From assembly GCA_965227515.1 (NCBI GenBank), contig CBDDFZ010000002.1:1-64000 (forward strand): a DNA stretch of 64,000 bases, written 5' to 3'. Positions 1 to 64,000 of the stretch are shown here, one piece after another. A program made the translations under genes and the position numbers. The first letter of the stretch is position 1; each line of letters opens with the position of its first letter. The notes under the pieces were generated by a model that was not told the DNA's origin, searched no databases, and saw nothing but the letters and a program-made list of their open reading frames with translations. Source of the DNA: Alphaproteobacteria bacterium. Its GTDB lineage: Bacteria; Pseudomonadota; Alphaproteobacteria; CALKHQ01.

Positions 1-1
1 G

Positions 2-421
2 GTCGACGGCGATGGAGTTGGCGGCAGCGGGGGAGAGGGGGGCGCCGGCGGTGCTGGCGAGGCCCTGGCGTCGGCCGACGAGGCGGCGGCGCTGGTGGCC
101 GGTCGCAGCGCCGCACCGCCGGCACCGGCGCCCACGCCCCGCGCGCCGCAGACCGCGCTGTCGCAGGCCTTCGCGGGCGACGAGGGCGAGGCCGCGCCGA
201 CCCGCACCACCGTGCAGGGCGGCCAGGTCAACCTGCAGCCGTCCGTGCTGTCCGCGCTGCTGGCGGCCAATGCCGTGGACTTGCCGGCCGCTGCTGGCGG
301 CGCTCAGGCTCAGGTCGGCATGAGCCTGAACGGCGTCGTGCGCCAGGTCGGCAACGGGGTCGCCATGACCGTCGGCGGCCAGGTCAGGTCCGGCGCCATG
401 CAGGCGGCTGCTGTCAACTAG
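2..421 (+). CDS. 3' part of a low-complexity Gly/Ala-rich hypothetical protein (truncated at window start)
   Basis: Frame of ORF 95..421 is open back to position 2 (VDGDGVGGSGGEGGAGGAGE...) with GC-rich third positions; ends at TAG 419-421, convergent with yggS. Confidence 0.55.
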   Translation, partial: VDGDGVGGSGGEGGAGGAGEALASADEAAALVAGRSAAPPAPAPTPRAPQTALSQAFAGDEGEAAPTRTTVQGGQVNLQPSVLSALLAANAVDLPAAAGGAQAQVGMSLNGVVRQVGNGVAMTVGGQVRSGAMQAAAVN

Positions 422-436
422 CTCAAGACAGACTAC

Positions 437-1123
437 CTAATGGGCGGCAACCGGCCGCCGTACGCCGAAGATCGCGGTGCCGACGCGCACATGGGTGGCG
501 CCCTGCTGGATCGCGGCCTCGAAGTCCGCACTCATCCCCATGCTCAGCCATTCCAGACCGTTGCGCCGGGCCAGTTCGGCGAGAAACGCGAAATAGGGGT
601 CGGGTTGCACGTCCGCCGGCGGTATGCACATCAGTCCGCGCACGGATAGCCCAAGGGTGTCGCGGCATTCCTGGATGAACGCGTCGGCGTCGGCTGGCGC
701 TATCCCGGACTTTTGCGCTTCCTCGCCCACATTGACCTGGATCAGGCAAGGGATATTCCGTCCGGCGCGCGCCATCTCTTCGGCCAGGGCGCGGGCCAGC
801 TTGGGGCGGTCCACCGACTCGATAACGTCGAAGTTGGCCACCGCCAACCGCACCTTGTTGGTTTGCAAGGGCCCGATCAGGTGCATCACAAGGTTCGGGC
901 ACATCGGGCGCACCTGGGCCAGCTTCTCGACAGCCTCCTGCACCCGGTTTTCGCCGAAGTGCCGTTGCCCGGCTTCATACGCGGCCACCACATCGGCGGC
1001 CGGTTTCGTCTTGCTGACGGCGACGAGCGTGATCGCGGCAGGATCGCGATCCACCGCGCGTGCGGCCGTCGCGATCTCGTCGCGGACCGCTTCAAGGTTG
1101 CGCTTGATCGAGCGCTCCGTCAT
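437..1123 (-). CDS. yggS: YggS/PLPBP pyridoxal phosphate homeostasis protein
   Basis: Motifs LVAVSKTKP, FGENRVQE, HLIGPLQTNK, GLMCIPP, LSMGMSADFE, GATHVRVGTAIFG; likely start MTERS at 1123. Confidence 0.95.
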   Translation of the reverse strand: MTERSIKRNLEAVRDEIATAARAVDRDPAAITLVAVSKTKPAADVVAAYEAGQRHFGENRVQEAVEKLAQVRPMCPNLVMHLIGPLQTNKVRLAVANFDVIESVDRPKLARALAEEMARAGRNIPCLIQVNVGEEAQKSGIAPADADAFIQECRDTLGLSVRGLMCIPPADVQPDPYFAFLAELARRNGLEWLSMGMSADFEAAIQQGATHVRVGTAIFGVRRPVAAH

Positions 1124-1262
1124 CGCCAGCCCCCAGGTTCCCTGCGCCGCCGCATCGCTGCCCCGCCGAATCGGCCGTTCGCGGTGGCGTCGCGGTTGGG
1201 AAAGGATGCCGGGTCGCGCCAGCCGCCATTTGCGTGTATATAAGCTACCCATCAACGGGCGG

Positions 1263-1280
1263 TGTGTCATATCTGACACA
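1263..1280. promoter_or_regulatory. Perfect inverted repeat TGTGTCA-N4-TGACACA, candidate operator in the yggS/porin divergent region
   Basis: Read directly from sequence; binding protein unknown. Confidence 0.35.
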
Positions 1281-1535
1281 AGTCGCGCTTGGCGGGGCCA
1301 AAAGTCTTGTCCCGTCAAGAGGTTATGGGGTGACACCCCAGACTGTTGCAGATTTGCCTCATTTTGGGGCAAATGTTGCGAAATGGCCACTGTAGCCGTT
1401 GTGGGGCCCCGGGAAATTGTGTTGTATGGGTCTCGGATGACGTCGCCACTGCGCTTGTGGTGTGTTCGGGCGACGGTCCCGAAGACAACTCAGACCTCGG
1501 CGACGGGGTTATGTGTAATCGGAGGTTGGACAAGT

Positions 1536-2702
1536 ATGAAAAAGACCCTGCTTTCCAGCTCGGCGATCGCTGGCGCAGCGTTGATTTCGGCACCGGCGCA
1601 AGCGTTCGTTGAGTCTGGCGACAATTTGACCGTTTCGCTGTCGGGCAGTTATCGGTTTTCGGTCATCGTGTATGACCAAGACGTACGCACCGGTACCGGT
1701 CGTGGCTACACCTTCCGCTCGGACGAGTCGGAAATTGCGGTGAGCTTCGACAACGTGGCGGACAACGGCCTCGAGTACGGCGGCGTCATCGAGATTGCGA
1801 CCCAGACCGACGACGGCAACAACGCCGACGAGACGTGGGCTTACCTGCGTGGCAACTGGGGCGAAATCAACATCGGTGACCAGGACGACGCGGCTGATCG
1901 TATGGCGATCGGCGGTGAGGACGCGATGGTTGGCCGTGGTGGTTACGACGGCGCCGTCGGTGACGTCTTCTTCCGCGGCGGTGTGTTCACCGGCCCGGGC
2001 GCGACGTTCACTGGTGACGCAACCAAGGCGACGTACTTCACCCCGCGCGTGTTCGGCTTCCAGGCCGGCGCCAGCTGGACCCCGGATTCGGGTCACGCCG
2101 GTGGCACCGCGGTCAACGATGACAACGACGCCAACGTTGAAAACGCCTACTCGTTGGGCTTGAACTTCAGCGAAGACTTCAACGGCTTCGGTGTGACCCT
2201 GGCTGGTACGTGGGTCGGCGGTGACGCCGAGTTCACCAACCCGGCTGGCGGTGCGGCCTTCGCTGCCGACATCGGTGACGCTGCCCAGTATCAGGTCGGT
2301 GCGCTGCTGTCGTACGCCGGTATCCGCCTCGGCGCCGCTTATGGCGGTGGCGACAACCTGGCCGCGGCCGTGGTTGGCGGTACCCTCGTCGAAGTTGACG
2401 CCGGTTACTGGTGGGACGTCGGCCTGAGCTACGGCACCGGCCCCTGGTCGCTCGGTGTTGGTGTGTTCATGGCTGAGGCCAACAACAACCACTTGGGTGT
2501 TGCTGGTGCTCCGGATACCACGACCGACATCTACTCGATCACGGCTGGCTACGACATCGCCCCCGGCATGTCGCTGGCGACCGACTTCAACTGGGTTGAA
2601 GCTGACAACCCCGGCCGTGTGGCTGCGCCGGTCGTCGGCTCCGCCACCCCGCCGTCGAACGACGGTTTCGTCTGGGTGGTCTCGACGATCTTCGGCTTCT
2701 AA
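1536..2702 (+). CDS. Outer-membrane porin (alphaproteobacterial general porin type)
   Basis: GGAGG RBS; signal peptide MKKTLLSSSAIAGAALISAPAQA; beta-strand pattern (ADNGLEYGG, YFTPRVFGFQAGASW); C-terminal Phe. Confidence 0.9.
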   Translation: MKKTLLSSSAIAGAALISAPAQAFVESGDNLTVSLSGSYRFSVIVYDQDVRTGTGRGYTFRSDESEIAVSFDNVADNGLEYGGVIEIATQTDDGNNADETWAYLRGNWGEINIGDQDDAADRMAIGGEDAMVGRGGYDGAVGDVFFRGGVFTGPGATFTGDATKATYFTPRVFGFQAGASWTPDSGHAGGTAVNDDNDANVENAYSLGLNFSEDFNGFGVTLAGTWVGGDAEFTNPAGGAAFAADIGDAAQYQVGALLSYAGIRLGAAYGGGDNLAAAVVGGTLVEVDAGYWWDVGLSYGTGPWSLGVGVFMAEANNNHLGVAGAPDTTTDIYSITAGYDIAPGMSLATDFNWVEADNPGRVAAPVVGSATPPSNDGFVWVVSTIFGF

Positions 2703-2727
2703 GCAAATCGTCCAGAGTTGGTTTGAG

Positions 2728-2759
2728 CGGGGCGGCCTTTCGGCCGCCCCGTTTCGTTT
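2728..2759 (+). terminator. Rho-independent terminator of the porin gene
   Basis: Stem CGGGGCGGCC-TTTC-GGCCGCCCCG followed by TTTCGTTT. Confidence 0.85.
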
Positions 2760-3019
2760 GTACTCCCGGCATTCGTTTGCACACCTGGGAATTTGTACCC
2801 GGGTGCGCTTGTATCCCGGCGGGTTTGGGAGCATCGATTGGCGCATCAACGGCCGATGCCAATAGCGATGACGCCAATGGCGCAGTTGACGGCATTGCCC
2901 TCGTATCCGGCGATAAAGTAGCCAGCGACAAATGCGCCGACGGGCTGGACGCTTTACAACCGGCCGGTGTTACATGACTGGCGATCGGCGGATCGCATCA
3001 CCACAACGGTCTGGAGCCC

Positions 3020-4279
3020 ATGTCAGCGCCGCACAGGCAGTCAAGCCAACCGAACGACTCAGCCGGGCTGCAAGAGGGTGCGGGCACCGGCGGCGCGCCG
3101 GTATTTCAGGACGCGTTGCGCCCGTGGACAGTCGACCGGTTCCTGGCCGAACAACGCACCCGGGCACCATTACATTTGTCCGGCCGCGACTGGGCCTATG
3201 ACCGGCTGATGAGCTGGGACGGCCTGAACGAACTCCTGAACATGACCGGCATCTGGAGTTCGTCGAGCCTGCAACTCGTCAGCAAGGGCCAGCCGATCCC
3301 CCCGCAAGCCTACTGCCGCACGGCGGTCGGCCGCGACGGCGGCGAGGTGGCCCAGCCCGATGCCCTGCGCGTCATGGAGCACCTCAAGCGCGGTGCCACG
3401 CTCATCGCCAACGACATCGACAGTCTGTCGCCGGCGTTGCGGCGCTTCGCCGACTCGATGGAGGCCGCGCTCGGCGGCAAGGTGCAGGCCAACCTCTATT
3501 GCTCGTGGGATGGGCACCAGGGCTTCGGGTCGCACTTCGACACCCATGAGGTCTACGCCCTCCATGTGGCGGGCGAAAAGGTATGGCGCGTCTATGAGGG
3601 CCGTCTCGACCGGCCGATCGCCCACCCCTACTTCCAGGAATTCGATGAGGACTACCATCGCGCGCACCGCGGCCCGGTGGTCATGGAGCCGTGCCTGCGG
3701 CCCGGTGACCTGCTGTATATCCCGCGTGGGCAGTATCACGATGCCACCGCCAACAGCGAGGGCACGATCCATATCGCGTTCGGTGTCACCTATCCCATCG
3801 GTCTCGACATCATGACGCTGCTACAGGACCTCGCGGTCAGCAACGGGCTTTTCCGGGAGGATTTGCCGCTCGCCAGCGTCGACTCTGACGGTTCCGCGCT
3901 GCGGCAACGCACCGATGAACTGGCCGCCGCGCTGCAAGACATATGCGCGTCACAGATGCTGCGCGATGGCCTGCGACGCATGCGCGATGGCATGCGCTAC
4001 GACCGCGGCGGGTTCGAGCTGCCGGTCTCCGCCCGCCCGGAATATCGGCGCGTCGCATCCGGATTGCGAGTCGTCCAGGCCAGTGGCACGTGGCTGCTGG
4101 AGTCGAAGAAGGGCCGATTACCGATCCCGGGCGGACTGGAGGATCTCGTGGCCTGGGTGGTCGAACGCGAGAGTTTCGATGGCAGCGCGCTGGCCGAAGC
4201 CTTCCCGGACCGGTCCCCGGCCGACCTGACCAAGTTCCTGAACGACATGCGCGGCATGCGCGTCATCGACGTCGCATGA
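3020..4279 (+). CDS. JmjC/cupin-4 (YcfD/RoxA-like) Fe(II)/2OG protein hydroxylase
   Basis: ANLYCS...GFGSHFDTHEVYALHVAGEKVW (HxD) and LRPGDLLYIPRGQYHDA (distal His). Confidence 0.85.
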   Translation: MSAPHRQSSQPNDSAGLQEGAGTGGAPVFQDALRPWTVDRFLAEQRTRAPLHLSGRDWAYDRLMSWDGLNELLNMTGIWSSSSLQLVSKGQPIPPQAYCRTAVGRDGGEVAQPDALRVMEHLKRGATLIANDIDSLSPALRRFADSMEAALGGKVQANLYCSWDGHQGFGSHFDTHEVYALHVAGEKVWRVYEGRLDRPIAHPYFQEFDEDYHRAHRGPVVMEPCLRPGDLLYIPRGQYHDATANSEGTIHIAFGVTYPIGLDIMTLLQDLAVSNGLFREDLPLASVDSDGSALRQRTDELAAALQDICASQMLRDGLRRMRDGMRYDRGGFELPVSARPEYRRVASGLRVVQASGTWLLESKKGRLPIPGGLEDLVAWVVERESFDGSALAEAFPDRSPADLTKFLNDMRGMRVIDVA

Positions 4280-4316
4280 CGTCCACGCCTGTCGTCTTCA
4301 CACAGTAGGCGCGGCG

Positions 4317-6242
4317 GTGCCGGGCGACGCCGTCCAGGCCATGCTCGCGGCGTGGCGTGCGGGTGACACGGCTGGGGCGCAAACCCTCGCACGCGAGATC
4401 CTGGAGCGCGATCCCGCGCAGCCACAGGCGCTGCAACTCTTGGCGGCAAGCGCCAGCGCCACCGGCGACTGGGCAACGGCGGCGGCGCACCTGGCGCGCG
4501 CGGCCGCGGTCCTGCCCGACAATTCCGCCATCCAATTCAGCCACGCCGACGCGCTGCGCCGTGCCGGCGACATGGCGGCGGCCATCCAGGTCCTCGACAC
4601 CCTCCTCGCGCATCACGCCGACCATGTTCCCGCACTGGTAACACTCGCTCAACTGATCGACCGCGGCACCCGCGCCGGTGAGGCGATCGTCCTTCTCGAC
4701 CGTGCTGTGGCGCGGGCGCCAAACGACCCGAAACCCCTGGTCGCGCGGGGCAAGGCGCGGCTGGCGCGCGGCAATCCCGACGGCGTTCAGGACCTGGCGC
4801 GCGCCTGTCGGCTGGCACCGGCCCTGGCCGCGGTGCATCTGGAGCACGGGCTTGCGCTGGCTGAACGGGGCCAGCACGAACAGGCAGAGGCGGCGTTACG
4901 CCGTGCCGTGGAGCGCGACCCCGCCCTTGTCGCCGGCCATGTCGCGCTGGCCAAGCTCGCCATGCTGCGCCGCGCGGCCAGCGACGCCGAGGCACGCTGC
5001 CGCGCCGCCCTGGATCATGCTGCCGACCATCCCGAGGCGCTGGCGCTGCTGGCACAGGCCCTTCGCGACCAACGGCGCGACGGAGAGGCGCGCCAGGCCG
5101 CCGAGCGCGCGCTGGCCGCCGCCCCGGCTCAACCGCTTGCCCGGCTGGTCGATGCCCAACTCCGGCGCGCGGCGGGCGACGCCAGCGATGCCCGCGCCCG
5201 GCTCGCCGCGCTTGTGGCTGACGATCCGCCGGGCGTGGTGGCCATAGAGGCGCTCACCGAACTCGGCCACGCCGAGGACGCGCTCGGCGCCTACGAAGCC
5301 GCCTTCGCCCATTTCACCGAGGCCAATCGCCGGGCCGAAGCCGGCAGCGGCATTGTGGCGGCCGAGCACAACCGCCTGCCGCGCCGGATTGACGGCATGC
5401 ACCGCTGCCTCAATGGGCCAGGGGCAGCCGCCGACCCGCCGGTCGACCGTGCGCCGGTGTTCGTGGTCGGCTTCCCGCGCTCCGGCACGACGCTGATCGA
5501 GCACCTGCTGGCCAGCCATGGCGGTTTCGCCGTCAGCGACGAGGAACCGATCGTCAGCCGGGTCGCCCGCAGCCTGTGTCTGGACGACCCGTCCCGGCTT
5601 GCCGCCTTGACCGCTGCCCAACTTGGCGCGGCGCGCGACGACTATTGGGCGCAGGCACGTGCCTGCCGGCCGGAGGTCGGTACCGGCACGCCATTCGTCG
5701 ACAAGCAGCCGTGGAACCTGATCGAGCTGCCGTTCATCGCCCGCCTGTTTCCCGGCGCCAAGGTGGTCGCGATGATCCGCGATCCGCGCGATGCCTGCCT
5801 CAGCGCCTTCATGCAGTATTTCACGCTGAACCCGGGCACCATCCATTTCACCCGGCTGGACCGGACGGCGGCGTTGTATCGCCGGATGATGGGTCTGTGG
5901 CAGCGCATGGCCGGCGCCCTGCCGCTGGACATGCGCGCGGTGCGCTACGAGGACTTGGTGGCGAACCCCGGCGCGGTGCTGCCGGGGGTGCTGGCGTTCC
6001 TGAATGCCGCGCCGGGCGTTGGCGGTGCCACACAACCGCTGGACCAGGCAGCAGGCGCCGCCGACCGCGCCATCAGCACGCCGAGTCGCGACGCGGTCAG
6101 TGGCCGCGTTACCCAACGCGCGGTTGGGCGCTGGCGGCACTATGCCCGGCAGCTCGGCCCGGTGCTGTCGGAGCTGGCGCCCTTCGTTGCCGCGTTCGGG
6201 TATGAGCCCGGTGAGGAAGCCGCGCCACCGTCAAGCCAATAA
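4317..6242 (+). CDS. TPR-repeat-containing sulfotransferase
   Basis: N-terminal Ala/Leu-rich TPR repeats; PAPS-binding loop VFVVGFPRSGTTL; FVDKQP, RDPRDACLS, VRYEDLV, GRWRHY. Confidence 0.9.
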   Translation: MPGDAVQAMLAAWRAGDTAGAQTLAREILERDPAQPQALQLLAASASATGDWATAAAHLARAAAVLPDNSAIQFSHADALRRAGDMAAAIQVLDTLLAHHADHVPALVTLAQLIDRGTRAGEAIVLLDRAVARAPNDPKPLVARGKARLARGNPDGVQDLARACRLAPALAAVHLEHGLALAERGQHEQAEAALRRAVERDPALVAGHVALAKLAMLRRAASDAEARCRAALDHAADHPEALALLAQALRDQRRDGEARQAAERALAAAPAQPLARLVDAQLRRAAGDASDARARLAALVADDPPGVVAIEALTELGHAEDALGAYEAAFAHFTEANRRAEAGSGIVAAEHNRLPRRIDGMHRCLNGPGAAADPPVDRAPVFVVGFPRSGTTLIEHLLASHGGFAVSDEEPIVSRVARSLCLDDPSRLAALTAAQLGAARDDYWAQARACRPEVGTGTPFVDKQPWNLIELPFIARLFPGAKVVAMIRDPRDACLSAFMQYFTLNPGTIHFTRLDRTAALYRRMMGLWQRMAGALPLDMRAVRYEDLVANPGAVLPGVLAFLNAAPGVGGATQPLDQAAGAADRAISTPSRDAVSGRVTQRAVGRWRHYARQLGPVLSELAPFVAAFGYEPGEEAAPPSSQ

Positions 6243-6365
6243 GCCGCATCCAAATCTTGCCGCATTTGCGGACGATGCGAACCATATGTACATTGAGTGA
6301 AATTTCGAGCCGGGCCGCGGTGGGGAGCCGCTGGCGGGGATGGGCTCTGGAATGCGAGGGAATCC

Positions 6366-6902
6366 ATGATCATTTCAGGTTGGCGCGGCAAGCAGCTCGC
6401 GCTGGTCGCTTTGGCCGCTAGCGTGCTGGCGGGGTGTGCGGACAATCCAAACGTCGTCCTGGACCGCGACATGAGGACCGGCGAGGAACGCCGTGACGAT
6501 GTCGGTAAGCTGTTCGGCGACATCCTGCTGTTCACCACGGCGCCCGACCGTGATGTCGACGAGGGCGCCACTGGCGTGCCGGTCAACAGCTATCTGTGGC
6601 GCGCGGCACTCGACACCATCGCCTTCATGCCGATCAGCAACGCCGATCCGTTCGGTGGGCTGATCCTGACCGATTGGTACACGCCGCCGGAGACGCCGGA
6701 AGAGCGGCTGAAGATGAACGTACTGATCCTGACCCGTCAGCTTCGGGCAGACGGCATTCAGGTCTCGGTGTTCCGTCAGGTCCTTAACGACTCCGGCGAC
6801 TGGGTGGACCAGGTGGTCGACCCGGAGACTGCGGTCGCGGTGGAGAATGCGATCCTGTCGCGGGCCCGCCAGTTGCGCGTCGCGGCGACCGCGACCGAAT
6901 AG
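6366..6902 (+). CDS. DUF3576 family lipoprotein
   Basis: Lipobox LAGC; VNSYLWRAALDTIAFMP...DPFGGLILTDWY; usual position upstream of leuS. Confidence 0.85.
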   Translation: MIISGWRGKQLALVALAASVLAGCADNPNVVLDRDMRTGEERRDDVGKLFGDILLFTTAPDRDVDEGATGVPVNSYLWRAALDTIAFMPISNADPFGGLILTDWYTPPETPEERLKMNVLILTRQLRADGIQVSVFRQVLNDSGDWVDQVVDPETAVAVENAILSRARQLRVAATATE

Positions 6903-7080
6903 GGCTCGCCGCACGCTCCGGAATTCGGGGCCTTGGCCTGGCATTTCGGCCCGGCGTGGCCGTGCCCGGGCGCGTCGGGCAATTGCGTGGGCGGGTGATC
7001 TCCTCTAGTAAGGCTGCGCCCCGCGTGCGCGGGGTGCCTTGCACTCGAGACATGGCCCGCCAGCCGGGCCGGACCCGCCC

Positions 7081-9642
7081 ATGAGCAGATACAATTTCCG
7101 CGAAGCCGAAGCCCGCTGGCAGAAGACCTGGACCGAGCGCGAGAGCTTCACCGTCCGCACCGATCCGGATCGGCGCAAATGCTACGTGCTGGAGATGTTT
7201 CCCTATCCCTCCGGCCGCATCCATATGGGCCATGTCCGCAACTACACCATGGGCGACGTGGTGGCGCGCTACCGCCGCGCGCGCGGCGACAACGTGCTGC
7301 ACCCGATGGGGTGGGACGCGTTCGGGCTGCCGGCCGAGAACGCCGCCATCGAGCGCAACATCCACCCCGCGGAGTGGACCTACGCCAACATCGCCACCAT
7401 GCGCGGGCAGTTGCAGAAGCTGGGCTTCTCGCTCGACTGGTCGCGCGAGGTGGCGACCTGCCACCCCGGCTACTACGAGCAGCAGCAGCGCATGTTCCTG
7501 GCGTTCCTGGAGCGCGATCTGGTCTACCAGACCGAGTCGTGGGTCAATTGGGACCCGGTCGACAACACCGTGCTGGCCAACGAGCAGGTGATCGACGGCT
7601 GCGGCTGGCGCTCCGGCGCGCCGGTGGAACGGCGCAAGCTGGTGCAGTGGTTCTTTCGCATCAGCGACATGAGCGAGGATCTGCTGCAGGCGCTGGAGGG
7701 GCTGGACCGCTGGCCCGCCAAGGTGCGGCTGATGCAGGAGCGGTGGATCGGCCGGTCGGTCGGCGCCACCATGCATTTCGATATCGAGGGCAGGGACGAA
7801 CGCCTGAGCGTGTTCACCACCCGGCCCGACACCATCTTCGGCGCCTCGTTCTGCGCCATCGCGGCCGACCATCCGCTGGCCGAGGAACTGGCCGCCGACG
7901 ATCCAGCGGTCGCCGCGTTCATCGCCGAGTGCCGGCAGGGCGGCACCACCGAGGAAGAGATCGAGCGCGGCGAGAAGCGCGGGCTCGACACCGGCCTGCG
8001 CGCGCTGCACCCGTTCCTGCCGGGCCAGACGCTGCCGGTCTACATCGCCAACTTCGTGCTGATGTCCTATGGCACCGGCGCCATCTTCGGCTGCCCGGCG
8101 CACGACCAGCGCGACCTGGACTTCGCCCGTGCCTACGACCTGCCAGTGCATCCGGTGGTGATCCCGCCGGATGCCGACCCGGCCACGTTCGAAGTCGGTA
8201 ACGAGGCCTATAACGGCCCCGGCAACCTGGGCAACTCCCAGTTCCTGGACGGCATGGCGGTGGAGGAGGCCAAGCAGGCCATCGTCGACCGGCTGGCGTC
8301 GATCGGCGCCGGCGAAGGCGCCATCAGCTACCGCCTGCGCGACTGGGGCATCTCGCGCCAGCGCTATTGGGGGTGTCCGATCCCGGTGGTGCATTGCGAC
8401 GCCTGCGGCGTGGTGCCGGTGCCTGACGACCAACTGCCGGTGCGCCTGCCCGAGGATGTCAGCTTCGACGTGCCCGGCAACCCGCTGGACCTGCACCCGA
8501 CCTGGAAGCATGTCGACTGCCCGAAGTGCGGCAAGCCCGCGGTGCGCGACACCGACACCATGGACACCTTCGTCGATTCGTCCTGGTACTTCGCACGCTT
8601 CTGCTCGCCCAGGTCCGACCGGCCGGTGGACCAGGCCGACGTGAACTATTGGCTGCCGGTCGACCAGTACATCGGCGGCATCGAGCACGCGATCCTGCAC
8701 CTGCTCTATTCGCGCTTCTTCACCCGCGCCATGCATCGCGCCGACCTGGTGGAGATCGACGAGCCCTTCAGCGGCCTGTTCACCCAGGGCATGGTCTGCC
8801 ACGAGACCTACCGCGATGCCGGCGGGGCATGGCTGTTCCCCGAGGAGATCGACAAGCAGGCCGACGGCGGTGCCGTGCACGCCAAGACCGGCGCCCCGGT
8901 AACGGTCGGGCGCTCGGAGTCGATGTCGAAGTCGAAGCGCAACGTCGTCGACCCGGAAACCATCACCGAACGCTACGGTGCCGATACGGCCCGCTGGTTC
9001 GTCATGTCCGACAGCCCGCCCGAGCGCGACATGGAATGGACCGACGCCGGCGTGGAGGGCGCGTTCCGCTTCGTCAACCGGGTCTGGCGCCTGGTTGAGG
9101 ACGGCATTGCGGCCACCGATGCCGGCGACACCGCACACGATGACGGCGATGACACGGCGCTGGAGCTGCGCCGGGTCACCCACAAGACCATCGCCGGGGT
9201 GACCGAGGACATCGACCGCTTCCGGTTCAACCGGGCGGTCGCGCGCATGTACGAGTTCGTCAATGCCTTGCAGGGGATGACGCCGGAGACGCCGGCGCAG
9301 CGCGCCGCGGTGCGCGAGGCCCTGAATGCGCTGACCCTGCTGATCAATCCGATGATGCCGCACTTGGCCGAATCGCTGTGGGAAATGCTGGGCCACGAGA
9401 CCCTGGCCGTGGACACGGATTGGCCGCAGGCCGACCCGGCCATGCTGGTGGACGACACGGTCCGCGTCGCCGTGCAGGTCAACGGCAAGCTGAAGGGCAC
9501 GCTGGATGTGGCGCGCGACGCCGACAAGGGCGAGGTGGAAAAGGCGGCGCTGGCGATCGACAATGTCATCCGCGCGATCGGCGAGAAGGCGGTGCGCAAG
9601 GTGATCGTGGTGCCGAACCGCATTGTCAACGTGGTGATATGA
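7081..9642 (+). CDS. leuS: Leucine--tRNA ligase
   Basis: [15 protein letters not shown] (HIGH), [18 protein letters not shown] (KMSKS), VQVNGK, C-terminal IVNVV. Confidence 0.98.
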
Positions 9643-10187
9643 GCGCTGTAGGCACCCGACACTTGGCACATCTGATCCGCGGGCTGGCCGCCGTCGGGCT
9701 GCTGGCGCTCGCCGGCTGCGGCTTCAAGCCGCTGTACGGCGATGTCGCGGGGTCGGTGCCGGTGGCCGCCCTTCAGTCGGTCGAGATCGGGCTGATCGAG
9801 GACCGGACGGGCCAACAGATGCGCAACCAGTTGCTGGCCCGCATCGGCGATCCGCAGCCCGGTGTCGAGACCCGCTATCTGATGGACGTGGAGCTGCGGC
9901 AGAGCACCATCGGCCTGGCGGTGGCGCGCGATTCGACCGCCACGCGCGTCAACCTCACCCTGATCGCCGACGTGGTCGTGACCCGCCTGGAAGATGGCGA
10001 GATCGCGCTGCTGCGCACGCTCTATGCCTATTCCAGCTACAACGTGCTGGCGGAAGAGTTCGCCACCAGCAGCGCCGAGCGCGATGCCCAGGAGCGCGCC
10101 TCGCGCGAGTTGGCCGACCGCATCATCAACGAGCTCGGCCTCTTCCTGCAGCGCGAGCGGGCGCAGACGACCACAGCTTCGAACTAG
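9639..10187 (+). CDS. lptE: LPS assembly lipoprotein LptE
   Basis: ATGA overlap with leuS; lipobox [11 protein letters not shown]; leuS-lptE-holA synteny. Confidence 0.88.
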
Positions 10188-10312
10188 AGTGCTTGTCAGT
10201 TGATCTGCGCCAGCCCACACCCCCACCCGGCCACCCAGACAGGATACTACCGTTGGGCGGCCGGGAGGGGGTGTGGGCCGGTGCCGACTCAGCGCAAGCG
10301 AAAAACGATCTA
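10185..10312. mobile_element. MITE-like element with degenerate terminal inverted repeats, internal GC-rich hairpin and TA flanks
   Basis: TAGAGTGCTTGTCAGTTGATCTG ... CAGCGCAAGCGAAAAACGATCTA; internal stem CCCACACCCCCACCCGGCC / GGCCGGGAGGGGGTGTGGG. Confidence 0.65.
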
Positions 10313-11350
10313 ATGGCCAAGCTGGCCGGCAAGGCGGTCGAGAAGGAGCTGGCGGGCCCAGACCCCACGTTCGCCGCCTACCTGCTGTTCGGTCCCGATG
10401 CCGGGCTGATCCAGGAACGCGCCATCCATCTGGCCGGCATGGTGGTCGATGACCTCGCCGATCCGTTCCGCGTTACCAGGCTCAGCGGTGCCGAACTGGC
10501 CAAGGACCCGGTGCGGCTGGCCGACGAGCGCGCCGCCGGGTCGCTGATCGGCGGGCGGCGGGTCGTGTGGCTGGACAGCGCTGGCGACCGCAATACCGCC
10601 GCGGTGTCGGCGGCGCTTGACGACGACGCGCCGGAGGCGGCGCTGCTGATCGTCACCGCCGACGAGCTTCAGGCCCGCAGCAGCCTGCGCAAGGCGTTCG
10701 AGGGGCACAAGGCCGCGGCCGCCATCGGCTGCTATGCCGATGGGCCGGAGCAACTGGAGGCGCTGATCACCGCGACACTCGGCGGTGCGGGCGTGGCGAT
10801 CGAGCCCGATGCGAAGGCGCACCTGGTCACCATGTTGGGCGCTGACCGCATGGCGACCCGCCGCGAACTCGCCAAGCTGATCGACTATGCCGGGCCGAAT
10901 GCCGGCACGCTGACCGCCGCCGACGTGCTGGCCGCGATGACCGATGGCAACACCCAGTCGCTGGACGCTCTGGCCTATGCCGTGCTCGGCGGCAACATGG
11001 CGGAGATGGGACGGCTGTTCGACCGGCTGATGGAGCAGGACGTGGCGACCGTCGCCATTCTGCGCGCCTGCGGGCGGGTCTTCGAACGCGGGCTGACCGC
11101 GCATCTGCTGGCTGCTAACGGGATGTCGCTGTCCGACGCGCTGGGCAAGCTGAGGCCGCCGGTGTTCTTCAAGGATCGCCCGGTGTTCCTGCGCGCGCTG
11201 GGCGGCCGCTCGGTCAAGGGCCTGATGGCGGCCATCGCCCGGCTTCAGGAGGCCGAGGCGCAAGTGAAGTCGACCGGTCTGCCCGACGCTGCCGTGTGCG
11301 AGCACGCGTTGCTCGCCATCGCCGCTGCCGGCGGACGGCGGGGGAGCTGA
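10313..11350 (+). CDS. holA: DNA polymerase III delta subunit
   Basis: YLLFGPDAGL, DPFRV, SLIGGRRVV, SSLRKAFE, LGADRMATRRELAKL, LRPPVFFK; synteny after lptE. Confidence 0.93.
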   Translation: MAKLAGKAVEKELAGPDPTFAAYLLFGPDAGLIQERAIHLAGMVVDDLADPFRVTRLSGAELAKDPVRLADERAAGSLIGGRRVVWLDSAGDRNTAAVSAALDDDAPEAALLIVTADELQARSSLRKAFEGHKAAAAIGCYADGPEQLEALITATLGGAGVAIEPDAKAHLVTMLGADRMATRRELAKLIDYAGPNAGTLTAADVLAAMTDGNTQSLDALAYAVLGGNMAEMGRLFDRLMEQDVATVAILRACGRVFERGLTAHLLAANGMSLSDALGKLRPPVFFKDRPVFLRALGGRSVKGLMAAIARLQEAEAQVKSTGLPDAAVCEHALLAIAAAGGRRGS

Positions 11351-11371
11351 CACTCCCGGTTAGCCTTACCT

Positions 11372-11542
11372 TGTCGCCCTCGCCCTTGTGGCGAGGGCCC
11401 ATCGTGGGGTCAGTTCGAAATCACAGCTTTTGGATTCGTGAGCTGCAGCAGCGCTTTGCGACCCGCACGAGAACTCGCGACCTTTTGGCAGCGGTGCGTC
11501 CATGCCTGTGAATGGGTCCTCGCCACAAGGGCGAGGACGACG
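11372..11542. repeat. REP doublet (family A, copy 1)
   Basis: TGTCGCCCTCGCCCTTGTGGCGAGGGCCCAT, ~110-nt linker, then the inverted ATGGGTCCTCGCCACAAGGGCGAGGACGACG. Confidence 0.85.
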
Positions 11543-11568
11543 AATGAAAGTGTTGCAGTCGTTGGCTG

Positions 11569-12456
11569 CTAAAACACCCGGCCGCGGAACAGGCCGGCGG
11601 GGCGGGCGACCAGCATTACCACCATGATCGCGAACGCAATGGCGGTCTTGTAGCTGGGCGGCAACAGCGGCTCGGTGCCGAACAGCGGATAGGTCGACAG
11701 TTCCTCGGCCATGCCGATGATCAGGCCGCCGGCAATCGCGCCGTAGGGCCGCCCGATGCCGCCCAGGATGGCGGCGGCGAAGATCGGCAGCAGCAGGTCC
11801 CAGCCCAAATTCGGGTGCAGCTCGGTGTCCATCGCCATGAACACGCCGCCGGCCGCCGCCAGCCCGGCGCCGATCACCCAGGTCCACACGATCACCTGGC
11901 GGGTGTTGATGCCGCTGATGCGCGCCAGGTCGGCATCGTCGCTCATCGCGCGCATGGCCTTGCCGATGCGGGTGCGGGTCAGGAACAGGTGCAGCGCCAC
12001 CACCAGCGCCACCGCGCCGCCGACGATGTAGAGGTAGCGCTCCTGGATCAGCAACGGTTGCAGGTCCTGCAGCGGGCGCTGGATGCCGCGCTGGTAGCTG
12101 ACCTTCTCCACCCCCCAGAAAAGCTGGATCAGCGAGCGCACCATCAGCGCGACACCGAACGAGGCGATGACAATGACGATGGTGGGGCTTTTGCGGAACG
12201 GCCGATAGAAGGCGAGGTCGATGCCGACCGCGGCGGCCGCCGTCAGGACCATCGCCACCGGCACCGCCGCGATGGCGGGCAGGCCGGTCAGCGCGATCAT
12301 GGTGAGGCCGAAATAGGCACCCAGCGTCATCAGGTCGCCGTGGGCGAAGTGGGCGAAGCGCAGGATGCCGAACAGCATCGACACCCCGATGGCCCCCAGG
12401 GCGTAGACGCAGCCGAGGACCAGGCCGGGGATCAGGTAGAAGTTGATGAATTCCAT
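11569..12456 (-). CDS. livH: Branched-chain amino acid (Liv-type) ABC transporter permease, LivH-like
   Basis: GCVYALGAIG, FAHFAHGD, TRIGKAMRA, FAAAILGGIG. Confidence 0.88.
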   Translation of the reverse strand: MEFINFYLIPGLVLGCVYALGAIGVSMLFGILRFAHFAHGDLMTLGAYFGLTMIALTGLPAIAAVPVAMVLTAAAAVGIDLAFYRPFRKSPTIVIVIASFGVALMVRSLIQLFWGVEKVSYQRGIQRPLQDLQPLLIQERYLYIVGGAVALVVALHLFLTRTRIGKAMRAMSDDADLARISGINTRQVIVWTWVIGAGLAAAGGVFMAMDTELHPNLGWDLLLPIFAAAILGGIGRPYGAIAGGLIIGMAEELSTYPLFGTEPLLPPSYKTAIAFAIMVVMLVARPAGLFRGRVF

Positions 12457-12484
12457 GGTGGAGGTTCAGCCACACATACTGAAT

Positions 12485-12724
12485 TGTCGTCCTTGCCCGA
12501 AGCCCACGGGTCCGGCCTGTGGCCGGCCCGAGGACAGGCTCCGCTGAGTGGCGAGGACCCATTTGTGTCCGAGACTGCAACAACGATGGACAGTCTTTAC
12601 CGGCCGATGGAAGGGAAATGTCGCCTCAACCGGATGTGCCGAGCTTGCCCCTCCCATGGATCCTCGACCCTTCGCCCGCTGCTTGCCGTTGGGCAAGCCA
12701 GGCGGGCTTCGGTCAAGGATGACA
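12485..12724. repeat. REP doublet (family A, copy 2) with extra hairpins in both loops
   Basis: TGTCGTCCTTGCC-[insert]-GGCGAGGACCCAT ... ATGGATCCTCGACC-[insert]-GGTCAAGGATGACA. Confidence 0.75.
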
Positions 12725-12750
12725 GTGTAGATTGGTGGCCGCATTCCTAC

Positions 12751-13494
12751 TCACCCGCCCAGGAACGCTTCGGCGACTTCGGGCTGGGCCAGCAGCTCGG
12801 CGCCGGTGCCGGTGTGGCGGTTGCGCCCGGTGGCCAGCACATAGCCGCGATGGGCGATGGCGAGCGCCTGGCGCGCGTTCTGCTCCACCATCATCACCGC
12901 GACGCCGGCATCGTTGATCGCCTGCACCCGCTCGAATACCTCGTCCATCACCCTTGGGCTGAGCCCGGCGGTCGGCTCGTCCAGCAGCAGCAGGCGCGGC
13001 TCCACCATCAGCGCGCGGCCGATGGCGACCATCTGGCGCTGCCCGCCTGACAGTTCCCCGGCGGGCTGGCGGCGCTTGTCGGCCAGGATCGGGAACAGGC
13101 CGTAGACCTGGGACAGCGTGCCGGCGATGGGGTCGCGGCGCACGAACGCCCCCATCTCCAGATTCTCTTCGACGCTGAGGTTGGGGAACACATTGCGCGA
13201 CTGCGGCACATAGGCCATGCCCTGGCGCACCAGCGCCTCTGGCGCGGCGCCGGTAACGTCGCGGCCCAGGAAGCCGACATGGCCGGCGCGCAGGCTCACC
13301 ATGCCGAACACCGCCTTCATCACCGTCGACTTGCCGGCGCCATTAGGGCCGATCACCACGGTGATCTCACCGGGCATCACCGCGATGTCGACGCCGTGCA
13401 GGATGTCCATGCCGCCATAGCCGCCGACCAGTCCGGTCGCATCCAGCACGGCCTCGCCGGCATCGGGATGTGCGGTTGTGGCGGGGGCGCTCAT
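12751..13494 (-). CDS. livF: Liv-type ABC ATP-binding protein, LivF-like
   Basis: GPNGAGKST, LSVEENLEMG, LSGGQRQMVAIGRAL, LLLLDEPTAGL. Confidence 0.88.
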   Translation of the reverse strand: MSAPATTAHPDAGEAVLDATGLVGGYGGMDILHGVDIAVMPGEITVVIGPNGAGKSTVMKAVFGMVSLRAGHVGFLGRDVTGAAPEALVRQGMAYVPQSRNVFPNLSVEENLEMGAFVRRDPIAGTLSQVYGLFPILADKRRQPAGELSGGQRQMVAIGRALMVEPRLLLLDEPTAGLSPRVMDEVFERVQAINDAGVAVMMVEQNARQALAIAHRGYVLATGRNRHTGTGAELLAQPEVAEAFLGG

Positions 13495-13500
13495 CAGTGT

Positions 13501-14388
13501 TCAGGCCGGGGCCGGGCGCGCGGCGCCGGCAGGGGCGTGGCCTGCCGCGCGCGATCCCGACCCGGCCGGCGTCTCCCTGGCGGCGGCGCTGCCCAGATAG
13601 GCCTCGATCACCCGCGGATCGGCGCGCACCTCATCCATGGTGCCTTCGGTCAGCACGGTGCCCTCGGCCATCACCACCACCGGGTCGCAGAGCCGCGCGA
13701 TCAGGTCCATGTCGTGCTCGATGACGCAGAAGGTGTAGCCGTCTTCCCGGTTCAGGCGTTCGATGGCGCCGGCCAGCGTGCTCATCAGCGTCGGGTTGAC
13801 CCCGGCGCCGATCTCGTCCAGCAGCACGACCTTGGCGTCGCTCATCATCGTGCGGCCCAGTTCCAGCAGCTTCTTCTGCCCGCCGGAGAGGTTGCCGGCC
13901 TCTTCCGCCGCCAGGTGGTCGAGCTTCAGGAACGCCAGCACCTGCTCGGCGCGGGCGCGAATGCGGGCCTCCTCCGCCTTGATCTTCCCCCAGTGCAGGA
14001 ACGCCGACCACAGGTGCTCGCCGGTCTGGTCGCCCGGCACCAGCATCAAGTTCTCCAGCACCGACAGGTGGGCGAACTCGTGCGCGATCTGGAACGTGCG
14101 GACCAGGCCCAGGCGGAACAGCCGGTGCGGCGGCTGGCCGGTGACGTCCTTCCCGAACAGGCGCACGCGGCCCGCCTCTGGCGTGTAGAGGCCGGCAACG
14201 ACGTTGAACAGGGTGGACTTGCCGGCACCGTTCGGGCCGATCAGCCCGGTCACCGAGCCGGCCGGCACCTCGAACGAGCAGTCGCGCACCGCCTGGATGC
14301 CGCCGAAGGACTTCGACACCCGCTCGATTGCAATGGCGGGCGTGGCGGCGGACGCGGTGGCCGGTGCCGGTGAGGCGGCGGACGACAT
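13501..14388 (-). CDS. livG: Liv-type ABC ATP-binding protein, LivG-like
   Basis: KSFGGIQAV, GPNGAGKST, GLVRTFQ, LSGGQKKLLEL, IEHDM, DPRVIEAYLG. Confidence 0.88.
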   Translation of the reverse strand: MSSAASPAPATASAATPAIAIERVSKSFGGIQAVRDCSFEVPAGSVTGLIGPNGAGKSTLFNVVAGLYTPEAGRVRLFGKDVTGQPPHRLFRLGLVRTFQIAHEFAHLSVLENLMLVPGDQTGEHLWSAFLHWGKIKAEEARIRARAEQVLAFLKLDHLAAEEAGNLSGGQKKLLELGRTMMSDAKVVLLDEIGAGVNPTLMSTLAGAIERLNREDGYTFCVIEHDMDLIARLCDPVVVMAEGTVLTEGTMDEVRADPRVIEAYLGSAAARETPAGSGSRAAGHAPAGAARPAPA

Positions 14389-14418
14389 GGAACGCCGGTC
14401 TTCGAACGACCGGAACGG

Positions 14419-14946
14419 TCAGTGCGCCAGCAGCTTCTGGTTGGAGACGAAGAAGGTGCCGGTGAACTCGACCTCGATGTTGTAGACCTCGAAGCTGCCG
14501 CGCCGCATGACGCACGTGGTGATCGGCAGTTCGGCGCCGTCCATGTTGATCAGCACGTCGCCGACGCTGGTCTCGACCGCGCGGAACCAGCCCTCCGTGG
14601 TCAGGAACGGGTGGTCGCGGGTCAGCAGCAGCTTCTCGCCGCCGACGCCCATTTCGTAGACCCAGGATTCGGTCCGCGAGGTGACGTGGCTAATGCGGTT
14701 CTGCTCGATGCCCTGGGTCGAGATATTGTAGGACATCACGATGTCGCCGACCTGCAGGTCTGCGATGCGGCGCATGCCATTGGGCGTCAGCACCAGGGTG
14801 TCGGCCACGAACGAGTTCGGGGCGTCGTCCGCACCGGCCGGAAACGCCGGCACATTGGCCAGTTCGGCCCGCGCGGACAGCGCGCCGCCGGCCAGAATCA
14901 TCACACACACACTGAGAGCCGCTGTCAGTCGGGCTACGATCATCAT
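14419..14946 (-). CDS. Secreted stand-alone Hint (intein-like) domain protein
   Basis: Signal peptide ending ARA; block A SFVADTLVLTPNG..IADLQVGDIV; block B TRDHPF; block F VYNIEV; ends LLAH-stop. Confidence 0.85.
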   Translation of the reverse strand: MMIVARLTAALSVCVMILAGGALSARAELANVPAFPAGADDAPNSFVADTLVLTPNGMRRIADLQVGDIVMSYNISTQGIEQNRISHVTSRTESWVYEMGVGGEKLLLTRDHPFLTTEGWFRAVETSVGDVLINMDGAELPITTCVMRRGSFEVYNIEVEFTGTFFVSNQKLLAH

Positions 14947-15047
14947 TCCCCCGGTGTCCTTCGCTGTCGTGGCAACCGCGCCATCCTAGCGAATATCCGG
15001 CACGGCGGCACGTATTGACTGGATCCGAGCGACCCTAATGCGCCGGA

Positions 15048-15719
15048 TTAGTGCGCCGGCCCGCTGTCGTCGTTGCCGGCGCTGCCCTGCACCAGCGCCA
15101 TGTCGATCAGCGTCACCATCATCTCCAGCCGCGCCCGCAGGTCGGGCGCCTCCAGCAGCGCCTGCTTTTCCGCCGGCTCGAACGGGCAGACCATGGTCAG
15201 CGTCGAGACGATCTGGTTCAGCGGGGTCTGCGCGATGGCGTCGAAGTCGGCCTTGATCGAATGCAGGTCGAAAAACGCCGGCAGCCGGTCGGTCAGCGGG
15301 GTGCCGTCCGTGGACTCGACGGGCTCGACGTCCAGGTCGCCGACATAGTCCGACCAGTCGGCGGTGACCCGGCGATAGCCGCGCACCGTCGCCAATTCCT
15401 CGCGCACCCGGAACCGGGCGACCCCGGTCAGGGTGATCAGGATCCGGCCGTCGTCGGTCTCGGCGAACTGGGTGATCCGGCCGGCCCCGCCGATGTCGTA
15501 GACCGCCGGCGCCTGCCCGCCCTCGTCCTCGTCGCGCGGCTGGATCATGCCGATCATCCGGTCCGCCTTCAGGGCGTCGATCACCATGTTCAGGTAGCGC
15601 GGCTCGAAGATATTCAGCGGCAGTTCGGCATGGGGCAGCACCAGCGCCCCGGTCAGGGGAAAGATCGGCAGCGTTGCCGGCAGTTGTTCCGCGCTCGGAT
15701 GGAAGGCGGACCGCGCCAT
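15048..15719 (-). CDS. Lon peptidase N-terminal (substrate-binding) domain protein
   Basis: LPIFPLTGALVLP..LPLNIFEPRYLNMV, GRITQFAETDDGR, EKQALLEA. Confidence 0.92.
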   Translation of the reverse strand: MARSAFHPSAEQLPATLPIFPLTGALVLPHAELPLNIFEPRYLNMVIDALKADRMIGMIQPRDEDEGGQAPAVYDIGGAGRITQFAETDDGRILITLTGVARFRVREELATVRGYRRVTADWSDYVGDLDVEPVESTDGTPLTDRLPAFFDLHSIKADFDAIAQTPLNQIVSTLTMVCPFEPAEKQALLEAPDLRARLEMMVTLIDMALVQGSAGNDDSGPAH

Positions 15720-15767
15720 CAGCGCCGCGACCTGCTGGGGGGAGCCGGCAATGTCACGCGGCCTGCC

Positions 15768-16703
15768 TCATGAGAACAGCATCGACGACAGCTTGCGCCG
15801 CCCCTGCAACGTGACCGGGTGGGTGTGGCCCAGCGCCTCGAAGAACTTCAGCAACTGGGTGCGAGCGGCCTCGTCGTTCCAGGCGCGGTCGCGGCGGAAC
15901 AGCTCCAGCAAATTGTCGATGGCGGCCTCGGTCTGGCCCAGGGCGTACTGCGCCTTGGCGAGGTCGAGGCGGGCCTGGTGGGCGTTGCCGTCGGCCTCCA
16001 CCGCGGCCTGCAACTCCGGCAGGCGCGCGACCGCGTCGGCGTTTTCCGCCGCCAGCTCCAGGGCCGTCCGCGCGCCTTGCAACTCGGGCGCCTCGCGCAT
16101 CTCTTCCGGGAAGGCGTCGAACTGCTGCTGCGCGCCGGCGATGTCGCCGGCGGTCAGGATGGCGCGGATCAGGCCGTCGGCCGCCGGCAACCGCCCGTTG
16201 TCGGCCTGCAGCACCTGGCTGTAGATGCCGGCCGCCGTGCGTCCGTCGCCGCTGTCCAGCGCGGCCTTGGCCTGGGTCATCGCGTCCTCGATGGCCTGTG
16301 CCTGCGCCGCCGCCGAGCCGCCGGCCGCTGTCATCACCTTGTCGATGAACGCCTTGATCTGGCTCTCCGGCTGGGCGCCGACAAAACCGTCCAGCGGCCG
16401 GCCGTTGGCGAAGGCAAACACCGCCGGGATCGACTGGATGCGCATCTGCTGGGCAATCTGCGGGTGTTCGTCGATGTTCAGCTTGACCATCTTCACCGCA
16501 CCGCGGGTGGCGCGCACCGCCGCCTCCAGCGCCGGGCCCAGGGTCTTGCACGGCCCGCACCAGGGCGCCCAGAAGTCCACGACCACCGGCGTTTCCATCG
16601 ACGCCTCGATGACGTCGGCCATGAAATTCTCGGTCGTGGTGTCCTTGACGACATCCGCTGCCGCGCCGCCGGGGCCGCCAGCCATGCCAAGCATTGGTTC
16701 CAT
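15768..16703 (-). CDS. cnoX: Thioredoxin-TPR chaperedoxin (CnoX/YbbN)
   Basis: VVDFWAPWCGPCK followed by TPR helices and C-terminal GRRKLSSMLFS. Confidence 0.9.
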   Translation of the reverse strand: MEPMLGMAGGPGGAAADVVKDTTTENFMADVIEASMETPVVVDFWAPWCGPCKTLGPALEAAVRATRGAVKMVKLNIDEHPQIAQQMRIQSIPAVFAFANGRPLDGFVGAQPESQIKAFIDKVMTAAGGSAAAQAQAIEDAMTQAKAALDSGDGRTAAGIYSQVLQADNGRLPAADGLIRAILTAGDIAGAQQQFDAFPEEMREAPELQGARTALELAAENADAVARLPELQAAVEADGNAHQARLDLAKAQYALGQTEAAIDNLLELFRRDRAWNDEAARTQLLKFFEALGHTHPVTLQGRRKLSSMLFS

Positions 16704-16832
16704 GTGATCGTTCACCCGTTCGGCGGGCGTGCACCGCAATGGGGCCCGCGCGCGTGATGTGCGTTGTGTGCGTGGTTGAGGTAACTCAGTTGGCCACGCC
16801 AGTCCAGCATGGCAACCCCTGTGCGCCAGACT

Positions 16833-17408
16833 CTAGGCTAGGTCTACCAGCAGCGGCGCGTAGCCGCACGCCTCGACGAACCGCACCAGGTCGTCGGGCC
16901 GGATCGCCGTGGTCGCGTCGTTGCTGAGCGGGTGATAGTTCAGCACCTCGTGGTCCAGCATGCCGCGGTCCAGCGCCACGGTCAGTGCCGCGCCGGCGTC
17001 GTCGTCGCTCTCGTCGCGCTGGGCATTGATCAGCCCGAACGGCGTCACCGCGCCCGGCCGCACGCCGAGCGTCGCCCACAGCCGGTCGGCACTGGCGAAA
17101 GACAGGTTCTTCGCGCCCAGCGGTTCGCGCAGCGCCTTCAGGTCGATCGCCCGGTCCTCCAGCGCCACCAGCAGGTACATCGCGCCCTTCTTGTCGCGCA
17201 GGAACAGGGACTTGCAGTGCCCGCCCTTCAGGTCGCCGCGCAGCGCCTGGCTCTCGGCGACCGTGAACACGGGCGGGTGCTGCACCGTGGTGGTCTCGAT
17301 GCCCAGTTCCTCGAACTTGGCGAACAGGCGCGCCTGGGCGGCCTTCATTTGCGCCGGGTCGTCCCCGGGCATGGGGTCCGGCGCCGGGTTCTGGACAGCG
17401 TCGCTCAT
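16833..17408 (-). CDS. YbaK/ProXp-ala (PrdX) aminoacyl-tRNA deacylase
   Basis: HPPVFTVAES, GGHCKSLFLRDKK, LSFAS, GAVTPFGL, NYHPLSNDATT. Confidence 0.9.
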   Translation of the reverse strand: MSDAVQNPAPDPMPGDDPAQMKAAQARLFAKFEELGIETTTVQHPPVFTVAESQALRGDLKGGHCKSLFLRDKKGAMYLLVALEDRAIDLKALREPLGAKNLSFASADRLWATLGVRPGAVTPFGLINAQRDESDDDAGAALTVALDRGMLDHEVLNYHPLSNDATTAIRPDDLVRFVEACGYAPLLVDLA

Positions 17409-17447
17409 GGAAAGGGTGATACGATCAAATAACCGTGCCGGCCAAGC

Positions 17448-17476
17448 TTGCAATCGTGCGAGGGGGCGGCTATATG
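17448..17476 (+). promoter_or_regulatory. Sigma70-type promoter for tRNA-Gly
   Basis: TTGCAA-N17-TATATG ending 15 nt before the tRNA. Confidence 0.6.
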
Positions 17477-17491
17477 CAGCCTCTCGTGGAC

Positions 17492-17566
17492 GCGGGAGTA
17501 GCTCAGGGGTAGAGCATCACGTTGCCAACGTGAGGGTCGCGAGTTCAAATCTCGTCTCCCGCTCCA
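17492..17566 (+). tRNA. tRNA-Gly(GCC)
   Basis: Acceptor GCGGGAG/CTCCCGC plus TCCA; anticodon arm TCACG-TTGCCAA-CGTGA; T-loop GTTCAAATC; 75 nt. Confidence 0.97.
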
Positions 17567-18085
17567 ACGAACCCAATCCCGAAAAATTGGAAAGTACGCG
17601 CACCGCCCTTTGGCGGTGACGTTGCCGCGGCCGCATTGGCGTTTTGCCGTGGCATCGCGCCTGCAACCTTCGTGGCTGGCGGCTGTTCAGTCTGTCGAGC
17701 GCCGCGTGCCCGCCGCTCACCCGGTGAGTCGCGGATCGCGTTTGCGGCGGAGTAGAGTGGGCCAATGCAGGGGAGGCAATTGGATGCGCAAGGGATGCAA
17801 AAGGGTCAAGGACAGTCCAAAAAATTGAACTTTCTCGCGCGATTGTAATCATGTCGTAGTGCTTGTGCAGAGTCACGGTTTTCGAACCGCTGAACTTTGC
17901 GGCTTGCCGTTGATTGACAGAAGATTTTTCGGCGCATAGACAAAGATCAAGTGTGTTGCGCCCCGACTGCCAAAACTCAAGAATTTCTATTTTCGATTCA
18001 GGCTCTCGCCCAGAGAAGGCCGAGCCTTGTTGGCGGGCGTATCAGGGCATGTCGTACGACTTGAAGAGTCGCGAAAGGGGATGTG

Positions 18086-18445
18086 ATGCCGAAAGAGCTG
18101 CGCAGGATAATCTTGAGCGATGCCGAAATGAAATTGGCCGTTCGATCATTTTTGCGTTCACAGGCAAGTTCCAACAGCGACTACGCGATCCAGGCCGTCA
18201 ACGTTGCCGAGGATGCGGGCCCGGTGCTTGAATGCATCGGTAAGTCGGCCACGACAGACACCACCACGACCATCCGGCTGGACAAGGAGAACTTGCAGAA
18301 GATCCTGGTCCGGTTCTGCCTGGAGAATAACATCGCCATCCCCAGGGCGGGGCGGAAGACCGTCGTGGTGAACGGCGGCAGCATCGCGCTGCAGATCGCC
18401 CTGGACGCGGGGGACTATGCCGACGATACGGTGGTCGACGTCTAG
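18086..18445 (+). CDS. Small hypothetical protein
   Basis: AAAGGGG RBS; coding-like codon use; MPKELRRIIL...FCLENNIAIPRAGRK. Confidence 0.75.
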   Translation: MPKELRRIILSDAEMKLAVRSFLRSQASSNSDYAIQAVNVAEDAGPVLECIGKSATTDTTTTIRLDKENLQKILVRFCLENNIAIPRAGRKTVVVNGGSIALQIALDAGDYADDTVVDV

Positions 18446-18515
18446 CAGGCTGTTGAAAAACTCCGAAGAGGCTGCGGCGCTCCGGCCGCCGCATCTCGCA
18501 CAAAGCCGACCGTGT

Positions 18516-18531
18516 TGTGATGTACGTCACT
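18516..18531. promoter_or_regulatory. CRP/FNR-family box TGTGA-N6-TCACT upstream of the MBL hydrolase
   Basis: One mismatch to TGTGA-N6-TCACA. Confidence 0.5.
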
Positions 18532-18670
18532 TCCTCTTTAGTATTGTTGCTTTAAGTTGCAGGGCTGAGGTTGGGGGAATGTGCATGCGTGCCGAAAGGC
18601 GCGCCGGGGGTTCCCCCGAAACTTCGACCACAACGGCCGCCGTCCCATCCGGGCGGTACAGCGAGAGGTA

Positions 18671-19498
18671 ATGACGGACGGACCGCAAGTCGTATTCTGG
18701 GGCGTACGTGGCAGCATTGCGACACCTGGACCGCTGTGGCAGCGCTATGGCGGCAATACGTCGTGCGTCGAGATCCGCTGTGGCGACCACACGCTGATCA
18801 TGGACGCCGGGACCGGGCTCAGGCGCCTGGGCCAGGCGATGATGGGCAACGGCCGCACCACCGCCGACATCCTGTTGTCCCATACCCACTTCGACCATAT
18901 CTGCGGCATGCCGTTCTTCGCGCCGTTCTACAGCGACCGCTTCACGTTCCGCCTGTCCGCCGGCCACCTGTTGCCGAACAGCACCGTCAACCGGGTGATG
19001 TGCGAGATGATGAAGGCGCCGCTGTTCCCGGTGCCGCCGTCGGTGTTCGGCGCCAATGTCAGCTATCATGATTTCACGTGCGGCGAGACGCTGGAGCCGA
19101 AACCGGGCATCAAGGTGCGCACCGGGCCGCTGAACCACCCCAATGGCGCCACCGGCTACCGCATCGAGTTCGCGGGCCGCGCGGTCTGCTACATCACCGA
19201 CACCGAGCACACGGGCGACGGACCCGATCCCAACATCGTCGATCTTGTCCGCGACGCCGACGTCATGATCTACGACAGCACCTACACCGATGCCGAGTAT
19301 CCGCGGTTCAAGGGCTGGGGGCACTCCACCTGGCAGGAGGCAATCCGTGTCAGCGACGCGGCCAATGTCGCCACCTGCGTGTTGTTCCACCACGATCCGA
19401 CCCATGAGGACACTTTCATGGACGATATCGCGCGGCAGGCGGCGGAGATGCGGCCGGGCACGCTGGTGGCGCGCGAAGGCATGGTGCTGCAGCCTTAG
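18671..19498 (+). CDS. MBL-fold metallohydrolase (putative cyclic-nucleotide phosphodiesterase type)
   Basis: WGVRGSIATPG, YGGNTSCVE, DAGTG, SHTHFDH, HPNG..GYRI, GWGHST, FHHDP. Confidence 0.85.
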   Translation: MTDGPQVVFWGVRGSIATPGPLWQRYGGNTSCVEIRCGDHTLIMDAGTGLRRLGQAMMGNGRTTADILLSHTHFDHICGMPFFAPFYSDRFTFRLSAGHLLPNSTVNRVMCEMMKAPLFPVPPSVFGANVSYHDFTCGETLEPKPGIKVRTGPLNHPNGATGYRIEFAGRAVCYITDTEHTGDGPDPNIVDLVRDADVMIYDSTYTDAEYPRFKGWGHSTWQEAIRVSDAANVATCVLFHHDPTHEDTFMDDIARQAAEMRPGTLVAREGMVLQP

Positions 19499-19549
19499 CC
19501 GCCGCGCGCCCCTCCCATACCTCGCCCCATACCTCGCCGCGCCGTTGCC

Positions 19550-20350
19550 ATGACTGACCAGGGCCGAACCGGCTTTTTCATCCCCTATCGCTACGTAGAG
19601 ACCGTGGTGCCGGTCGGCACCTATGACGGCCTGCTGCCGTTGTTCGGGGCCGCTGAGCCGGCCTTTGCCGCCATGCTGGACAGTGTCGATGCGGTTGCCG
19701 AAGGCCTGCGTGCCATCGCCGCGGCGCCGGAGCGGCCCGGCCACCCGCGTTTCACCCAGGACTGGTTTCCGACCCTCGATGCCGCGGTCGCCTACGCCAT
19801 GGTGCGGCACCGCCGCCCCGGCCGCATCGTCGAGATCGGCGCCGGGCACTCGACCCGCTTCCTCGCCCGTGCCGTCGCCGATGGCGAACTGGCGACTACG
19901 CTCACAACCATCGACCCAGCCCCGCGCGCCGTGCTGGGGGACGCACCGATCGCCCATGTCGCCTGCATCGTGCAGCGGGCCGATCCGGCCGTGTTTGCGC
20001 AATTGGCGGCCGGCGATGCGCTCAGCATCGATTCCAGCCACATCATGATGCCGGGCAGCGATGTCGACGTGCTGGTCAACGACCGCCTGCCGCGCCTGCC
20101 GGCGGGCGTGCTGGTGCATATCCACGACATCATGCTGCCGGACGGCTATCCCGAGGCTTGGCGCGATCGCGGCTACAACGAGCAGAACGCCATTGCGCCG
20201 CTGCTGCAGGGCGGCGGCTACCGGCTGCTGTTCGCCAGCCACTATGTCGCGACCCGCATGGCCGAGCGGCTGGCGGCGTCGGTCGTCGGCGAGCTGCCGG
20301 CGGTGGCCGGCGCCCCGGCCGGCAGCCTGTGGCTCCAAAAGCTGGTCTAA
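19550..20350 (+). CDS. Class I SAM-dependent methyltransferase (Methyltransf_24-like)
   Basis: IVEIGAGHST, LSIDSSH, VHIHDI, YNEQ. Confidence 0.82.
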   Translation: MTDQGRTGFFIPYRYVETVVPVGTYDGLLPLFGAAEPAFAAMLDSVDAVAEGLRAIAAAPERPGHPRFTQDWFPTLDAAVAYAMVRHRRPGRIVEIGAGHSTRFLARAVADGELATTLTTIDPAPRAVLGDAPIAHVACIVQRADPAVFAQLAAGDALSIDSSHIMMPGSDVDVLVNDRLPRLPAGVLVHIHDIMLPDGYPEAWRDRGYNEQNAIAPLLQGGGYRLLFASHYVATRMAERLAASVVGELPAVAGAPAGSLWLQKLV

Positions 20351-20352
20351 CG

Positions 20353-20781
20353 CTACTTCAACACCTGCCACTTGCGGCTGACCAGCACGACGGTCACCGC
20401 GACGCCAATCAGGCTCAGGGCCAGGCTCTTCAGCGGCACCCCGACCACGACGCCGACGACAAGCCCCGCCACGGTGACGGCCAGGATCAGATGCAGGCCG
20501 ATGCGGCGGCGCAGCAGCAGGGCGGCCGCACCCAGCATGCCGATCAACGTGGTGCCAATCATCGTCGGCAGCGCCCAATAGAGCTGGTCGTCCCAGCGCG
20601 GGTCGCTGTGGCTGACCAGGTCTTCGATCGTCATCGCCAGCCGATAGACGGTCCAGGCGCTGAGCAGCAGGAAGATGCACAGCCAGGTCGGCAAAGCCCA
20701 GCCCAGGGGTTCTGGTTTCGGGCTGTCTCCCGCTTCGGGCCGGTCCGGGGCCTGGGCTGTGTTTGTCATGGTCGCACTCAT
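20353..20781 (-). CDS. Small multi-TM membrane hypothetical protein
   Basis: About four hydrophobic segments; fills the gap between methyltransferase and cyclase. Confidence 0.7.
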   Translation of the reverse strand: MSATMTNTAQAPDRPEAGDSPKPEPLGWALPTWLCIFLLLSAWTVYRLAMTIEDLVSHSDPRWDDQLYWALPTMIGTTLIGMLGAAALLLRRRIGLHLILAVTVAGLVVGVVVGVPLKSLALSLIGVAVTVVLVSRKWQVLK

Positions 20782-20917
20782 CGGTCGTTCTCTAGCTGAA
20801 AGTCATGGCAGGCATGTGTGGATTTCTGGATCGATTGCGGCGGCGGGCGACCCACCAGTCGATCCTTCCCGCATCTGTGTGGCGATGTGAAGTGCAACCC
20901 GTCGCCTCGGAGCGCAT

Positions 20918-22303
20918 GTGGGGACGATGACCGTCGCCGACGATCCAGCCAGGTCGTCCTGGCTTCGAAACGCACTGGCCGGACGCAACCCGTCCGCCAG
21001 GCTGCCCGCGCGCATCCGCGATGCGATCGCACGGCAGCAGGACCTTGCCGAGCGGCTGATCGGCGCCGTCCAGCTTTTGATCGTCCTCACCTTCGGCACC
21101 CTCTACTTCATCTCGCCCACCCCGTCGCAGATGGAACTGGCGCTGGAGCCGGTGCCGTTCGCGCTCGCCGCCTACCTGGTGTTCACGCTGTTGCGGGTGT
21201 GGCTGTCGTTCCGGGTCCGCCTGCCGGACTGGTTCCTGATGCTGTCGATCTTCATCGATATCGGCCTGTTGATGGTGCTGATCTGGAGCTTCCACATCCA
21301 GTACGGGCAGTCGCCGCCCTTCTACCTGAAGATCCCGACGCTGATTTACGTCTTCATCTTCATCTCCTTGCGCACGCTGCGGTTCGAGCCCCGCTTCGTC
21401 GCGGTGGCCGGCATCACTGCGGCTGCAGGCTGGGGGCTGCTGCTGGCGAACGCGGTGGCGTCGGTCGACGACGAGGTCATGATCACGCGGGACTTCGTGC
21501 GATACCTGTCCAGCCCCGACATGATCCTGATCGGCGCCGAGTTCGACAAGATGATCTCCATCCTGGTGGTCACCGCCATCCTGGTGATCGCCCAGGTTCG
21601 CGCCCGCGCGCTACTGGTGCGCGCGGTGACCGAGGGCCAGGCCGCCGCCGACCTGTCGCGGTTCTTCGACAGTTCGCTGGCCCGCACCATCACCGGGGCC
21701 GAGGCCGAGATCGTCGCCGGAGAGGGGCAGGCGCGCGACGCCGCGATCCTGTTTATCGATATTCGCGGGTTCACCGATCTGGCGACCGAGATCAGCCCGA
21801 CCGAGCTGATCCACCAGTTGGCCGACTACCAGGCCCAGGTGGTGCCGGTGATCCAGGCCAATGGCGGCGTGATCGACGAGTTCCTGGGCGACGGCATCAT
21901 GGCCACTTTTGGCGCCGCGGCGGAGTCCGACACCTACGCCGCCGATGCGATGCGCGCGGCGGTGGAGGTGATGGCGGCGGTGGAGCGCTGGAACGCGGCG
22001 CGGGCGGCGGCCGGGAACAGGCGGCTGAACGTCAACGCCGCGGTTGCTGCCGGGCGCATCGTGTTCGGGGCCGTGGGCGACGAGAACCGGCTGGAATACA
22101 CGGTCATCGGCGGTGCGGTGAACCTGGCGGCCAAGCTGGAGAAGCACACCAAGACCGAGCGGGTGCGCGCCCTTGCCACGGCGGCGTCGTTCGCGACGGC
22201 GGTCGACCAGGGGTTGCGACAGCGCGACGCGCCGCGCCGGCTGCCGGCTCGCAGCATCGCCGGCGTCGCCGACCCGACCGACCTTGTCGTGCTGGTGCCG
22301 TAG
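20918..22303 (+). CDS. Membrane-bound class III nucleotidyl (adenylate/guanylate) cyclase
   Basis: N-terminal TM region; ILFIDIRGFT, IDEFLGDG, RLEYTVIGGAVNLAAKLE; start may be ATG 20927. Confidence 0.92.
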   Translation: MGTMTVADDPARSSWLRNALAGRNPSARLPARIRDAIARQQDLAERLIGAVQLLIVLTFGTLYFISPTPSQMELALEPVPFALAAYLVFTLLRVWLSFRVRLPDWFLMLSIFIDIGLLMVLIWSFHIQYGQSPPFYLKIPTLIYVFIFISLRTLRFEPRFVAVAGITAAAGWGLLLANAVASVDDEVMITRDFVRYLSSPDMILIGAEFDKMISILVVTAILVIAQVRARALLVRAVTEGQAAADLSRFFDSSLARTITGAEAEIVAGEGQARDAAILFIDIRGFTDLATEISPTELIHQLADYQAQVVPVIQANGGVIDEFLGDGIMATFGAAAESDTYAADAMRAAVEVMAAVERWNAARAAAGNRRLNVNAAVAAGRIVFGAVGDENRLEYTVIGGAVNLAAKLEKHTKTERVRALATAASFATAVDQGLRQRDAPRRLPARSIAGVADPTDLVVLVP

Positions 22304-22409
22304 GTGAGTGTTTGGCCGTTGCGTCCAATTGACGCCAGACCTCACCCTCGCGCGCCGGACCCGGATAATCTGTAGCGATCCGTGACCGACTGATCGGGGG
22401 GTCGCCCAG

Positions 22410-23084
22410 ATGTTCGCCAAATTGGAAAACCTGCTGCCGGCCGGCGTACTGGCCAAGATCCACGAACTGATGCCGCTGGCCTCGTTCGATGACGGCAGCG
22501 TCACCGCCGGAAACCTTGCGGCGTCGACCAAGAAAAACAGGCAGATGCGCACCAACGACGATCCGGCGCGCAAGATCATGCAACTGGTGCAGCAGGCGCT
22601 GGGCCGCGACGAGCGGTTCGTGACCCTGACCGTGCCGCGCCGCATGCACCTGGCCTTCAACCGCTATGACGTGGGCATGGAATACGGGCCCCACCACGAC
22701 GCCGGCGTCGTCGGCTATGGGGTGGAGGGTGCCGTGCGCAGCGACATCTCGATGACCGTGTTCCTGAACGAGCCGCAGGAATACGACGGCGGTACGCTGC
22801 ACATCATCACCCCTTACGGCGAGCAGCAGGTCAAGCTGCCGGCCGGCAGCGCCGTCATCTACCCCGGCAACCTGACCCATTGGGTGACGCCGATCACCCG
22901 TGGCACCCGGCTGGCGGCGTTCGGCTGGATCCAGTCGATGATCCGCAACCCGGAACAGCGGCGCATCGTGGCCGACCTCAACCGGCTGCGCCGCCGTCTG
23001 GCCGAATCCGACCTGGACCGCGAGACGCAGCAACTGGCGGCCAACGCGTATCAGGACATGATGCGCCAGTGGGCGGAAACCTAG
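22410..23084 (+). CDS. PKHD-type Fe(II)/2OG dioxygenase (YbiX/PiuC-like)
   Basis: FDDGSVTAG, KKNRQ, FNRY..GMEYGPHHD, RSDISMTVFL, YDGGTL, HWVTPITRGTR, WIQSMIR. Confidence 0.88.
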   Translation: MFAKLENLLPAGVLAKIHELMPLASFDDGSVTAGNLAASTKKNRQMRTNDDPARKIMQLVQQALGRDERFVTLTVPRRMHLAFNRYDVGMEYGPHHDAGVVGYGVEGAVRSDISMTVFLNEPQEYDGGTLHIITPYGEQQVKLPAGSAVIYPGNLTHWVTPITRGTRLAAFGWIQSMIRNPEQRRIVADLNRLRRRLAESDLDRETQQLAANAYQDMMRQWAET

Positions 23085-23094
23085 GCGCCGGTTG

Positions 23095-23146
23095 GCCCGC
23101 GCATTCCGCCCAAGCTTTCCGCCCATGCTTTCCGCCCATGCTTTCC
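23095..23146 (+). repeat. Four tandem 13-bp units (consensus GCCCATGCTTTCC)
   Basis: gcccgcgcattcc / gcccaagctttcc / gcccatgctttcc / gcccatgctttcc. Confidence 0.8.
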
Positions 23147-23310
23147 ATGGCCCGCCGCTTGGCGTAGATTACGGCAGCGGTGCCGCGCCGACGCGGCGCA
23201 ACCCGGTCCGGAAGTGAAGGCCGCCGACATAGGCCGGCCGCTGCCCTGGGACATCAAGGCACCCCGACCAAAGACCCCCAATTCAAGGCCCCCAATCTAA
23301 GGACAGATCA

Positions 23311-23778
23311 TTGAGCGACTATCTGCACATGCAACTCGATCATGGCCCGGTGGTGATCCGCCTGCGGTCCGACCTGGCGCCCAAGCACGTGGCGCAGATT
23401 TGCGAACTGGCCGAAGAGGGCTTCTACAACGACATTGTCTTCCACCGCGTGATCGACGGCTTCATGGCGCAGTCGGGCGACCCGACCGGCACCGGCCGCG
23501 GCGGCTCCGACAAGGCCAATATCGAGGCGGAATTCTCCAAGGAGCCGTTCAAGCGCGGCACCCTGGGCATGGCGCGGACCAGCGACCCCAACAGCGCCAA
23601 CTCGCAGTTCTTCATCTGCTTCGAGGACGCCGATTTCCTGAACGGCCAGTACACCGTGTGGGGCGAGGTGGTGGAGGGCATGGAGCATGTCGACGCGCTG
23701 GCCCGCGGCGAGCCGCCGGCGGAGCCGGACCGCATCGTGCGCATGACCACGTCCGACGACGCGACACCGGCCGGCTGA
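23311..23778 (+). CDS. Cyclophilin-type peptidyl-prolyl cis-trans isomerase
   Basis: FHRVIDGFMAQSGDP, GMART..PNSANSQFFI, LNGQYTVWGEV; TTG start after AAGGA. Confidence 0.93.
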   Translation: MSDYLHMQLDHGPVVIRLRSDLAPKHVAQICELAEEGFYNDIVFHRVIDGFMAQSGDPTGTGRGGSDKANIEAEFSKEPFKRGTLGMARTSDPNSANSQFFICFEDADFLNGQYTVWGEVVEGMEHVDALARGEPPAEPDRIVRMTTSDDATPAG

Positions 23779-23890
23779 TCCGCGCATGGCATTGGCGTTT
23801 CGGCGGGATCATGCAGGTGCTATACCCGCTGAAACCGCCGGGGCCTGCGCCCGGTAACCAGCTTTCGGGCCACATCAACGACGCCAGCCA

Positions 23891-25117
23891 ATGAACGAGA
23901 TCAATTCCTACCGCAACGGACCCGACGAGACCGGGCATTTCGGCATTTTCGGCGGACGCTTCGTCGCCGAGACACTAATGCCGCTGATCCTGTCGGTCGA
24001 GGAGGCCTACACCAAGGCCAAGGCCGACCCCGCGTTCCAGCGCGACTTCGACTATTACGCCAAGCACTATATCGGCCGGCCGAGCCCGCTCTACCATGCC
24101 GAGCGCCTGTCCAGGCATTTCGCCGGGCCCGACCGCAAGGGCGCGAAGATCTATTTCAAGCGCGACGAGCTGAACCACACCGGCAGCCACAAGGTGAACA
24201 ACTGTCTGGGCCAGGTGCTGCTGGCGCGGCGGATGAACAAGCCGAAGATCATCGCGGAGACCGGCGCCGGCCAGCACGGCGTGGCGGTGGCCACCCTGTG
24301 CGCGCTGTTCGGCCTGCCGTGCACGGTCTACATGGGCAAGGTCGACGTCGAGCGGCAGGCGCCCAACGTGTTCCGCATGAAGCTGCTGGGCGCCGAGGTG
24401 GTGCCGGTCACGTCCGGGTCCGCCACCCTGAAGGACGCGATGAACGAGGCGCTGCGCGCCTGGGTCGCCAATGTCGAGGACACCTTCTACGTCATCGGCA
24501 CGGTGGCGGGGCCGCACCCGTATCCGGCCATGGTGCGCGACTTCCAGTCGGTGATCGGCCGCGAGGCTCGCGAACAGATGATGGAGGCCGAGGGGCGGCT
24601 GCCCGACAGCCTGGTCGCGTGCATCGGCGGCGGGTCCAACGCCATGGGCCTGTTCCATCCGTTCCTGGACGACCGCGACGTGCAGATCTTCGGCGTGGAG
24701 GCCGCCGGCCACGGTATCGAGACCGGGGAGCACGCCGCCTCGCTGACCGGCGGCGAGCCGGGGGTGCTGCACGGCAACCGCACCTATCTGCTGCAGGACG
24801 ACGACGGCCAGATCATCGAGGCGCATTCGATCTCCGCCGGCCTGGACTACCCCGGCATCGGGCCAGAGCATGCCTGGCTGAAGGAAGCCGGGCGGGTGAA
24901 CTATGTCTCCGCCACCGACGAGGATGCGCTGGCCGCGTTCCAGCTCTGCTCGCGGCTGGAGGGCATCATTCCTGCGCTTGAACCCGCCCATGCGCTGGCC
25001 CATGTTGGCAGGATGGCCCCCGACCTGCCCGACGATCATATCGTGCTGATGAACATGTGCGGCCGTGGCGACAAGGACGTGTTCGCCGTCGCCGAACGCC
25101 TGGGCGTCCAGCTTTGA
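23891..25117 (+). CDS. trpB: Tryptophan synthase beta chain
   Basis: [35 protein letters not shown]. Confidence 0.98.
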
Positions 25118-25932
25118 GCGCGTCGACCCGTCTGGATCGGCGGTTCGCCGCGCTGGCGGCGGAGGGACGCGCCGGGCTGGTGACCTTCACCACCGCCGGC
25201 GACCCGAACCCGGACCTGTCGACCGAGGTGCTGCGCCGGCTGCCGGCCGCCGGCGCCGACGTGATCGAACTCGGCATGCCGTTCACCGATCCGATGGCCG
25301 ACGGCCCGGCGATCCAGCGCGGCAACCAGCGCGCGCTGAAGGCCGGCACCACCACCCGCAAGGTGCTGGACATGGTGCGGACCTTCCGCGCCGACGATGA
25401 CGACACGCCGATCGTGCTGATGGGCTATTACAACCCGATCTACAAGTACGGCGTTGAGCCGTTCCTGGCCGATGCCCGCGATGCCGGGGTCGATGGCCTG
25501 ATCGTGGTCGACCTGCCGCCGGAAGAGGACGACGAGCTGTGCCTGCCGACCATCAAGGCCGGGCTCAACTTCGTGCGTCTGGCCACGCCGACCACCGATG
25601 ACCGCCGGTTGCCGGCGGTGCTGCACAACGCCTCCGGCTTCCTCTACTACGTCGCGGTCGCCGGCATCACCGGCACCAAGTCGGCCACCGAGGAGAGCAC
25701 GCGCACGGCGGTGGAGCGGCTGAAGCGCCATACCGACCTGCCGGTGGGCGTCGGCTTCGGCATCCGCACGCCGGAGCAGGCCGCCGCCGTGGCCCGCACC
25801 GCCGATGCCGCCGTGGTCGGCTCGGCCCTGGTCGGCCAGTTCGACAGCGAGGGCGATCCGTCCGCCGCCGCCGACAAGCTGCTTTCGTTGGTTGGCGATC
25901 TGTCCAAGGCGGTCCGGGAGGCAAGGCAATGA
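25114..25932 (+). CDS. trpA: Tryptophan synthase alpha chain
   Basis: TTGA overlap with trpB; [36 protein letters not shown]. Confidence 0.97.
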
Positions 25933-26900
25933 GTTGGCTTACCGACTTCGTGCGTCCCAAGATCCAGGCCCTGGTCGGGCGCCCGGACACGCCGGACAAC
26001 CTTTGGCACAAGTGTCCGAACTGCGAGCAGATGGTGTTCCACCGCGAGTTGGAGGAACTGGACCATGTGTGCCCGCACTGCGACCACCACATGCGCCTGT
26101 CCGCCAAGCGGCGGCTGGAATCGCTGTTCGACGACGGCAAGTACCAGCGCATCGAGCTGCCGAAGGTGGACCCCGACCCGCTGAAGTTCCGCGACTTGAA
26201 GCGCTATTCCGAGCGGCTGCGCGACACCCAGCACAAGACAGGCGAGCAGGACGCGATGATCGTTGCCAGCGGCACCATCGCCGGCAACAAGGCGGTGATC
26301 GCGGTGTTCAATTTCGCCTTCATGGGCGGGTCGATGGGCGTCGCGGTCGGCGAGGCGCTGCTGGCCGCCGGCCGCCTGGCGGTGCTGCAACAGGCGCCGC
26401 TGATCGTGGTCACCGCATCCGGCGGTGCGCGCATGCAGGAAGGCATCCTGTCGCTGATGCAGATGCCGCGGACGGTGCTGGCCATCGACGAGGTGAAAGA
26501 GGCGGGCCTGCCCTACATCGTGGTGCTGACCGACCCGACCACCGGCGGTGTGTCGGCCTCGTTCGCCATGCTGGCCGATATCGCGATTGCCGAGCCGGGT
26601 GCCATCATCGGCTTCGCCGGCCCCCGCGTGATCGAGGAGACCATCCGCCAGCGCCTGCCCGAAGGCTTCCAGCGCGCCGAGTACCTGCTGCAGAACGGCA
26701 TGGTCGACATGGTGGTGCCGCGCGGCCAGTTGCGCGACCAGATCGGCCGGCTGGTCGACCTGCTGGTCAATCCGCGCCCGGCCGCCGAGGTCGTGCCGCT
26801 GCTGGCCGACGCCAGCGCCGAGGAGCCCGAAGCCCCGGTCGAGGAAGAGGAACCGGAAACCGAAGAACCGGCGCAGGACGAGCGCGATGCCGCGGAGTAG
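25929..26900 (+). CDS. accD: Acetyl-CoA carboxylase carboxyltransferase beta subunit
   Basis: CPNC...CPHC zinc ribbon, [28 protein letters not shown]. Confidence 0.97.
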
Positions 26901-26905
26901 GCGCC

Positions 26906-28336
26906 TTGGCTAACGAGCCGGTTGACGGTGGCGCGGGCGACGGCGCCGGTGGTGGCGACGGGCCTGAACCGCCCCTGCCGGGCGGCGATGCGCGCCACGT
27001 GGTTCCCGACATCGACGACGCGCTGAAGCGGCTGTCGTTCCTGCACCCGAAGCGGATCGACCTGTCGCTGGGCCGTGTCGAGCGGCTGCTGGAGGCGCTG
27101 GGCCGCCCGCACGAGCGGGTGCCGCCGGTCATCCACGTCGCCGGCACCAACGGCAAGGGCTCGGTGGTCGCCTTCATGGCGGCGATGCTGCACGCCGCCG
27201 GCCAGCGGGTGCATGCCTACACCTCGCCGCACCTGGTACGCTTCAACGAGCGCATCGTGCTGGGCGGCAAGCCGATCAGCGATGCCGATCTGATCTCCGT
27301 ACTGGAGCGCTGTGAAGCGGCGAACGGCGGCGCCCCGATCACCATCTTCGAGATCACCACCGCGGCGGCGTTCCTGGCGTTCTCCGAGCACCCGGCCGAC
27401 GTGCTGCTGCTTGAGACCGGCCTCGGCGGGCGCTGCGACGCCACCAATGTCATCGACAAGCCGCTGGCCACGGTGATCACGCCGGTCTCGTTCGACCACA
27501 TGGAGTTCCTGGGCGATACCCTGACCGCCATCGCGGCGGAGAAGGCGGCGATCCAGAAGCCGGGCGTGCCGTCGCTGGTCGGGCGCCAGGTTGGCGAGGC
27601 GAGCGAGGTCATCCGTGCCGCGGCGGCGGAGGTGGGTGCGCCGGTGCGCGAAAGCGGCGTCGACTGGCAGGTGTCGTCCGAGCCGCATCGTCTGGTGATC
27701 GAGGCCGACGGGATCGCACGGTCCCTGCCGGCGCCGTCGCTGGTTGGCGAGCACCAGTTCGAGAACGCGGGCCTGGCGATCGCGGCGCTGGAGGCGTGTC
27801 CGTCGCTCGGCGTAGACGAGGCCGCGATGGGGATCGGCCTGAAGACGGCGCGCTGGCCGGCGCGCATGCAACTCCTCACCCGTGGACCGCTGATCGACAT
27901 CCTGCCGAAGCCGCGCTGGCAGCTGTGGCTGGACGGCGGCCACAACGATGCCGCCGGCGCGGTGGTGGCGAAGCAATTGGCCGCATGGCACGGCAGCCCG
28001 ATCCACGTGATATTCGGCATGTTGAAGAACAAGGACGCGCGGGGCTTCCTGGACCACCTGGCGCCATACGTCACCGATCTGGAGGCGGTCGCCATTCCCG
28101 ACGAGCCGGCCAGCATGACGGCGGAGGATGCCGCGGCGGCGGCGATCGAGAGCGGGATCGAGGCATCGGCGGCGCCGGACCTGGAGGCCGCGGTCCGCAA
28201 GATCGTGGCGCGGGGAGATCGGCACAGCCTGCGCGGTGGCCGCAAGCCTGGGCGCAGCCGGATCCTGATCTGCGGCTCGCTCTACCTGGCGGGCAAGGTG
28301 CTGCGCACCCACGAAGGCGGCCACCCGCGCGCCTGA
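26906..28336 (+). CDS. folC: Folylpolyglutamate synthase/dihydrofolate synthase
   Basis: HVAGTNGKGS, YTSPHLVRFNERI, ETGLGGRCDATN, WPARMQ, DGGHN, GSLYLAG; start uncertain (TTG 26906 or a later GTG). Confidence 0.95.
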   Translation: MANEPVDGGAGDGAGGGDGPEPPLPGGDARHVVPDIDDALKRLSFLHPKRIDLSLGRVERLLEALGRPHERVPPVIHVAGTNGKGSVVAFMAAMLHAAGQRVHAYTSPHLVRFNERIVLGGKPISDADLISVLERCEAANGGAPITIFEITTAAAFLAFSEHPADVLLLETGLGGRCDATNVIDKPLATVITPVSFDHMEFLGDTLTAIAAEKAAIQKPGVPSLVGRQVGEASEVIRAAAAEVGAPVRESGVDWQVSSEPHRLVIEADGIARSLPAPSLVGEHQFENAGLAIAALEACPSLGVDEAAMGIGLKTARWPARMQLLTRGPLIDILPKPRWQLWLDGGHNDAAGAVVAKQLAAWHGSPIHVIFGMLKNKDARGFLDHLAPYVTDLEAVAIPDEPASMTAEDAAAAAIESGIEASAAPDLEAAVRKIVARGDRHSLRGGRKPGRSRILICGSLYLAGKVLRTHEGGHPRA

Positions 28337-28382
28337 ATGTCGGCACCGCCCGCAAGGGTGCGCGCGTCGAGGGAATGTGGGG

Positions 28383-29621
28383 ATGAGTGCGATGAAGCCA
28401 AACCCGCCGGGCCAGGGCACGCTGGCCGGCCTGCCAGGCAGCAACCGGGCCGCGGCGCGGCCGCTGCCGAATGTCCCGGCCGCGCCGCGCCCTGCCTCCC
28501 CCCAGGCGCCTGCGCAATCTCCACCCCGGCCGGTGCCGGCCCCCGGCGACCGTTTCCCCAACCTGTTCCTGCCGCATCAGGACCAGACCATCGTCAGCCT
28601 GTACGACCAGGTGAAGGGCGGGCCGATCCTGGTCTATCGCCGCGCGAAGGACAGCGACGACGGCGCATTGCGCCGCCTGTGCGCCGAGGCGCCGGGGCTG
28701 GTCGCCGACGGCGCGCACCTCTTTGCCGTCAGCCCGCTGGACAAGCAGGCCAACAGCGCGCTCGCCGACAGCGTGGCGCCGCCGTTCGCCATGTTGGCCG
28801 ACGACGAGGCGAAGGCGGCGGCCGCGATGGGCCTGGACCCGGGTCGCGGCGACGACATCGCCTTCGTGCTGGACGCCAACCAGCGGGTGGTCGCCGTGTT
28901 CGATGGCGCATCTGGCAATGGCGCGTCTGGCAATGACGTTTCGGGTGACGTGCTGGAACCCGCGCTCGCCGCGCTACGCGCGATGCTGCCGGTCGCCGCT
29001 GCGACGCCGGTGGCGATGTGCGCACCCATCCTGATCGTGCCGCGGGTGTTCGACCGCGACTTCTGCGCCCGCCTGATCCGCCAGTACCACGATGCCGGCA
29101 ACGAGGAGAGCGGCACGTTCCGCATGGTCAAGGGCAAGCCCGTGGTCGCCCCCAACCATGCCGTCAAGCGCCGCCGCGACCATCACCTCACCACCAATCC
29201 CCTGCTCGGCGAGGTGACCGGGCTGATCGAGCGCCGGGTGCTGCCCGAACTGCGCCGCGCGTTCTATTTCAACGTCACCCGGTTCGAGGAATTCAAGATC
29301 GTGCGCTATGACGCGGAGGTCGGCGGCTATTTCCGGCCGCACCGCGACAACACCTCGGCCCAGACCATGCACCGCCGCTTCGCGATGACGCTGGTGCTGA
29401 ATGCCGAGGAGTTCGAGGGCGGCGCGCTCAGGTTCCCGGAGTTCGGCAACACCGAGTACCGGCCGGGCACCGGGGATGCGGTGCTGTTCTCCTGCCACCT
29501 GCTGCACGAGGCGCAGGACGTGACCGCCGGGGAACGTTTCGTGCTGCTGGCGTTTATGTACGATGACGAGGGCGCGAAGGTGAAGGAAGAGATGCGCCGC
29601 CGCATTGCCGCCGCACGCTGA
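28383..29621 (+). CDS. Degenerate AhpC/redoxin-like domain fused to 2OG-Fe(II) oxygenase
   Basis: PGDRFPNLFL and AFVLDANQRV (thioredoxin-like); YFRPHRDN, FEGGALRFPEF, LLHE, GERF (2OG oxygenase). Confidence 0.82.
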   Translation: MSAMKPNPPGQGTLAGLPGSNRAAARPLPNVPAAPRPASPQAPAQSPPRPVPAPGDRFPNLFLPHQDQTIVSLYDQVKGGPILVYRRAKDSDDGALRRLCAEAPGLVADGAHLFAVSPLDKQANSALADSVAPPFAMLADDEAKAAAAMGLDPGRGDDIAFVLDANQRVVAVFDGASGNGASGNDVSGDVLEPALAALRAMLPVAAATPVAMCAPILIVPRVFDRDFCARLIRQYHDAGNEESGTFRMVKGKPVVAPNHAVKRRRDHHLTTNPLLGEVTGLIERRVLPELRRAFYFNVTRFEEFKIVRYDAEVGGYFRPHRDNTSAQTMHRRFAMTLVLNAEEFEGGALRFPEFGNTEYRPGTGDAVLFSCHLLHEAQDVTAGERFVLLAFMYDDEGAKVKEEMRRRIAAAR

Positions 29622-29685
29622 GCGGCCCGCCATCGCGCGGGTCAGGGCATGACCATCGGCATCGCCAGCAGCACGGGCACTGGCC

Positions 29686-31482
29686 TCAGAAGATGAAATT
29701 ATCGGCGGTCAGCTCGTCGATCTGCACGAGTTGGAGCCTGATGCTGTCATCGTTGCCGTATTCGATCACCACGGCATTGCCGTCTTGGTACATCGTCCGG
29801 TTGCCCCCGTTGGTCAGGTCTTCGAAGTCTTGGACGTCGGTCTCGGAAAGGTCGATCCTGTCCAGACCGGGATTGAAGCCCTGGACGATGTCGTCATCGT
29901 CACCATTCTCGAACACGTAGGTGTCGCGCCCGAACGGCTGGAAGGGCAGCGGCATGCCAGTCAGGTAGTCTGCCCATCCGTGGCCGGTGAGGACGTCGTT
30001 ACCGCTGCCGCCCACCAGTACATCGTCGCCTGCAAGCCCAGTGAGGTGGTTGTCGTTGCCATCGCCAATGATGGTGTCATTGCCGTCGCTGCCGATCACG
30101 TTCTCGATGGAGCGCAAACGGTCCTGCGGCCCCCCGATGTTGGCCTGCGCGCGATCGGCGTCGAGGTCGATGGTGTAGCCGCCGATCCCGAATTGGAATG
30201 GAAAGGTGTAGTAGCTGGCGGTGTCGATGCCATTGCCGCCATCGAGTTCCACCCCGTAGCCGCCCGCGCTGACAAGGACATCGTTCCCACTGCCGCCGCG
30301 CACATCGCCGCCCCCGCCGAAGACGCCGAGCACGTTGTCGCCGTCATCGCCAGTCAGGGTGGCCTGGTCCGCGTTGACATAGACCACTTCAACGTTGCGC
30401 AACACGTCGCCTTCGATGTCGTTACCCGACATCGCGCCGGTCGCCAGGTTCACGGTTACCGAACCGCTGCCATGCAGGATCGCATAGTCAAAGCCGGCGC
30501 CGCCATCCAGGGTATCGGCGCCCTCGTCTCCGTAAAGAATGTCGCTGTCGTCGCCGCCAAACAGGCGGTCGTTGCCTTGCTCGCCCAGAAGCACGTCGCG
30601 CCCATTGCCTCCGTAGAGGTAATCGTTGTCGTCGCCTCCCGCCAGATGATCGTCGCCATTCTGGCCCTGAAGAATGTCGCTGCCGCGTTGACCGTAGAGC
30701 TGGTCGTTGTGGTCTCCGCCATAGAGGTAGTCGCGGTCGTCGCCGCCAAGTAACGTGTCCTGACCGTCTTCACCGTACAGTCTGTCGATTCCGTCGTCAC
30801 CGCGCAGGGTGTCGTTGTCGTCGCCGCCCCAAATACGGTCGTCACCGTCGTTGCCACGCAAGTTGTCGCGGCCCCCGTATCCGTAGATCAGGTCGTCGCC
30901 GCTCCAAGCGCTGACGGCGTTGGCCAGATGATTGCCGACGATCTTGTCGTCGAACGCGGAGCCGACCACGTTTTCGATCGAGTAGAAGGTGTCGCCTTCA
31001 GCATCGCCATTTGAGCCCTTGCCGGTGGTCAAGTTGACGCTCACGCCCTTGGCGGACGTAAGGTATTCCACCTTGTCGATGCCGGATCCGCCGTCCATCC
31101 TGTCGGCCCCCAGGCCGCCGATCAGCGTGTCGTCACCGTCGTTTCCATACAGGCGGTCGTCATCATTGCCGCCGTCGAGCAGATCGTTACCATCTCCGCC
31201 GAACAACTGATCGCGGCCGTTACCGCCAAAGAGTTGATCATTGCCATCGCCGCCCAACAGGGCGTCCCAACCGTCGTAGCCGTAGAGCAGATCGTTCCCG
31301 CTTTCGCCTCGCAGGACATCGACGCCGCTACCGCCAAACACCACGTCATCGCCGGCGCCGGCCCATACATGGTCGTTGCCCTTGTAGGTGTAGATTGTGT
31401 TGTTAAGTGCGTTCCCAAAAATACTGTCGTTGAGATTCGTGCCATAGAAGACTGTCTGCAAAACCGGGATGGCGAAGTTCAT
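29686..31482 (-). CDS. RTX (GGxGxDxLx) calcium-binding secreted protein
   Basis: Many nonapeptide repeats plus VSVNLxTG..GDAEGD..SIENVxGS units; GAGG RBS before MNFAIP. Confidence 0.92.
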
Positions 31483-31572
31483 CCTCGTCTCCACTAATTG
31501 TGTTGACTGCCTAGGGAGAAGGTGTCTTGAATTCGCCGCCAATTCCATATGTTCAAAAAAAATCACTATAGG

Positions 31573-31588
31573 TGTGATGTGAATCACT
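31573..31588. promoter_or_regulatory. CRP/FNR-family box TGTGA-N6-TCACT in the AT-rich RTX upstream region
   Basis: TGTGATGTGAATCACT about 90 nt upstream of the RTX start. Confidence 0.5.
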
Positions 31589-31876
31589 AATATGGAAAAT
31601 TTTTTGTTTTGGCGGAGTGTGGGTATATTCTCGGGCACTTCGTGAGCAACCATCGATGTGCCGATGGCGCCGGTGGGTGCAGTTCGTTGCGATGACCCAG
31701 GTCGACACCGGACGGCCGCGGTCTGACCTTTTTGCGACAAGCCTCACATGGGGGTGGCGTTGGTGTACGATGGCGGACGGCCGTCGGGTGAGGTCGACTG
31801 AAGAGATGTAACGCCATATGAGTTGCGGCGCGCCGCTCCCGGTGCAGTCGTTCGGCCAGGTCGGAGGTGAGGTGTC

Positions 31877-33196
31877 ATGAAGGCATTGGCGTTGTTTGCG
31901 GTTGCGTGCGGTACCGTTGTCGGTGCGACCGCGGCGATTGCGCTGGAGCACCCCACGCCGCGCAGCCTGTGCGACCGGATGACCTGGTTCGGGCAGCGCG
32001 CCGAGCCCGGCGGGCCGGACTACGCCGGCAGCCAGGCGGCCCTGTTCGACCTGATGGCTTTCGTGCCCAACCACGCGGTCGCGCGCGACGCGGCGCCGAT
32101 GCTGAGCTATGCCGACTACGACGCCATTGTCGCGGCCGCATACCACAAGGTGCTGCCGGACGCGGATTTCGGCGTGCTGCCCGTGGACGATGCGATCATG
32201 GGCCTGATGCGCACGAATACCGGGGCCGCCCAGTACACCCAGAACGTGTTTGCCGCGCGCGACGAGATGGCGGATGCGATGGGCTTCGGACCGGCGGACG
32301 TGCGCCGCAGCCTCGAGTTCGGCCAGCCGCCGGCGATGGGCATGGTGCTGGGGCTGGACCCGGATACCGGGTTCGAGGATGCCATCGATGCGGCGCTGTC
32401 GGCGCGCGATTTCGGGCGGCGGATGATCCACGGCGTGCCGGTGTGGCATCACCTGGAGGACATGGAGTTCGACCGATACAACATCAACCGCGCCGACCCG
32501 TTCGGCGGCAATATCGGCCGCTCGGAGCGGATCGCCCTGTTCCTCAGCGCGCTGGCCGGCGCGCCGGCGTGGGAGCTGGTCGAGGCGATGGTGGGGGCCG
32601 CTATCGGCAAGGACCCCGCGATCCTGGACGACGAGACCGTATGCGCCGTCGCCGCCGCGATGACCGACCCGTCGCTACCGGGCGAACTGCTGCAGTTCAT
32701 GATCGTAAACCCGGCCGACGTGATGACGGCGTCGCCTGACATCCAGATTAGCGGCGATGCCGACGACATCAGCCTGCAGATCGAAGAGCACATGGCGCAA
32801 CCGGGCGAACTGCCGCCCTATCTGCTGGCCGCGTTTGCCGACCGGTTCACCGGCGACAGCGACGAAGCGGTGATCGCGCTCGCCTACCGCAATGCAGACA
32901 CGGCGGCCGCAGCCGCCGAAGTGCTGGCCGAGCGCATGGCTGGGTTCCAGCCCATGACGGTGCTGGACGCCTGGGCCGAGATGATGGAGATGTTCAACGC
33001 CGAGATCGGCTACGAGGTCATCGCGCCCATGGAGGACGGCCCCGCCGTCGCACTGGTGCGCATCGTCACCGATCCGCAGTTTCCCACCGACGACACCGAA
33101 GATGGGCTGCGCCGCCACGGCGGCCGCGCCTTCCACATGCTGGTCCGCTCGCTCTACTCGCGCGAACTCACCCCGCTGGTGGCGACGCTGGAGTAG
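31877..33196 (+). CDS. Secreted acidic hypothetical protein
   Basis: GAGG RBS; signal peptide MKALALFAVACG...AAIA; no family recognised. Confidence 0.75.
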   Translation: MKALALFAVACGTVVGATAAIALEHPTPRSLCDRMTWFGQRAEPGGPDYAGSQAALFDLMAFVPNHAVARDAAPMLSYADYDAIVAAAYHKVLPDADFGVLPVDDAIMGLMRTNTGAAQYTQNVFAARDEMADAMGFGPADVRRSLEFGQPPAMGMVLGLDPDTGFEDAIDAALSARDFGRRMIHGVPVWHHLEDMEFDRYNINRADPFGGNIGRSERIALFLSALAGAPAWELVEAMVGAAIGKDPAILDDETVCAVAAAMTDPSLPGELLQFMIVNPADVMTASPDIQISGDADDISLQIEEHMAQPGELPPYLLAAFADRFTGDSDEAVIALAYRNADTAAAAAEVLAERMAGFQPMTVLDAWAEMMEMFNAEIGYEVIAPMEDGPAVALVRIVTDPQFPTDDTEDGLRRHGGRAFHMLVRSLYSRELTPLVATLE

Positions 33197-33219
33197 GTGA
33201 GTAGGGGAGTAGGGGCGCC

Positions 33220-34707
33220 CTACAACCCCAGTTCCCCCCACATTGCGTCGACCCGCGCCTTGACGTCGGCGTCCATCTCGATCTTGCGGCCCCATTCGCG
33301 CTTGGTCTCGGGCGGCCACTTGTTGGTGGCGTCGAGCCCGATCTTGGAGCCGAGGCCGTTCTCGGGGCTGGCGAAGTCCAGATAGTCGATCGGCGTGTTT
33401 TCGATCAGGGTGATGTCGCGCGCAGGGTCCATGCGGGTGGAGATCGCCCAGATCACGTCGGTCCATGACCGCGCGTCGATGTCGTCGTCCACCACGATCA
33501 CCCACTTGGTGTACATGAACTGGCGCAGATAGGACCACACGCCCATCATCACCCGCTTGGCGTGGCCGGGATACGCCTTCTTCATCGACACCACGGCGAC
33601 CCGGTACGAGCAGCCCTCCGGCGGCAGCCAGAAGTCGACGATCTCGGGGAACTGCTGGCGGATCAGCGGCACGAACACGTCGTTCAGCGCCTCGCCCAGC
33701 ACAGAGGGCTCGTCGGGCGGCCGGCCGGTGAAGGTGGAGAGGTAGATCGGGTCGCGCCGCATGGTGATGGCGGAGACCTTGAACACCGGGAACCGCTCGA
33801 CCGCGTTGTAATAGCCGGTGTGGTCGCCGTACGGGCCTTCGTCGCCATACTCGTCCAGGCTGACATGGCCCTCCAGCACGATCTCGGCCGACGCCGGCAC
33901 CTTCAGCGGCACGGTCTTGCAGTCGACCAGTTCGACCCGCTTGCCGCGCAACAGGCCGGCGAACTGGTACTCCGACAGGGTGTCGGGCACCGGGGTGACG
34001 GCGGCGAGGATGGTGCCGGGATCGGCGCCGAGCACCACGGCCGCCGGGAGTGGCTCCGGCCGTTCCTCCTGCCAGCGGCGGTGGTGCTGGGCGCCGCCGC
34101 GGTGGCGCAGCCAGCGCATCAGCGTGGTGTCGCGCCCGGTCACCTGCATGCGGTAGATACCCAGGTTGAACGCGTCCGCCTTGTCCTCTTTCGGTTTCGG
34201 CCCCTCGGTCACCACCACCGGCCATGTGATCAGCGGCGCCGGCTCGCCGGGCCAGCAGGTCTGCACCGGCAGCGCGCCGAGGTCGATGTCGCCGCCGGTC
34301 AGCACCGTCTCGTGCACCGCGGCGCGCCCCACCGTCTTCGGCCGCATCGCCAGCACCTGGCGCACCAGCGGCATCATCCGCATCGCCGCGCGGAAGCCGC
34401 CGGGTGGCTCCGGCTGGCGCAGGAAGGCCAGCGTCTCGCCGACCTCGCGCAACTCGGCCGGCGTGCGGTCCATGCCCCAGGCCACCCGCTCGACGGTGCC
34501 GAACAGATTGACCAGCACCGGCATCGTGCTCGGCTGCCCGTCCGCCTTGACCGGCTGCTCGAACAGCACCGCCGGCCCGCCCTCGGCCAGCAGCCGGGTC
34601 TGGATCTCGGTCATCTCCAGCACGGTGGAGACCGGCCGGGCGACGCGCTTCAGCCGGCCCTCGGTTTCCAGCCGGGCAATGAACGCGCGCAGGTCTGCAT
34701 AGGGCAT
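33220..34707 (-). CDS. ubiD: UbiD family prFMN-dependent decarboxylase
   Basis: [59 protein letters not shown]. Confidence 0.95.
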
Positions 34708-34907
34708 CGTTGTGTGCCAGTGGTGGTTGGTCCCGGATACCTACCATGTTGGTTCGTTGCGGCGCTGCGGCAAACCCAACGGCACCATAGATTTTCGGGG
34801 CTGCGATGGCTGATGCGGACTTGCCTTGGGTAGAATACAACCACACCTAAAGCCAGCCGCCGGCGGCATGTCCGGCACGAACGATAGACGACCAACAAGA
34901 ACGCCGC

Positions 34908-35585
34908 GTGCCCCATTCCCCCGCCGACATCCGCGCTCGTATCGAGGCGCACGGCCACAGCTTCTACGAGGAACTGGCCAACACCATCGTGCACGGCATC
35001 GCCGCCGTTCTGGCCGGCGCCGCGCTTGCGCTGGTGGTGGTGCTGGCCGCCTCCACCGGCAATGCCAAGGCGGTGGTTGCCTGCGCCGTCTATGGCGTGA
35101 CGCTGCTGCTGGTCTTCTTCTCGTCGACGCTCTACCACGGTGTCTGGCACGCCCGCACCAAGCGCTTCTTCCTGGCGATGGACCATTGCGCGATCTTCCT
35201 GATGATCGCCGGCACCTACACCCCCATCGCCCTGATCGTGTTCCCCGTCACCAGCGGCTGGGTGCTGTTCGGCGTGATCTGGGGCATGGCGGTCGCCGGC
35301 ATCGCGGCGCGGCTGTGGCTCGGCGACCTCCACTGGGGGCTGATCCCGCTGTTTCTCGGCATGGGCTGGCTCGCGTTTGCCTGGGGTGGCACGCTGTATG
35401 AGAGCATGGACGCGGGCGGCGTCTGGCTGCTCATCTCCGGCGGGCTCTGCTACACGCTCGGGCTCGTATTCTATATCTGGCGCGCGATCCCGTTCAGCCA
35501 TGCGATCTGGCACGGCTTCGTGCTGGCCGGCAGCGTGACCCACTTCGTGGCCATCGTCACCTACGCGCTGCCCATTGCCGGATAA
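34908..35585 (+). CDS. Hemolysin III / PAQR family membrane protein (TrhA-like)
   Basis: EELANTIVHG, SSTLYH, DHCAIFLMIAGTYTP, HAIWHGFV. Confidence 0.92.
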   Translation: MPHSPADIRARIEAHGHSFYEELANTIVHGIAAVLAGAALALVVVLAASTGNAKAVVACAVYGVTLLLVFFSSTLYHGVWHARTKRFFLAMDHCAIFLMIAGTYTPIALIVFPVTSGWVLFGVIWGMAVAGIAARLWLGDLHWGLIPLFLGMGWLAFAWGGTLYESMDAGGVWLLISGGLCYTLGLVFYIWRAIPFSHAIWHGFVLAGSVTHFVAIVTYALPIAG

Positions 35586-35611
35586 GCTGGGGACACCCTG
35601 GCGGGTAGGTC

Positions 35612-36703
35612 TTACATCTTCTCCCTCGCCCGCTTCAGGTTGCCAGCGTTGCGCACCATCTTCCCGAAATTGCGGTAGTGCTGCCGCCGCTCGGCATAGG
35701 ACTGGGTGTTGAACCTGTCCTCGGCCAAGAGCTTGCGATAGCGGCGCAGGCGGTCGGCGTCGATCTCGCCGGCGGCGATGGCGGCCGCCACGCCGCAGCC
35801 CGGCTCGCCGTCATGGTTGCAGTCGTTGAACCGGCAGCTCTCGGCCGCCGCCGCGATGTCGGCAAACACGTCGTCCAGGCCGCTCGCGACGTCGGCGAGT
35901 TGCAACTCGCGCATGCCGGGCGCGTCGATCAGCCAGCCACCGCCCATATCCCCCATCGGCGGCAGCCGGTGCATGCTGCGCCCGGTGGTGGTGTGGCGGC
36001 CCTTGGCGTCGTCCTCGCGGATGCCTTGCGTCGCCTGCAATGTCTCGCCCATCAGGGTGTTGGCCAGCGTCGACTTGCCGACGCCGGACGACCCGAGCAG
36101 GGCAACCGTCTGCCCCGTCCCGCACCACGGCGCCAGCCGCTGTGCGGCATCGGGGTCGAGTGCGTTCAGGCACTCCGCCACCACACCGGCCATCAGGCCG
36201 GATGCGGCGGCAACGTAGTCGTCGGTCTCGTCAGCCAGATCGGCCTTGGTCAGCACGATCACCGGGGTTGCCTCGGCCTCCCGCACCACGCTGAGATAGC
36301 GCTCCAGGCGGGCGACGTTGAAGTCCTGGTTGCACGACGTCACCACGAACACCGTGTCGACGTTGGCGGCGATGATCTGCAGGGCACGCCCGGTGCCGGG
36401 CGCCGGCCGCTTGAACACGCTGGTGCGGCGCAGGCGGCGGATCGGCCGGCCGGTCTCGGTGTCGACCAGCAGCCAGTCGCCGACGGCAACCTGGTCCTCG
36501 TCGTCATCCGGATCGGGTACCAGGCCCGGCACGCGGCCAGCGCGGTCCGCGCCGACGACATCGACATGGGCACGGTGCACCCCGGTCACGCGGACCGGCG
36601 CGGTGCGGCCGATCTCGTCGATGTCGAGTTGCGATTGGAAGTTCGGACCCCAGCCCAGATCGGCAAGCGTCAGGTCCGTCAAAGTCAGTTTCTCGGAAGT
36701 CAT
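35612..36703 (-). CDS. rsgA: Ribosome small subunit-dependent GTPase A
   Basis: AANVD, TKAD, GSSGVGKS, GRHTTT, DAPGMRE, CRFNDCNH..EPGC. Confidence 0.93.
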   Translation of the reverse strand: MTSEKLTLTDLTLADLGWGPNFQSQLDIDEIGRTAPVRVTGVHRAHVDVVGADRAGRVPGLVPDPDDDEDQVAVGDWLLVDTETGRPIRRLRRTSVFKRPAPGTGRALQIIAANVDTVFVVTSCNQDFNVARLERYLSVVREAEATPVIVLTKADLADETDDYVAAASGLMAGVVAECLNALDPDAAQRLAPWCGTGQTVALLGSSGVGKSTLANTLMGETLQATQGIREDDAKGRHTTTGRSMHRLPPMGDMGGGWLIDAPGMRELQLADVASGLDDVFADIAAAAESCRFNDCNHDGEPGCGVAAAIAAGEIDADRLRRYRKLLAEDRFNTQSYAERRQHYRNFGKMVRNAGNLKRAREKM

Positions 36704-36834
36704 GGCTCTCGCTCAGCACGCCCGGTTGGAATTCGGGCACAAAAACAGCTCGCCGGGCCGCGGTTGCGACCGGCACGACGGTTTTTCTGGGCTGAGTGAG
36801 AGAGTTGCGGCAGCGCCGCAGCGTGGTCGTGAGG

Positions 36835-36885
36835 CTAGCTCAGAACCTGCGCACCACCAGCCCCGGTGGGAACAATCGCTGTCAT
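36835..36885 (-). CDS. Putative 16-aa leader peptide MTAIVPTGAGGAQVLS upstream of rsgA
   Basis: GGGAGG 5 nt before ATG; followed by a long stem covering the rsgA RBS. Confidence 0.55.
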   Translation of the reverse strand: MTAIVPTGAGGAQVLS

Positions 36886-36990
36886 GAAAACCTCCCTCGG
36901 CTGGTTAGGTGTGGTCGAAGATATCGGCCTGCCGGGCGCGAATTGCAACCGGTCCCAGCTACGCCGCTGGCCGGGTGTGGCCGAACTGCA

Positions 36991-37815
36991 TCATGGAGCG
37001 TCGTTCAGGGTCCAGTCGTACTTGTCGCCGTCGATGCCGTCGAACGCCTGCAATTGCGCGGCGAGCGGCGGTTCGGCGTAGGTGCGCAGGTGGGCCAGCA
37101 CACCGGCCTCGTCGCCGCCGAAATCGTCCTCGAACCAGTCGTAGATGCTGGAGACCAGCAGCTCGTCGCCACGCACATAGACCCCGCGCGGATCGTTGAT
37201 GAAGGCGCGCGCTGCCGCCGTCAGCATGGCATCTGCATTGGCGGCGGTGAACGCCTGCATCTGCAGGTTCGGGCAGCCGATGGACGCGCAGTTGACCGCA
37301 TAGTGGATGCGCGGGTCCTGCCAGACCGGCCGCAGGATGCGATGCTCGATGTCGTCCAGGCTCAGGTCCTCGCCCTCCACCGTCACCAGGGCCGCACCCC
37401 ACGGCCCGTCGGCGAACACACCCGGCGAGATGTCGATATCGCGGATGCTGGCCACCGGGTAGTGGTCCAACACCACCTGCACGGTCAGCGCGTTGTAGAG
37501 ATTGATCCAGAAAGCGCGCTGCTCGTCGCGGTTGAGGACGGAGACGGCAGTCGCGGCCAGTTGGCCGATATAGGTGTCCAGCGCCGCGCGGTCATTCGAG
37601 GTCACCGCGCCATAGCGCACCCGATGGATGCCGCCCCGGTCAGGCGCCACATAGGCTTGCAGGAACCGGGTCCAGGCGCCGTGGTCGACGGTCGCGGTCG
37701 CGGCCGGGTCGTGCGCCAGCCAGCGTTCCCAAAGGTCGGCGTCGGGAGCCGCGCGCGCGGCGACGGGCGCGGCCAGCAGGGCGAGGATCAACGGAATGTG
37801 GCGTAAGCGATGCAT
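36991..37815 (-). CDS. DUF547 domain secreted protein
   Basis: Signal peptide; AFWINLYNALT, LSLDDIEHRILR, DPRIHYAVNCASIGCP, SSIYDWF, YDWTLN. Confidence 0.9.
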   Translation of the reverse strand: MHRLRHIPLILALLAAPVAARAAPDADLWERWLAHDPAATATVDHGAWTRFLQAYVAPDRGGIHRVRYGAVTSNDRAALDTYIGQLAATAVSVLNRDEQRAFWINLYNALTVQVVLDHYPVASIRDIDISPGVFADGPWGAALVTVEGEDLSLDDIEHRILRPVWQDPRIHYAVNCASIGCPNLQMQAFTAANADAMLTAAARAFINDPRGVYVRGDELLVSSIYDWFEDDFGGDEAGVLAHLRTYAEPPLAAQLQAFDGIDGDKYDWTLNDAP

Positions 37816-37902
37816 GCGCGGCACTTGTGCATGCGTTGTCGCGTCACGCCAGGGGGCGTCACTCGTCGTTGAGCAGACGTGACCCGCCCGGCGGCGCCGG
37901 GC

Positions 37903-38583
37903 TTAACGCTGGCGCGCTTTGGCGCCGTCCCAGCTCTGGCCGATCAGGATGAAGATCAGCAGCACGAACAGGCCGCACACGATCAGCGCGACGGATTCCG
38001 CGGCACCGCCGCCGCCCGCCATCAGCAGCGCGACGATGGCGATAGCGCCGAACAGGCCGCCCAGCGCGAACCGGGCACCGGGCCGTGCCGGCGCGAAGTG
38101 CGGGATCAGCCGGCCGTCACGCGGGTCGTGCACCAGCCGGAACACATAGAACACCGACAACAGGAACAGCACGATGGCGGCCACCTGCCAGAACCCGCTC
38201 CAACTCGCCGCCAGGATCAGCGCGATGGCGGCGACGAGCACGGCAAGCCCGCCCCGGATCCAGATGCCGGCGCGATCCCACAGGCCCGGACCCTGCTTGA
38301 CCTCGGCCACGCGAACCGGTTGCGGCAGGGTCGGCACCGGGCTGCGGATGCTGTTGTGCGCCGCCATGGAGAGCGGCATCGGCCCCTCGGTGCGCACCGG
38401 GCCGCGCGGCGTGCGGCCGGAGCCGAGCCAGATCATGCCCATCACCACCAGCCAGCACACGCCTGCCACCGCCAGGCCCAGCACGTACCAGAAACCGGTG
38501 CCGATCTGGGCGGCGGCGATCAGGGCGGCAAAGCCGATCAGCCCGATCAGGCCGCCGAAGATGAACAGGCGTGGTGTGCTCAT
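37903..38583 (-). CDS. Membrane protein built from three 2-TM repeats
   Basis: Three segments beginning FGGL/RGGL/LGGL, each with two hydrophobic helices. Confidence 0.7.
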   Translation of the reverse strand: MSTPRLFIFGGLIGLIGFAALIAAAQIGTGFWYVLGLAVAGVCWLVVMGMIWLGSGRTPRGPVRTEGPMPLSMAAHNSIRSPVPTLPQPVRVAEVKQGPGLWDRAGIWIRGGLAVLVAAIALILAASWSGFWQVAAIVLFLLSVFYVFRLVHDPRDGRLIPHFAPARPGARFALGGLFGAIAIVALLMAGGGGAAESVALIVCGLFVLLIFILIGQSWDGAKARQR

Positions 38584-38649
38584 GGTGTGGTCCGCTCGAT
38601 TGCCGGCATCAGTCGTCGGGCCATGAATTGCGTTGCAAACCGCTGTTCG

Positions 38650-40059
38650 TCAAGCCGCGTTTGCCAGTTCCGCGCGCGGCAGGGTGATGCGGAAGGTGGT
38701 GCCGCTGCTGGATGTCGCGATCAGGGCCAGGTCGCCGCCATGGGCGCGCACCAGCTCGCGTGCGATGGCCAGGCCCAGGCCGGACCCGCTCGATTTCGAT
38801 GTCGAAACGAACGGCACGAACAGGGATTCCGCCACCTTGGTGGGAATGCCCGGCCCGTCGTCCTCGATCTCGATGGCGGTGGCACCGCTTTCGTCCTCGT
38901 CCGCGCGCACCGTCACCGTCTTGGCGCCGGCCTCGCAAGCGTTGCGGATCAGGTTGTCGAAGGCGCGGTGCAGCAATTCGCGGTCGGCGGTGACTTCCAG
39001 CCCGGCCTGCACCTCGTTGGCGATGGTGCAGTCGATATGCAGCGTGGTGGCCTCGTCTGCGACCTCGCCGACCAGGCCGCGCAGCGGGAAGGCGCCGAAA
39101 CTCGGCTCGGGCACATCGTGGCGCGCGAAATTCAGCACGCTGCGGCAGAGCTCGATGGCCCGCTCCAGCGCGTTGACGATGGTCGGGGCCTGCCGACGCG
39201 CCTCCGCGTCGCCGCTGTGGGACAACCGGTCGGACACCAGAAGCGCCGTCGACAGGATGTTGCGCAGGTCGTGGTTGATCTTGGCGACCGCGGTACCCAG
39301 GGCGGCCAGCGCGTTCTTCTGGCGCAGGGAGGCGCGCAACCCTTCCTCCATCTCCGCCAGGCCGCGCTGGGCGACGCCAATTTCGTCATTGCGGCGGCTG
39401 GGCTTGATCACACGCCCGGGATCCTCTGGATTGATGCCGAACCGCACCATGTTCTCGGTCATCTTGCGGATCGGGCGCACGGTCAGCCATTGCAGCGCCA
39501 GGTACACCAGGGTCGCGGTGACGAACGAGATGATCAGCGACAGCGCCAGGATGCGTTCGGAAAAGTCGACCATGGCATCGCGCAGCGGGGCCTCGTCGAT
39601 GCGGATGAACACCAGAGCGCGCGGGTCCTTCGGGGCATAGCCGGTCACCTCGATAACGCGGTTTTCGGTCTGCAGCAGGGTATCGAAGGCATCGAAGATC
39701 AGCGAAAGGAACGAGCCGTCGTTGACGTTGGCATAGAGGTCCGGCGGCGGCGGCATCTCCTCGGCGATCATGAATTCGGTGGCGCCGGGCCAGGTCACGC
39801 CGATCAGGTAGCTGTCGGTCATGCCCAAGAGTTCGTGGCGCAGGTCGTCGCGCAACGAGTCGTCGCCCATGGTCCGCAACGCCACCGTCGACAACAGGCC
39901 CTCGGCCAGCCGGTCTTCCAGGTAGGTCAGGCGGAAACGCGCGATCGACGGCGCGTAGATCAGCACCTCCGCCACCATGACGAACAGCACCGTCAACAGC
40001 AGCAAACGTGCCGACAGACCGCGCACGAACGAGGGCAATCTCAGGTGGGGACGACGCAT
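38650..40059 (-). CDS. HAMP-domain sensor histidine kinase
   Basis: Two TMs, DEIG (HAMP), KINHDLRNIL (H box), NLIRNA, DDGPGI, GSGLGL. Confidence 0.93.
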   Translation of the reverse strand: MRRPHLRLPSFVRGLSARLLLLTVLFVMVAEVLIYAPSIARFRLTYLEDRLAEGLLSTVALRTMGDDSLRDDLRHELLGMTDSYLIGVTWPGATEFMIAEEMPPPPDLYANVNDGSFLSLIFDAFDTLLQTENRVIEVTGYAPKDPRALVFIRIDEAPLRDAMVDFSERILALSLIISFVTATLVYLALQWLTVRPIRKMTENMVRFGINPEDPGRVIKPSRRNDEIGVAQRGLAEMEEGLRASLRQKNALAALGTAVAKINHDLRNILSTALLVSDRLSHSGDAEARRQAPTIVNALERAIELCRSVLNFARHDVPEPSFGAFPLRGLVGEVADEATTLHIDCTIANEVQAGLEVTADRELLHRAFDNLIRNACEAGAKTVTVRADEDESGATAIEIEDDGPGIPTKVAESLFVPFVSTSKSSGSGLGLAIARELVRAHGGDLALIATSSSGTTFRITLPRAELANAA

Positions 40060-40117
40060 CGCGGAATACTATCACAACCGCCGAATTGGTCGCTTATCGG
40101 CCATATCTCGACAAGCA

Positions 40118-41539
40118 TCAACCGAACCAGGAAAGAAAGCGCACGAGACGCTTCATGCGCGGGTTGAACACGGCATCGCTCAAGAAGGCGCTGGCGGTGC
40201 GCTTGTTGATCTCGCCGAGCGTCGGATAGGGCGCGACCACAGTCGCCATCGACTTCAAGGACAGCTTGGAGTCTACGGCCGCGATCCAAGGCTGGATCAA
40301 TTCGCCGGCGGACGGTCCCACCATGGTGGCGCCGAGCACCCGCTTGCCGCCAAGGGTGACCACCTCCAGGAAGCCCTCGCGGCGGGCATCGGCGATTGCC
40401 CGGTCGTTGGTCGCGAACGGCCAAGTCTCGCACTTGACCTTGTCGCCGTATTGCTCTTGCGCGCTCTTGGCGTCCAGGCCGACCGCCGCGACCTCGGGGT
40501 CGGTGTAGGTGACGCGCGGTATCGCGGCCGCCGTCGCCTTGGCCGGCAGCCGGAACAGCGCATTCCGGATCACGATGCCGGCGTGGTAGCCGGCCAGGTG
40601 GGTGAACTGGCCGCGCCCGGCCACGTCGCCGATGGCAAACGTCTTACGCTCGGTGGTGCGCAGCCGGTCATCGGTGACGATACCGTTCCTGTCGGTCTCG
40701 ATGCCGGCGGCCTCCAGGCCCAAGCCAGCGATGGCGGGCTTGCGGCCGACCGCGACCAGCAGGTGCGACCCGCGCGCGATCTCACCTTCCGCGCCATCGA
40801 CCACGATATCGTCGCCGTCCTGCCGCACGGCCGCGATGGCGGTGTCGAGGCGCAGGGTCACGCCCTCCTCAGCCAGGCGGTTGCGGATGATCGCGCGCAC
40901 GTCGTCCGGCTCGCGGTTCAGGATGTCGGCGGCGTCGACGATGGTGATTTCCGCCCCCAGGCGGCGATAGGCCTGTCCCAGCTCCGCCCCGATCGGCCCG
41001 CCACCGACGATGACCAGGTGGCGGGGCAGGGTGTCCAGGTCGAAAACGGTCTCGTTGGTCAGGAATGGCACGCTGTCCAGGCCGGGGATCGGCGGCACCG
41101 CGGCGGTCGAGCCGGTGGCGATGACCATGCGGCGGGCGCGCACCGTGGTGCCGTCGACATCGAGCGTGCGCGGCGCGGTGAAGCGGGCATGACCCCGGAT
41201 CACGCGTACGCCCAGGCCCTCGAACCGCTCCTGCGAGTCATGGGGCTCGATGGCGGCGATGGCGCGCCTGATGTGATCGCGGACCTTGGCGAGGTCGGCT
41301 GGTGGCGGCGCCGGAACATCGACGCCCAGCCGGCCGGTATCCATAGCCGCGTGGCGGGCGTGGGCGGCGGCGATCAGCGCCTTCGACGGCACGCAGCCGG
41401 TGTACAGGCAATCGCCGCCCATCCGGTCGCGCTCGATCAGCACCGTATCGACGCCCAGCATGGCGGCCCCGGCGGCGACCGACAGCCCAGCGGAGCCGGC
41501 GCCGATGACGCAGATATCGGTCTTGATCTCGACGCTCAT
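40118..41539 (-). CDS. FAD-dependent pyridine nucleotide-disulfide oxidoreductase (LpdA/MerA superfamily)
   Basis: IGAGSAG, GGDCLYTGCVPSK, GGGPIGAE, FTHLAGYHA, YPTLGE. Confidence 0.9.
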   Translation of the reverse strand: MSVEIKTDICVIGAGSAGLSVAAGAAMLGVDTVLIERDRMGGDCLYTGCVPSKALIAAAHARHAAMDTGRLGVDVPAPPPADLAKVRDHIRRAIAAIEPHDSQERFEGLGVRVIRGHARFTAPRTLDVDGTTVRARRMVIATGSTAAVPPIPGLDSVPFLTNETVFDLDTLPRHLVIVGGGPIGAELGQAYRRLGAEITIVDAADILNREPDDVRAIIRNRLAEEGVTLRLDTAIAAVRQDGDDIVVDGAEGEIARGSHLLVAVGRKPAIAGLGLEAAGIETDRNGIVTDDRLRTTERKTFAIGDVAGRGQFTHLAGYHAGIVIRNALFRLPAKATAAAIPRVTYTDPEVAAVGLDAKSAQEQYGDKVKCETWPFATNDRAIADARREGFLEVVTLGGKRVLGATMVGPSAGELIQPWIAAVDSKLSLKSMATVVAPYPTLGEINKRTASAFLSDAVFNPRMKRLVRFLSWFG

Positions 41540-42327
41540 GCCTGTGGCCCCTGGCGGCGAAACAGCTTGAGGGCGACAGGGGCCAGCGACAGCGCCGCCA
41601 GCGCGCACAGGCCCAGGATGACCTCGGTGGAGAGCGCGTCGCCCAGGCTGATCTCCGACCCGGCCTCCAACAGGCGGCCGATACCGGCGCCGAACGAGGC
41701 ATAGACGAAGGTGCCGGGGATGATGCCGATCAGGGTGCCGATGAAGAAGGTGCGCAGGGGCACACCCAGGAAGGCCGGCACCAGATTGACGGCGAAGAAC
41801 GGAAACGCCGGGATCAGGCGCAGGAACAGGAGGTAGCTCATGGCGTTGCGCCGGAACCCGGCCTCCATGCGCTGCATGAACGGGCCGGCGCGCTGGCGTA
41901 CCGCCTCGCCGATGGCGGTGCGCGCGATCAGGAACAGCGCGGTGGCGCCCAGGGTGGCCGCGATCACCGTGATCAGGGTCGCCCACCATTGGCCGAACAG
42001 GAACCCGCCCGACAGTGTCAGCACGGTCGCGCCAGGCACCGAGAACGCCACCGCGACGATATAGATCGCCATATAGGCCAGCACCGCCAGCACGAGATTG
42101 TCGCCGACCCATTCGCTCAGCGCCTCGTGATGCTGGTGCAACAGGGACAGCAGGCGGTCGCTGTCGACGCCGTAGACCAGGAAGACCGCCAGGCCGGCCA
42201 CCAGAACCGCCACCAGGCCCCAGCGCCACAGCCGCTGCCGCCATGTGACGCCCGTGCCCCCCTGCGCGGCCTGGGCAGCGGGGCGCCCATCGCACGGGGT
42301 GTCGCAGGTGGTTTCAGGCTCGGACAT
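41536..42327 (-). CDS. TVP38/TMEM64 (DedA superfamily) membrane protein
   Basis: SVPGATVLTLSGGFLFG, YLLFLRLIPAFPF, GIIPGT; overlaps the oxidoreductase start. Confidence 0.9.
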   Translation of the reverse strand: MSEPETTCDTPCDGRPAAQAAQGGTGVTWRQRLWRWGLVAVLVAGLAVFLVYGVDSDRLLSLLHQHHEALSEWVGDNLVLAVLAYMAIYIVAVAFSVPGATVLTLSGGFLFGQWWATLITVIAATLGATALFLIARTAIGEAVRQRAGPFMQRMEAGFRRNAMSYLLFLRLIPAFPFFAVNLVPAFLGVPLRTFFIGTLIGIIPGTFVYASFGAGIGRLLEAGSEISLGDALSTEVILGLCALAALSLAPVALKLFRRQGPQA

Positions 42328-42542
42328 ATGGATGTGACGCCTCAACGCGTTGTCGCCGGCGTGGCAAGGGGGCGTGGCAAGGGATCGTCGACCTTATACG
42401 CCCGGCGCGCGCATGCTCCGTTCAACGTCCCGTCAGCACGGTGTGATCCAGGCACCGGCCCCGGCGGGTGGCTCAGCGGATCGGCCCGGCCTATCCTGGC
42501 AGCGGCAAACCGCAAGGCTTCCCCCATTTCGTCGCGCTTGCG

Positions 42543-42572
42543 TTGACACATGCTTGCCGCACACCGTATACC
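42543..42572 (+). promoter_or_regulatory. Sigma70 promoter of the rpmH operon
   Basis: TTGACA-N18-TATACC. Confidence 0.6.
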
Positions 42573-42645
42573 ACGCCGTCATTCGGCGGCGTGGCAGATT
42601 TCGACGAGCGCCCGCCGACGAGTTCCCAGGATAGTGGAGTCTCAC

Positions 42646-42780
42646 GTGAAGCAGACCTTTCAACCGGGTCGGCTGGTGCGCAAGCGGCGGCATGGGTTCC
42701 GTGCACGCATGGCCACCAAGGCCGGCCGTTTGGTGCTGGCGCGTCGCCGCGCCAAGGGCCGCAAGCGCCTTTCCGCCTAG
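42646..42780 (+). CDS. rpmH: 50S ribosomal protein L34
   Basis: GTG start after GGAG; [28 protein letters not shown]...GRKRLSA (44 aa). Confidence 0.97.
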
Positions 42781-42808
42781 CGAAGTTTTGGCCTGACCCG
42801 CCCGGAGA

Positions 42809-43291
42809 GTGTGCGTGCGCGACGGCACGACCAACCGACAGGATCGGCAAGCCGAAGGTCGGAAGATCGAGGGTTGCCGGAAAATCGGGCGCCTGAAGCG
42901 GCGCCCGGACTTTTTGCGCGTGGCCGCGGCGCGGCGCAGTGCCGCTCGCCCGGGTGTGGTGGTGCAGGCCGCCGCCATGGGTGAGGACCAGCGCCAACAC
43001 AGCCATGCACCGGTGCGCGTCGGGTTCACCGTCACCCGCAAGGTCGGCGGCGCGGTGGTCCGCAACCGGGTCAAGCGCCGGCTGCGCGCGGTCGCGGACC
43101 GGGTGCTGCCGGACCATGCCGCGGCGGGCACCGACCTGGTGCTGATCGGCCGCAACGGCACCGCCGGGCGCGATTTTGCCGATCTCGTCGGCGACCTGAA
43201 GTCGGCGCTGCGCCAACTGCGCGTCTGGCGCGCTGACGGGTCCCGCGACGCGCGCAACGACGGGTGCGGGGACAGGCGCGGCGCATGCTGA
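42809..43291 (+). CDS. rnpA: Ribonuclease P protein component
   Basis: [32 protein letters not shown]; start uncertain. Confidence 0.93.
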
Positions 43292-43620
43292 TCAATCGGG
43301 CGATGTCCGCGACGGCCGGCGGCCTGCTGCGCGGTGCGGTCAAGGCATATCAATGGGGTATCTCGCCCCTGCTGCCGGGGAGTTGCCGCTACCTGCCGAC
43401 GTGCTCGGACTACGCCCGCGAGGCGATCGAGCGGCATGGCCCGGTGCGCGGCACCTGGCTGGCGGTGCGGCGGCTGGGACGATGCCATCCCTGGGGCGGC
43501 AGCGGCTATGATCCGGTGCCCGGCGTCGCAAGCGGATGCGCACATGACCGTTGCGGGCACGGCGCTCGTGGTGGGGACGTCGAGGGGGACGTGCGGGTGA
43601 CGGAGACGGTACGTGGGTGA
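43285..43620 (+). CDS. yidD: Membrane protein insertion efficiency factor
   Basis: [32 protein letters not shown]. Confidence 0.95.
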
Positions 43621-45649
43621 CATAGGCAATACCCGCAACATGATCATCGCGATCGTTGCATCGGTCGTGATCTTCCTGGCCTGGCAGTTCTTCTTCGAGG
43701 CGCCGCGCATCGAGCGCGAGCAGCAACTGCTGGTGGAACAGCAGCAGCTTGCGGAACAGCAGCAGGAAATCGAGGTCCAGGAGGCGCAGGAGGCGGTGAT
43801 CGTCATCGACGGCGCCGAGGTGAACGTGGTCGAGAGCCCGCGCGTCGCCATCGAGACGCCGTTGCTCACCGGGTCGATTCGGCTTGCCGGTGCGCTGTTC
43901 GACGACCTGGTGCTCAAGGGCTACCACCTGACCGAGGATCCGGAGAGCCCGGAGGTCGTGCTTCTGGCCGGCACGGAGTCCGAGGCGCCGTATTTCGTCG
44001 ACATCGGCTGGGAGAGCGTCGAGAACGACGTCGAGGTGCCCGGGCCGACCGCGCTGTGGGAAGCCGACGGTGAGGCGCTGACGCCCGACAACCCGGTCAC
44101 GCTGACCTGGACCAACGAGGCCGGCGTGGTGTTCGAGCGCGAGATCGCGGTCGACGACCGCTACATGTTCACGGTCACCCAGCGGGTGATCAACGATGTC
44201 GGCGCCAGCGGCACCGTGCACCCCACTGCGATGGCAGAGCGCCGCGGACTTATCGAGACCACCGGCTTCTTCGTCCTGCACGAGGGGCCGATCGGCGTGT
44301 TCGACGAGACGCTGGAAGAGTACGAGTACGACGACCTGTCGGACGAGGGCCTGATCCAGCACCCCAGCACCGGCGGCTGGCTGGGCTATTCCGACAAGTA
44401 CTGGCTGGTCGCGCTGGTGCCGGAGCAGTCGGAGGCGATCACCGGCCAGTTCAGTTATGAGCGCGGCACATTGGGGCGCTACCAGGTCGGCTGGGCCGAG
44501 AACCGGGCGCGCAATATCGCCAGCGAAGACGTGGAGATCACCACCCGTTTCTTCGCCGGCGCCAAGGTTGTCGACATGCTCGACACCTACGAGGAAGAGC
44601 TCGCCATTCCGCTGTTCGACCGGGCGGTGGACTTCGGCTGGTTCTACTTCCTGACCAAGCCGCTGTTCCAGCTGTTGCACTGGTTCTACACCCACGTCGG
44701 CAATTTCGGCGTGGCGATCATGTGCCTGACGGTGGTGGTCCGGATCATCCTGTATCCGCTCGCCAACAAGTCCTACAAGTCGATGAGCCGGATGAAGAAG
44801 CTCGGCCCGCAGATGCAGGCGATGCGCGAGCGCTTCAAGGACGACCGGCAGGCGCAGCAACGCGAGATGATGGCGCTGTACAAGCGCGAGAAGGTGAACC
44901 CGGCGGCCGGCTGTTTGCCGATCCTGGTCCAGATTCCGGTGTTCTTCGCCCTCTACAAGGTGCTGCTGGTCTCCATCGAGATGCGCCACGCGCCCTTCGT
45001 GCTGTGGATCACCGACCTGTCGGCCATCGACCCGACCAGCATATTCAACCTCTATGGCCTGTTGCCGTTCGATCCGCCAAGCTTCCTGATGATCGGCGTG
45101 CTGCCGACCCTGATGGGCCTGTCGATGTGGGCGCAGCAGCGGTTGAATCCCGCGCCGGCCGACCCGGTGCAGGCGAAGATCTTCGCCTTCCTGCCGCTGG
45201 TGTTCACGTTCCTGCTGGCGGGCTTCGCGGCGGGCCTGGTGCTCTATTGGACCACCAACAACCTGCTCTCGCTGGCCCAGCAATATGTGATCATGCGCCG
45301 CATGGGCGCGCCGATCGGGCGCAAGGCCGGCGAGGCCGAGCGCAAGCGGCTGGAGGAAGAGGCCAAGCAGGCGGTCGAGAAGGCGAAGGAAGAACAGCGC
45401 CAGCAGCGCGAGGAACAGCGCCAGGCGACGCCGGCGCCGACCAAGCCGTTCAAGCCGAAGAAGGCGCGCTCCGGCACGGCGAAGACCGGCCCGGCGAAGC
45501 AGAACCAGGGCAAGCAGAATCAGGCCAAGCAGAGCCAGGGCAAGTCCAGATCGTCCAGTTCGGGCCAGTCGAAATCCCGGTCCGGCAACAAGGGCGGCAA
45601 CCGCAAGGGCGGCTCCGGCCGCGCGGCACCGAAGGGTAGCGGCGCCTGA
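43613..45649 (+). CDS. yidC: Membrane protein insertase YidC with long basic C-terminal tail
   Basis: [46 protein letters not shown]. Confidence 0.96.
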
Positions 45650-45710
45650 GCCACCGTGCCGGGCGCATGGGCTGGGCCCGGCGTCGCGCGATCTGCCGCC
45701 GCATGTATCG

Positions 45711-46391
45711 ATGCAAGACGACCCTGAAATTGATCCCGCCGACATTGGCGCCCCAGGCATCGATCCTGCCGCCATCGAGGCCGGTCGCCGCTTGTTCGCG
45801 GGTCGCTGCGACTTCGTCATCGGCGTGGCGGGCTATGAGCAGATTCCGCCGGCGGGCGTGCCAGAGGTGGCGTTTGCCGGCCGCTCCAATGTCGGCAAGT
45901 CGAGCCTGGTCAACGCGCTGACCGGCCGGCGCACGCTGGCCCGCACGTCGAACACGCCGGGCCGCACCCGCCAGCTCAACTTCTTCGACTTGGGCGGCGT
46001 GCTGATGCTGGTCGACCTGCCGGGCTATGGCTATGCCCGGGTCGCCAAGACCGAGGTGCAGGAGTGGACCCAGCTTGTGCGCGACTATCTGCGCGGGCGC
46101 GAGAATTTGCGCCGGGTCTGTGTGCTGATCGACGCGCGGCGTGGCGCGATGAGCACCGACGAGGAGGTGATGACCCTGCTGGACCAGGCGGCCGTGCCGT
46201 ATCGGCTGGTGCTGACCAAGGCCGACAAGCTGGGCCCGACCAAGGTGGCCGCGGTCGAGGCAGCGGTGCGGGCGACCGCCAAGAAGCACCCGGCGGCGAT
46301 GCCGGACCCGCTGGTGACCAGCGCGGTGAAGGGCGTCGGCATCGCGGAACTGCGGGCCGAACTGGCGGCTCTGGTCGAGGGGCCGGCATAG
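45711..46391 (+). CDS. yihA: Ribosome biogenesis GTP-binding protein YihA/YsxC (EngB)
   Basis: GRSNVGKSS, SNTPGRT, DLPGYG, TKAD. Confidence 0.95.
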   Translation: MQDDPEIDPADIGAPGIDPAAIEAGRRLFAGRCDFVIGVAGYEQIPPAGVPEVAFAGRSNVGKSSLVNALTGRRTLARTSNTPGRTRQLNFFDLGGVLMLVDLPGYGYARVAKTEVQEWTQLVRDYLRGRENLRRVCVLIDARRGAMSTDEEVMTLLDQAAVPYRLVLTKADKLGPTKVAAVEAAVRATAKKHPAAMPDPLVTSAVKGVGIAELRAELAALVEGPA

Positions 46392-46494
46392 GTAGAGGAC
46401 CTGGGCAATGGCCCCAGGAATGATTTGCGGGGGACAACGCTCCGGCCGGTCGCGTAGGATGCGGGCCAGGGCGCAACGACGATAGGGTGGGCGA

Positions 46495-47400
46495 ATGGGC
46501 GCGAAGGAAAACCGTCGACGGCTGGAATGGCTTTCGAAAGCCGGCATTCTGTCGGAGGCGCTGCCGTATATGCGGCGCTACACCGGCAAGACCTTCGTCA
46601 TCAAATATGGCGGCCACGCCATGGGCGACGAGGCGCTGTCGACCGCGTTTGCGCGCGATATCGTGCTGCTGAAGCAGGTGGGCATCAACCCGGTGGTGGT
46701 GCACGGCGGCGGGCCGCAGATCGGCCGCATGCTGGAACGCCTGGCGGTGAAGTCGGAGTTCGTCGACGGCTTGCGCGTGACCGATTCCAATACGGTCGAG
46801 GTGGTGGAGATGGTGCTGGCCGGCACCATCAACAAGCAGATCGTCACCGACATCAACAAGACCGGCGGCACCGCGGTCGGCATCTGCGGCAAGGACGGCG
46901 GCATGATCCGCGCGCGCCGGCTGCGCCGCACGCAGCGCGACCCTGATTCCAATATCGAGCGCATTCTCGACCTCGGGTTCGTCGGCGAGCCGTCCCATGT
47001 CGACCCGACGATCCTGGAAACCATGGTGGAGGGCGACCTGATCCCGGTCGTTGCCCCCATCGGTGTCGGCGAGAAGGGCGAGACCTACAACATCAATGCC
47101 GATACCGTGGCGGGTGCTGTGGCCGGCGCGCTGGGCGCCATGCGCCTCTACCTGCTGACCGACGTGCAGGGCGTGCTGGACGGCGACGGCGAGTTCATCT
47201 CCGAAATGACCTCGACCCGCGCACAGCAGTTGATCGACGACGGCGTGGTGAAGGGCGGGATGATCCCCAAGCTGGAGACCTGCATGTCCGCGCTGCGCAA
47301 CTCGGTCGAGGCGTCCGTCATCCTCGACGGCCGCGTGCCCCATGGCATGTTGCTGGAGATATTCACCGAGGTCGGCGTCGGCACCATGGTGAAGGATTAG
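46495..47400 (+). CDS. argB: Acetylglutamate kinase
   Basis: [35 protein letters not shown]. Confidence 0.97.
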
Positions 47401-47441
47401 CGCGGGTCGGTTGGCGCCAGTTACCCGGCAAACCATCCCCC

Positions 47442-47621
47442 ATTGTCATCCTCGCCCTTGTGGCGAGGATCCATTTTCGTCCAATGCGCCAACACGTTAG
47501 GGGTACTTGCGGGCGTCAAAGGCGGTCGGCTGAGTCCGCTCGCAGCTCCGTGATCCTGCACATTGGTTCAATCCAGAGCTGCACACGAATGGGTCCTCGG
47601 CACAAGGCCGAGGACGACAAT
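47442..47621. repeat. REP doublet (family A, copy 3)
   Basis: ATTGTCATCCTCGCCCTTGTGGCGAGGATCCAT ... ATGGGTCCTCGGCACAAGGCCGAGGACGACAAT. Confidence 0.85.
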
Positions 47622-47641
47622 CTTTTTTTCGACAGCAACGG

Positions 47642-47679
47642 AAAAGGGCCGCCCGGGGGTGCCGGACGGCCCTTCTTTC
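47642..47679 (-). terminator. Intrinsic (possibly bidirectional) terminator downstream of flgH
   Basis: AAGGGCCG...CGGCCCTT stem with A/T-rich tracts on both sides. Confidence 0.65.
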
Positions 47680-47701
47680 ATTCGGCGATGTGCCGCGCCG
47701 A

Positions 47702-48499
47702 TCAGAACGGCATCAGGATGTCGTAGATCTGATCGCCGTAGCGCGGCTGCTGCACATCGGTGATCTGGCCGCGGCCGCCATAGGAAATGCGGGCCTCGGC
47801 GATCTGGTCGTAGGCGATGGTGTTGTCCGCGCGCACGTCCTCGGGCCGGATGATCCCGGCGACCAGAAGCTCGCGCAGCTCGAAGTTCACCCGCACCTCC
47901 TGGCGGCCCTGGATCACCATGTTGCCGTTCGGCAGCACCTGGGTGATCAGGGCGGCGACGCGCACCGAGATGTCCTCTTCGCGGTCGACGGCGCCGGTGC
48001 CGAGGTTGGCCGTGTCCGACCCGAAGTCGGTCAGGCTGGTGTTGTCGATGGTCTCGGGGAACACCTGGGCGAGGTCGGCCTCATAGCCGAGGAACGCGTT
48101 CAGCGCGGACTCGCTGTCGTTCGAGCGCGACCGCGAGCTGGTGTTGTTGATGTCGGCCTGGTCGGAGATCTCGATCACCACCGTCAGCAGGTCGCCGACG
48201 CGCTGGGCGCGCTGGTCGCGGAAGAACGCGCGGCTGCCCGGGCGCCACAGCGACTGGGACTGGCGCTCGGCGATCTCCGGCGCCGGCATCGGCATGGAGA
48301 CCGGCTGGTATCCGGGGGCCGTGATCGGATTCTCGATCGGCGACAGTGCCGGCGGGCGGCCGACATCGGCCAGACGCTCGGTCATGCCGCAGGCGGCCAG
48401 GACGGACGCGGTCAACGTGACGGCAACCGCGCGCATCATCGTGCGGCCCATCAGGAACCGGCGATTGGATGCTGAGGCGGGGTGGGGGGGTTGGTGCAT
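47702..48499 (-). CDS. flgH: Flagellar L-ring protein
   Basis: Lipobox LAAC; FFRDQRA..VGDLLTV, VLPNGN, GIIRPED, IAEARISYGGRG. Confidence 0.95.
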   Translation of the reverse strand: MHQPPHPASASNRRFLMGRTMMRAVAVTLTASVLAACGMTERLADVGRPPALSPIENPITAPGYQPVSMPMPAPEIAERQSQSLWRPGSRAFFRDQRAQRVGDLLTVVIEISDQADINNTSSRSRSNDSESALNAFLGYEADLAQVFPETIDNTSLTDFGSDTANLGTGAVDREEDISVRVAALITQVLPNGNMVIQGRQEVRVNFELRELLVAGIIRPEDVRADNTIAYDQIAEARISYGGRGQITDVQQPRYGDQIYDILMPF

Positions 48500-48591
48500 G
48501 TCGGTCTCCACGTTGAGGTCCGTTCTGGGACGTCGTTCTTGTCGGCGGCGGGCGCCGGAAAGGGGTGTCGCGGTCGGGGCTCTGCGACGGC

Positions 48592-49563
48592 TCAATAGCC
48601 CATGGTGTCGATGGGACCGGCCACGGCTACCTGCCCTGGCCCGGTCACTCGCGCGTCAACCGTGCGCGAGCTTTGGGTGTTGACGACGCGGATCACATCG
48701 TTCAGCGCGCCGTTTTCCAGTGCCTGGCCTTGCGCGGTGATAACGAGCGCACCGCTGCGGTAGACCATGGTCACCGGTTCGCCGCGCACAACCTGGCGCG
48801 GCGGACGGACATCGTTGTCGCTCAAGGGCTCGCCGGGCCGCAGAGCGACGCGTGCGACGTGGCCGATCACCAGATCGGGCGCCAGCAGCGCGTTCGCCGG
48901 CAGGCGGTCGGCCGCGATCTCCATGAAATCGACGTCTTCGGCCGTGATCAGCTGGTCGCGCGCGATGGAGCGCACCAGCACCGGCACCGTGCTGACCGCG
49001 CGCACCCGGCCGGCCAGCCGCACCGCGATCTCGTGCACGGTCTGCGGGGCGGCGATCAGCAGCGCGCTGAAGCGCTGGCTGCGCACGTCGTAGCGCACGT
49101 CCTCCACCATCAGGTCCGCCGGCACGCCGGTGGGCAGGCGGATGCTGGTGATGCCGCTGTCGAGCTCCAGGCGAAGCTGGCCCTGCGCCAGCGGCAGTTC
49201 GGTGCGCGCCAGCAGCGCGTCGGTCAGGCTGGCGACGATCGTTTCGTAGGTCACATCCTGGGCCGCGCGCAGCACCAGGATGCGGTCGGCGCCGGTGCCC
49301 GGCTGCCAGTCCAGGTCATGCGCCAGCGCGACCCGGTAGAGGAAGTTCGGCCCGATCTCGACCTGCTCGCCGGGGTCCGGTGCGTAGAACACCGGCTCGG
49401 CGGCGGCGTCGCCGGCATCGGCGAACATGTCGCCGACGGTAACCACGTCGCTGTCGACGACCACGGAGGGGCGCAGTTCCGCGCCCTGGGCGGTGCGGTC
49501 GTAGGCCGACAGCCCGCCGACGACGACGAAGAGCGCGACGGCGAAGATCCGATAGAGGTTCAT
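48592..49563 (-). CDS. flgA: Flagellar P-ring formation chaperone
   Basis: Signal peptide; C-terminal GQALENG...IRVVNTQSSR; between flgG and flgH. Confidence 0.9.
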   Translation of the reverse strand: MNLYRIFAVALFVVVGGLSAYDRTAQGAELRPSVVVDSDVVTVGDMFADAGDAAAEPVFYAPDPGEQVEIGPNFLYRVALAHDLDWQPGTGADRILVLRAAQDVTYETIVASLTDALLARTELPLAQGQLRLELDSGITSIRLPTGVPADLMVEDVRYDVRSQRFSALLIAAPQTVHEIAVRLAGRVRAVSTVPVLVRSIARDQLITAEDVDFMEIAADRLPANALLAPDLVIGHVARVALRPGEPLSDNDVRPPRQVVRGEPVTMVYRSGALVITAQGQALENGALNDVIRVVNTQSSRTVDARVTGPGQVAVAGPIDTMGY

Positions 49564-49576
49564 GTCCGTGCTCCCG

Positions 49577-50362
49577 TCAGCGCAGGCGGTTGAGTTGCGA
49601 CAGCATCTCGTCGGATGCCTGGATGACCTTCGAGTTCATCTCGTAGGCGCGCTGGGCGTTGATCAGGCTGGTGATCTCCTGCACCACGTTGACGTTCGAG
49701 GTTTCCAGGAAGCCCTGCAGGATGGTGCCGAACCCGGCGGTGCCCGGGGTGGCGGTGGTGGCCGCGCCCGACGCCGGGGTCTCGGAGAAGAAGTTGTTGC
49801 CGATCGCTTCCAGCCCGCCGTCGTTGGCGAACTTGGCGATCTGGAGCTGGCCGACGTTCTGCGGCGCGACCTGGCCGTCGATGGTCACCAGCACCTCGCC
49901 GCTGGAATTGACGGCGATCGACGTGGCATCGGTCGGCACCACGATGGACGGCTGCACCGGGTAGCCGTCGGCGGTGACGATCTCGCCGGTGGCGCTCAGT
50001 TGCAGCGCGCCGGAGCGGGTGTAGGCGGTCTCGCCGCTGGGCAGCTCGACCTGGAAGTAGCCGTCGCCGGAGATCGCCAGGTCCAGCGGGTTCTCGGTGA
50101 CCGAGATCGCGCCCTGCTCGGACACGCGATAGACCGCCGCGGTGCGTACGCCGAGGCCGATCTGCACGCCGGCCGGCACGATGGTGCCGATGTCCGACGA
50201 CGTTGTGCCGACCGGCTGCTGGTTCTGGTACAGCAGGTCCTGGAACTCCGCCCGCCGCCGCTTGTAGGCGGTGGTGTTCATGTTGGCGATGTTGTTGGAG
50301 ATGATCTCCACGTTGAGCTGCTGCGCCAGCATGCCCGTGGCTGCAATATCTAGTGCGCGCAT
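49577..50362 (-). CDS. flgG: Flagellar distal rod protein
   Basis: SNNIANMNT, FQDLLYQ, LDLAISGDGYF, YTRSG, GFLETSNV. Confidence 0.97.
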   Translation of the reverse strand: MRALDIAATGMLAQQLNVEIISNNIANMNTTAYKRRRAEFQDLLYQNQQPVGTTSSDIGTIVPAGVQIGLGVRTAAVYRVSEQGAISVTENPLDLAISGDGYFQVELPSGETAYTRSGALQLSATGEIVTADGYPVQPSIVVPTDATSIAVNSSGEVLVTIDGQVAPQNVGQLQIAKFANDGGLEAIGNNFFSETPASGAATTATPGTAGFGTILQGFLETSNVNVVQEITSLINAQRAYEMNSKVIQASDEMLSQLNRLR

Positions 50363-50424
50363 GGGTCAGATGCTCCTTCGCGTCTCGGTAATACGGGTTT
50401 CAGCGGTCGCGCTTGGCGGGGTCA

Positions 50425-51159
50425 TCAGCCGGCCCGCGACAGGCGCTGCAGCGCCAGGCGCTGGCGCTCGCTTTCCTGTTCGATCAGGCGCGTGATGCGC
50501 TGGTATTCCTTGCTGACCTCGACCATCCGGGTCATCTCGTGGACCGCGGAGACGTTGGACTGCTCGATCATGCCCTGGGCGACCTCGGGCGCCTCCATCG
50601 GTGTCGCCGCCATGTCGCCGGCGTCGTAGAGGCCGTCACCGGTCCGCTCCAGGCGATGGGTCTCGTCGAACGAGACGATGCCCAGGCGGCCGACGACCGC
50701 GCCGTTGGCCGAGATGGTGCCGTCCGTGGCGATGGAGATGTCGGTGGCCTCGGGGATCACCAGCGGGCCGCCGCCGTTGCCCAGCACCTTGTTGCCCGAG
50801 CTGTCGATCAGCTCGCCGCCGGGCCCGAGCGCGAAGCGGCCGTTGCGCGAGTAGCGCACGCCGTCGGGGGTCTCGACGCTGAAGAAGCCCTCGCCGGAGA
50901 TGCCCACGTCCAGCGGATTGCCGGTGCTGGCCAGCGAGCCTGCGCTGAAGTCGACGTAGGTGCCCAGGGTCTGGTTGAAGGCCACCGGGCCCAGCGGGTC
51001 GTCGATGAAGCCCTCCTGGCCCTCCAGCATCGCCGCGAACAGCAGGCTCTGGGACTTGAAGGCCGGGGTGTTCATGTTGGCGAGGTTGTTCGCCACCGTT
51101 TCCATCTGGGCGCCAAGGGCGATCTGGCGCGATACGGCGACGAGGGATGCATTTTCCAT
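50425..51159 (-). CDS. flgF: Flagellar proximal rod protein
   Basis: ANNLANMNTPAFK, TGNPLDV, YSRNGRF, IEQSNV. Confidence 0.92.
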   Translation of the reverse strand: MENASLVAVSRQIALGAQMETVANNLANMNTPAFKSQSLLFAAMLEGQEGFIDDPLGPVAFNQTLGTYVDFSAGSLASTGNPLDVGISGEGFFSVETPDGVRYSRNGRFALGPGGELIDSSGNKVLGNGGGPLVIPEATDISIATDGTISANGAVVGRLGIVSFDETHRLERTGDGLYDAGDMAATPMEAPEVAQGMIEQSNVSAVHEMTRMVEVSKEYQRITRLIEQESERQRLALQRLSRAG

Positions 51160-51228
51160 GCGTAGGTGGCTCCGGTTCTGGGGCTGAAGGCCGTGTTCTG
51201 GCCGAGCCTCGCGTTCGGCGACACCCTG

Positions 51229-51244
51229 TGCAGTGACCGTGCCA
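51229..51244 (-). promoter_or_regulatory. Sigma54 -24/-12 promoter of flgFGAH
   Basis: Minus strand TGGCACGGTCACTGCA (GG-N10-GC), with an AT-rich tract upstream. Confidence 0.8.
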
Positions 51245-51319
51245 GATAGTTAAAGTTAATGAAAACAACGAGTTAAATTCGAAACGGCTGTCCGGCTAGG
51301 CAGCAAGCGGCATGGCGGT

Positions 51320-51334
51320 CGGCAAGCTTTGCCG
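51320..51334. promoter_or_regulatory. ftr-like enhancer (FlbD-type activator site)
   Basis: Palindrome CGGCAA-GCT-TTGCCG about 75 nt upstream of the sigma54 site. Confidence 0.65.
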
Positions 51335-51358
51335 GGGCAGGGCCGGTCCTTGCCGGGG

Positions 51359-51375
51359 GCAACATCTTCTTAACC
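51359..51375 (+). promoter_or_regulatory. Degenerate CtrA site / class II flagellar promoter of fliL
   Basis: GCAA-N7-TTAACC upstream of fliL. Confidence 0.5.
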
Positions 51376-51442
51376 TCGTTGCGCGTACATTTCGGCCGTC
51401 GATCCGGCCAAAGGCCCGGACACAGGCAATGGATAGCGGGTG

Positions 51443-51991
51443 ATGAGCGACGAGGAAGCCAAAGACGGCGAAGAGGCCCCGAAAAAGAAGAAGATGAGCG
51501 GCAAGAAGCTGATCATGTTTGTCGGCTTGCCCATCATCCTTCTGGTCGGTCTCTATATGTCGGGCATTCTCGATTCCGTCCTCGGCGGTGCCGAGGAGGA
51601 AGGCGAGGAACATGCCGAAGACGGCCATGGCAGCGAGCAGGACGAAGAGGCCCGGCTGGCCGAGCTGGATGCGCACAGCGGCGAGGCGTTCTACTTCGAG
51701 GTGCCGGAGCTGACGGTGAACCTGCGCTCCGACGACCGCCGCGCCGTCTATCTGCAGCTCGAAGTGACCCTGGAGACCCCCAGCGAGCAGGATCTGGCCG
51801 AGGTCGAGCGGTTGATGCCGCGCGTGGTCGACCAGTTCCAGACCCACCTGCGCGAGCTGCACGCCAGCGATATCGAGGGTTCCGCCGCGGTCTACCGGCT
51901 GCGCGAGGAACTGTTGAACCGCGTCAACGACGCCATCGCGCCGGCGCGCATCAGCGATGTGCTGTTTGGCCGCATGCTGGTCCAGGGCTAG
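51443..51991 (+). CDS. fliL: Flagellar basal body-associated protein FliL
   Basis: KKKK plus one TM; PELTVNL, MPRVVDQFQTHLREL, GSAAVYRLREELL. Confidence 0.92.
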   Translation: MSDEEAKDGEEAPKKKKMSGKKLIMFVGLPIILLVGLYMSGILDSVLGGAEEEGEEHAEDGHGSEQDEEARLAELDAHSGEAFYFEVPELTVNLRSDDRRAVYLQLEVTLETPSEQDLAEVERLMPRVVDQFQTHLRELHASDIEGSAAVYRLREELLNRVNDAIAPARISDVLFGRMLVQG

Positions 51992-51999
51992 GAAACACA

Positions 52000-53142
52000 G
52001 TGGCACCACCTCCCGACGAGACTGACGACGCCGTAGATGAAGAGGCCATGGCCGCTGAATGGGCGGCGATGGCGGGCGACGACGACGGAGACGGCGACGA
52101 CGCTGGCGACGACGAGGCGATGGCCGCCGAATGGGCGGCGATGGCCGACGGCGACGGGGATGGCGACGACGGGGACGGGGGCACCGACGAGCGTGTCCTC
52201 GACCAGACCGAAATCGACAGCCTGCTCGGCTTCAACGAGGGCGATGGCGACGGCTCCGGCAACACCGGCGTGCAGGCCATCGTCAACAGCGCGCTGGTCG
52301 CCTATGAGCGGCTGCCGATGCTGGAGGTGGTGTTCGACCGGCTGGTCCGGATGATGACCACCACCATGCGCAATTTCACCTCCGATAATGTGGAGGTGTC
52401 GATCGACACCATCACGTCGATCCGATTCGGCGACTATCTGAATTCGATCCCGCTGCCGGCGATGCTGACCGTGTTCAAGGCCGAGCAATGGGACAACTAC
52501 GGCCTGATGGTGGTCGATTCCGCGCTGATTTATTCCATCGTCGACGTGCTGCTGGGCGGACGGCGCGGCACCGCTGCGATGGCGATCGAGGGCCGGCCCT
52601 ACACCACCATCGAGCGCACGCTGGTCGAGCGCATGGTCAATGTGGTGCTGGAAGACCTGTGCGCGGCGTTCGAGCCGCTGAGCAAGGTCGACTTCGTGTT
52701 CGACCGGCTGGAGACGAACCCGCGCTTCGCCACCATCGCGCGCCCGGCCAACGCGGCCATCCTGGCGCGGATGCGCATCGACATGGAAGACCGCGGCGGG
52801 CGCATGGAGCTGCTGATCCCGTACGCGACACTGGAACCGGTGCGCGAACTGCTGCTGCAGATGTTCATGGGCGAGAAGTTCGGCCGTGACTCGATCTGGG
52901 AAGGCCACCTGGCGTCCGAGCTTTGGGCGACCGAGATCGACCTCCAGGCGGTGCTGGACGAGCAGGTCATGTCGCTGCAGGACGTGATGAACTGGCAGCC
53001 CGGGAGCCAGTTGATGCTGAATGCGACTCCCGACAGCGACATCAAGCTGCGCTTCGGCGAAGTCTCCATGTTCAAGGGCCATATGGGCCGGCGCGGCCGC
53101 AACATCGCCGTGCAGGTCACCGACCGCGCCAAGCAACGGTAG
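52000..53142 (+). CDS. fliM: Flagellar motor switch protein FliM
   Basis: VLDQTEIDSLLG, YERLPMLEVVFDR, IEGRPYT, FMGEKFGRD; GTG start at 52000. Confidence 0.96.
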   Translation: MAPPPDETDDAVDEEAMAAEWAAMAGDDDGDGDDAGDDEAMAAEWAAMADGDGDGDDGDGGTDERVLDQTEIDSLLGFNEGDGDGSGNTGVQAIVNSALVAYERLPMLEVVFDRLVRMMTTTMRNFTSDNVEVSIDTITSIRFGDYLNSIPLPAMLTVFKAEQWDNYGLMVVDSALIYSIVDVLLGGRRGTAAMAIEGRPYTTIERTLVERMVNVVLEDLCAAFEPLSKVDFVFDRLETNPRFATIARPANAAILARMRIDMEDRGGRMELLIPYATLEPVRELLLQMFMGEKFGRDSIWEGHLASELWATEIDLQAVLDEQVMSLQDVMNWQPGSQLMLNATPDSDIKLRFGEVSMFKGHMGRRGRNIAVQVTDRAKQR

Positions 53143-53148
53143 AACGCC

Positions 53149-53670
53149 ATGCAGATTGGACTGATTGCCGACATCATTGTTGCCGCCCTCCTGGTGATGA
53201 CGCTGGTCACCGCGACGGTGCTGTATGTGCGCCTGGGCCGGGTGCGCCGCAGCCGGGCCGATATGGAGGCGACGCTGGCGAGCTTCACCACCCTTGCCGA
53301 ACGCGCCGAGCACAGCCTGAACGCATTCCGCACCATGTCCGAGGAGGCCAACGGCGCCCTGGACCACAATGTGGAGCGCGCGCGCGGCCTGAAGGAGGAA
53401 CTGGAGTTCCTGATCGACAAGGCCGAATCGGTGTCGTCCCGCCTGATGGCGGAGCGCGCGGCGGCCAGCGCCCCGGCGCCCGCCGCACCGCAGCCGACGG
53501 GCCGGCCAGCGCCGCAGCCGTCGTCGTCCGGCGGTCTGATCAAGGCCCTGCGCGGGCGCGGCGGCCACCAGGACGAGCGCGCTGCCGCCCGTTATCCCGA
53601 CGCCCCCGTCCAGCAGCGCCCTTCGGAGGCCGAGCAGGCCCTGCTGAAGGCCCTGCAGGCCGCGCGCTGA
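53149..53670 (+). CDS. DUF6468-like single-TM coiled-coil flagellar-locus protein
   Basis: N-terminal TM, coiled coil, Pro-rich linker, SEAEQALLKAL end; position after fliM. Confidence 0.7.
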   Translation: MQIGLIADIIVAALLVMTLVTATVLYVRLGRVRRSRADMEATLASFTTLAERAEHSLNAFRTMSEEANGALDHNVERARGLKEELEFLIDKAESVSSRLMAERAAASAPAPAAPQPTGRPAPQPSSSGGLIKALRGRGGHQDERAAARYPDAPVQQRPSEAEQALLKALQAAR

Positions 53671-53707
53671 GCCGCAACCGCCGCCACTCTTTTCGAGCAC
53701 TGCCAAC

Positions 53708-54445
53708 ATGAAGCGTCTCCGCCTTCTGCCACTGTTGATCCTTGCCCTGGCCGCCCTGTTGTCGGTCAAGATCGGCGAGATCAGCGAGACCTCCGACGAG
53801 GCCTGGGCGTCGCTTGGCGTGACCGAGGCTCTGGCGGCGGAAGCCGGCCTTGAGCCGGCCGCCGGCGATGCGCCGATGGATGTCGAGCCGATGGCCGGAG
53901 AGGAAGACGAGGCGATGGCGGAGGATGCCATGGCCGAGGAAGGCGGCGGGGATGGGCCGGTGCTGCCGTCGGGCGACCGTCCGTTTGGCCAGGACCATCC
54001 GCTGGGCGCGCGATTCACGCCGGAAGAGCTGGAAGTCCTGCAATCGCTGACCGACCGGCTGCAGGATCTGGAGGCCCGCGAGCAGGCGCTGGATGCGCGC
54101 GAGCGCGAGCTGGCGGTGGCCGAGCAACGGCTCGAGATGCGCCTGGAAGAGTTGCGCGAACTGCGCACGGCGGTTGAAGAGCTGGTCAACGCCTACGACC
54201 AGCAGGAAGAAGAAGAGCTGATGAACCTGGTCGCGATCTACGATGCCATGAAGGCAAAGGACGCGGCGGTCATTCTGGAGCAGCTCGACCTGGAAATCGT
54301 GCTCGCGATCATGATGCGCATGACCGGCTTCAAGAGCGCCACCATCATGGCGGAGATGTCGCCGGCCCGCGCGCAGGAGATCACCGAGGAGATGGCCTAC
54401 CGCATGCAGGCCCGGCCCGAGTTCATGCAGGCTGAGCAGATGTAA
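53708..54445 (+). CDS. motE: MotE family protein
   Basis: RLRLLP signal, coiled coil, LVAIYDAMKAKDAA..I, IMAEMSP. Confidence 0.8.
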   Translation: MKRLRLLPLLILALAALLSVKIGEISETSDEAWASLGVTEALAAEAGLEPAAGDAPMDVEPMAGEEDEAMAEDAMAEEGGGDGPVLPSGDRPFGQDHPLGARFTPEELEVLQSLTDRLQDLEAREQALDARERELAVAEQRLEMRLEELRELRTAVEELVNAYDQQEEEELMNLVAIYDAMKAKDAAVILEQLDLEIVLAIMMRMTGFKSATIMAEMSPARAQEITEEMAYRMQARPEFMQAEQM

Positions 54446-54474
54446 GCGCGCGCCAGCCCTCGCAATTGCGCCGA

Positions 54475-54490
54475 TTAAGCCGGATTTAAC
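54475..54490 (+). promoter_or_regulatory. Full CtrA box upstream of cheY
   Basis: TTAA-GCCGGAT-TTAAC, an exact TTAA-N7-TTAA match. Confidence 0.8.
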
Positions 54491-54547
54491 GCAGCGGCTG
54501 TAGGGTGCCCGCAGTCAAAAATTCCCGACCGAGAAGTGGAGTGCCAA

Positions 54548-54934
54548 ATGGCGGTCGACACCAACATGCCGATCCTGATCGTAGATGATTACAAGACCAT
54601 GCTGCGCATTATCCGCAACTTGCTGAAGCAACTTGGCTTCAACAATGTTGATGAGGCCAGCGACGGTAGTGCTGCCCTGCAGAAGCTGCGCCAGCGTGGC
54701 TACGGGCTGGTGATTTCCGACTGGAACATGGAGCCGATGACCGGCCTTCAGTTGCTGAAGGAAGTCCGCGCCGATGCCAAGCTCAACGATACGCCGTTCA
54801 TCATGATCACGGCGGAGAGCAAGACCGAGAACGTCGTCGCCGCCAAGCAGGCCGGTGTCAGCAACTACATCGTAAAGCCGTTCAACGCAGCGACCCTGAA
54901 GGCGAAGCTGCAGAGCGTGATGGGCCCGTTCTAG
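54548..54934 (+). CDS. cheY: Chemotaxis response regulator CheY
   Basis: ILIVDD, ISDWNMEPMTG, MITAE, YIVKPF. Confidence 0.95.
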   Translation: MAVDTNMPILIVDDYKTMLRIIRNLLKQLGFNNVDEASDGSAALQKLRQRGYGLVISDWNMEPMTGLQLLKEVRADAKLNDTPFIMITAESKTENVVAAKQAGVSNYIVKPFNAATLKAKLQSVMGPF

Positions 54935-55002
54935 CGCGACTGTCCGTGGTGCCCCGCGCACGACGGACAGCATTGCCAGGACGACGGGCAAGGAGACGAC
55001 GC

Positions 55003-55557
55003 ATGGGGGCTGAAGGCGACAAGTCGCGCAACGACGCCGATAGCAAGACAAGGCATGGGAGCAAGTACATGCTGTTGAGCGAACTGCGGTCCCTCGTTGC
55101 GTACATCGAGCGCGCGAAGGTGGAGATCTCCGACCTCCGCCCGAAGACCGAGGACGGCGACCAGCTGTCGATGGCCAGCATCGAGCTGGACGCGGTCGTG
55201 ACTGCGACCGAGGAAGCGACCGAGACCATCATGAGTGCTGCCGAAGTGGTGGACGAGGTTTCGGCGCGGATGGAAGGCGAGGACGGTGAGCGCCTGCAGG
55301 AAGTGGTTGGCCAGATTTTCGAGGCCTGCAGCTTCCAGGACATCACCGGCCAGCGCATTTCCAAGGTGGTCAAGGTGCTGGTGCACGTCGAAGAGCACAT
55401 CGAGAAGCTGCTGAAGATGTTCGGCGCCGAAGAGACGGCGGCGCTGGCTGAATCCCTTGATGCAGCGATCGATGACGACTCCAAACTATTGAATGGCCCT
55501 CAATTGCCGGAGCGGGCCAAGAACCAGGCCGAGATCGACGCATTATTCGGCAGCTGA
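55003..55557 (+). CDS. cheZ: Alphaproteobacterial CheZ-like phosphatase
   Basis: ELDAVVTATEEAT, IFEACSFQDITGQRI, LLNGPQL, QAEIDALF. Confidence 0.9.
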   Translation: MGAEGDKSRNDADSKTRHGSKYMLLSELRSLVAYIERAKVEISDLRPKTEDGDQLSMASIELDAVVTATEEATETIMSAAEVVDEVSARMEGEDGERLQEVVGQIFEACSFQDITGQRISKVVKVLVHVEEHIEKLLKMFGAEETAALAESLDAAIDDDSKLLNGPQLPERAKNQAEIDALFGS

Positions 55558-55910
55558 TCCAGATGCGCGGACTAACGCCGCGTATCTGTGTTTGGAAAGG
55601 CTTGGTCCCGTCGCGCCGACGGTGGTTCCTAAACTGCGATTCAGGAACGAACTTTGCGCTCGCGACACTAGACGTCTTTCGTATTGTCGATTACCAGTGT
55701 TGCTTTGACGGCGGCCCCCGCCGCGTCGCCTGGCGTACCGGCGCCGAAGGTTGCCCCGGTGCCGCATAGCGCCCAGGCCCCGCCCACAGGTGCGGAAGGC
55801 CGGATCGGGGGCAAAGGTGCTGCGGCACGACGTGGGGCGCATTTTCCGGATACGCGCGGCCATTGCGGGCCATCGGCATCGGGCCGGCAGGCGACATTGG
55901 TGAGGTTGCG

Positions 55911-58900
55911 ATGACATCGCATTTCGCGAAGTGGCCAACGTCAACATGCGGTGGTGCCGCCAGGCACCGCATCGCGCGATGGCGCCGCCACGTCGTGGCG
56001 GCGGGGTTCATGGCCGTCGCGCTGACCGTTCCGCTGCTGACAACCGCCCCGGCCCTCGCGCTGGATGTCATCGACGTCGATGCCAGCGTCGGCGACGAGG
56101 GCGGCCGCATGGTCTTCGCCTGGGATGCACCGGTCAGGTTCACCACCACGGTCGACGACCGTCGCCTGCTGATCAGTTTCGACCGGCCGCTTGCCACCAC
56201 GTTCGAAGCCGTGGAAGCGAACCTCGGCGCCTATATCCGCGAGATCGTCATTGGCCCCGACGGGCGGTCGATCCTGGCCCTGCTGGAGCAGCCGGTCTCG
56301 GTGGTCACCGCGACCGACGGCGGCAACGTCATCGTCGACCTGGTGCCGCGCACGCCGCCGGCGCCCGATCCCGCGCCGCCGGTTCCGGATACCGCGGTCG
56401 CCGATGCCGCAGGGTCGCCGCCGCCGGCTTCAAGCGCTGAGGTCGCAGATGCGCCGGTGCGCGTCGATGTGGCCGACGCGGCGCTGAACCCCAATTCCAC
56501 GTCCGCCGATGCGCCGGCTGATCCGACACCCGGTCTGGCGCCGCCGCGGCCGCCGCGCGCCGAGATCGCGCGCCAGCTCGCCCAGGCCGAAGGCGACGCC
56601 CCGATCATCGAGAGCGGCGATGCCGCTGCCGCCGAGACGCCGCCATCCGACGCGCCGCCGCTGTCGGTGCGGTTCGGCATTCATGACGAAGGCAGCTACG
56701 ACCGCATCGTCTTCGACTGGCCGGTCCAGGTGCCGTTCGAGGTCGAGAACGACGACGGCCTGATCACCATCAGCTTCGACCGGCCGGCGCAGGTGAATGC
56801 GGAGCGCCTGTCACGGCGTTTCCCGCCCTGGCTGGCCCTGGTCGGTGTCGACAATCCGGACGGTCGGCTGCAGATGCAGGTCGCGACCAACGCCGGCGCC
56901 ACCGTGCGCGGTTTCTACGTCAACACCAAGGCCGTGTTCGATATTCGCCGCGATCCCGCCGGGCCGCGCGCGGCGGTCGACCCGGATGTCGTGGTCGCCC
57001 GTGCCGAGGGCACGTTGCCGGCACAGCCGCCGACCGACGAGGCTCTGGAGGACGCCACGGCCGAATCGCCCGAGCCAGCCGAGGTCGCGGTCGCCGAACC
57101 GCCGGCGCTTCCGCCGGTGCCGCCGGACAGTCGCGCGAGCCAGGTAACGGACGAAGGCCTGGAACCCGCAGACGTGCCTGAAGTCGACGTACCCGAAGTC
57201 GACGTGCCTGATGTCGAGGTTGAGGTCGCGTCTGGCGACGAGATGGATCCTTCTGCCGGCGCGGACCCCATGGAGGTCGCCACCGACGAGCCTGTTGCCG
57301 ACGAGCCTGTTACTGATGAGCAGGCAGTGCAGCACCAGGATGTGGCGGACGCGGCCGCCGATCCGGCGCATGACGACGAGGCGGTCGCCGCCCTTGATGA
57401 GGATGCGGCCCACGACGAGGACATGACCCACGACGAGGATGGGGGCCCCGTCGAGGACGCGACCCACGACGAGGATATGGCGCACGACGACGGCGCCATG
57501 GTTGTCGCCGATGACGGACATGACGACGCCACGCCAGAGGTCGTCACCGACAATGCGGTCGACGATGCCGCCGCCGCGGTCGCGGCGGTGGAGGACGCAC
57601 TGGAGGTGATGGAAGCCGTCGACCCGGTGCTGTCCGAGCTTGTCGAGGACGATCATCCGGCCGGCGATCATGGCGATGTCGCCGCGTCTGACCCCCATGA
57701 GACTGACCCCCATGAGGGCGACCAGCAAGAAGCCGATGCCCACATGGATGGCCCCGGGGACGTCCATGGGGATGATCCTGGCGACGGTCATGACGCGCCC
57801 CCGGTTGGCGATCACGATGCCGCCGCCGACGAACCGGTCGAGATGGCGGCTCTCGACGCCGATATGGATGCCACCGCCGACCAGGGCGACATGGCCGCCG
57901 ATGCGGATGGCCCCGACGCGCATGGGGATGTGGATGTCGTCAACCCGCAGGCGCCGCCCGCCGACCTTACCATCGACGCGATTGGCGGCGACGAGCAGAT
58001 GGTGCTGCGTCTGCGCTGGTCGCAGCCGGTCCATGGCGCGGTGTTCGCGCGCGCCGGCTGGTTGTGGATGGTGTTCGATCACGATGTGAACCCGGACCTC
58101 TCCAGCCTTGAGATCCAGGCCGGCGGCATCGTCGGCCCGCCGGTCCTGGAGCACCTGCCGGACGCCACCATCCTGCGCATGACCCTGGACGGCGATGTCG
58201 CGCCCCGGGTGCGCGCGGCCAACGACACCTGGTTCGTGCAATTGCGCCCCGGCGCGGCGGAGCCGGAAAGCGTGATACCGCTCAACCGTATCGACGATCC
58301 GGTCATGGGGCCGGCCATCAGCTTCGATGTCGCGGGCGGCGGTCCGCTGCTGATGATCGAGGATCCGAATGTCGGCGACACGTTGGCCGTGGTCCCGGTC
58401 GGCCAGCCCGGCTATGGGCGCCCGGCGCCGGCCCAGTTCATCGAGTTCCGCGTGCTGGCAACCGCGCAGGGGCTGGCGGTCGAGCGGGTGGACGATGCGG
58501 TGACGCTGCTGCTGCATGACGGCGCGGCCCAGATCGTCTCGCCGGTCGGCCTCAACCTGTCGTCGGCGGTGTTCGACGACCATGGCGCCGCGAACCATGA
58601 CGCGGTGCGCGATCCCGGGCATGCCAACGACCACGATGCGCCCCAGGTTGTGGACCACGATGCGGACTACGACGCGGGCCATGATGAGGGTCACCCGGAC
58701 GACCTCGCGGCGGCGGACGATGCCGCGCATCATCCCGATGCCGCCGACGCCCATGGCGCCCCTGACACCGAAGCCCACACCGACGGCCATGCCGAAGTCG
58801 CGAACGATCACGGCGCACCGGCCGCTCATGACGACCAAGCCGGCGACCATGGCAACAATCTCTCGGACAATCACGGCGCGCCGAACGACGCCGGCGCCCA

Positions 58901-60944
58901 GATGGTGCCGGTGGCATCGCCCGGCAACCAGCCGCCCGACGGCCCCGTGGACTGGAATGCTTTTCGCCTGTTCGACATTCCGACCTGGCAGCGCAGCGAG
59001 GACGGCACGTTCCTGAACGTGCGCCGCCACCTGGAGCGGGTTGCATCGCAAGCGGATGACGACCGCGACCAGTTCGCCGCCCGGCGCGACCTGGCCCGGT
59101 TCCTGTTCGCCCACGAACGCTATACCGATGCCCTGGGTGTACTGCGGCTGATCGAAAGCGACATGCCGAGCGCGTTTACCGAGGATCCGTCCCTGCTCGC
59201 GCTGCGCGGCGCGGCCGCCATGATGATGAACGACCTGGTTACCGCCGAGGCGGACCTGTCGTCGTCGCGGCTGGCGCTGTCGCCGGAGGCCCGGCTCTGG
59301 CATGCCGCGACCCTTTCGCGGCTGGACCGGTTCGACGAGGCGCGCGCGCTGTTCCAGCCGCCGCCGGTGGTGCCGCCATGGTATCCCGCGCCCCTGCAGG
59401 GCGAGCTGGGCGGGGCGGCCGTGGACACGGCGCTGGCCGACGGCGACTACGAACGCGCCACACGCATCGCCGATTCCCTGCCCTTCTTCCTGCAGGACAC
59501 GCCCGAGCGGGCCGAATTGGACCTGCGGCGCGCCCGCATTCTGTGGCTGCGCGGCGACCATGAGCGCGCCGTGGATCTGTGGCAGGAACTGGAGGACGGC
59601 GATCATGCCTCGGTGGCCGCCTTTGCGGGCCTGGCGCGGCTGAGCGCCTTGATCGAGGGCGGCATGATCGCGCCGGAGACCGCGATTGCCGAGTTGGAGA
59701 CGCTGCGGTTCAGGTGGCGCGGCGACGGCTATGAACGACGGGTCATCGAGATGCTGGCCGATATGTACGCGGCCGCCGGCGACTATCGCAACGCGCTGCG
59801 CACGCTCGACCAGATGACCATCCAGTTCTCCAACGCGCCCGACATCGAGGATATCCAGGCGGCGCTGGAGGCGACGTTCGCGGAGCTGTTCAGCCCCGAT
59901 CCGCCGGGTAATGTGTCGCCGATCACGGCGGTGGCGCTGTTTGACGAATACCATCGCCTTGTGCCGGAAGGACCGGAAGGCGAGGCGATGTCGCGCCGGC
60001 TGGCCGACCGGCTGATCGGCCTCAACCTGTTGGCGGAGGCGGCCGAGATCCTGCAGTCGGAGGTCGACGAGCGGCTGACCGGCAATGCCCGGGGCGCGGC
60101 TGGCGCGCGCATCGCGCTGATCCATCTGGCCAACCGCGATCCAGAGGCGGCGCTGGCCGCGTTGTCTGCCTCGGAGTCGGAGAACATGCCGGATGCGCTG
60201 GTGGGCGAGCGCCGCAGGTTGGCGGCCAGCGCGCATCTTGAGCTTGGCGATCTGCCGACGGTGGTGGAGACCCTGGTTAACGACGCGAGCCGCAATGCCG
60301 ACCTGCTGCGCGCCGAAGCCTATTGGCGCAGCGAGGACTGGGCGCGGGCCGCGGAGGTCTTCGAACGTCTGGTCGGCCAGGACATGGCTCCGGCGGAGCC
60401 CGAGCCCGTGGCTGTCGCGCCCGATCCGCCGGAGCCGGTTGCCGCCGAAGCAGAGGAGGTCGACGATCCGCAGGCGCCGGCGCTGGCGGAAGCGGCCGAT
60501 GGCTTAGATGCGCTGCCGACCGCCGACGAGGCCGCGGCCATGGATTTGCCGGCCATGCCCGAGCCCGAGGACCCGGCGCCACTGGAGACCGCGGCCGGCG
60601 CCGATGTGTGGCGTGGCCCCTTGTCCGATTTCCAGGCGCGCCAGTTGGTGAACTGGGCGATGGCGCTGACCTATGCCCGCGATCAGGCGGGGCTGAGCAT
60701 GCTTGACCGGCGCTTCAGCGCCGCGATGGCGGGCTCGCCCCACAACAGCCTGTTCCAGCTACTGGTCGCCGACGACCTGTCGCCGATCGCCAATGTCGGC
60801 GATGTCGACCGCCTCGATCCCGATATCGCCCGCTTCGAGAGCTTCATTACCAGCTACCGCGAACGGCTTATGGACAGCATGGGCGAGGCACTGCCGAGCG
60901 AGGACGATATGCAAGCGCCAACAGCCGACGGCGCTGCCGGTTAG
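55911..60944 (+). CDS. Very large periplasmic flagellar-locus protein (beta domains, Asp/His-rich linkers, TPR region)
   Basis: Signal peptide ending PALA; repeated R(M/I)VFxW beta domains; C-terminal TPRs with LRFRWRGD. Confidence 0.8.
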   Translation: MTSHFAKWPTSTCGGAARHRIARWRRHVVAAGFMAVALTVPLLTTAPALALDVIDVDASVGDEGGRMVFAWDAPVRFTTTVDDRRLLISFDRPLATTFEAVEANLGAYIREIVIGPDGRSILALLEQPVSVVTATDGGNVIVDLVPRTPPAPDPAPPVPDTAVADAAGSPPPASSAEVADAPVRVDVADAALNPNSTSADAPADPTPGLAPPRPPRAEIARQLAQAEGDAPIIESGDAAAAETPPSDAPPLSVRFGIHDEGSYDRIVFDWPVQVPFEVENDDGLITISFDRPAQVNAERLSRRFPPWLALVGVDNPDGRLQMQVATNAGATVRGFYVNTKAVFDIRRDPAGPRAAVDPDVVVARAEGTLPAQPPTDEALEDATAESPEPAEVAVAEPPALPPVPPDSRASQVTDEGLEPADVPEVDVPEVDVPDVEVEVASGDEMDPSAGADPMEVATDEPVADEPVTDEQAVQHQDVADAAADPAHDDEAVAALDEDAAHDEDMTHDEDGGPVEDATHDEDMAHDDGAMVVADDGHDDATPEVVTDNAVDDAAAAVAAVEDALEVMEAVDPVLSELVEDDHPAGDHGDVAASDPHETDPHEGDQQEADAHMDGPGDVHGDDPGDGHDAPPVGDHDAAADEPVEMAALDADMDATADQGDMAADADGPDAHGDVDVVNPQAPPADLTIDAIGGDEQMVLRLRWSQPVHGAVFARAGWLWMVFDHDVNPDLSSLEIQAGGIVGPPVLEHLPDATILRMTLDGDVAPRVRAANDTWFVQLRPGAAEPESVIPLNRIDDPVMGPAISFDVAGGGPLLMIEDPNVGDTLAVVPVGQPGYGRPAPAQFIEFRVLATAQGLAVERVDDAVTLLLHDGAAQIVSPVGLNLSSAVFDDHGAANHDAVRDPGHANDHDAPQVVDHDADYDAGHDEGHPDDLAAADDAAHHPDAADAHGAPDTEAHTDGHAEVANDHGAPAAHDDQAGDHGNNLSDNHGAPNDAGAQMVPVASPGNQPPDGPVDWNAFRLFDIPTWQRSEDGTFLNVRRHLERVASQADDDRDQFAARRDLARFLFAHERYTDALGVLRLIESDMPSAFTEDPSLLALRGAAAMMMNDLVTAEADLSSSRLALSPEARLWHAATLSRLDRFDEARALFQPPPVVPPWYPAPLQGELGGAAVDTALADGDYERATRIADSLPFFLQDTPERAELDLRRARILWLRGDHERAVDLWQELEDGDHASVAAFAGLARLSALIEGGMIAPETAIAELETLRFRWRGDGYERRVIEMLADMYAAAGDYRNALRTLDQMTIQFSNAPDIEDIQAALEATFAELFSPDPPGNVSPITAVALFDEYHRLVPEGPEGEAMSRRLADRLIGLNLLAEAAEILQSEVDERLTGNARGAAGARIALIHLANRDPEAALAALSASESENMPDALVGERRRLAASAHLELGDLPTVVETLVNDASRNADLLRAEAYWRSEDWARAAEVFERLVGQDMAPAEPEPVAVAPDPPEPVAAEAEEVDDPQAPALAEAADGLDALPTADEAAAMDLPAMPEPEDPAPLETAAGADVWRGPLSDFQARQLVNWAMALTYARDQAGLSMLDRRFSAAMAGSPHNSLFQLLVADDLSPIANVGDVDRLDPDIARFESFITSYRERLMDSMGEALPSEDDMQAPTADGAAG

Positions 60945-61022
60945 AGCCCCGACCGCAGATTCTGCATCTGCATCAGTACCTATGCCAACGGCACAATTCG
61001 CTGACCCTTCCGTGACTTGAGG

Positions 61023-61150
61023 CGTCATCGCGAGCCCGCTTCAGCGGGCGTGGCGATCCAGGCGTTTGATGTGACGTTGGAGACGACGCTCTGGATTGCC
61101 GCGTCGCGCCACCCATTCGCATGTAATGAGCGGCGCTCCTCACAATGATG
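61023..61150. repeat. REP doublet (family B, GTCATYGCGAG type)
   Basis: CGTCATCGCGAG-hairpin-CGTGGCGATCCAG ... CTGGATTGCCGCGTCGC-hairpin-GCTCCTCACAATGATG between convergent genes. Confidence 0.7.
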
Positions 61151-61235
61151 GCAAAGGGCCGGTCGATAGTGCCGCTGGTATCACGCCAGATCGGCGCCGG
61201 TCCATGAGGGCCGGCGCCGTCACAGGCGATCGTGC

Positions 61236-61712
61236 TCAGGCGGCTTCGTCGCGGCGGCGATACGCGATCTGGCAGTGCGCGGTGCAATACGGCCGGCCTT
61301 CATGGGCCGGTGCGCCGCAGAACTGGAAGTCGTCGGTGCCGGGATCGCCAATCGGCCACTGGCAGCGCGGGCCCTTGTAGCCCTCCGGCGCCGGCTGCGG
61401 CGCGGTTGCAATCGCGCGCCGTTCCAGGTCGGACAGGCGCGGCGTTTCCGGCTTTACCGACTTCTGGCGCGGCACCGCTGCCTTGCGCGGCGCGGCACGG
61501 CGCGCGGCGGGCTTGCGCTTCGGCCGCGGAGACTTGGTGCCAGATCCACCGCTCTTGATCGGCGAGGGGCGGCTGGACAGTCCAAGCCGATGCGCTTTAC
61601 CGATCACCGCGTTGCGGGTGACCTCTCCGAGTTCGTTTGCGATGTAGCTGGCGCTGTGGCCTTCTTCCCACAGGCGCTTCAAATCGCGAACGCGCTCCTC
61701 GGTCCATGCCAT
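61236..61712 (-). CDS. gcrA: GcrA family cell-cycle regulator
   Basis: WTEERV..LKRLW.EGHSASYIA..LG.VTRNAVIGKAHRLGLS; CQWPIGDP...FCG, PYCTAH. Confidence 0.93.
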   Translation of the reverse strand: MAWTEERVRDLKRLWEEGHSASYIANELGEVTRNAVIGKAHRLGLSSRPSPIKSGGSGTKSPRPKRKPAARRAAPRKAAVPRQKSVKPETPRLSDLERRAIATAPQPAPEGYKGPRCQWPIGDPGTDDFQFCGAPAHEGRPYCTAHCQIAYRRRDEAA

Positions 61713-61847
61713 GGTCTGGTCCCTCTGCTATCGCACACTTACTGGCCCGACCCCCCAATCAGGCCGCCACAATATCTTGTGGCCAGCATGCGTGCAACCA
61801 CCATGGCTGGCGATTCGCGGCAATTTAATGACGCGAGTCAAATAAGT

Positions 61848-61856
61848 TGTGGACAA
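61848..61856 (-). promoter_or_regulatory. DnaA box upstream of gcrA
   Basis: TTGTCCACA, one mismatch to TTATCCACA; GANTC sites at about 61812 and 61835. Confidence 0.5.
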
Positions 61857-61962
61857 GTCTGGCAGGCCCTTTGCGCTTGGGGCGCGCGACGTTGGTTGGG
61901 CTTGCACATTGACGCCCGCGACCCAATGTAGGGGAGCCAATCCGCGGACGGAGTTCCTTGAT

Positions 61963-62067
61963 ATGGACATGACCCTCGTTGCCGCCATTCGACCCATCGC
62001 GCTGCACGAGGCCCTTGTCCATGCCCGTTTCCGTCGTTCTTTCCAACATCTCGTTCCTCACGCCTGA
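61963..62067 (+). CDS. Putative 34-aa leader ORF overlapping the ABC-F start
   Basis: GGAG 9 nt before ATG; [34 protein letters not shown]; its 5' part pairs with the ABC-F RBS and ATG. Confidence 0.45.
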   Translation: MDMTLVAAIRPIALHEALVHARFRRSFQHLVPHA

Positions 62068-63630
62068 TCGTACGCCCCTCTTCGATGACCTGAACCTGGC
62101 GTTCGGGCAGGAGCGCACCGGGCTTGTCGGCCGCAACGGCACCGGCAAGTCGACGCTACTGCGCCTGGTCTCGGGCCAGATATCGCCGGCTGGCGGTTCG
62201 GTCGCGATCGCCGGGACGATCGGGTGGATGCGGCAGGACGTCGGCACCGCTGGCGGCGAAACGATTGCCGACCTCTTTGGTGTGGCGTCTGCCCTTGCCT
62301 TGCTCGACCGTGCCGCGGCCGGCATGGTGGCGGACGCCGCCGCATTGGCGGATGCAGACTGGAGCGTGCCGGATCGCATTGAGGCGGCGCTGGCACAGTG
62401 CGGGCTGCGCACCGATCCGCGCACGCCTCTGGCGTCGTTGTCCGGCGGTCAGCGCACCCGCGCGGCGTTTGCCGCCATCGTATTCGCCGCCCCGGACGTG
62501 GTGCTGCTCGACGAGCCGACGAACAACCTGGACCGGGCCGGTCGCCGGGCGGTTGTCGAGCTGGTGCGCGGGTGGCGGCGCGGCGCCATCGTTGCCAGCC
62601 ACGACCGCGAATTGCTGGATGAGATGGACGCCATCGTCGAACTCTCCACCCTGGGCGCGAAGCAGTATGGCGGAAACTTCAGCGCCTACCGCGCGCGCAA
62701 GGCCGAAGACCTGCACGCGGCGGAACGCGATGTCGCGGATGCGGAACATGCCAGGCACGTGATGGAGCGCCGGGCCCGGCAGGCAGCCGAACGCAAGGCG
62801 CGCAAGGACAGCGTCGGGCGGAAGTCCCGCGCCAGGCGAGATCAGCCGAAGTCGTGGTTGGATGCCGCCAAGGCCCGTGCCGAGGCCTCAGGTGCCGCGA
62901 ACGTACGCTTGCGGCAGGCCCGCCGGGACGCCGCCGAAGAGACCCTGTCTGCGGCACGCGCCAAGATCGAGGTGCTGCAGCCACTTCGCATGGACATCCC
63001 GTCGACCGGGTTGCCTAAGGCGAGGCCGGTTTTGCGGGTGCGCGCCGTCACCGGCGGCCATGACCCGGCCCGGCCGGTCATCCGCGACCTTTCCCTCGCC
63101 ATCACTGGCCCGGAGCGGGTGGCGGTCACCGGCCCGAACGGTTGCGGCAAGACCACATTGCTGTCGCTGGTTACCGGGGCCATTGCGCCGGTAGCCGGCC
63201 AGGTCGACCTCCAGGTGCCGGCGGCACTCTTGGACCAGCATGTCGGTTTGCTCGATCCCGCCCGGTCCCTGCGCGACAACTTCCGCCAGCTGAATCCTAC
63301 GGCGGACGAGAACCAGTGCCGGGCCGCGCTCGCGCGGTTTATGTTCCGGGGCGACGATGCGCTGCTGCTTGCCGGCAATCTGAGCGGTGGCGAGATGTTG
63401 CGCGCCGGCCTTGCCTGCACGCTGGGTAGCCCGCGTCCACCAGCGCTATTGATCCTGGACGAGCCGACGAACCACCTCGACCTCGATGCCACCGAGGCGC
63501 TGGAAGCGGCGCTGTCAGTCTATGACGGTGCGTTGTTGGTTGTCAGTCACGACGAGGCATTTCTCGCGCGGCTTGAGGTCGACCGTCGGGTCGACCTTGG
63601 CGAAACAGCGCCGTCCGAAATGATCGAATT

Positions 63631-63634
<4 letters not shown>
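62021..63634 (+). CDS. ABC-F family ATP-binding protein (ribosome-associated, no TM)
   Basis: Two ABC domains ([22 protein letters not shown]; [22 protein letters not shown]) joined by a basic helical linker. Confidence 0.93.

Positions 63635-64000
<366 letters not shown>

Follow-up and report, generated by a model that had tools for sequence, protein, structure and literature searches.

A stand-alone Hint protein of Alphaproteobacteria with a predicted signal peptide and a residue pattern fitting an N-terminal half-reaction

Introduction

In bacteria, Hint domains are known from inteins and from large toxins, which they serve as release modules. What can such a domain do when it makes up an entire exported protein? 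The question is raised by a small gene in the 64,000-nucleotide stretch of alphaproteobacterial DNA analyzed here (the window), whose predicted exported product consists of a short peptide and a Hint domain and seems to have retained no more of the Hint chemistry than the activation of this peptide at its C-terminus. The freely accessible main texts that we covered described no stand-alone exported bacterial Hint protein; in the same texts, bacterial intein-like domains (BILs) were met solely in large proteins, toxins or ubiquitin-like loci. Databases name the members of the family by their domain only.

Results

The gene and the parts of its product

The positions of the gene, of the parts of its product and of the neighboring transporter genes are listed in Table 1. 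The third codon positions of the Hint reading frame have a GC content (GC3) of 0.90 at an overall GC content of 0.65, a pattern typical for a real gene in the source genome. Re-translation of every sub-coordinate confirmed the layout given by the first-pass annotation: a signal peptide of 27 aa, a peptide of 17 aa and a Hint domain that starts with Ser1 and runs to LLAH-stop. The signal peptide it had claimed also stood up at the sequence level, with a hydrophobic core (mean Kyte-Doolittle value of about 2 over residues 1–25) and the invariant Ala-x-Ala motif. Ala25 and Ala27, at positions -3 and -1 of the predicted site, are followed by Glu or Asp and were found in all 11 members of the protein family described below. 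Cleavage by signal peptidase I requires Ala at -3 and -1. From these features we infer that the protein is probably exported by the Sec pathway and its signal peptide removed between Ala27 and Glu28.

Table 1. Positions in the window of the Hint gene, the parts of its product and the adjacent liv-type genes.
Feature	Position	Strand	Basis and remarks
Stand-alone, predicted exported Hint protein, whole CDS	14419..14946	(-)	175 aa + stop; ORF list, re-translation
Predicted signal peptide, aa 1-27, MMIVARLTAALSVCVMILAGGALSARA	14866..14946	(-)	Predicted signal peptidase I site ARA/E
Short N-extein peptide, aa 28-44, ELANVPAFPAGADDAPN, 17 aa	14815..14865	(-)	Re-translation, family comparison
Ser45, Hint residue 1, block A nucleophile; putative scissile bond Asn44-Ser45	14812..14814	(-)	Invariant N44 S45 F46
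Hint domain, aa 45-175, SFVADT...KLLAH	14422..14814	(-)	Pfam PT-HINT, PDB 2lwy, AlphaFold2, Foldseek
Block B TRDH (Thr109, His112; aa 109-112)	14611..14622	(-)	Invariant in 11/11
Cys145, invariant family-specific Cys	14512..14514	(-)	Ile/Val/Leu in 83/96 related domains
Block F VYNIEVEFTGTFFV; Asn156 kept, Gly163 replaces usual block F His	14446..14487	(-)	
His175, block G His, final residue	14422..14424	(-)	Stop 14419-14421 where relatives carry Asn
livG-type ABC ATPase	13501..14388	(-)	Pfam ABC_tran + BCA_ABC_TP_C; 30 nt downstream of Hint gene
livF-type ABC ATPase	12751..13494	(-)	Pfam ABC_tran; 76% identical in genome G001, same order
livH-type permease, last gene of conserved block	11569..12456	(-)	Pfam BPD_transp_2; 78% identical in genome G001

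The domain has the fold of the PT-HINT / A-type BIL group

The Pfam model PT-HINT (PF07591) matched residues 51–170 with an E value of 8.1e-12 and 46 bits (cut-off 27.7). The best solved relative was the bacterial intein-like domain of Clostridium thermocellum (PDB 2lwy_A), with an E value of 7.3e-12 over residues 44–175. An AlphaFold2 model calculated from a 26-row alignment reached a mean pLDDT of 87.7, with values >90 from about residue 41 onwards. When this model was compared to known structures by Foldseek, 2lwy was again the first match of the predicted fold (TM 0.92 on the target, rmsd 1.3 Å), followed by BIL2 of Tetrahymena (PDB 6y75/6tmm, E value 1.2e-11) and then by mini-inteins.

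Models of the other Hint groups remained below their thresholds on the window protein or matched it only in part. The Hedgehog Hint model (PF01079) scored 13 bits (cut-off 29.7), and the model for Hint_2 / B-type BIL (PF13403) scored 26.7 bits (cut-off 28.4) over residues 45–88 only. Pfam Intein_splicing was below its cut-off, the NCBIfam model intein_Nterm was just under its own (21.7 bits, cut-off 24.5), and the match to intein_Cterm was limited to model positions 1–17 of 24. We concluded that the window protein has a true Hint fold of the PT-HINT / A-type BIL type, and the HMM matches and the agreement with 2lwy bear out the complete Hint domain that had been proposed from the letters of the DNA.

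A conserved family in one order of Alphaproteobacteria

A word-index search with the single window protein found only the protein itself (1 of 278 candidates), and the family was recovered by profile searches. A search against the representatives of all clusters gave 9960 matches at E values up to 0.001; among these only P0003, an orthologue of 172 aa, was at least 50% identical to the query. The family comprises 11 clusters at 90% identity with lengths of 170–175 aa (175 for the window protein and 170–172 for the ten others), and the other clusters are 47–52% identical to the window protein. Fifty-six columns are invariant across the 11 clusters. The first-pass annotation had suggested to look for conservation of signal, short peptide and a domain running from SF to His-stop, and precisely this arrangement recurs in all 11 clusters: a signal peptide with Ala-x-Ala, Glu or Asp, a peptide of 17–18 residues, NSF, TRDHP, VYN, TG and LLAH-stop. 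Ser45, Thr109 and His112 are likewise invariant (11/11). Source labels were at hand for three members (P0003, P0152 and P0153): two, from metagenome-assembled genomes of Alphaproteobacteria, are labeled as polymorphic toxin-type HINT proteins and one as hypothetical.

The gene is present in all four genomes that the collection covers from the order to which the window belongs. Among 401 genomes sampled across the class, matches at the level of orthologues (E value 1e-80 or better) were restricted to these four. Five other genomes of the 401 had matches at E values up to 1e-12, which were weak and fell into reading frames of 411–2470 aa and one unrelated frame of 181 aa. A scan of metagenomes gave a single locus, which encodes the same protein as genome G002 and brought no further context. 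Nei-Gojobori dN/dS values for the Hint gene, at 0.39–0.75, were not clearly low and lay above those for livG in the same genomes (0.24–0.57), and they are weak evidence either way because the GC3 of 0.90 compresses dS.

Residues of the first reaction step are kept and those of C-terminal cleavage are lost

For comparison, the best 150 representatives were aligned back to the window protein, which gave 96 domains from 81 proteins that cover residues 45–175. In the related domains the His of block G is followed by Asn in 95 of 96 cases; the only stop at this place (1/96) is that of the orthologue P0003. The domain begins with Cys in 85 cases and with Ser in 6 of the 96. Position 163, the His of block F, is occupied by His in 82/96 and by Gly only in P0003 (1/96), while Gly is found in all 11 clusters of the family. 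At position 145, for which Table 1 gives the residues of the relatives, Cys occurs solely in P0003. The Thr of block B occurs in 90 and its His in all 96 related domains, and the residue after Tyr in block F is Asn and not Asp in 95/96. Compared with its relatives, the alphaproteobacterial family thus stands apart at four positions (Ser1, Cys145, Gly163 and the absent Asn) and shares their residues at block B.

According to the available text of PMC7765530, Cys or Ser of block A together with Thr and His of block B act in step 1 of the reaction, the N-terminal acyl shift, whereas Asn of block G acts in step 3, the C-terminal cleavage; Asp or His of block F and the penultimate His are named there among the conserved assisting residues. 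Read against these assignments, the loss in the family sequences is selective: the putative step-1 residues are kept, while Asn of step 3 and the block F His are gone. The pattern of kept and lost residues fits a domain expected to perform the N-terminal half of the reaction only. The retention of block B is weaker evidence than it may appear, since Thr and His are conserved in nearly all Hint domains. Splicing in cis is impossible, because both the terminal Asn and a C-extein are absent, as the first-pass annotation had stated.

We also looked at the residue in front of the first Hint residue. In a set of domains collected without bias, the 12 domains starting with Ser1 have Asn in seven cases and Ser in three, with two unaligned; for Cys1 in the same set there are 21 NC against 42 GC and 30 SC. 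Actinobacterial loci with an NSF start cannot be counted as support, because they were fetched by a pattern that itself contained NSF and they are biased for counts of Asn-Ser.

The short peptide is weakly conserved except for Val-Pro and its final Asn

Within the family, mean pairwise identity rises from 0.38 in the signal peptide to 0.55 in the short peptide and 0.69 in the Hint domain. Val32, Pro33 and Asn44 are invariant in the peptide, and further conservation is seen for Glu or Asp at its start and for an aromatic residue or Ile two residues after Val-Pro. The peptide of the window protein itself shares only 30% identity with its counterparts in the family, no better than the 32% of its signal peptide, so the peptide is weakly constrained except for Val-Pro and the final Asn. 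A resemblance of AFPAG in this peptide to block A (CFPAG) had been pointed out earlier. It is seen in the window copy only; the remaining 10 sequences read VPP(Y/F/I) or VPAY. We therefore rejected AFPAG as a pseudo block A and regard the likeness as coincidence, since the others have PPY, PPF, PAY or PPI at this place.

The Hint gene is followed by liv-type transporter genes

The gap between the Hint gene and livG is 3, 9 and 13 nt in three relatives and 30 nt in the window, and livF and livH are separated by a spacer of 294 nt. The order Hint-livG-livF-livH is kept in genome G001, with identities of 54, 68, 76 and 78%. Upstream of the Hint gene the window contains a gene for a protein with a LON substrate-binding domain and a gene for a thioredoxin-TPR protein; in G001 a gene for a protein with a peptidoglycan-binding domain is found upstream of the block instead. 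None of the flanking genes of the window (leuS, lptE, holA, LON, Trx, ProX) occurs within the 10 kb examined at G001. Because the block is kept while both flanks differ, the four genes travel together across two genera. They are probably co-transcribed, with the fit to an operon resting on these two genera.

Neither in the window nor in G001 does a second permease gene or a gene for a binding protein adjoin the block. The earlier statement that a toxin or immunity gene is not adjacent also holds: the neighbors of the Hint gene in the window are livG and the LON-domain gene, and none of the four loci has a toxin or immunity gene next to it. A search with Rfam over positions 11000–15800 gave two sub-threshold matches, neither of them credible, and a promoter and terminator scan near the Hint gene gave nothing useful.

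Similar stand-alone Hint proteins in Micromonosporaceae

Proteins of the same layout were found outside the order. P0112, a metagenomic protein of 176 aa, has a hydrophobic N-terminus and a peptide ending in Asn, followed by Ser-Phe-Thr-Ala-Asp-Thr and TREH; Tyr replaces the block F His, and its C-terminal end lacks His-Asn. A profile search seeded with two small genes, L012 of Micromonospora and L016 of Dactylosporangium, led to seven proteins of Micromonosporaceae (P0187–P0193, 173–229 aa), which carry the source label "Hint domain-containing protein". In all seven, the N-terminus is hydrophobic and is followed by a peptide with Cys-x4-Cys that ends in Asn, and then by SFTADTLVLMADGS, TANHRFWV and VYNLDV. 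None shows a clear Ala-x-Ala site after the hydrophobic stretch. Six of the seven carry Gln, Asn or Tyr instead of the block F His, and the same six end with His-Glu-stop; P0193 keeps this His and ends with Arg-Ser-stop. Altogether, the block F His is absent from 18 of the 19 stand-alone proteins (alphaproteobacterial family, Micromonosporaceae and P0112). Among toxin-linked actinobacterial domains 52 of 58 carry it, and among representative domains with a locatable block F, 66 of 78. For the alphaproteobacterial family, Gly163 was taken from the family comparison, as the regular expression for block F was mis-anchored in two of its rows. No liv genes were found at the two Micromonosporaceae loci L012 and L016, and the link to liv genes is thus not general to the wider class.

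The origin of the stand-alone proteins was addressed by trees from 99 of 170 rows: the 19 stand-alone proteins, a random draw from the actinobacterial toxin-linked domains (25 of 71) and from the representative domains (55 of 80). In the careful tree, the actinobacterial stand-alone proteins fall within a clade of 24 toxin-linked actinobacterial domains (support 100/99), the alphaproteobacterial family is placed elsewhere (100/100), and P0112 stands beside another representative (100/95). The SH-aLRT values for the actinobacterial nesting were 97 in the quick tree under LG+G4 and 99 in the quick mixture tree. In the AU test, a single clade of all stand-alone proteins was not rejected under quick LG+G4 (p 0.525 and 0.594), where the constrained tree gained 3.6 and 9.2 log-likelihood units over the short free search. 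With the careful mixture the constrained tree was 26.2 log-likelihood units worse, and again it was not rejected (p 0.167). That this layout occurs both in an alphaproteobacterial order and in Micromonosporaceae suggests a broader class of Hint proteins that went unnoticed.

Discussion

A candidate mechanism and the alternatives

The reading that we favor, and to which we give an even chance, is that of an exported single-turnover Hint protein whose chemistry would be limited to the N-terminal acyl shift at Asn44-Ser45, so that the short peptide is freed or transferred. Once exported by Sec and relieved of its signal peptide, the mature protein would consist of the 17-aa peptide followed by a Hint domain of the BIL/PT-HINT type. 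Ser45, aided by Thr109 and His112, would convert the Asn44-Ser45 peptide bond to an ester by an N-to-O acyl shift. In cis the reaction should halt there, with the nucleophile of a C-extein, the terminal Asn and the block F His all missing. Since nothing follows in cis, the ester would be resolved by water or by another nucleophile of the cell envelope: water would release a 17-mer ending in Asn, and another nucleophile would take over the peptide. Counting against this, oxy-esters at Ser1 of engineered inteins hydrolyse slowly. If active, the protein would be a minimal natural device that makes or attaches a small peptide outside the cytoplasm without ATP, following the logic of Hedgehog proteins, and at the same time a compact natural N-cleaving Hint domain with Ser1 for protein engineering.

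For the transfer of an N-extein there are precedents. The Hint domain of Hedgehog hands its N-extein to an outside nucleophile, cholesterol, in the available text of PMC7765530 and PMC8616854, and BIL2 of Tetrahymena passes its N-extein to Lys of other proteins in that of PMC8616854. A full bacterial counterpart of Hedgehog, in which a nucleophile of the envelope would take the Pro-rich peptide in a one-shot ligation independent of ATP, or in which LivGFH would import the freed peptide, appears to us a long shot. Candidate acceptors would be an amine of the peptidoglycan stem peptide, a lipid head group or Lys of a protein; with import, the freed peptide might be the cargo or the signal of the putatively co-transcribed LivGFH importer. 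The Micromonosporaceae proteins might then perform the same process with a disulfide-looped peptide.

The Hint fold may also have been reused without its chemistry, as a small periplasmic binding or structural protein in which the peptide is a linker or tail and Ser, Thr and His are kept for folding or ligand binding. Two catalytic positions are already gone, as would be expected for a decaying enzyme, and the N-extein of the window copy is poorly conserved; the invariant Cys145 could line a binding site together with Arg110, Asp111 and Pro113, and a place in front of ABC transporter genes that have no adjoining binding-protein gene would suit a periplasmic partner. We nevertheless consider reuse unlikely, though worth keeping in view. 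The lost residues are exactly those of the C-terminal reaction and the kept ones exactly those of the N-terminal reaction, and this is the case in the alphaproteobacterial family, in Micromonosporaceae and in P0112. The junction Asn44-Ser45-Phe46 is invariant, and it is hard to see why a fold without catalysis would require a nucleophile as its very first residue after a short peptide.

A further alternative, backed by the residue pattern that also backs the favored reading, is that the hydrophobic stretch stays uncleaved as a membrane anchor and the cut between Asn44 and Ser45 frees the Hint domain as the product. The Micromonosporaceae relatives, with no clear Ala-x-Ala site, would agree with such a self-release; the alphaproteobacterial family, in which Ala never varies at -3 and -1 and Glu or Asp comes next (11/11), speaks against it, and we regard it as improbable. 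Still harder to defend is a decayed remnant of a polymorphic-toxin locus, in which the toxin and immunity gene were lost and a functionless Hint domain was left over. The label "polymorphic toxin-type HINT domain-containing protein" on members of the family points in this direction, and the nearest relatives in sequence are toxin-linked or tandem Hint domains. However, the 11 clusters have an intact frame, similar length and an identical last residue at about 50% identity, 56 columns do not vary, and a toxin tail is not found in any representative above 44% identity, nor does a toxin or immunity gene adjoin any of the four loci. That the window copy is a truncated leftover of toxin-bearing homologs, which the first-pass annotation had raised against its own proposal, is largely refuted by the His-stop shared by 11/11 clusters and by the presence of the gene in 4/4 genomes covered from the order. 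We consider a remnant highly improbable.

Comparison with known Hint systems

The A-type BIL / PT-HINT domains, for example 2lwy, are the best match in sequence and structure and share blocks A, B, F and G with the window protein, including a nucleophile at position 1 and Thr-x-x-His in block B (Ser45, Thr109 and His112). Their known members lie inside large secreted or polymorphic-toxin proteins and end with His-Asn (95/96). In contrast, the window Hint domain neither precedes a toxin nor lies within a large secreted protein, but ends a protein of 175 aa and forms it together with an N-extein of merely 17 aa. It starts with Ser1 and not Cys, has Gly in place of the block F His, and closes with His175-stop in all 11 clusters, with no terminal Asn, C-extein or toxin. 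An intein sits in a conserved host protein, has a terminal Asn and a +1 Cys, Ser or Thr, and ligates its exteins; the window protein lacks a C-extein altogether.

With Hedgehog and Hog proteins it shares secretion, here predicted, and the lack of a C-terminal Asn reaction, and it is expected from its residues to perform the N-terminal shift only. Distant analogues are the eukaryotic Hog proteins that carry a signal peptide and have short N-termini, as described in the available text of PMC2362128. The window protein differs by its bacterial origin, by Ser1 instead of Cys1 and by the sub-threshold match to PF01079, and it stops at block G without the region for sterol or adduct recognition that follows the Hint domain in these proteins. 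The second-best structural match, BIL2 of the BUBL locus of Tetrahymena, is a Hint domain as well and, in the available text of PMC8616854, passes its N-extein on to an amine of another protein; unlike the window protein it has Cys1 and a terminal Asn (it was crystallised as C1A-N143A), ubiquitin-like flanks and a cytoplasmic location. The stand-alone proteins of Micromonosporaceae come closest in organization, since they share the layout of the alphaproteobacterial family and have retained and lost the same residues, and they differ from it by an identity of only ~30%, by the Cys-x4-Cys motif in the N-extein and by the ending His-Glu-stop (6/7).

Other proteins with Hint domains

The genome that carries the window also encodes a canonical Hint protein, in which the domain starts at Cys1 (SSCFTGETEVL), ends with LVHNK and is followed by a long tail rich in Asp, Gly and Ser. 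This protein provides a useful contrast to the stand-alone Hint protein within one genome. In the putative exported protein of genome G020 an N-terminal domain precedes a C-terminal Cys1 Hint domain, which ends LVHNKIQ-stop, just three residues past the terminal Asn. Since HNK or HNY endings were also present in several Hint representatives, C-terminal Hint domains that retain the Asn are not rare.

A family of small proteins consisting of a Hint domain only was found in Micromonosporaceae (P0187-P0193). These putative exported proteins have a Cys-x4-Cys pair within the short N-extein, and six of the seven end with His-Glu-stop. Upstream of the Hint gene at locus L012 lies an ORF that looked transposase-like. 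The protein of genome G126 is a small Hint-only protein of a kind other than the stand-alone Hint protein of the window: it has no signal peptide and consists of a short leader and a Cys1 Hint domain with a VHG end, followed by a tail of 17 residues.

Features of the Hint loci and of the neighboring ABC transporter block
Feature	Location	Strand	Description
Canonical Hint protein, genome of the window	L002 847-2541 (contig 1 near 402390)	-	564-aa frame
Hint-terminated protein, G020	L007 1459-2667	-	402 aa
Small Hint-only protein, G126	L106 1459-1992		177 aa
Micromonosporaceae Hint-only genes	L012 about 3866-4429; L016 3905-4447		P0187-P0193
ORF upstream of Hint gene, L012	3029-3817	-	
Peptidoglycan-binding-domain gene, genus g2	L087 7273-9273; L006 95-1282	-; +	PG_binding_1 domains
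ABC block	window 11569-14388	-	two ATPases, one LivH-type permease
ABC block, G001	L087 4062-6559		two ATPases, one LivH-type permease
livF-livH spacer	window 12457-12750		294 nt

Neighborhood of the Hint gene

In genus g2 the Hint gene is preceded, on its own strand, by a PG_binding_1 gene, which is absent from the Hint locus of the window. Neither a LivM-type permease gene nor a binding-protein gene was present beside the ABC block in the window or in G001, the genome of a relative from another genus of the same order.

The livF-livH junction comprises about 12 nt in G001 versus 294 nt in the window. The spacer of the window folds far better than shuffled sequences (z -5.6) and is a mosaic of short pieces, with matches at 13 other sites of the same genome (76-100% identity). 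It looks like dispersed intergenic repeats that were inserted between the two genes.
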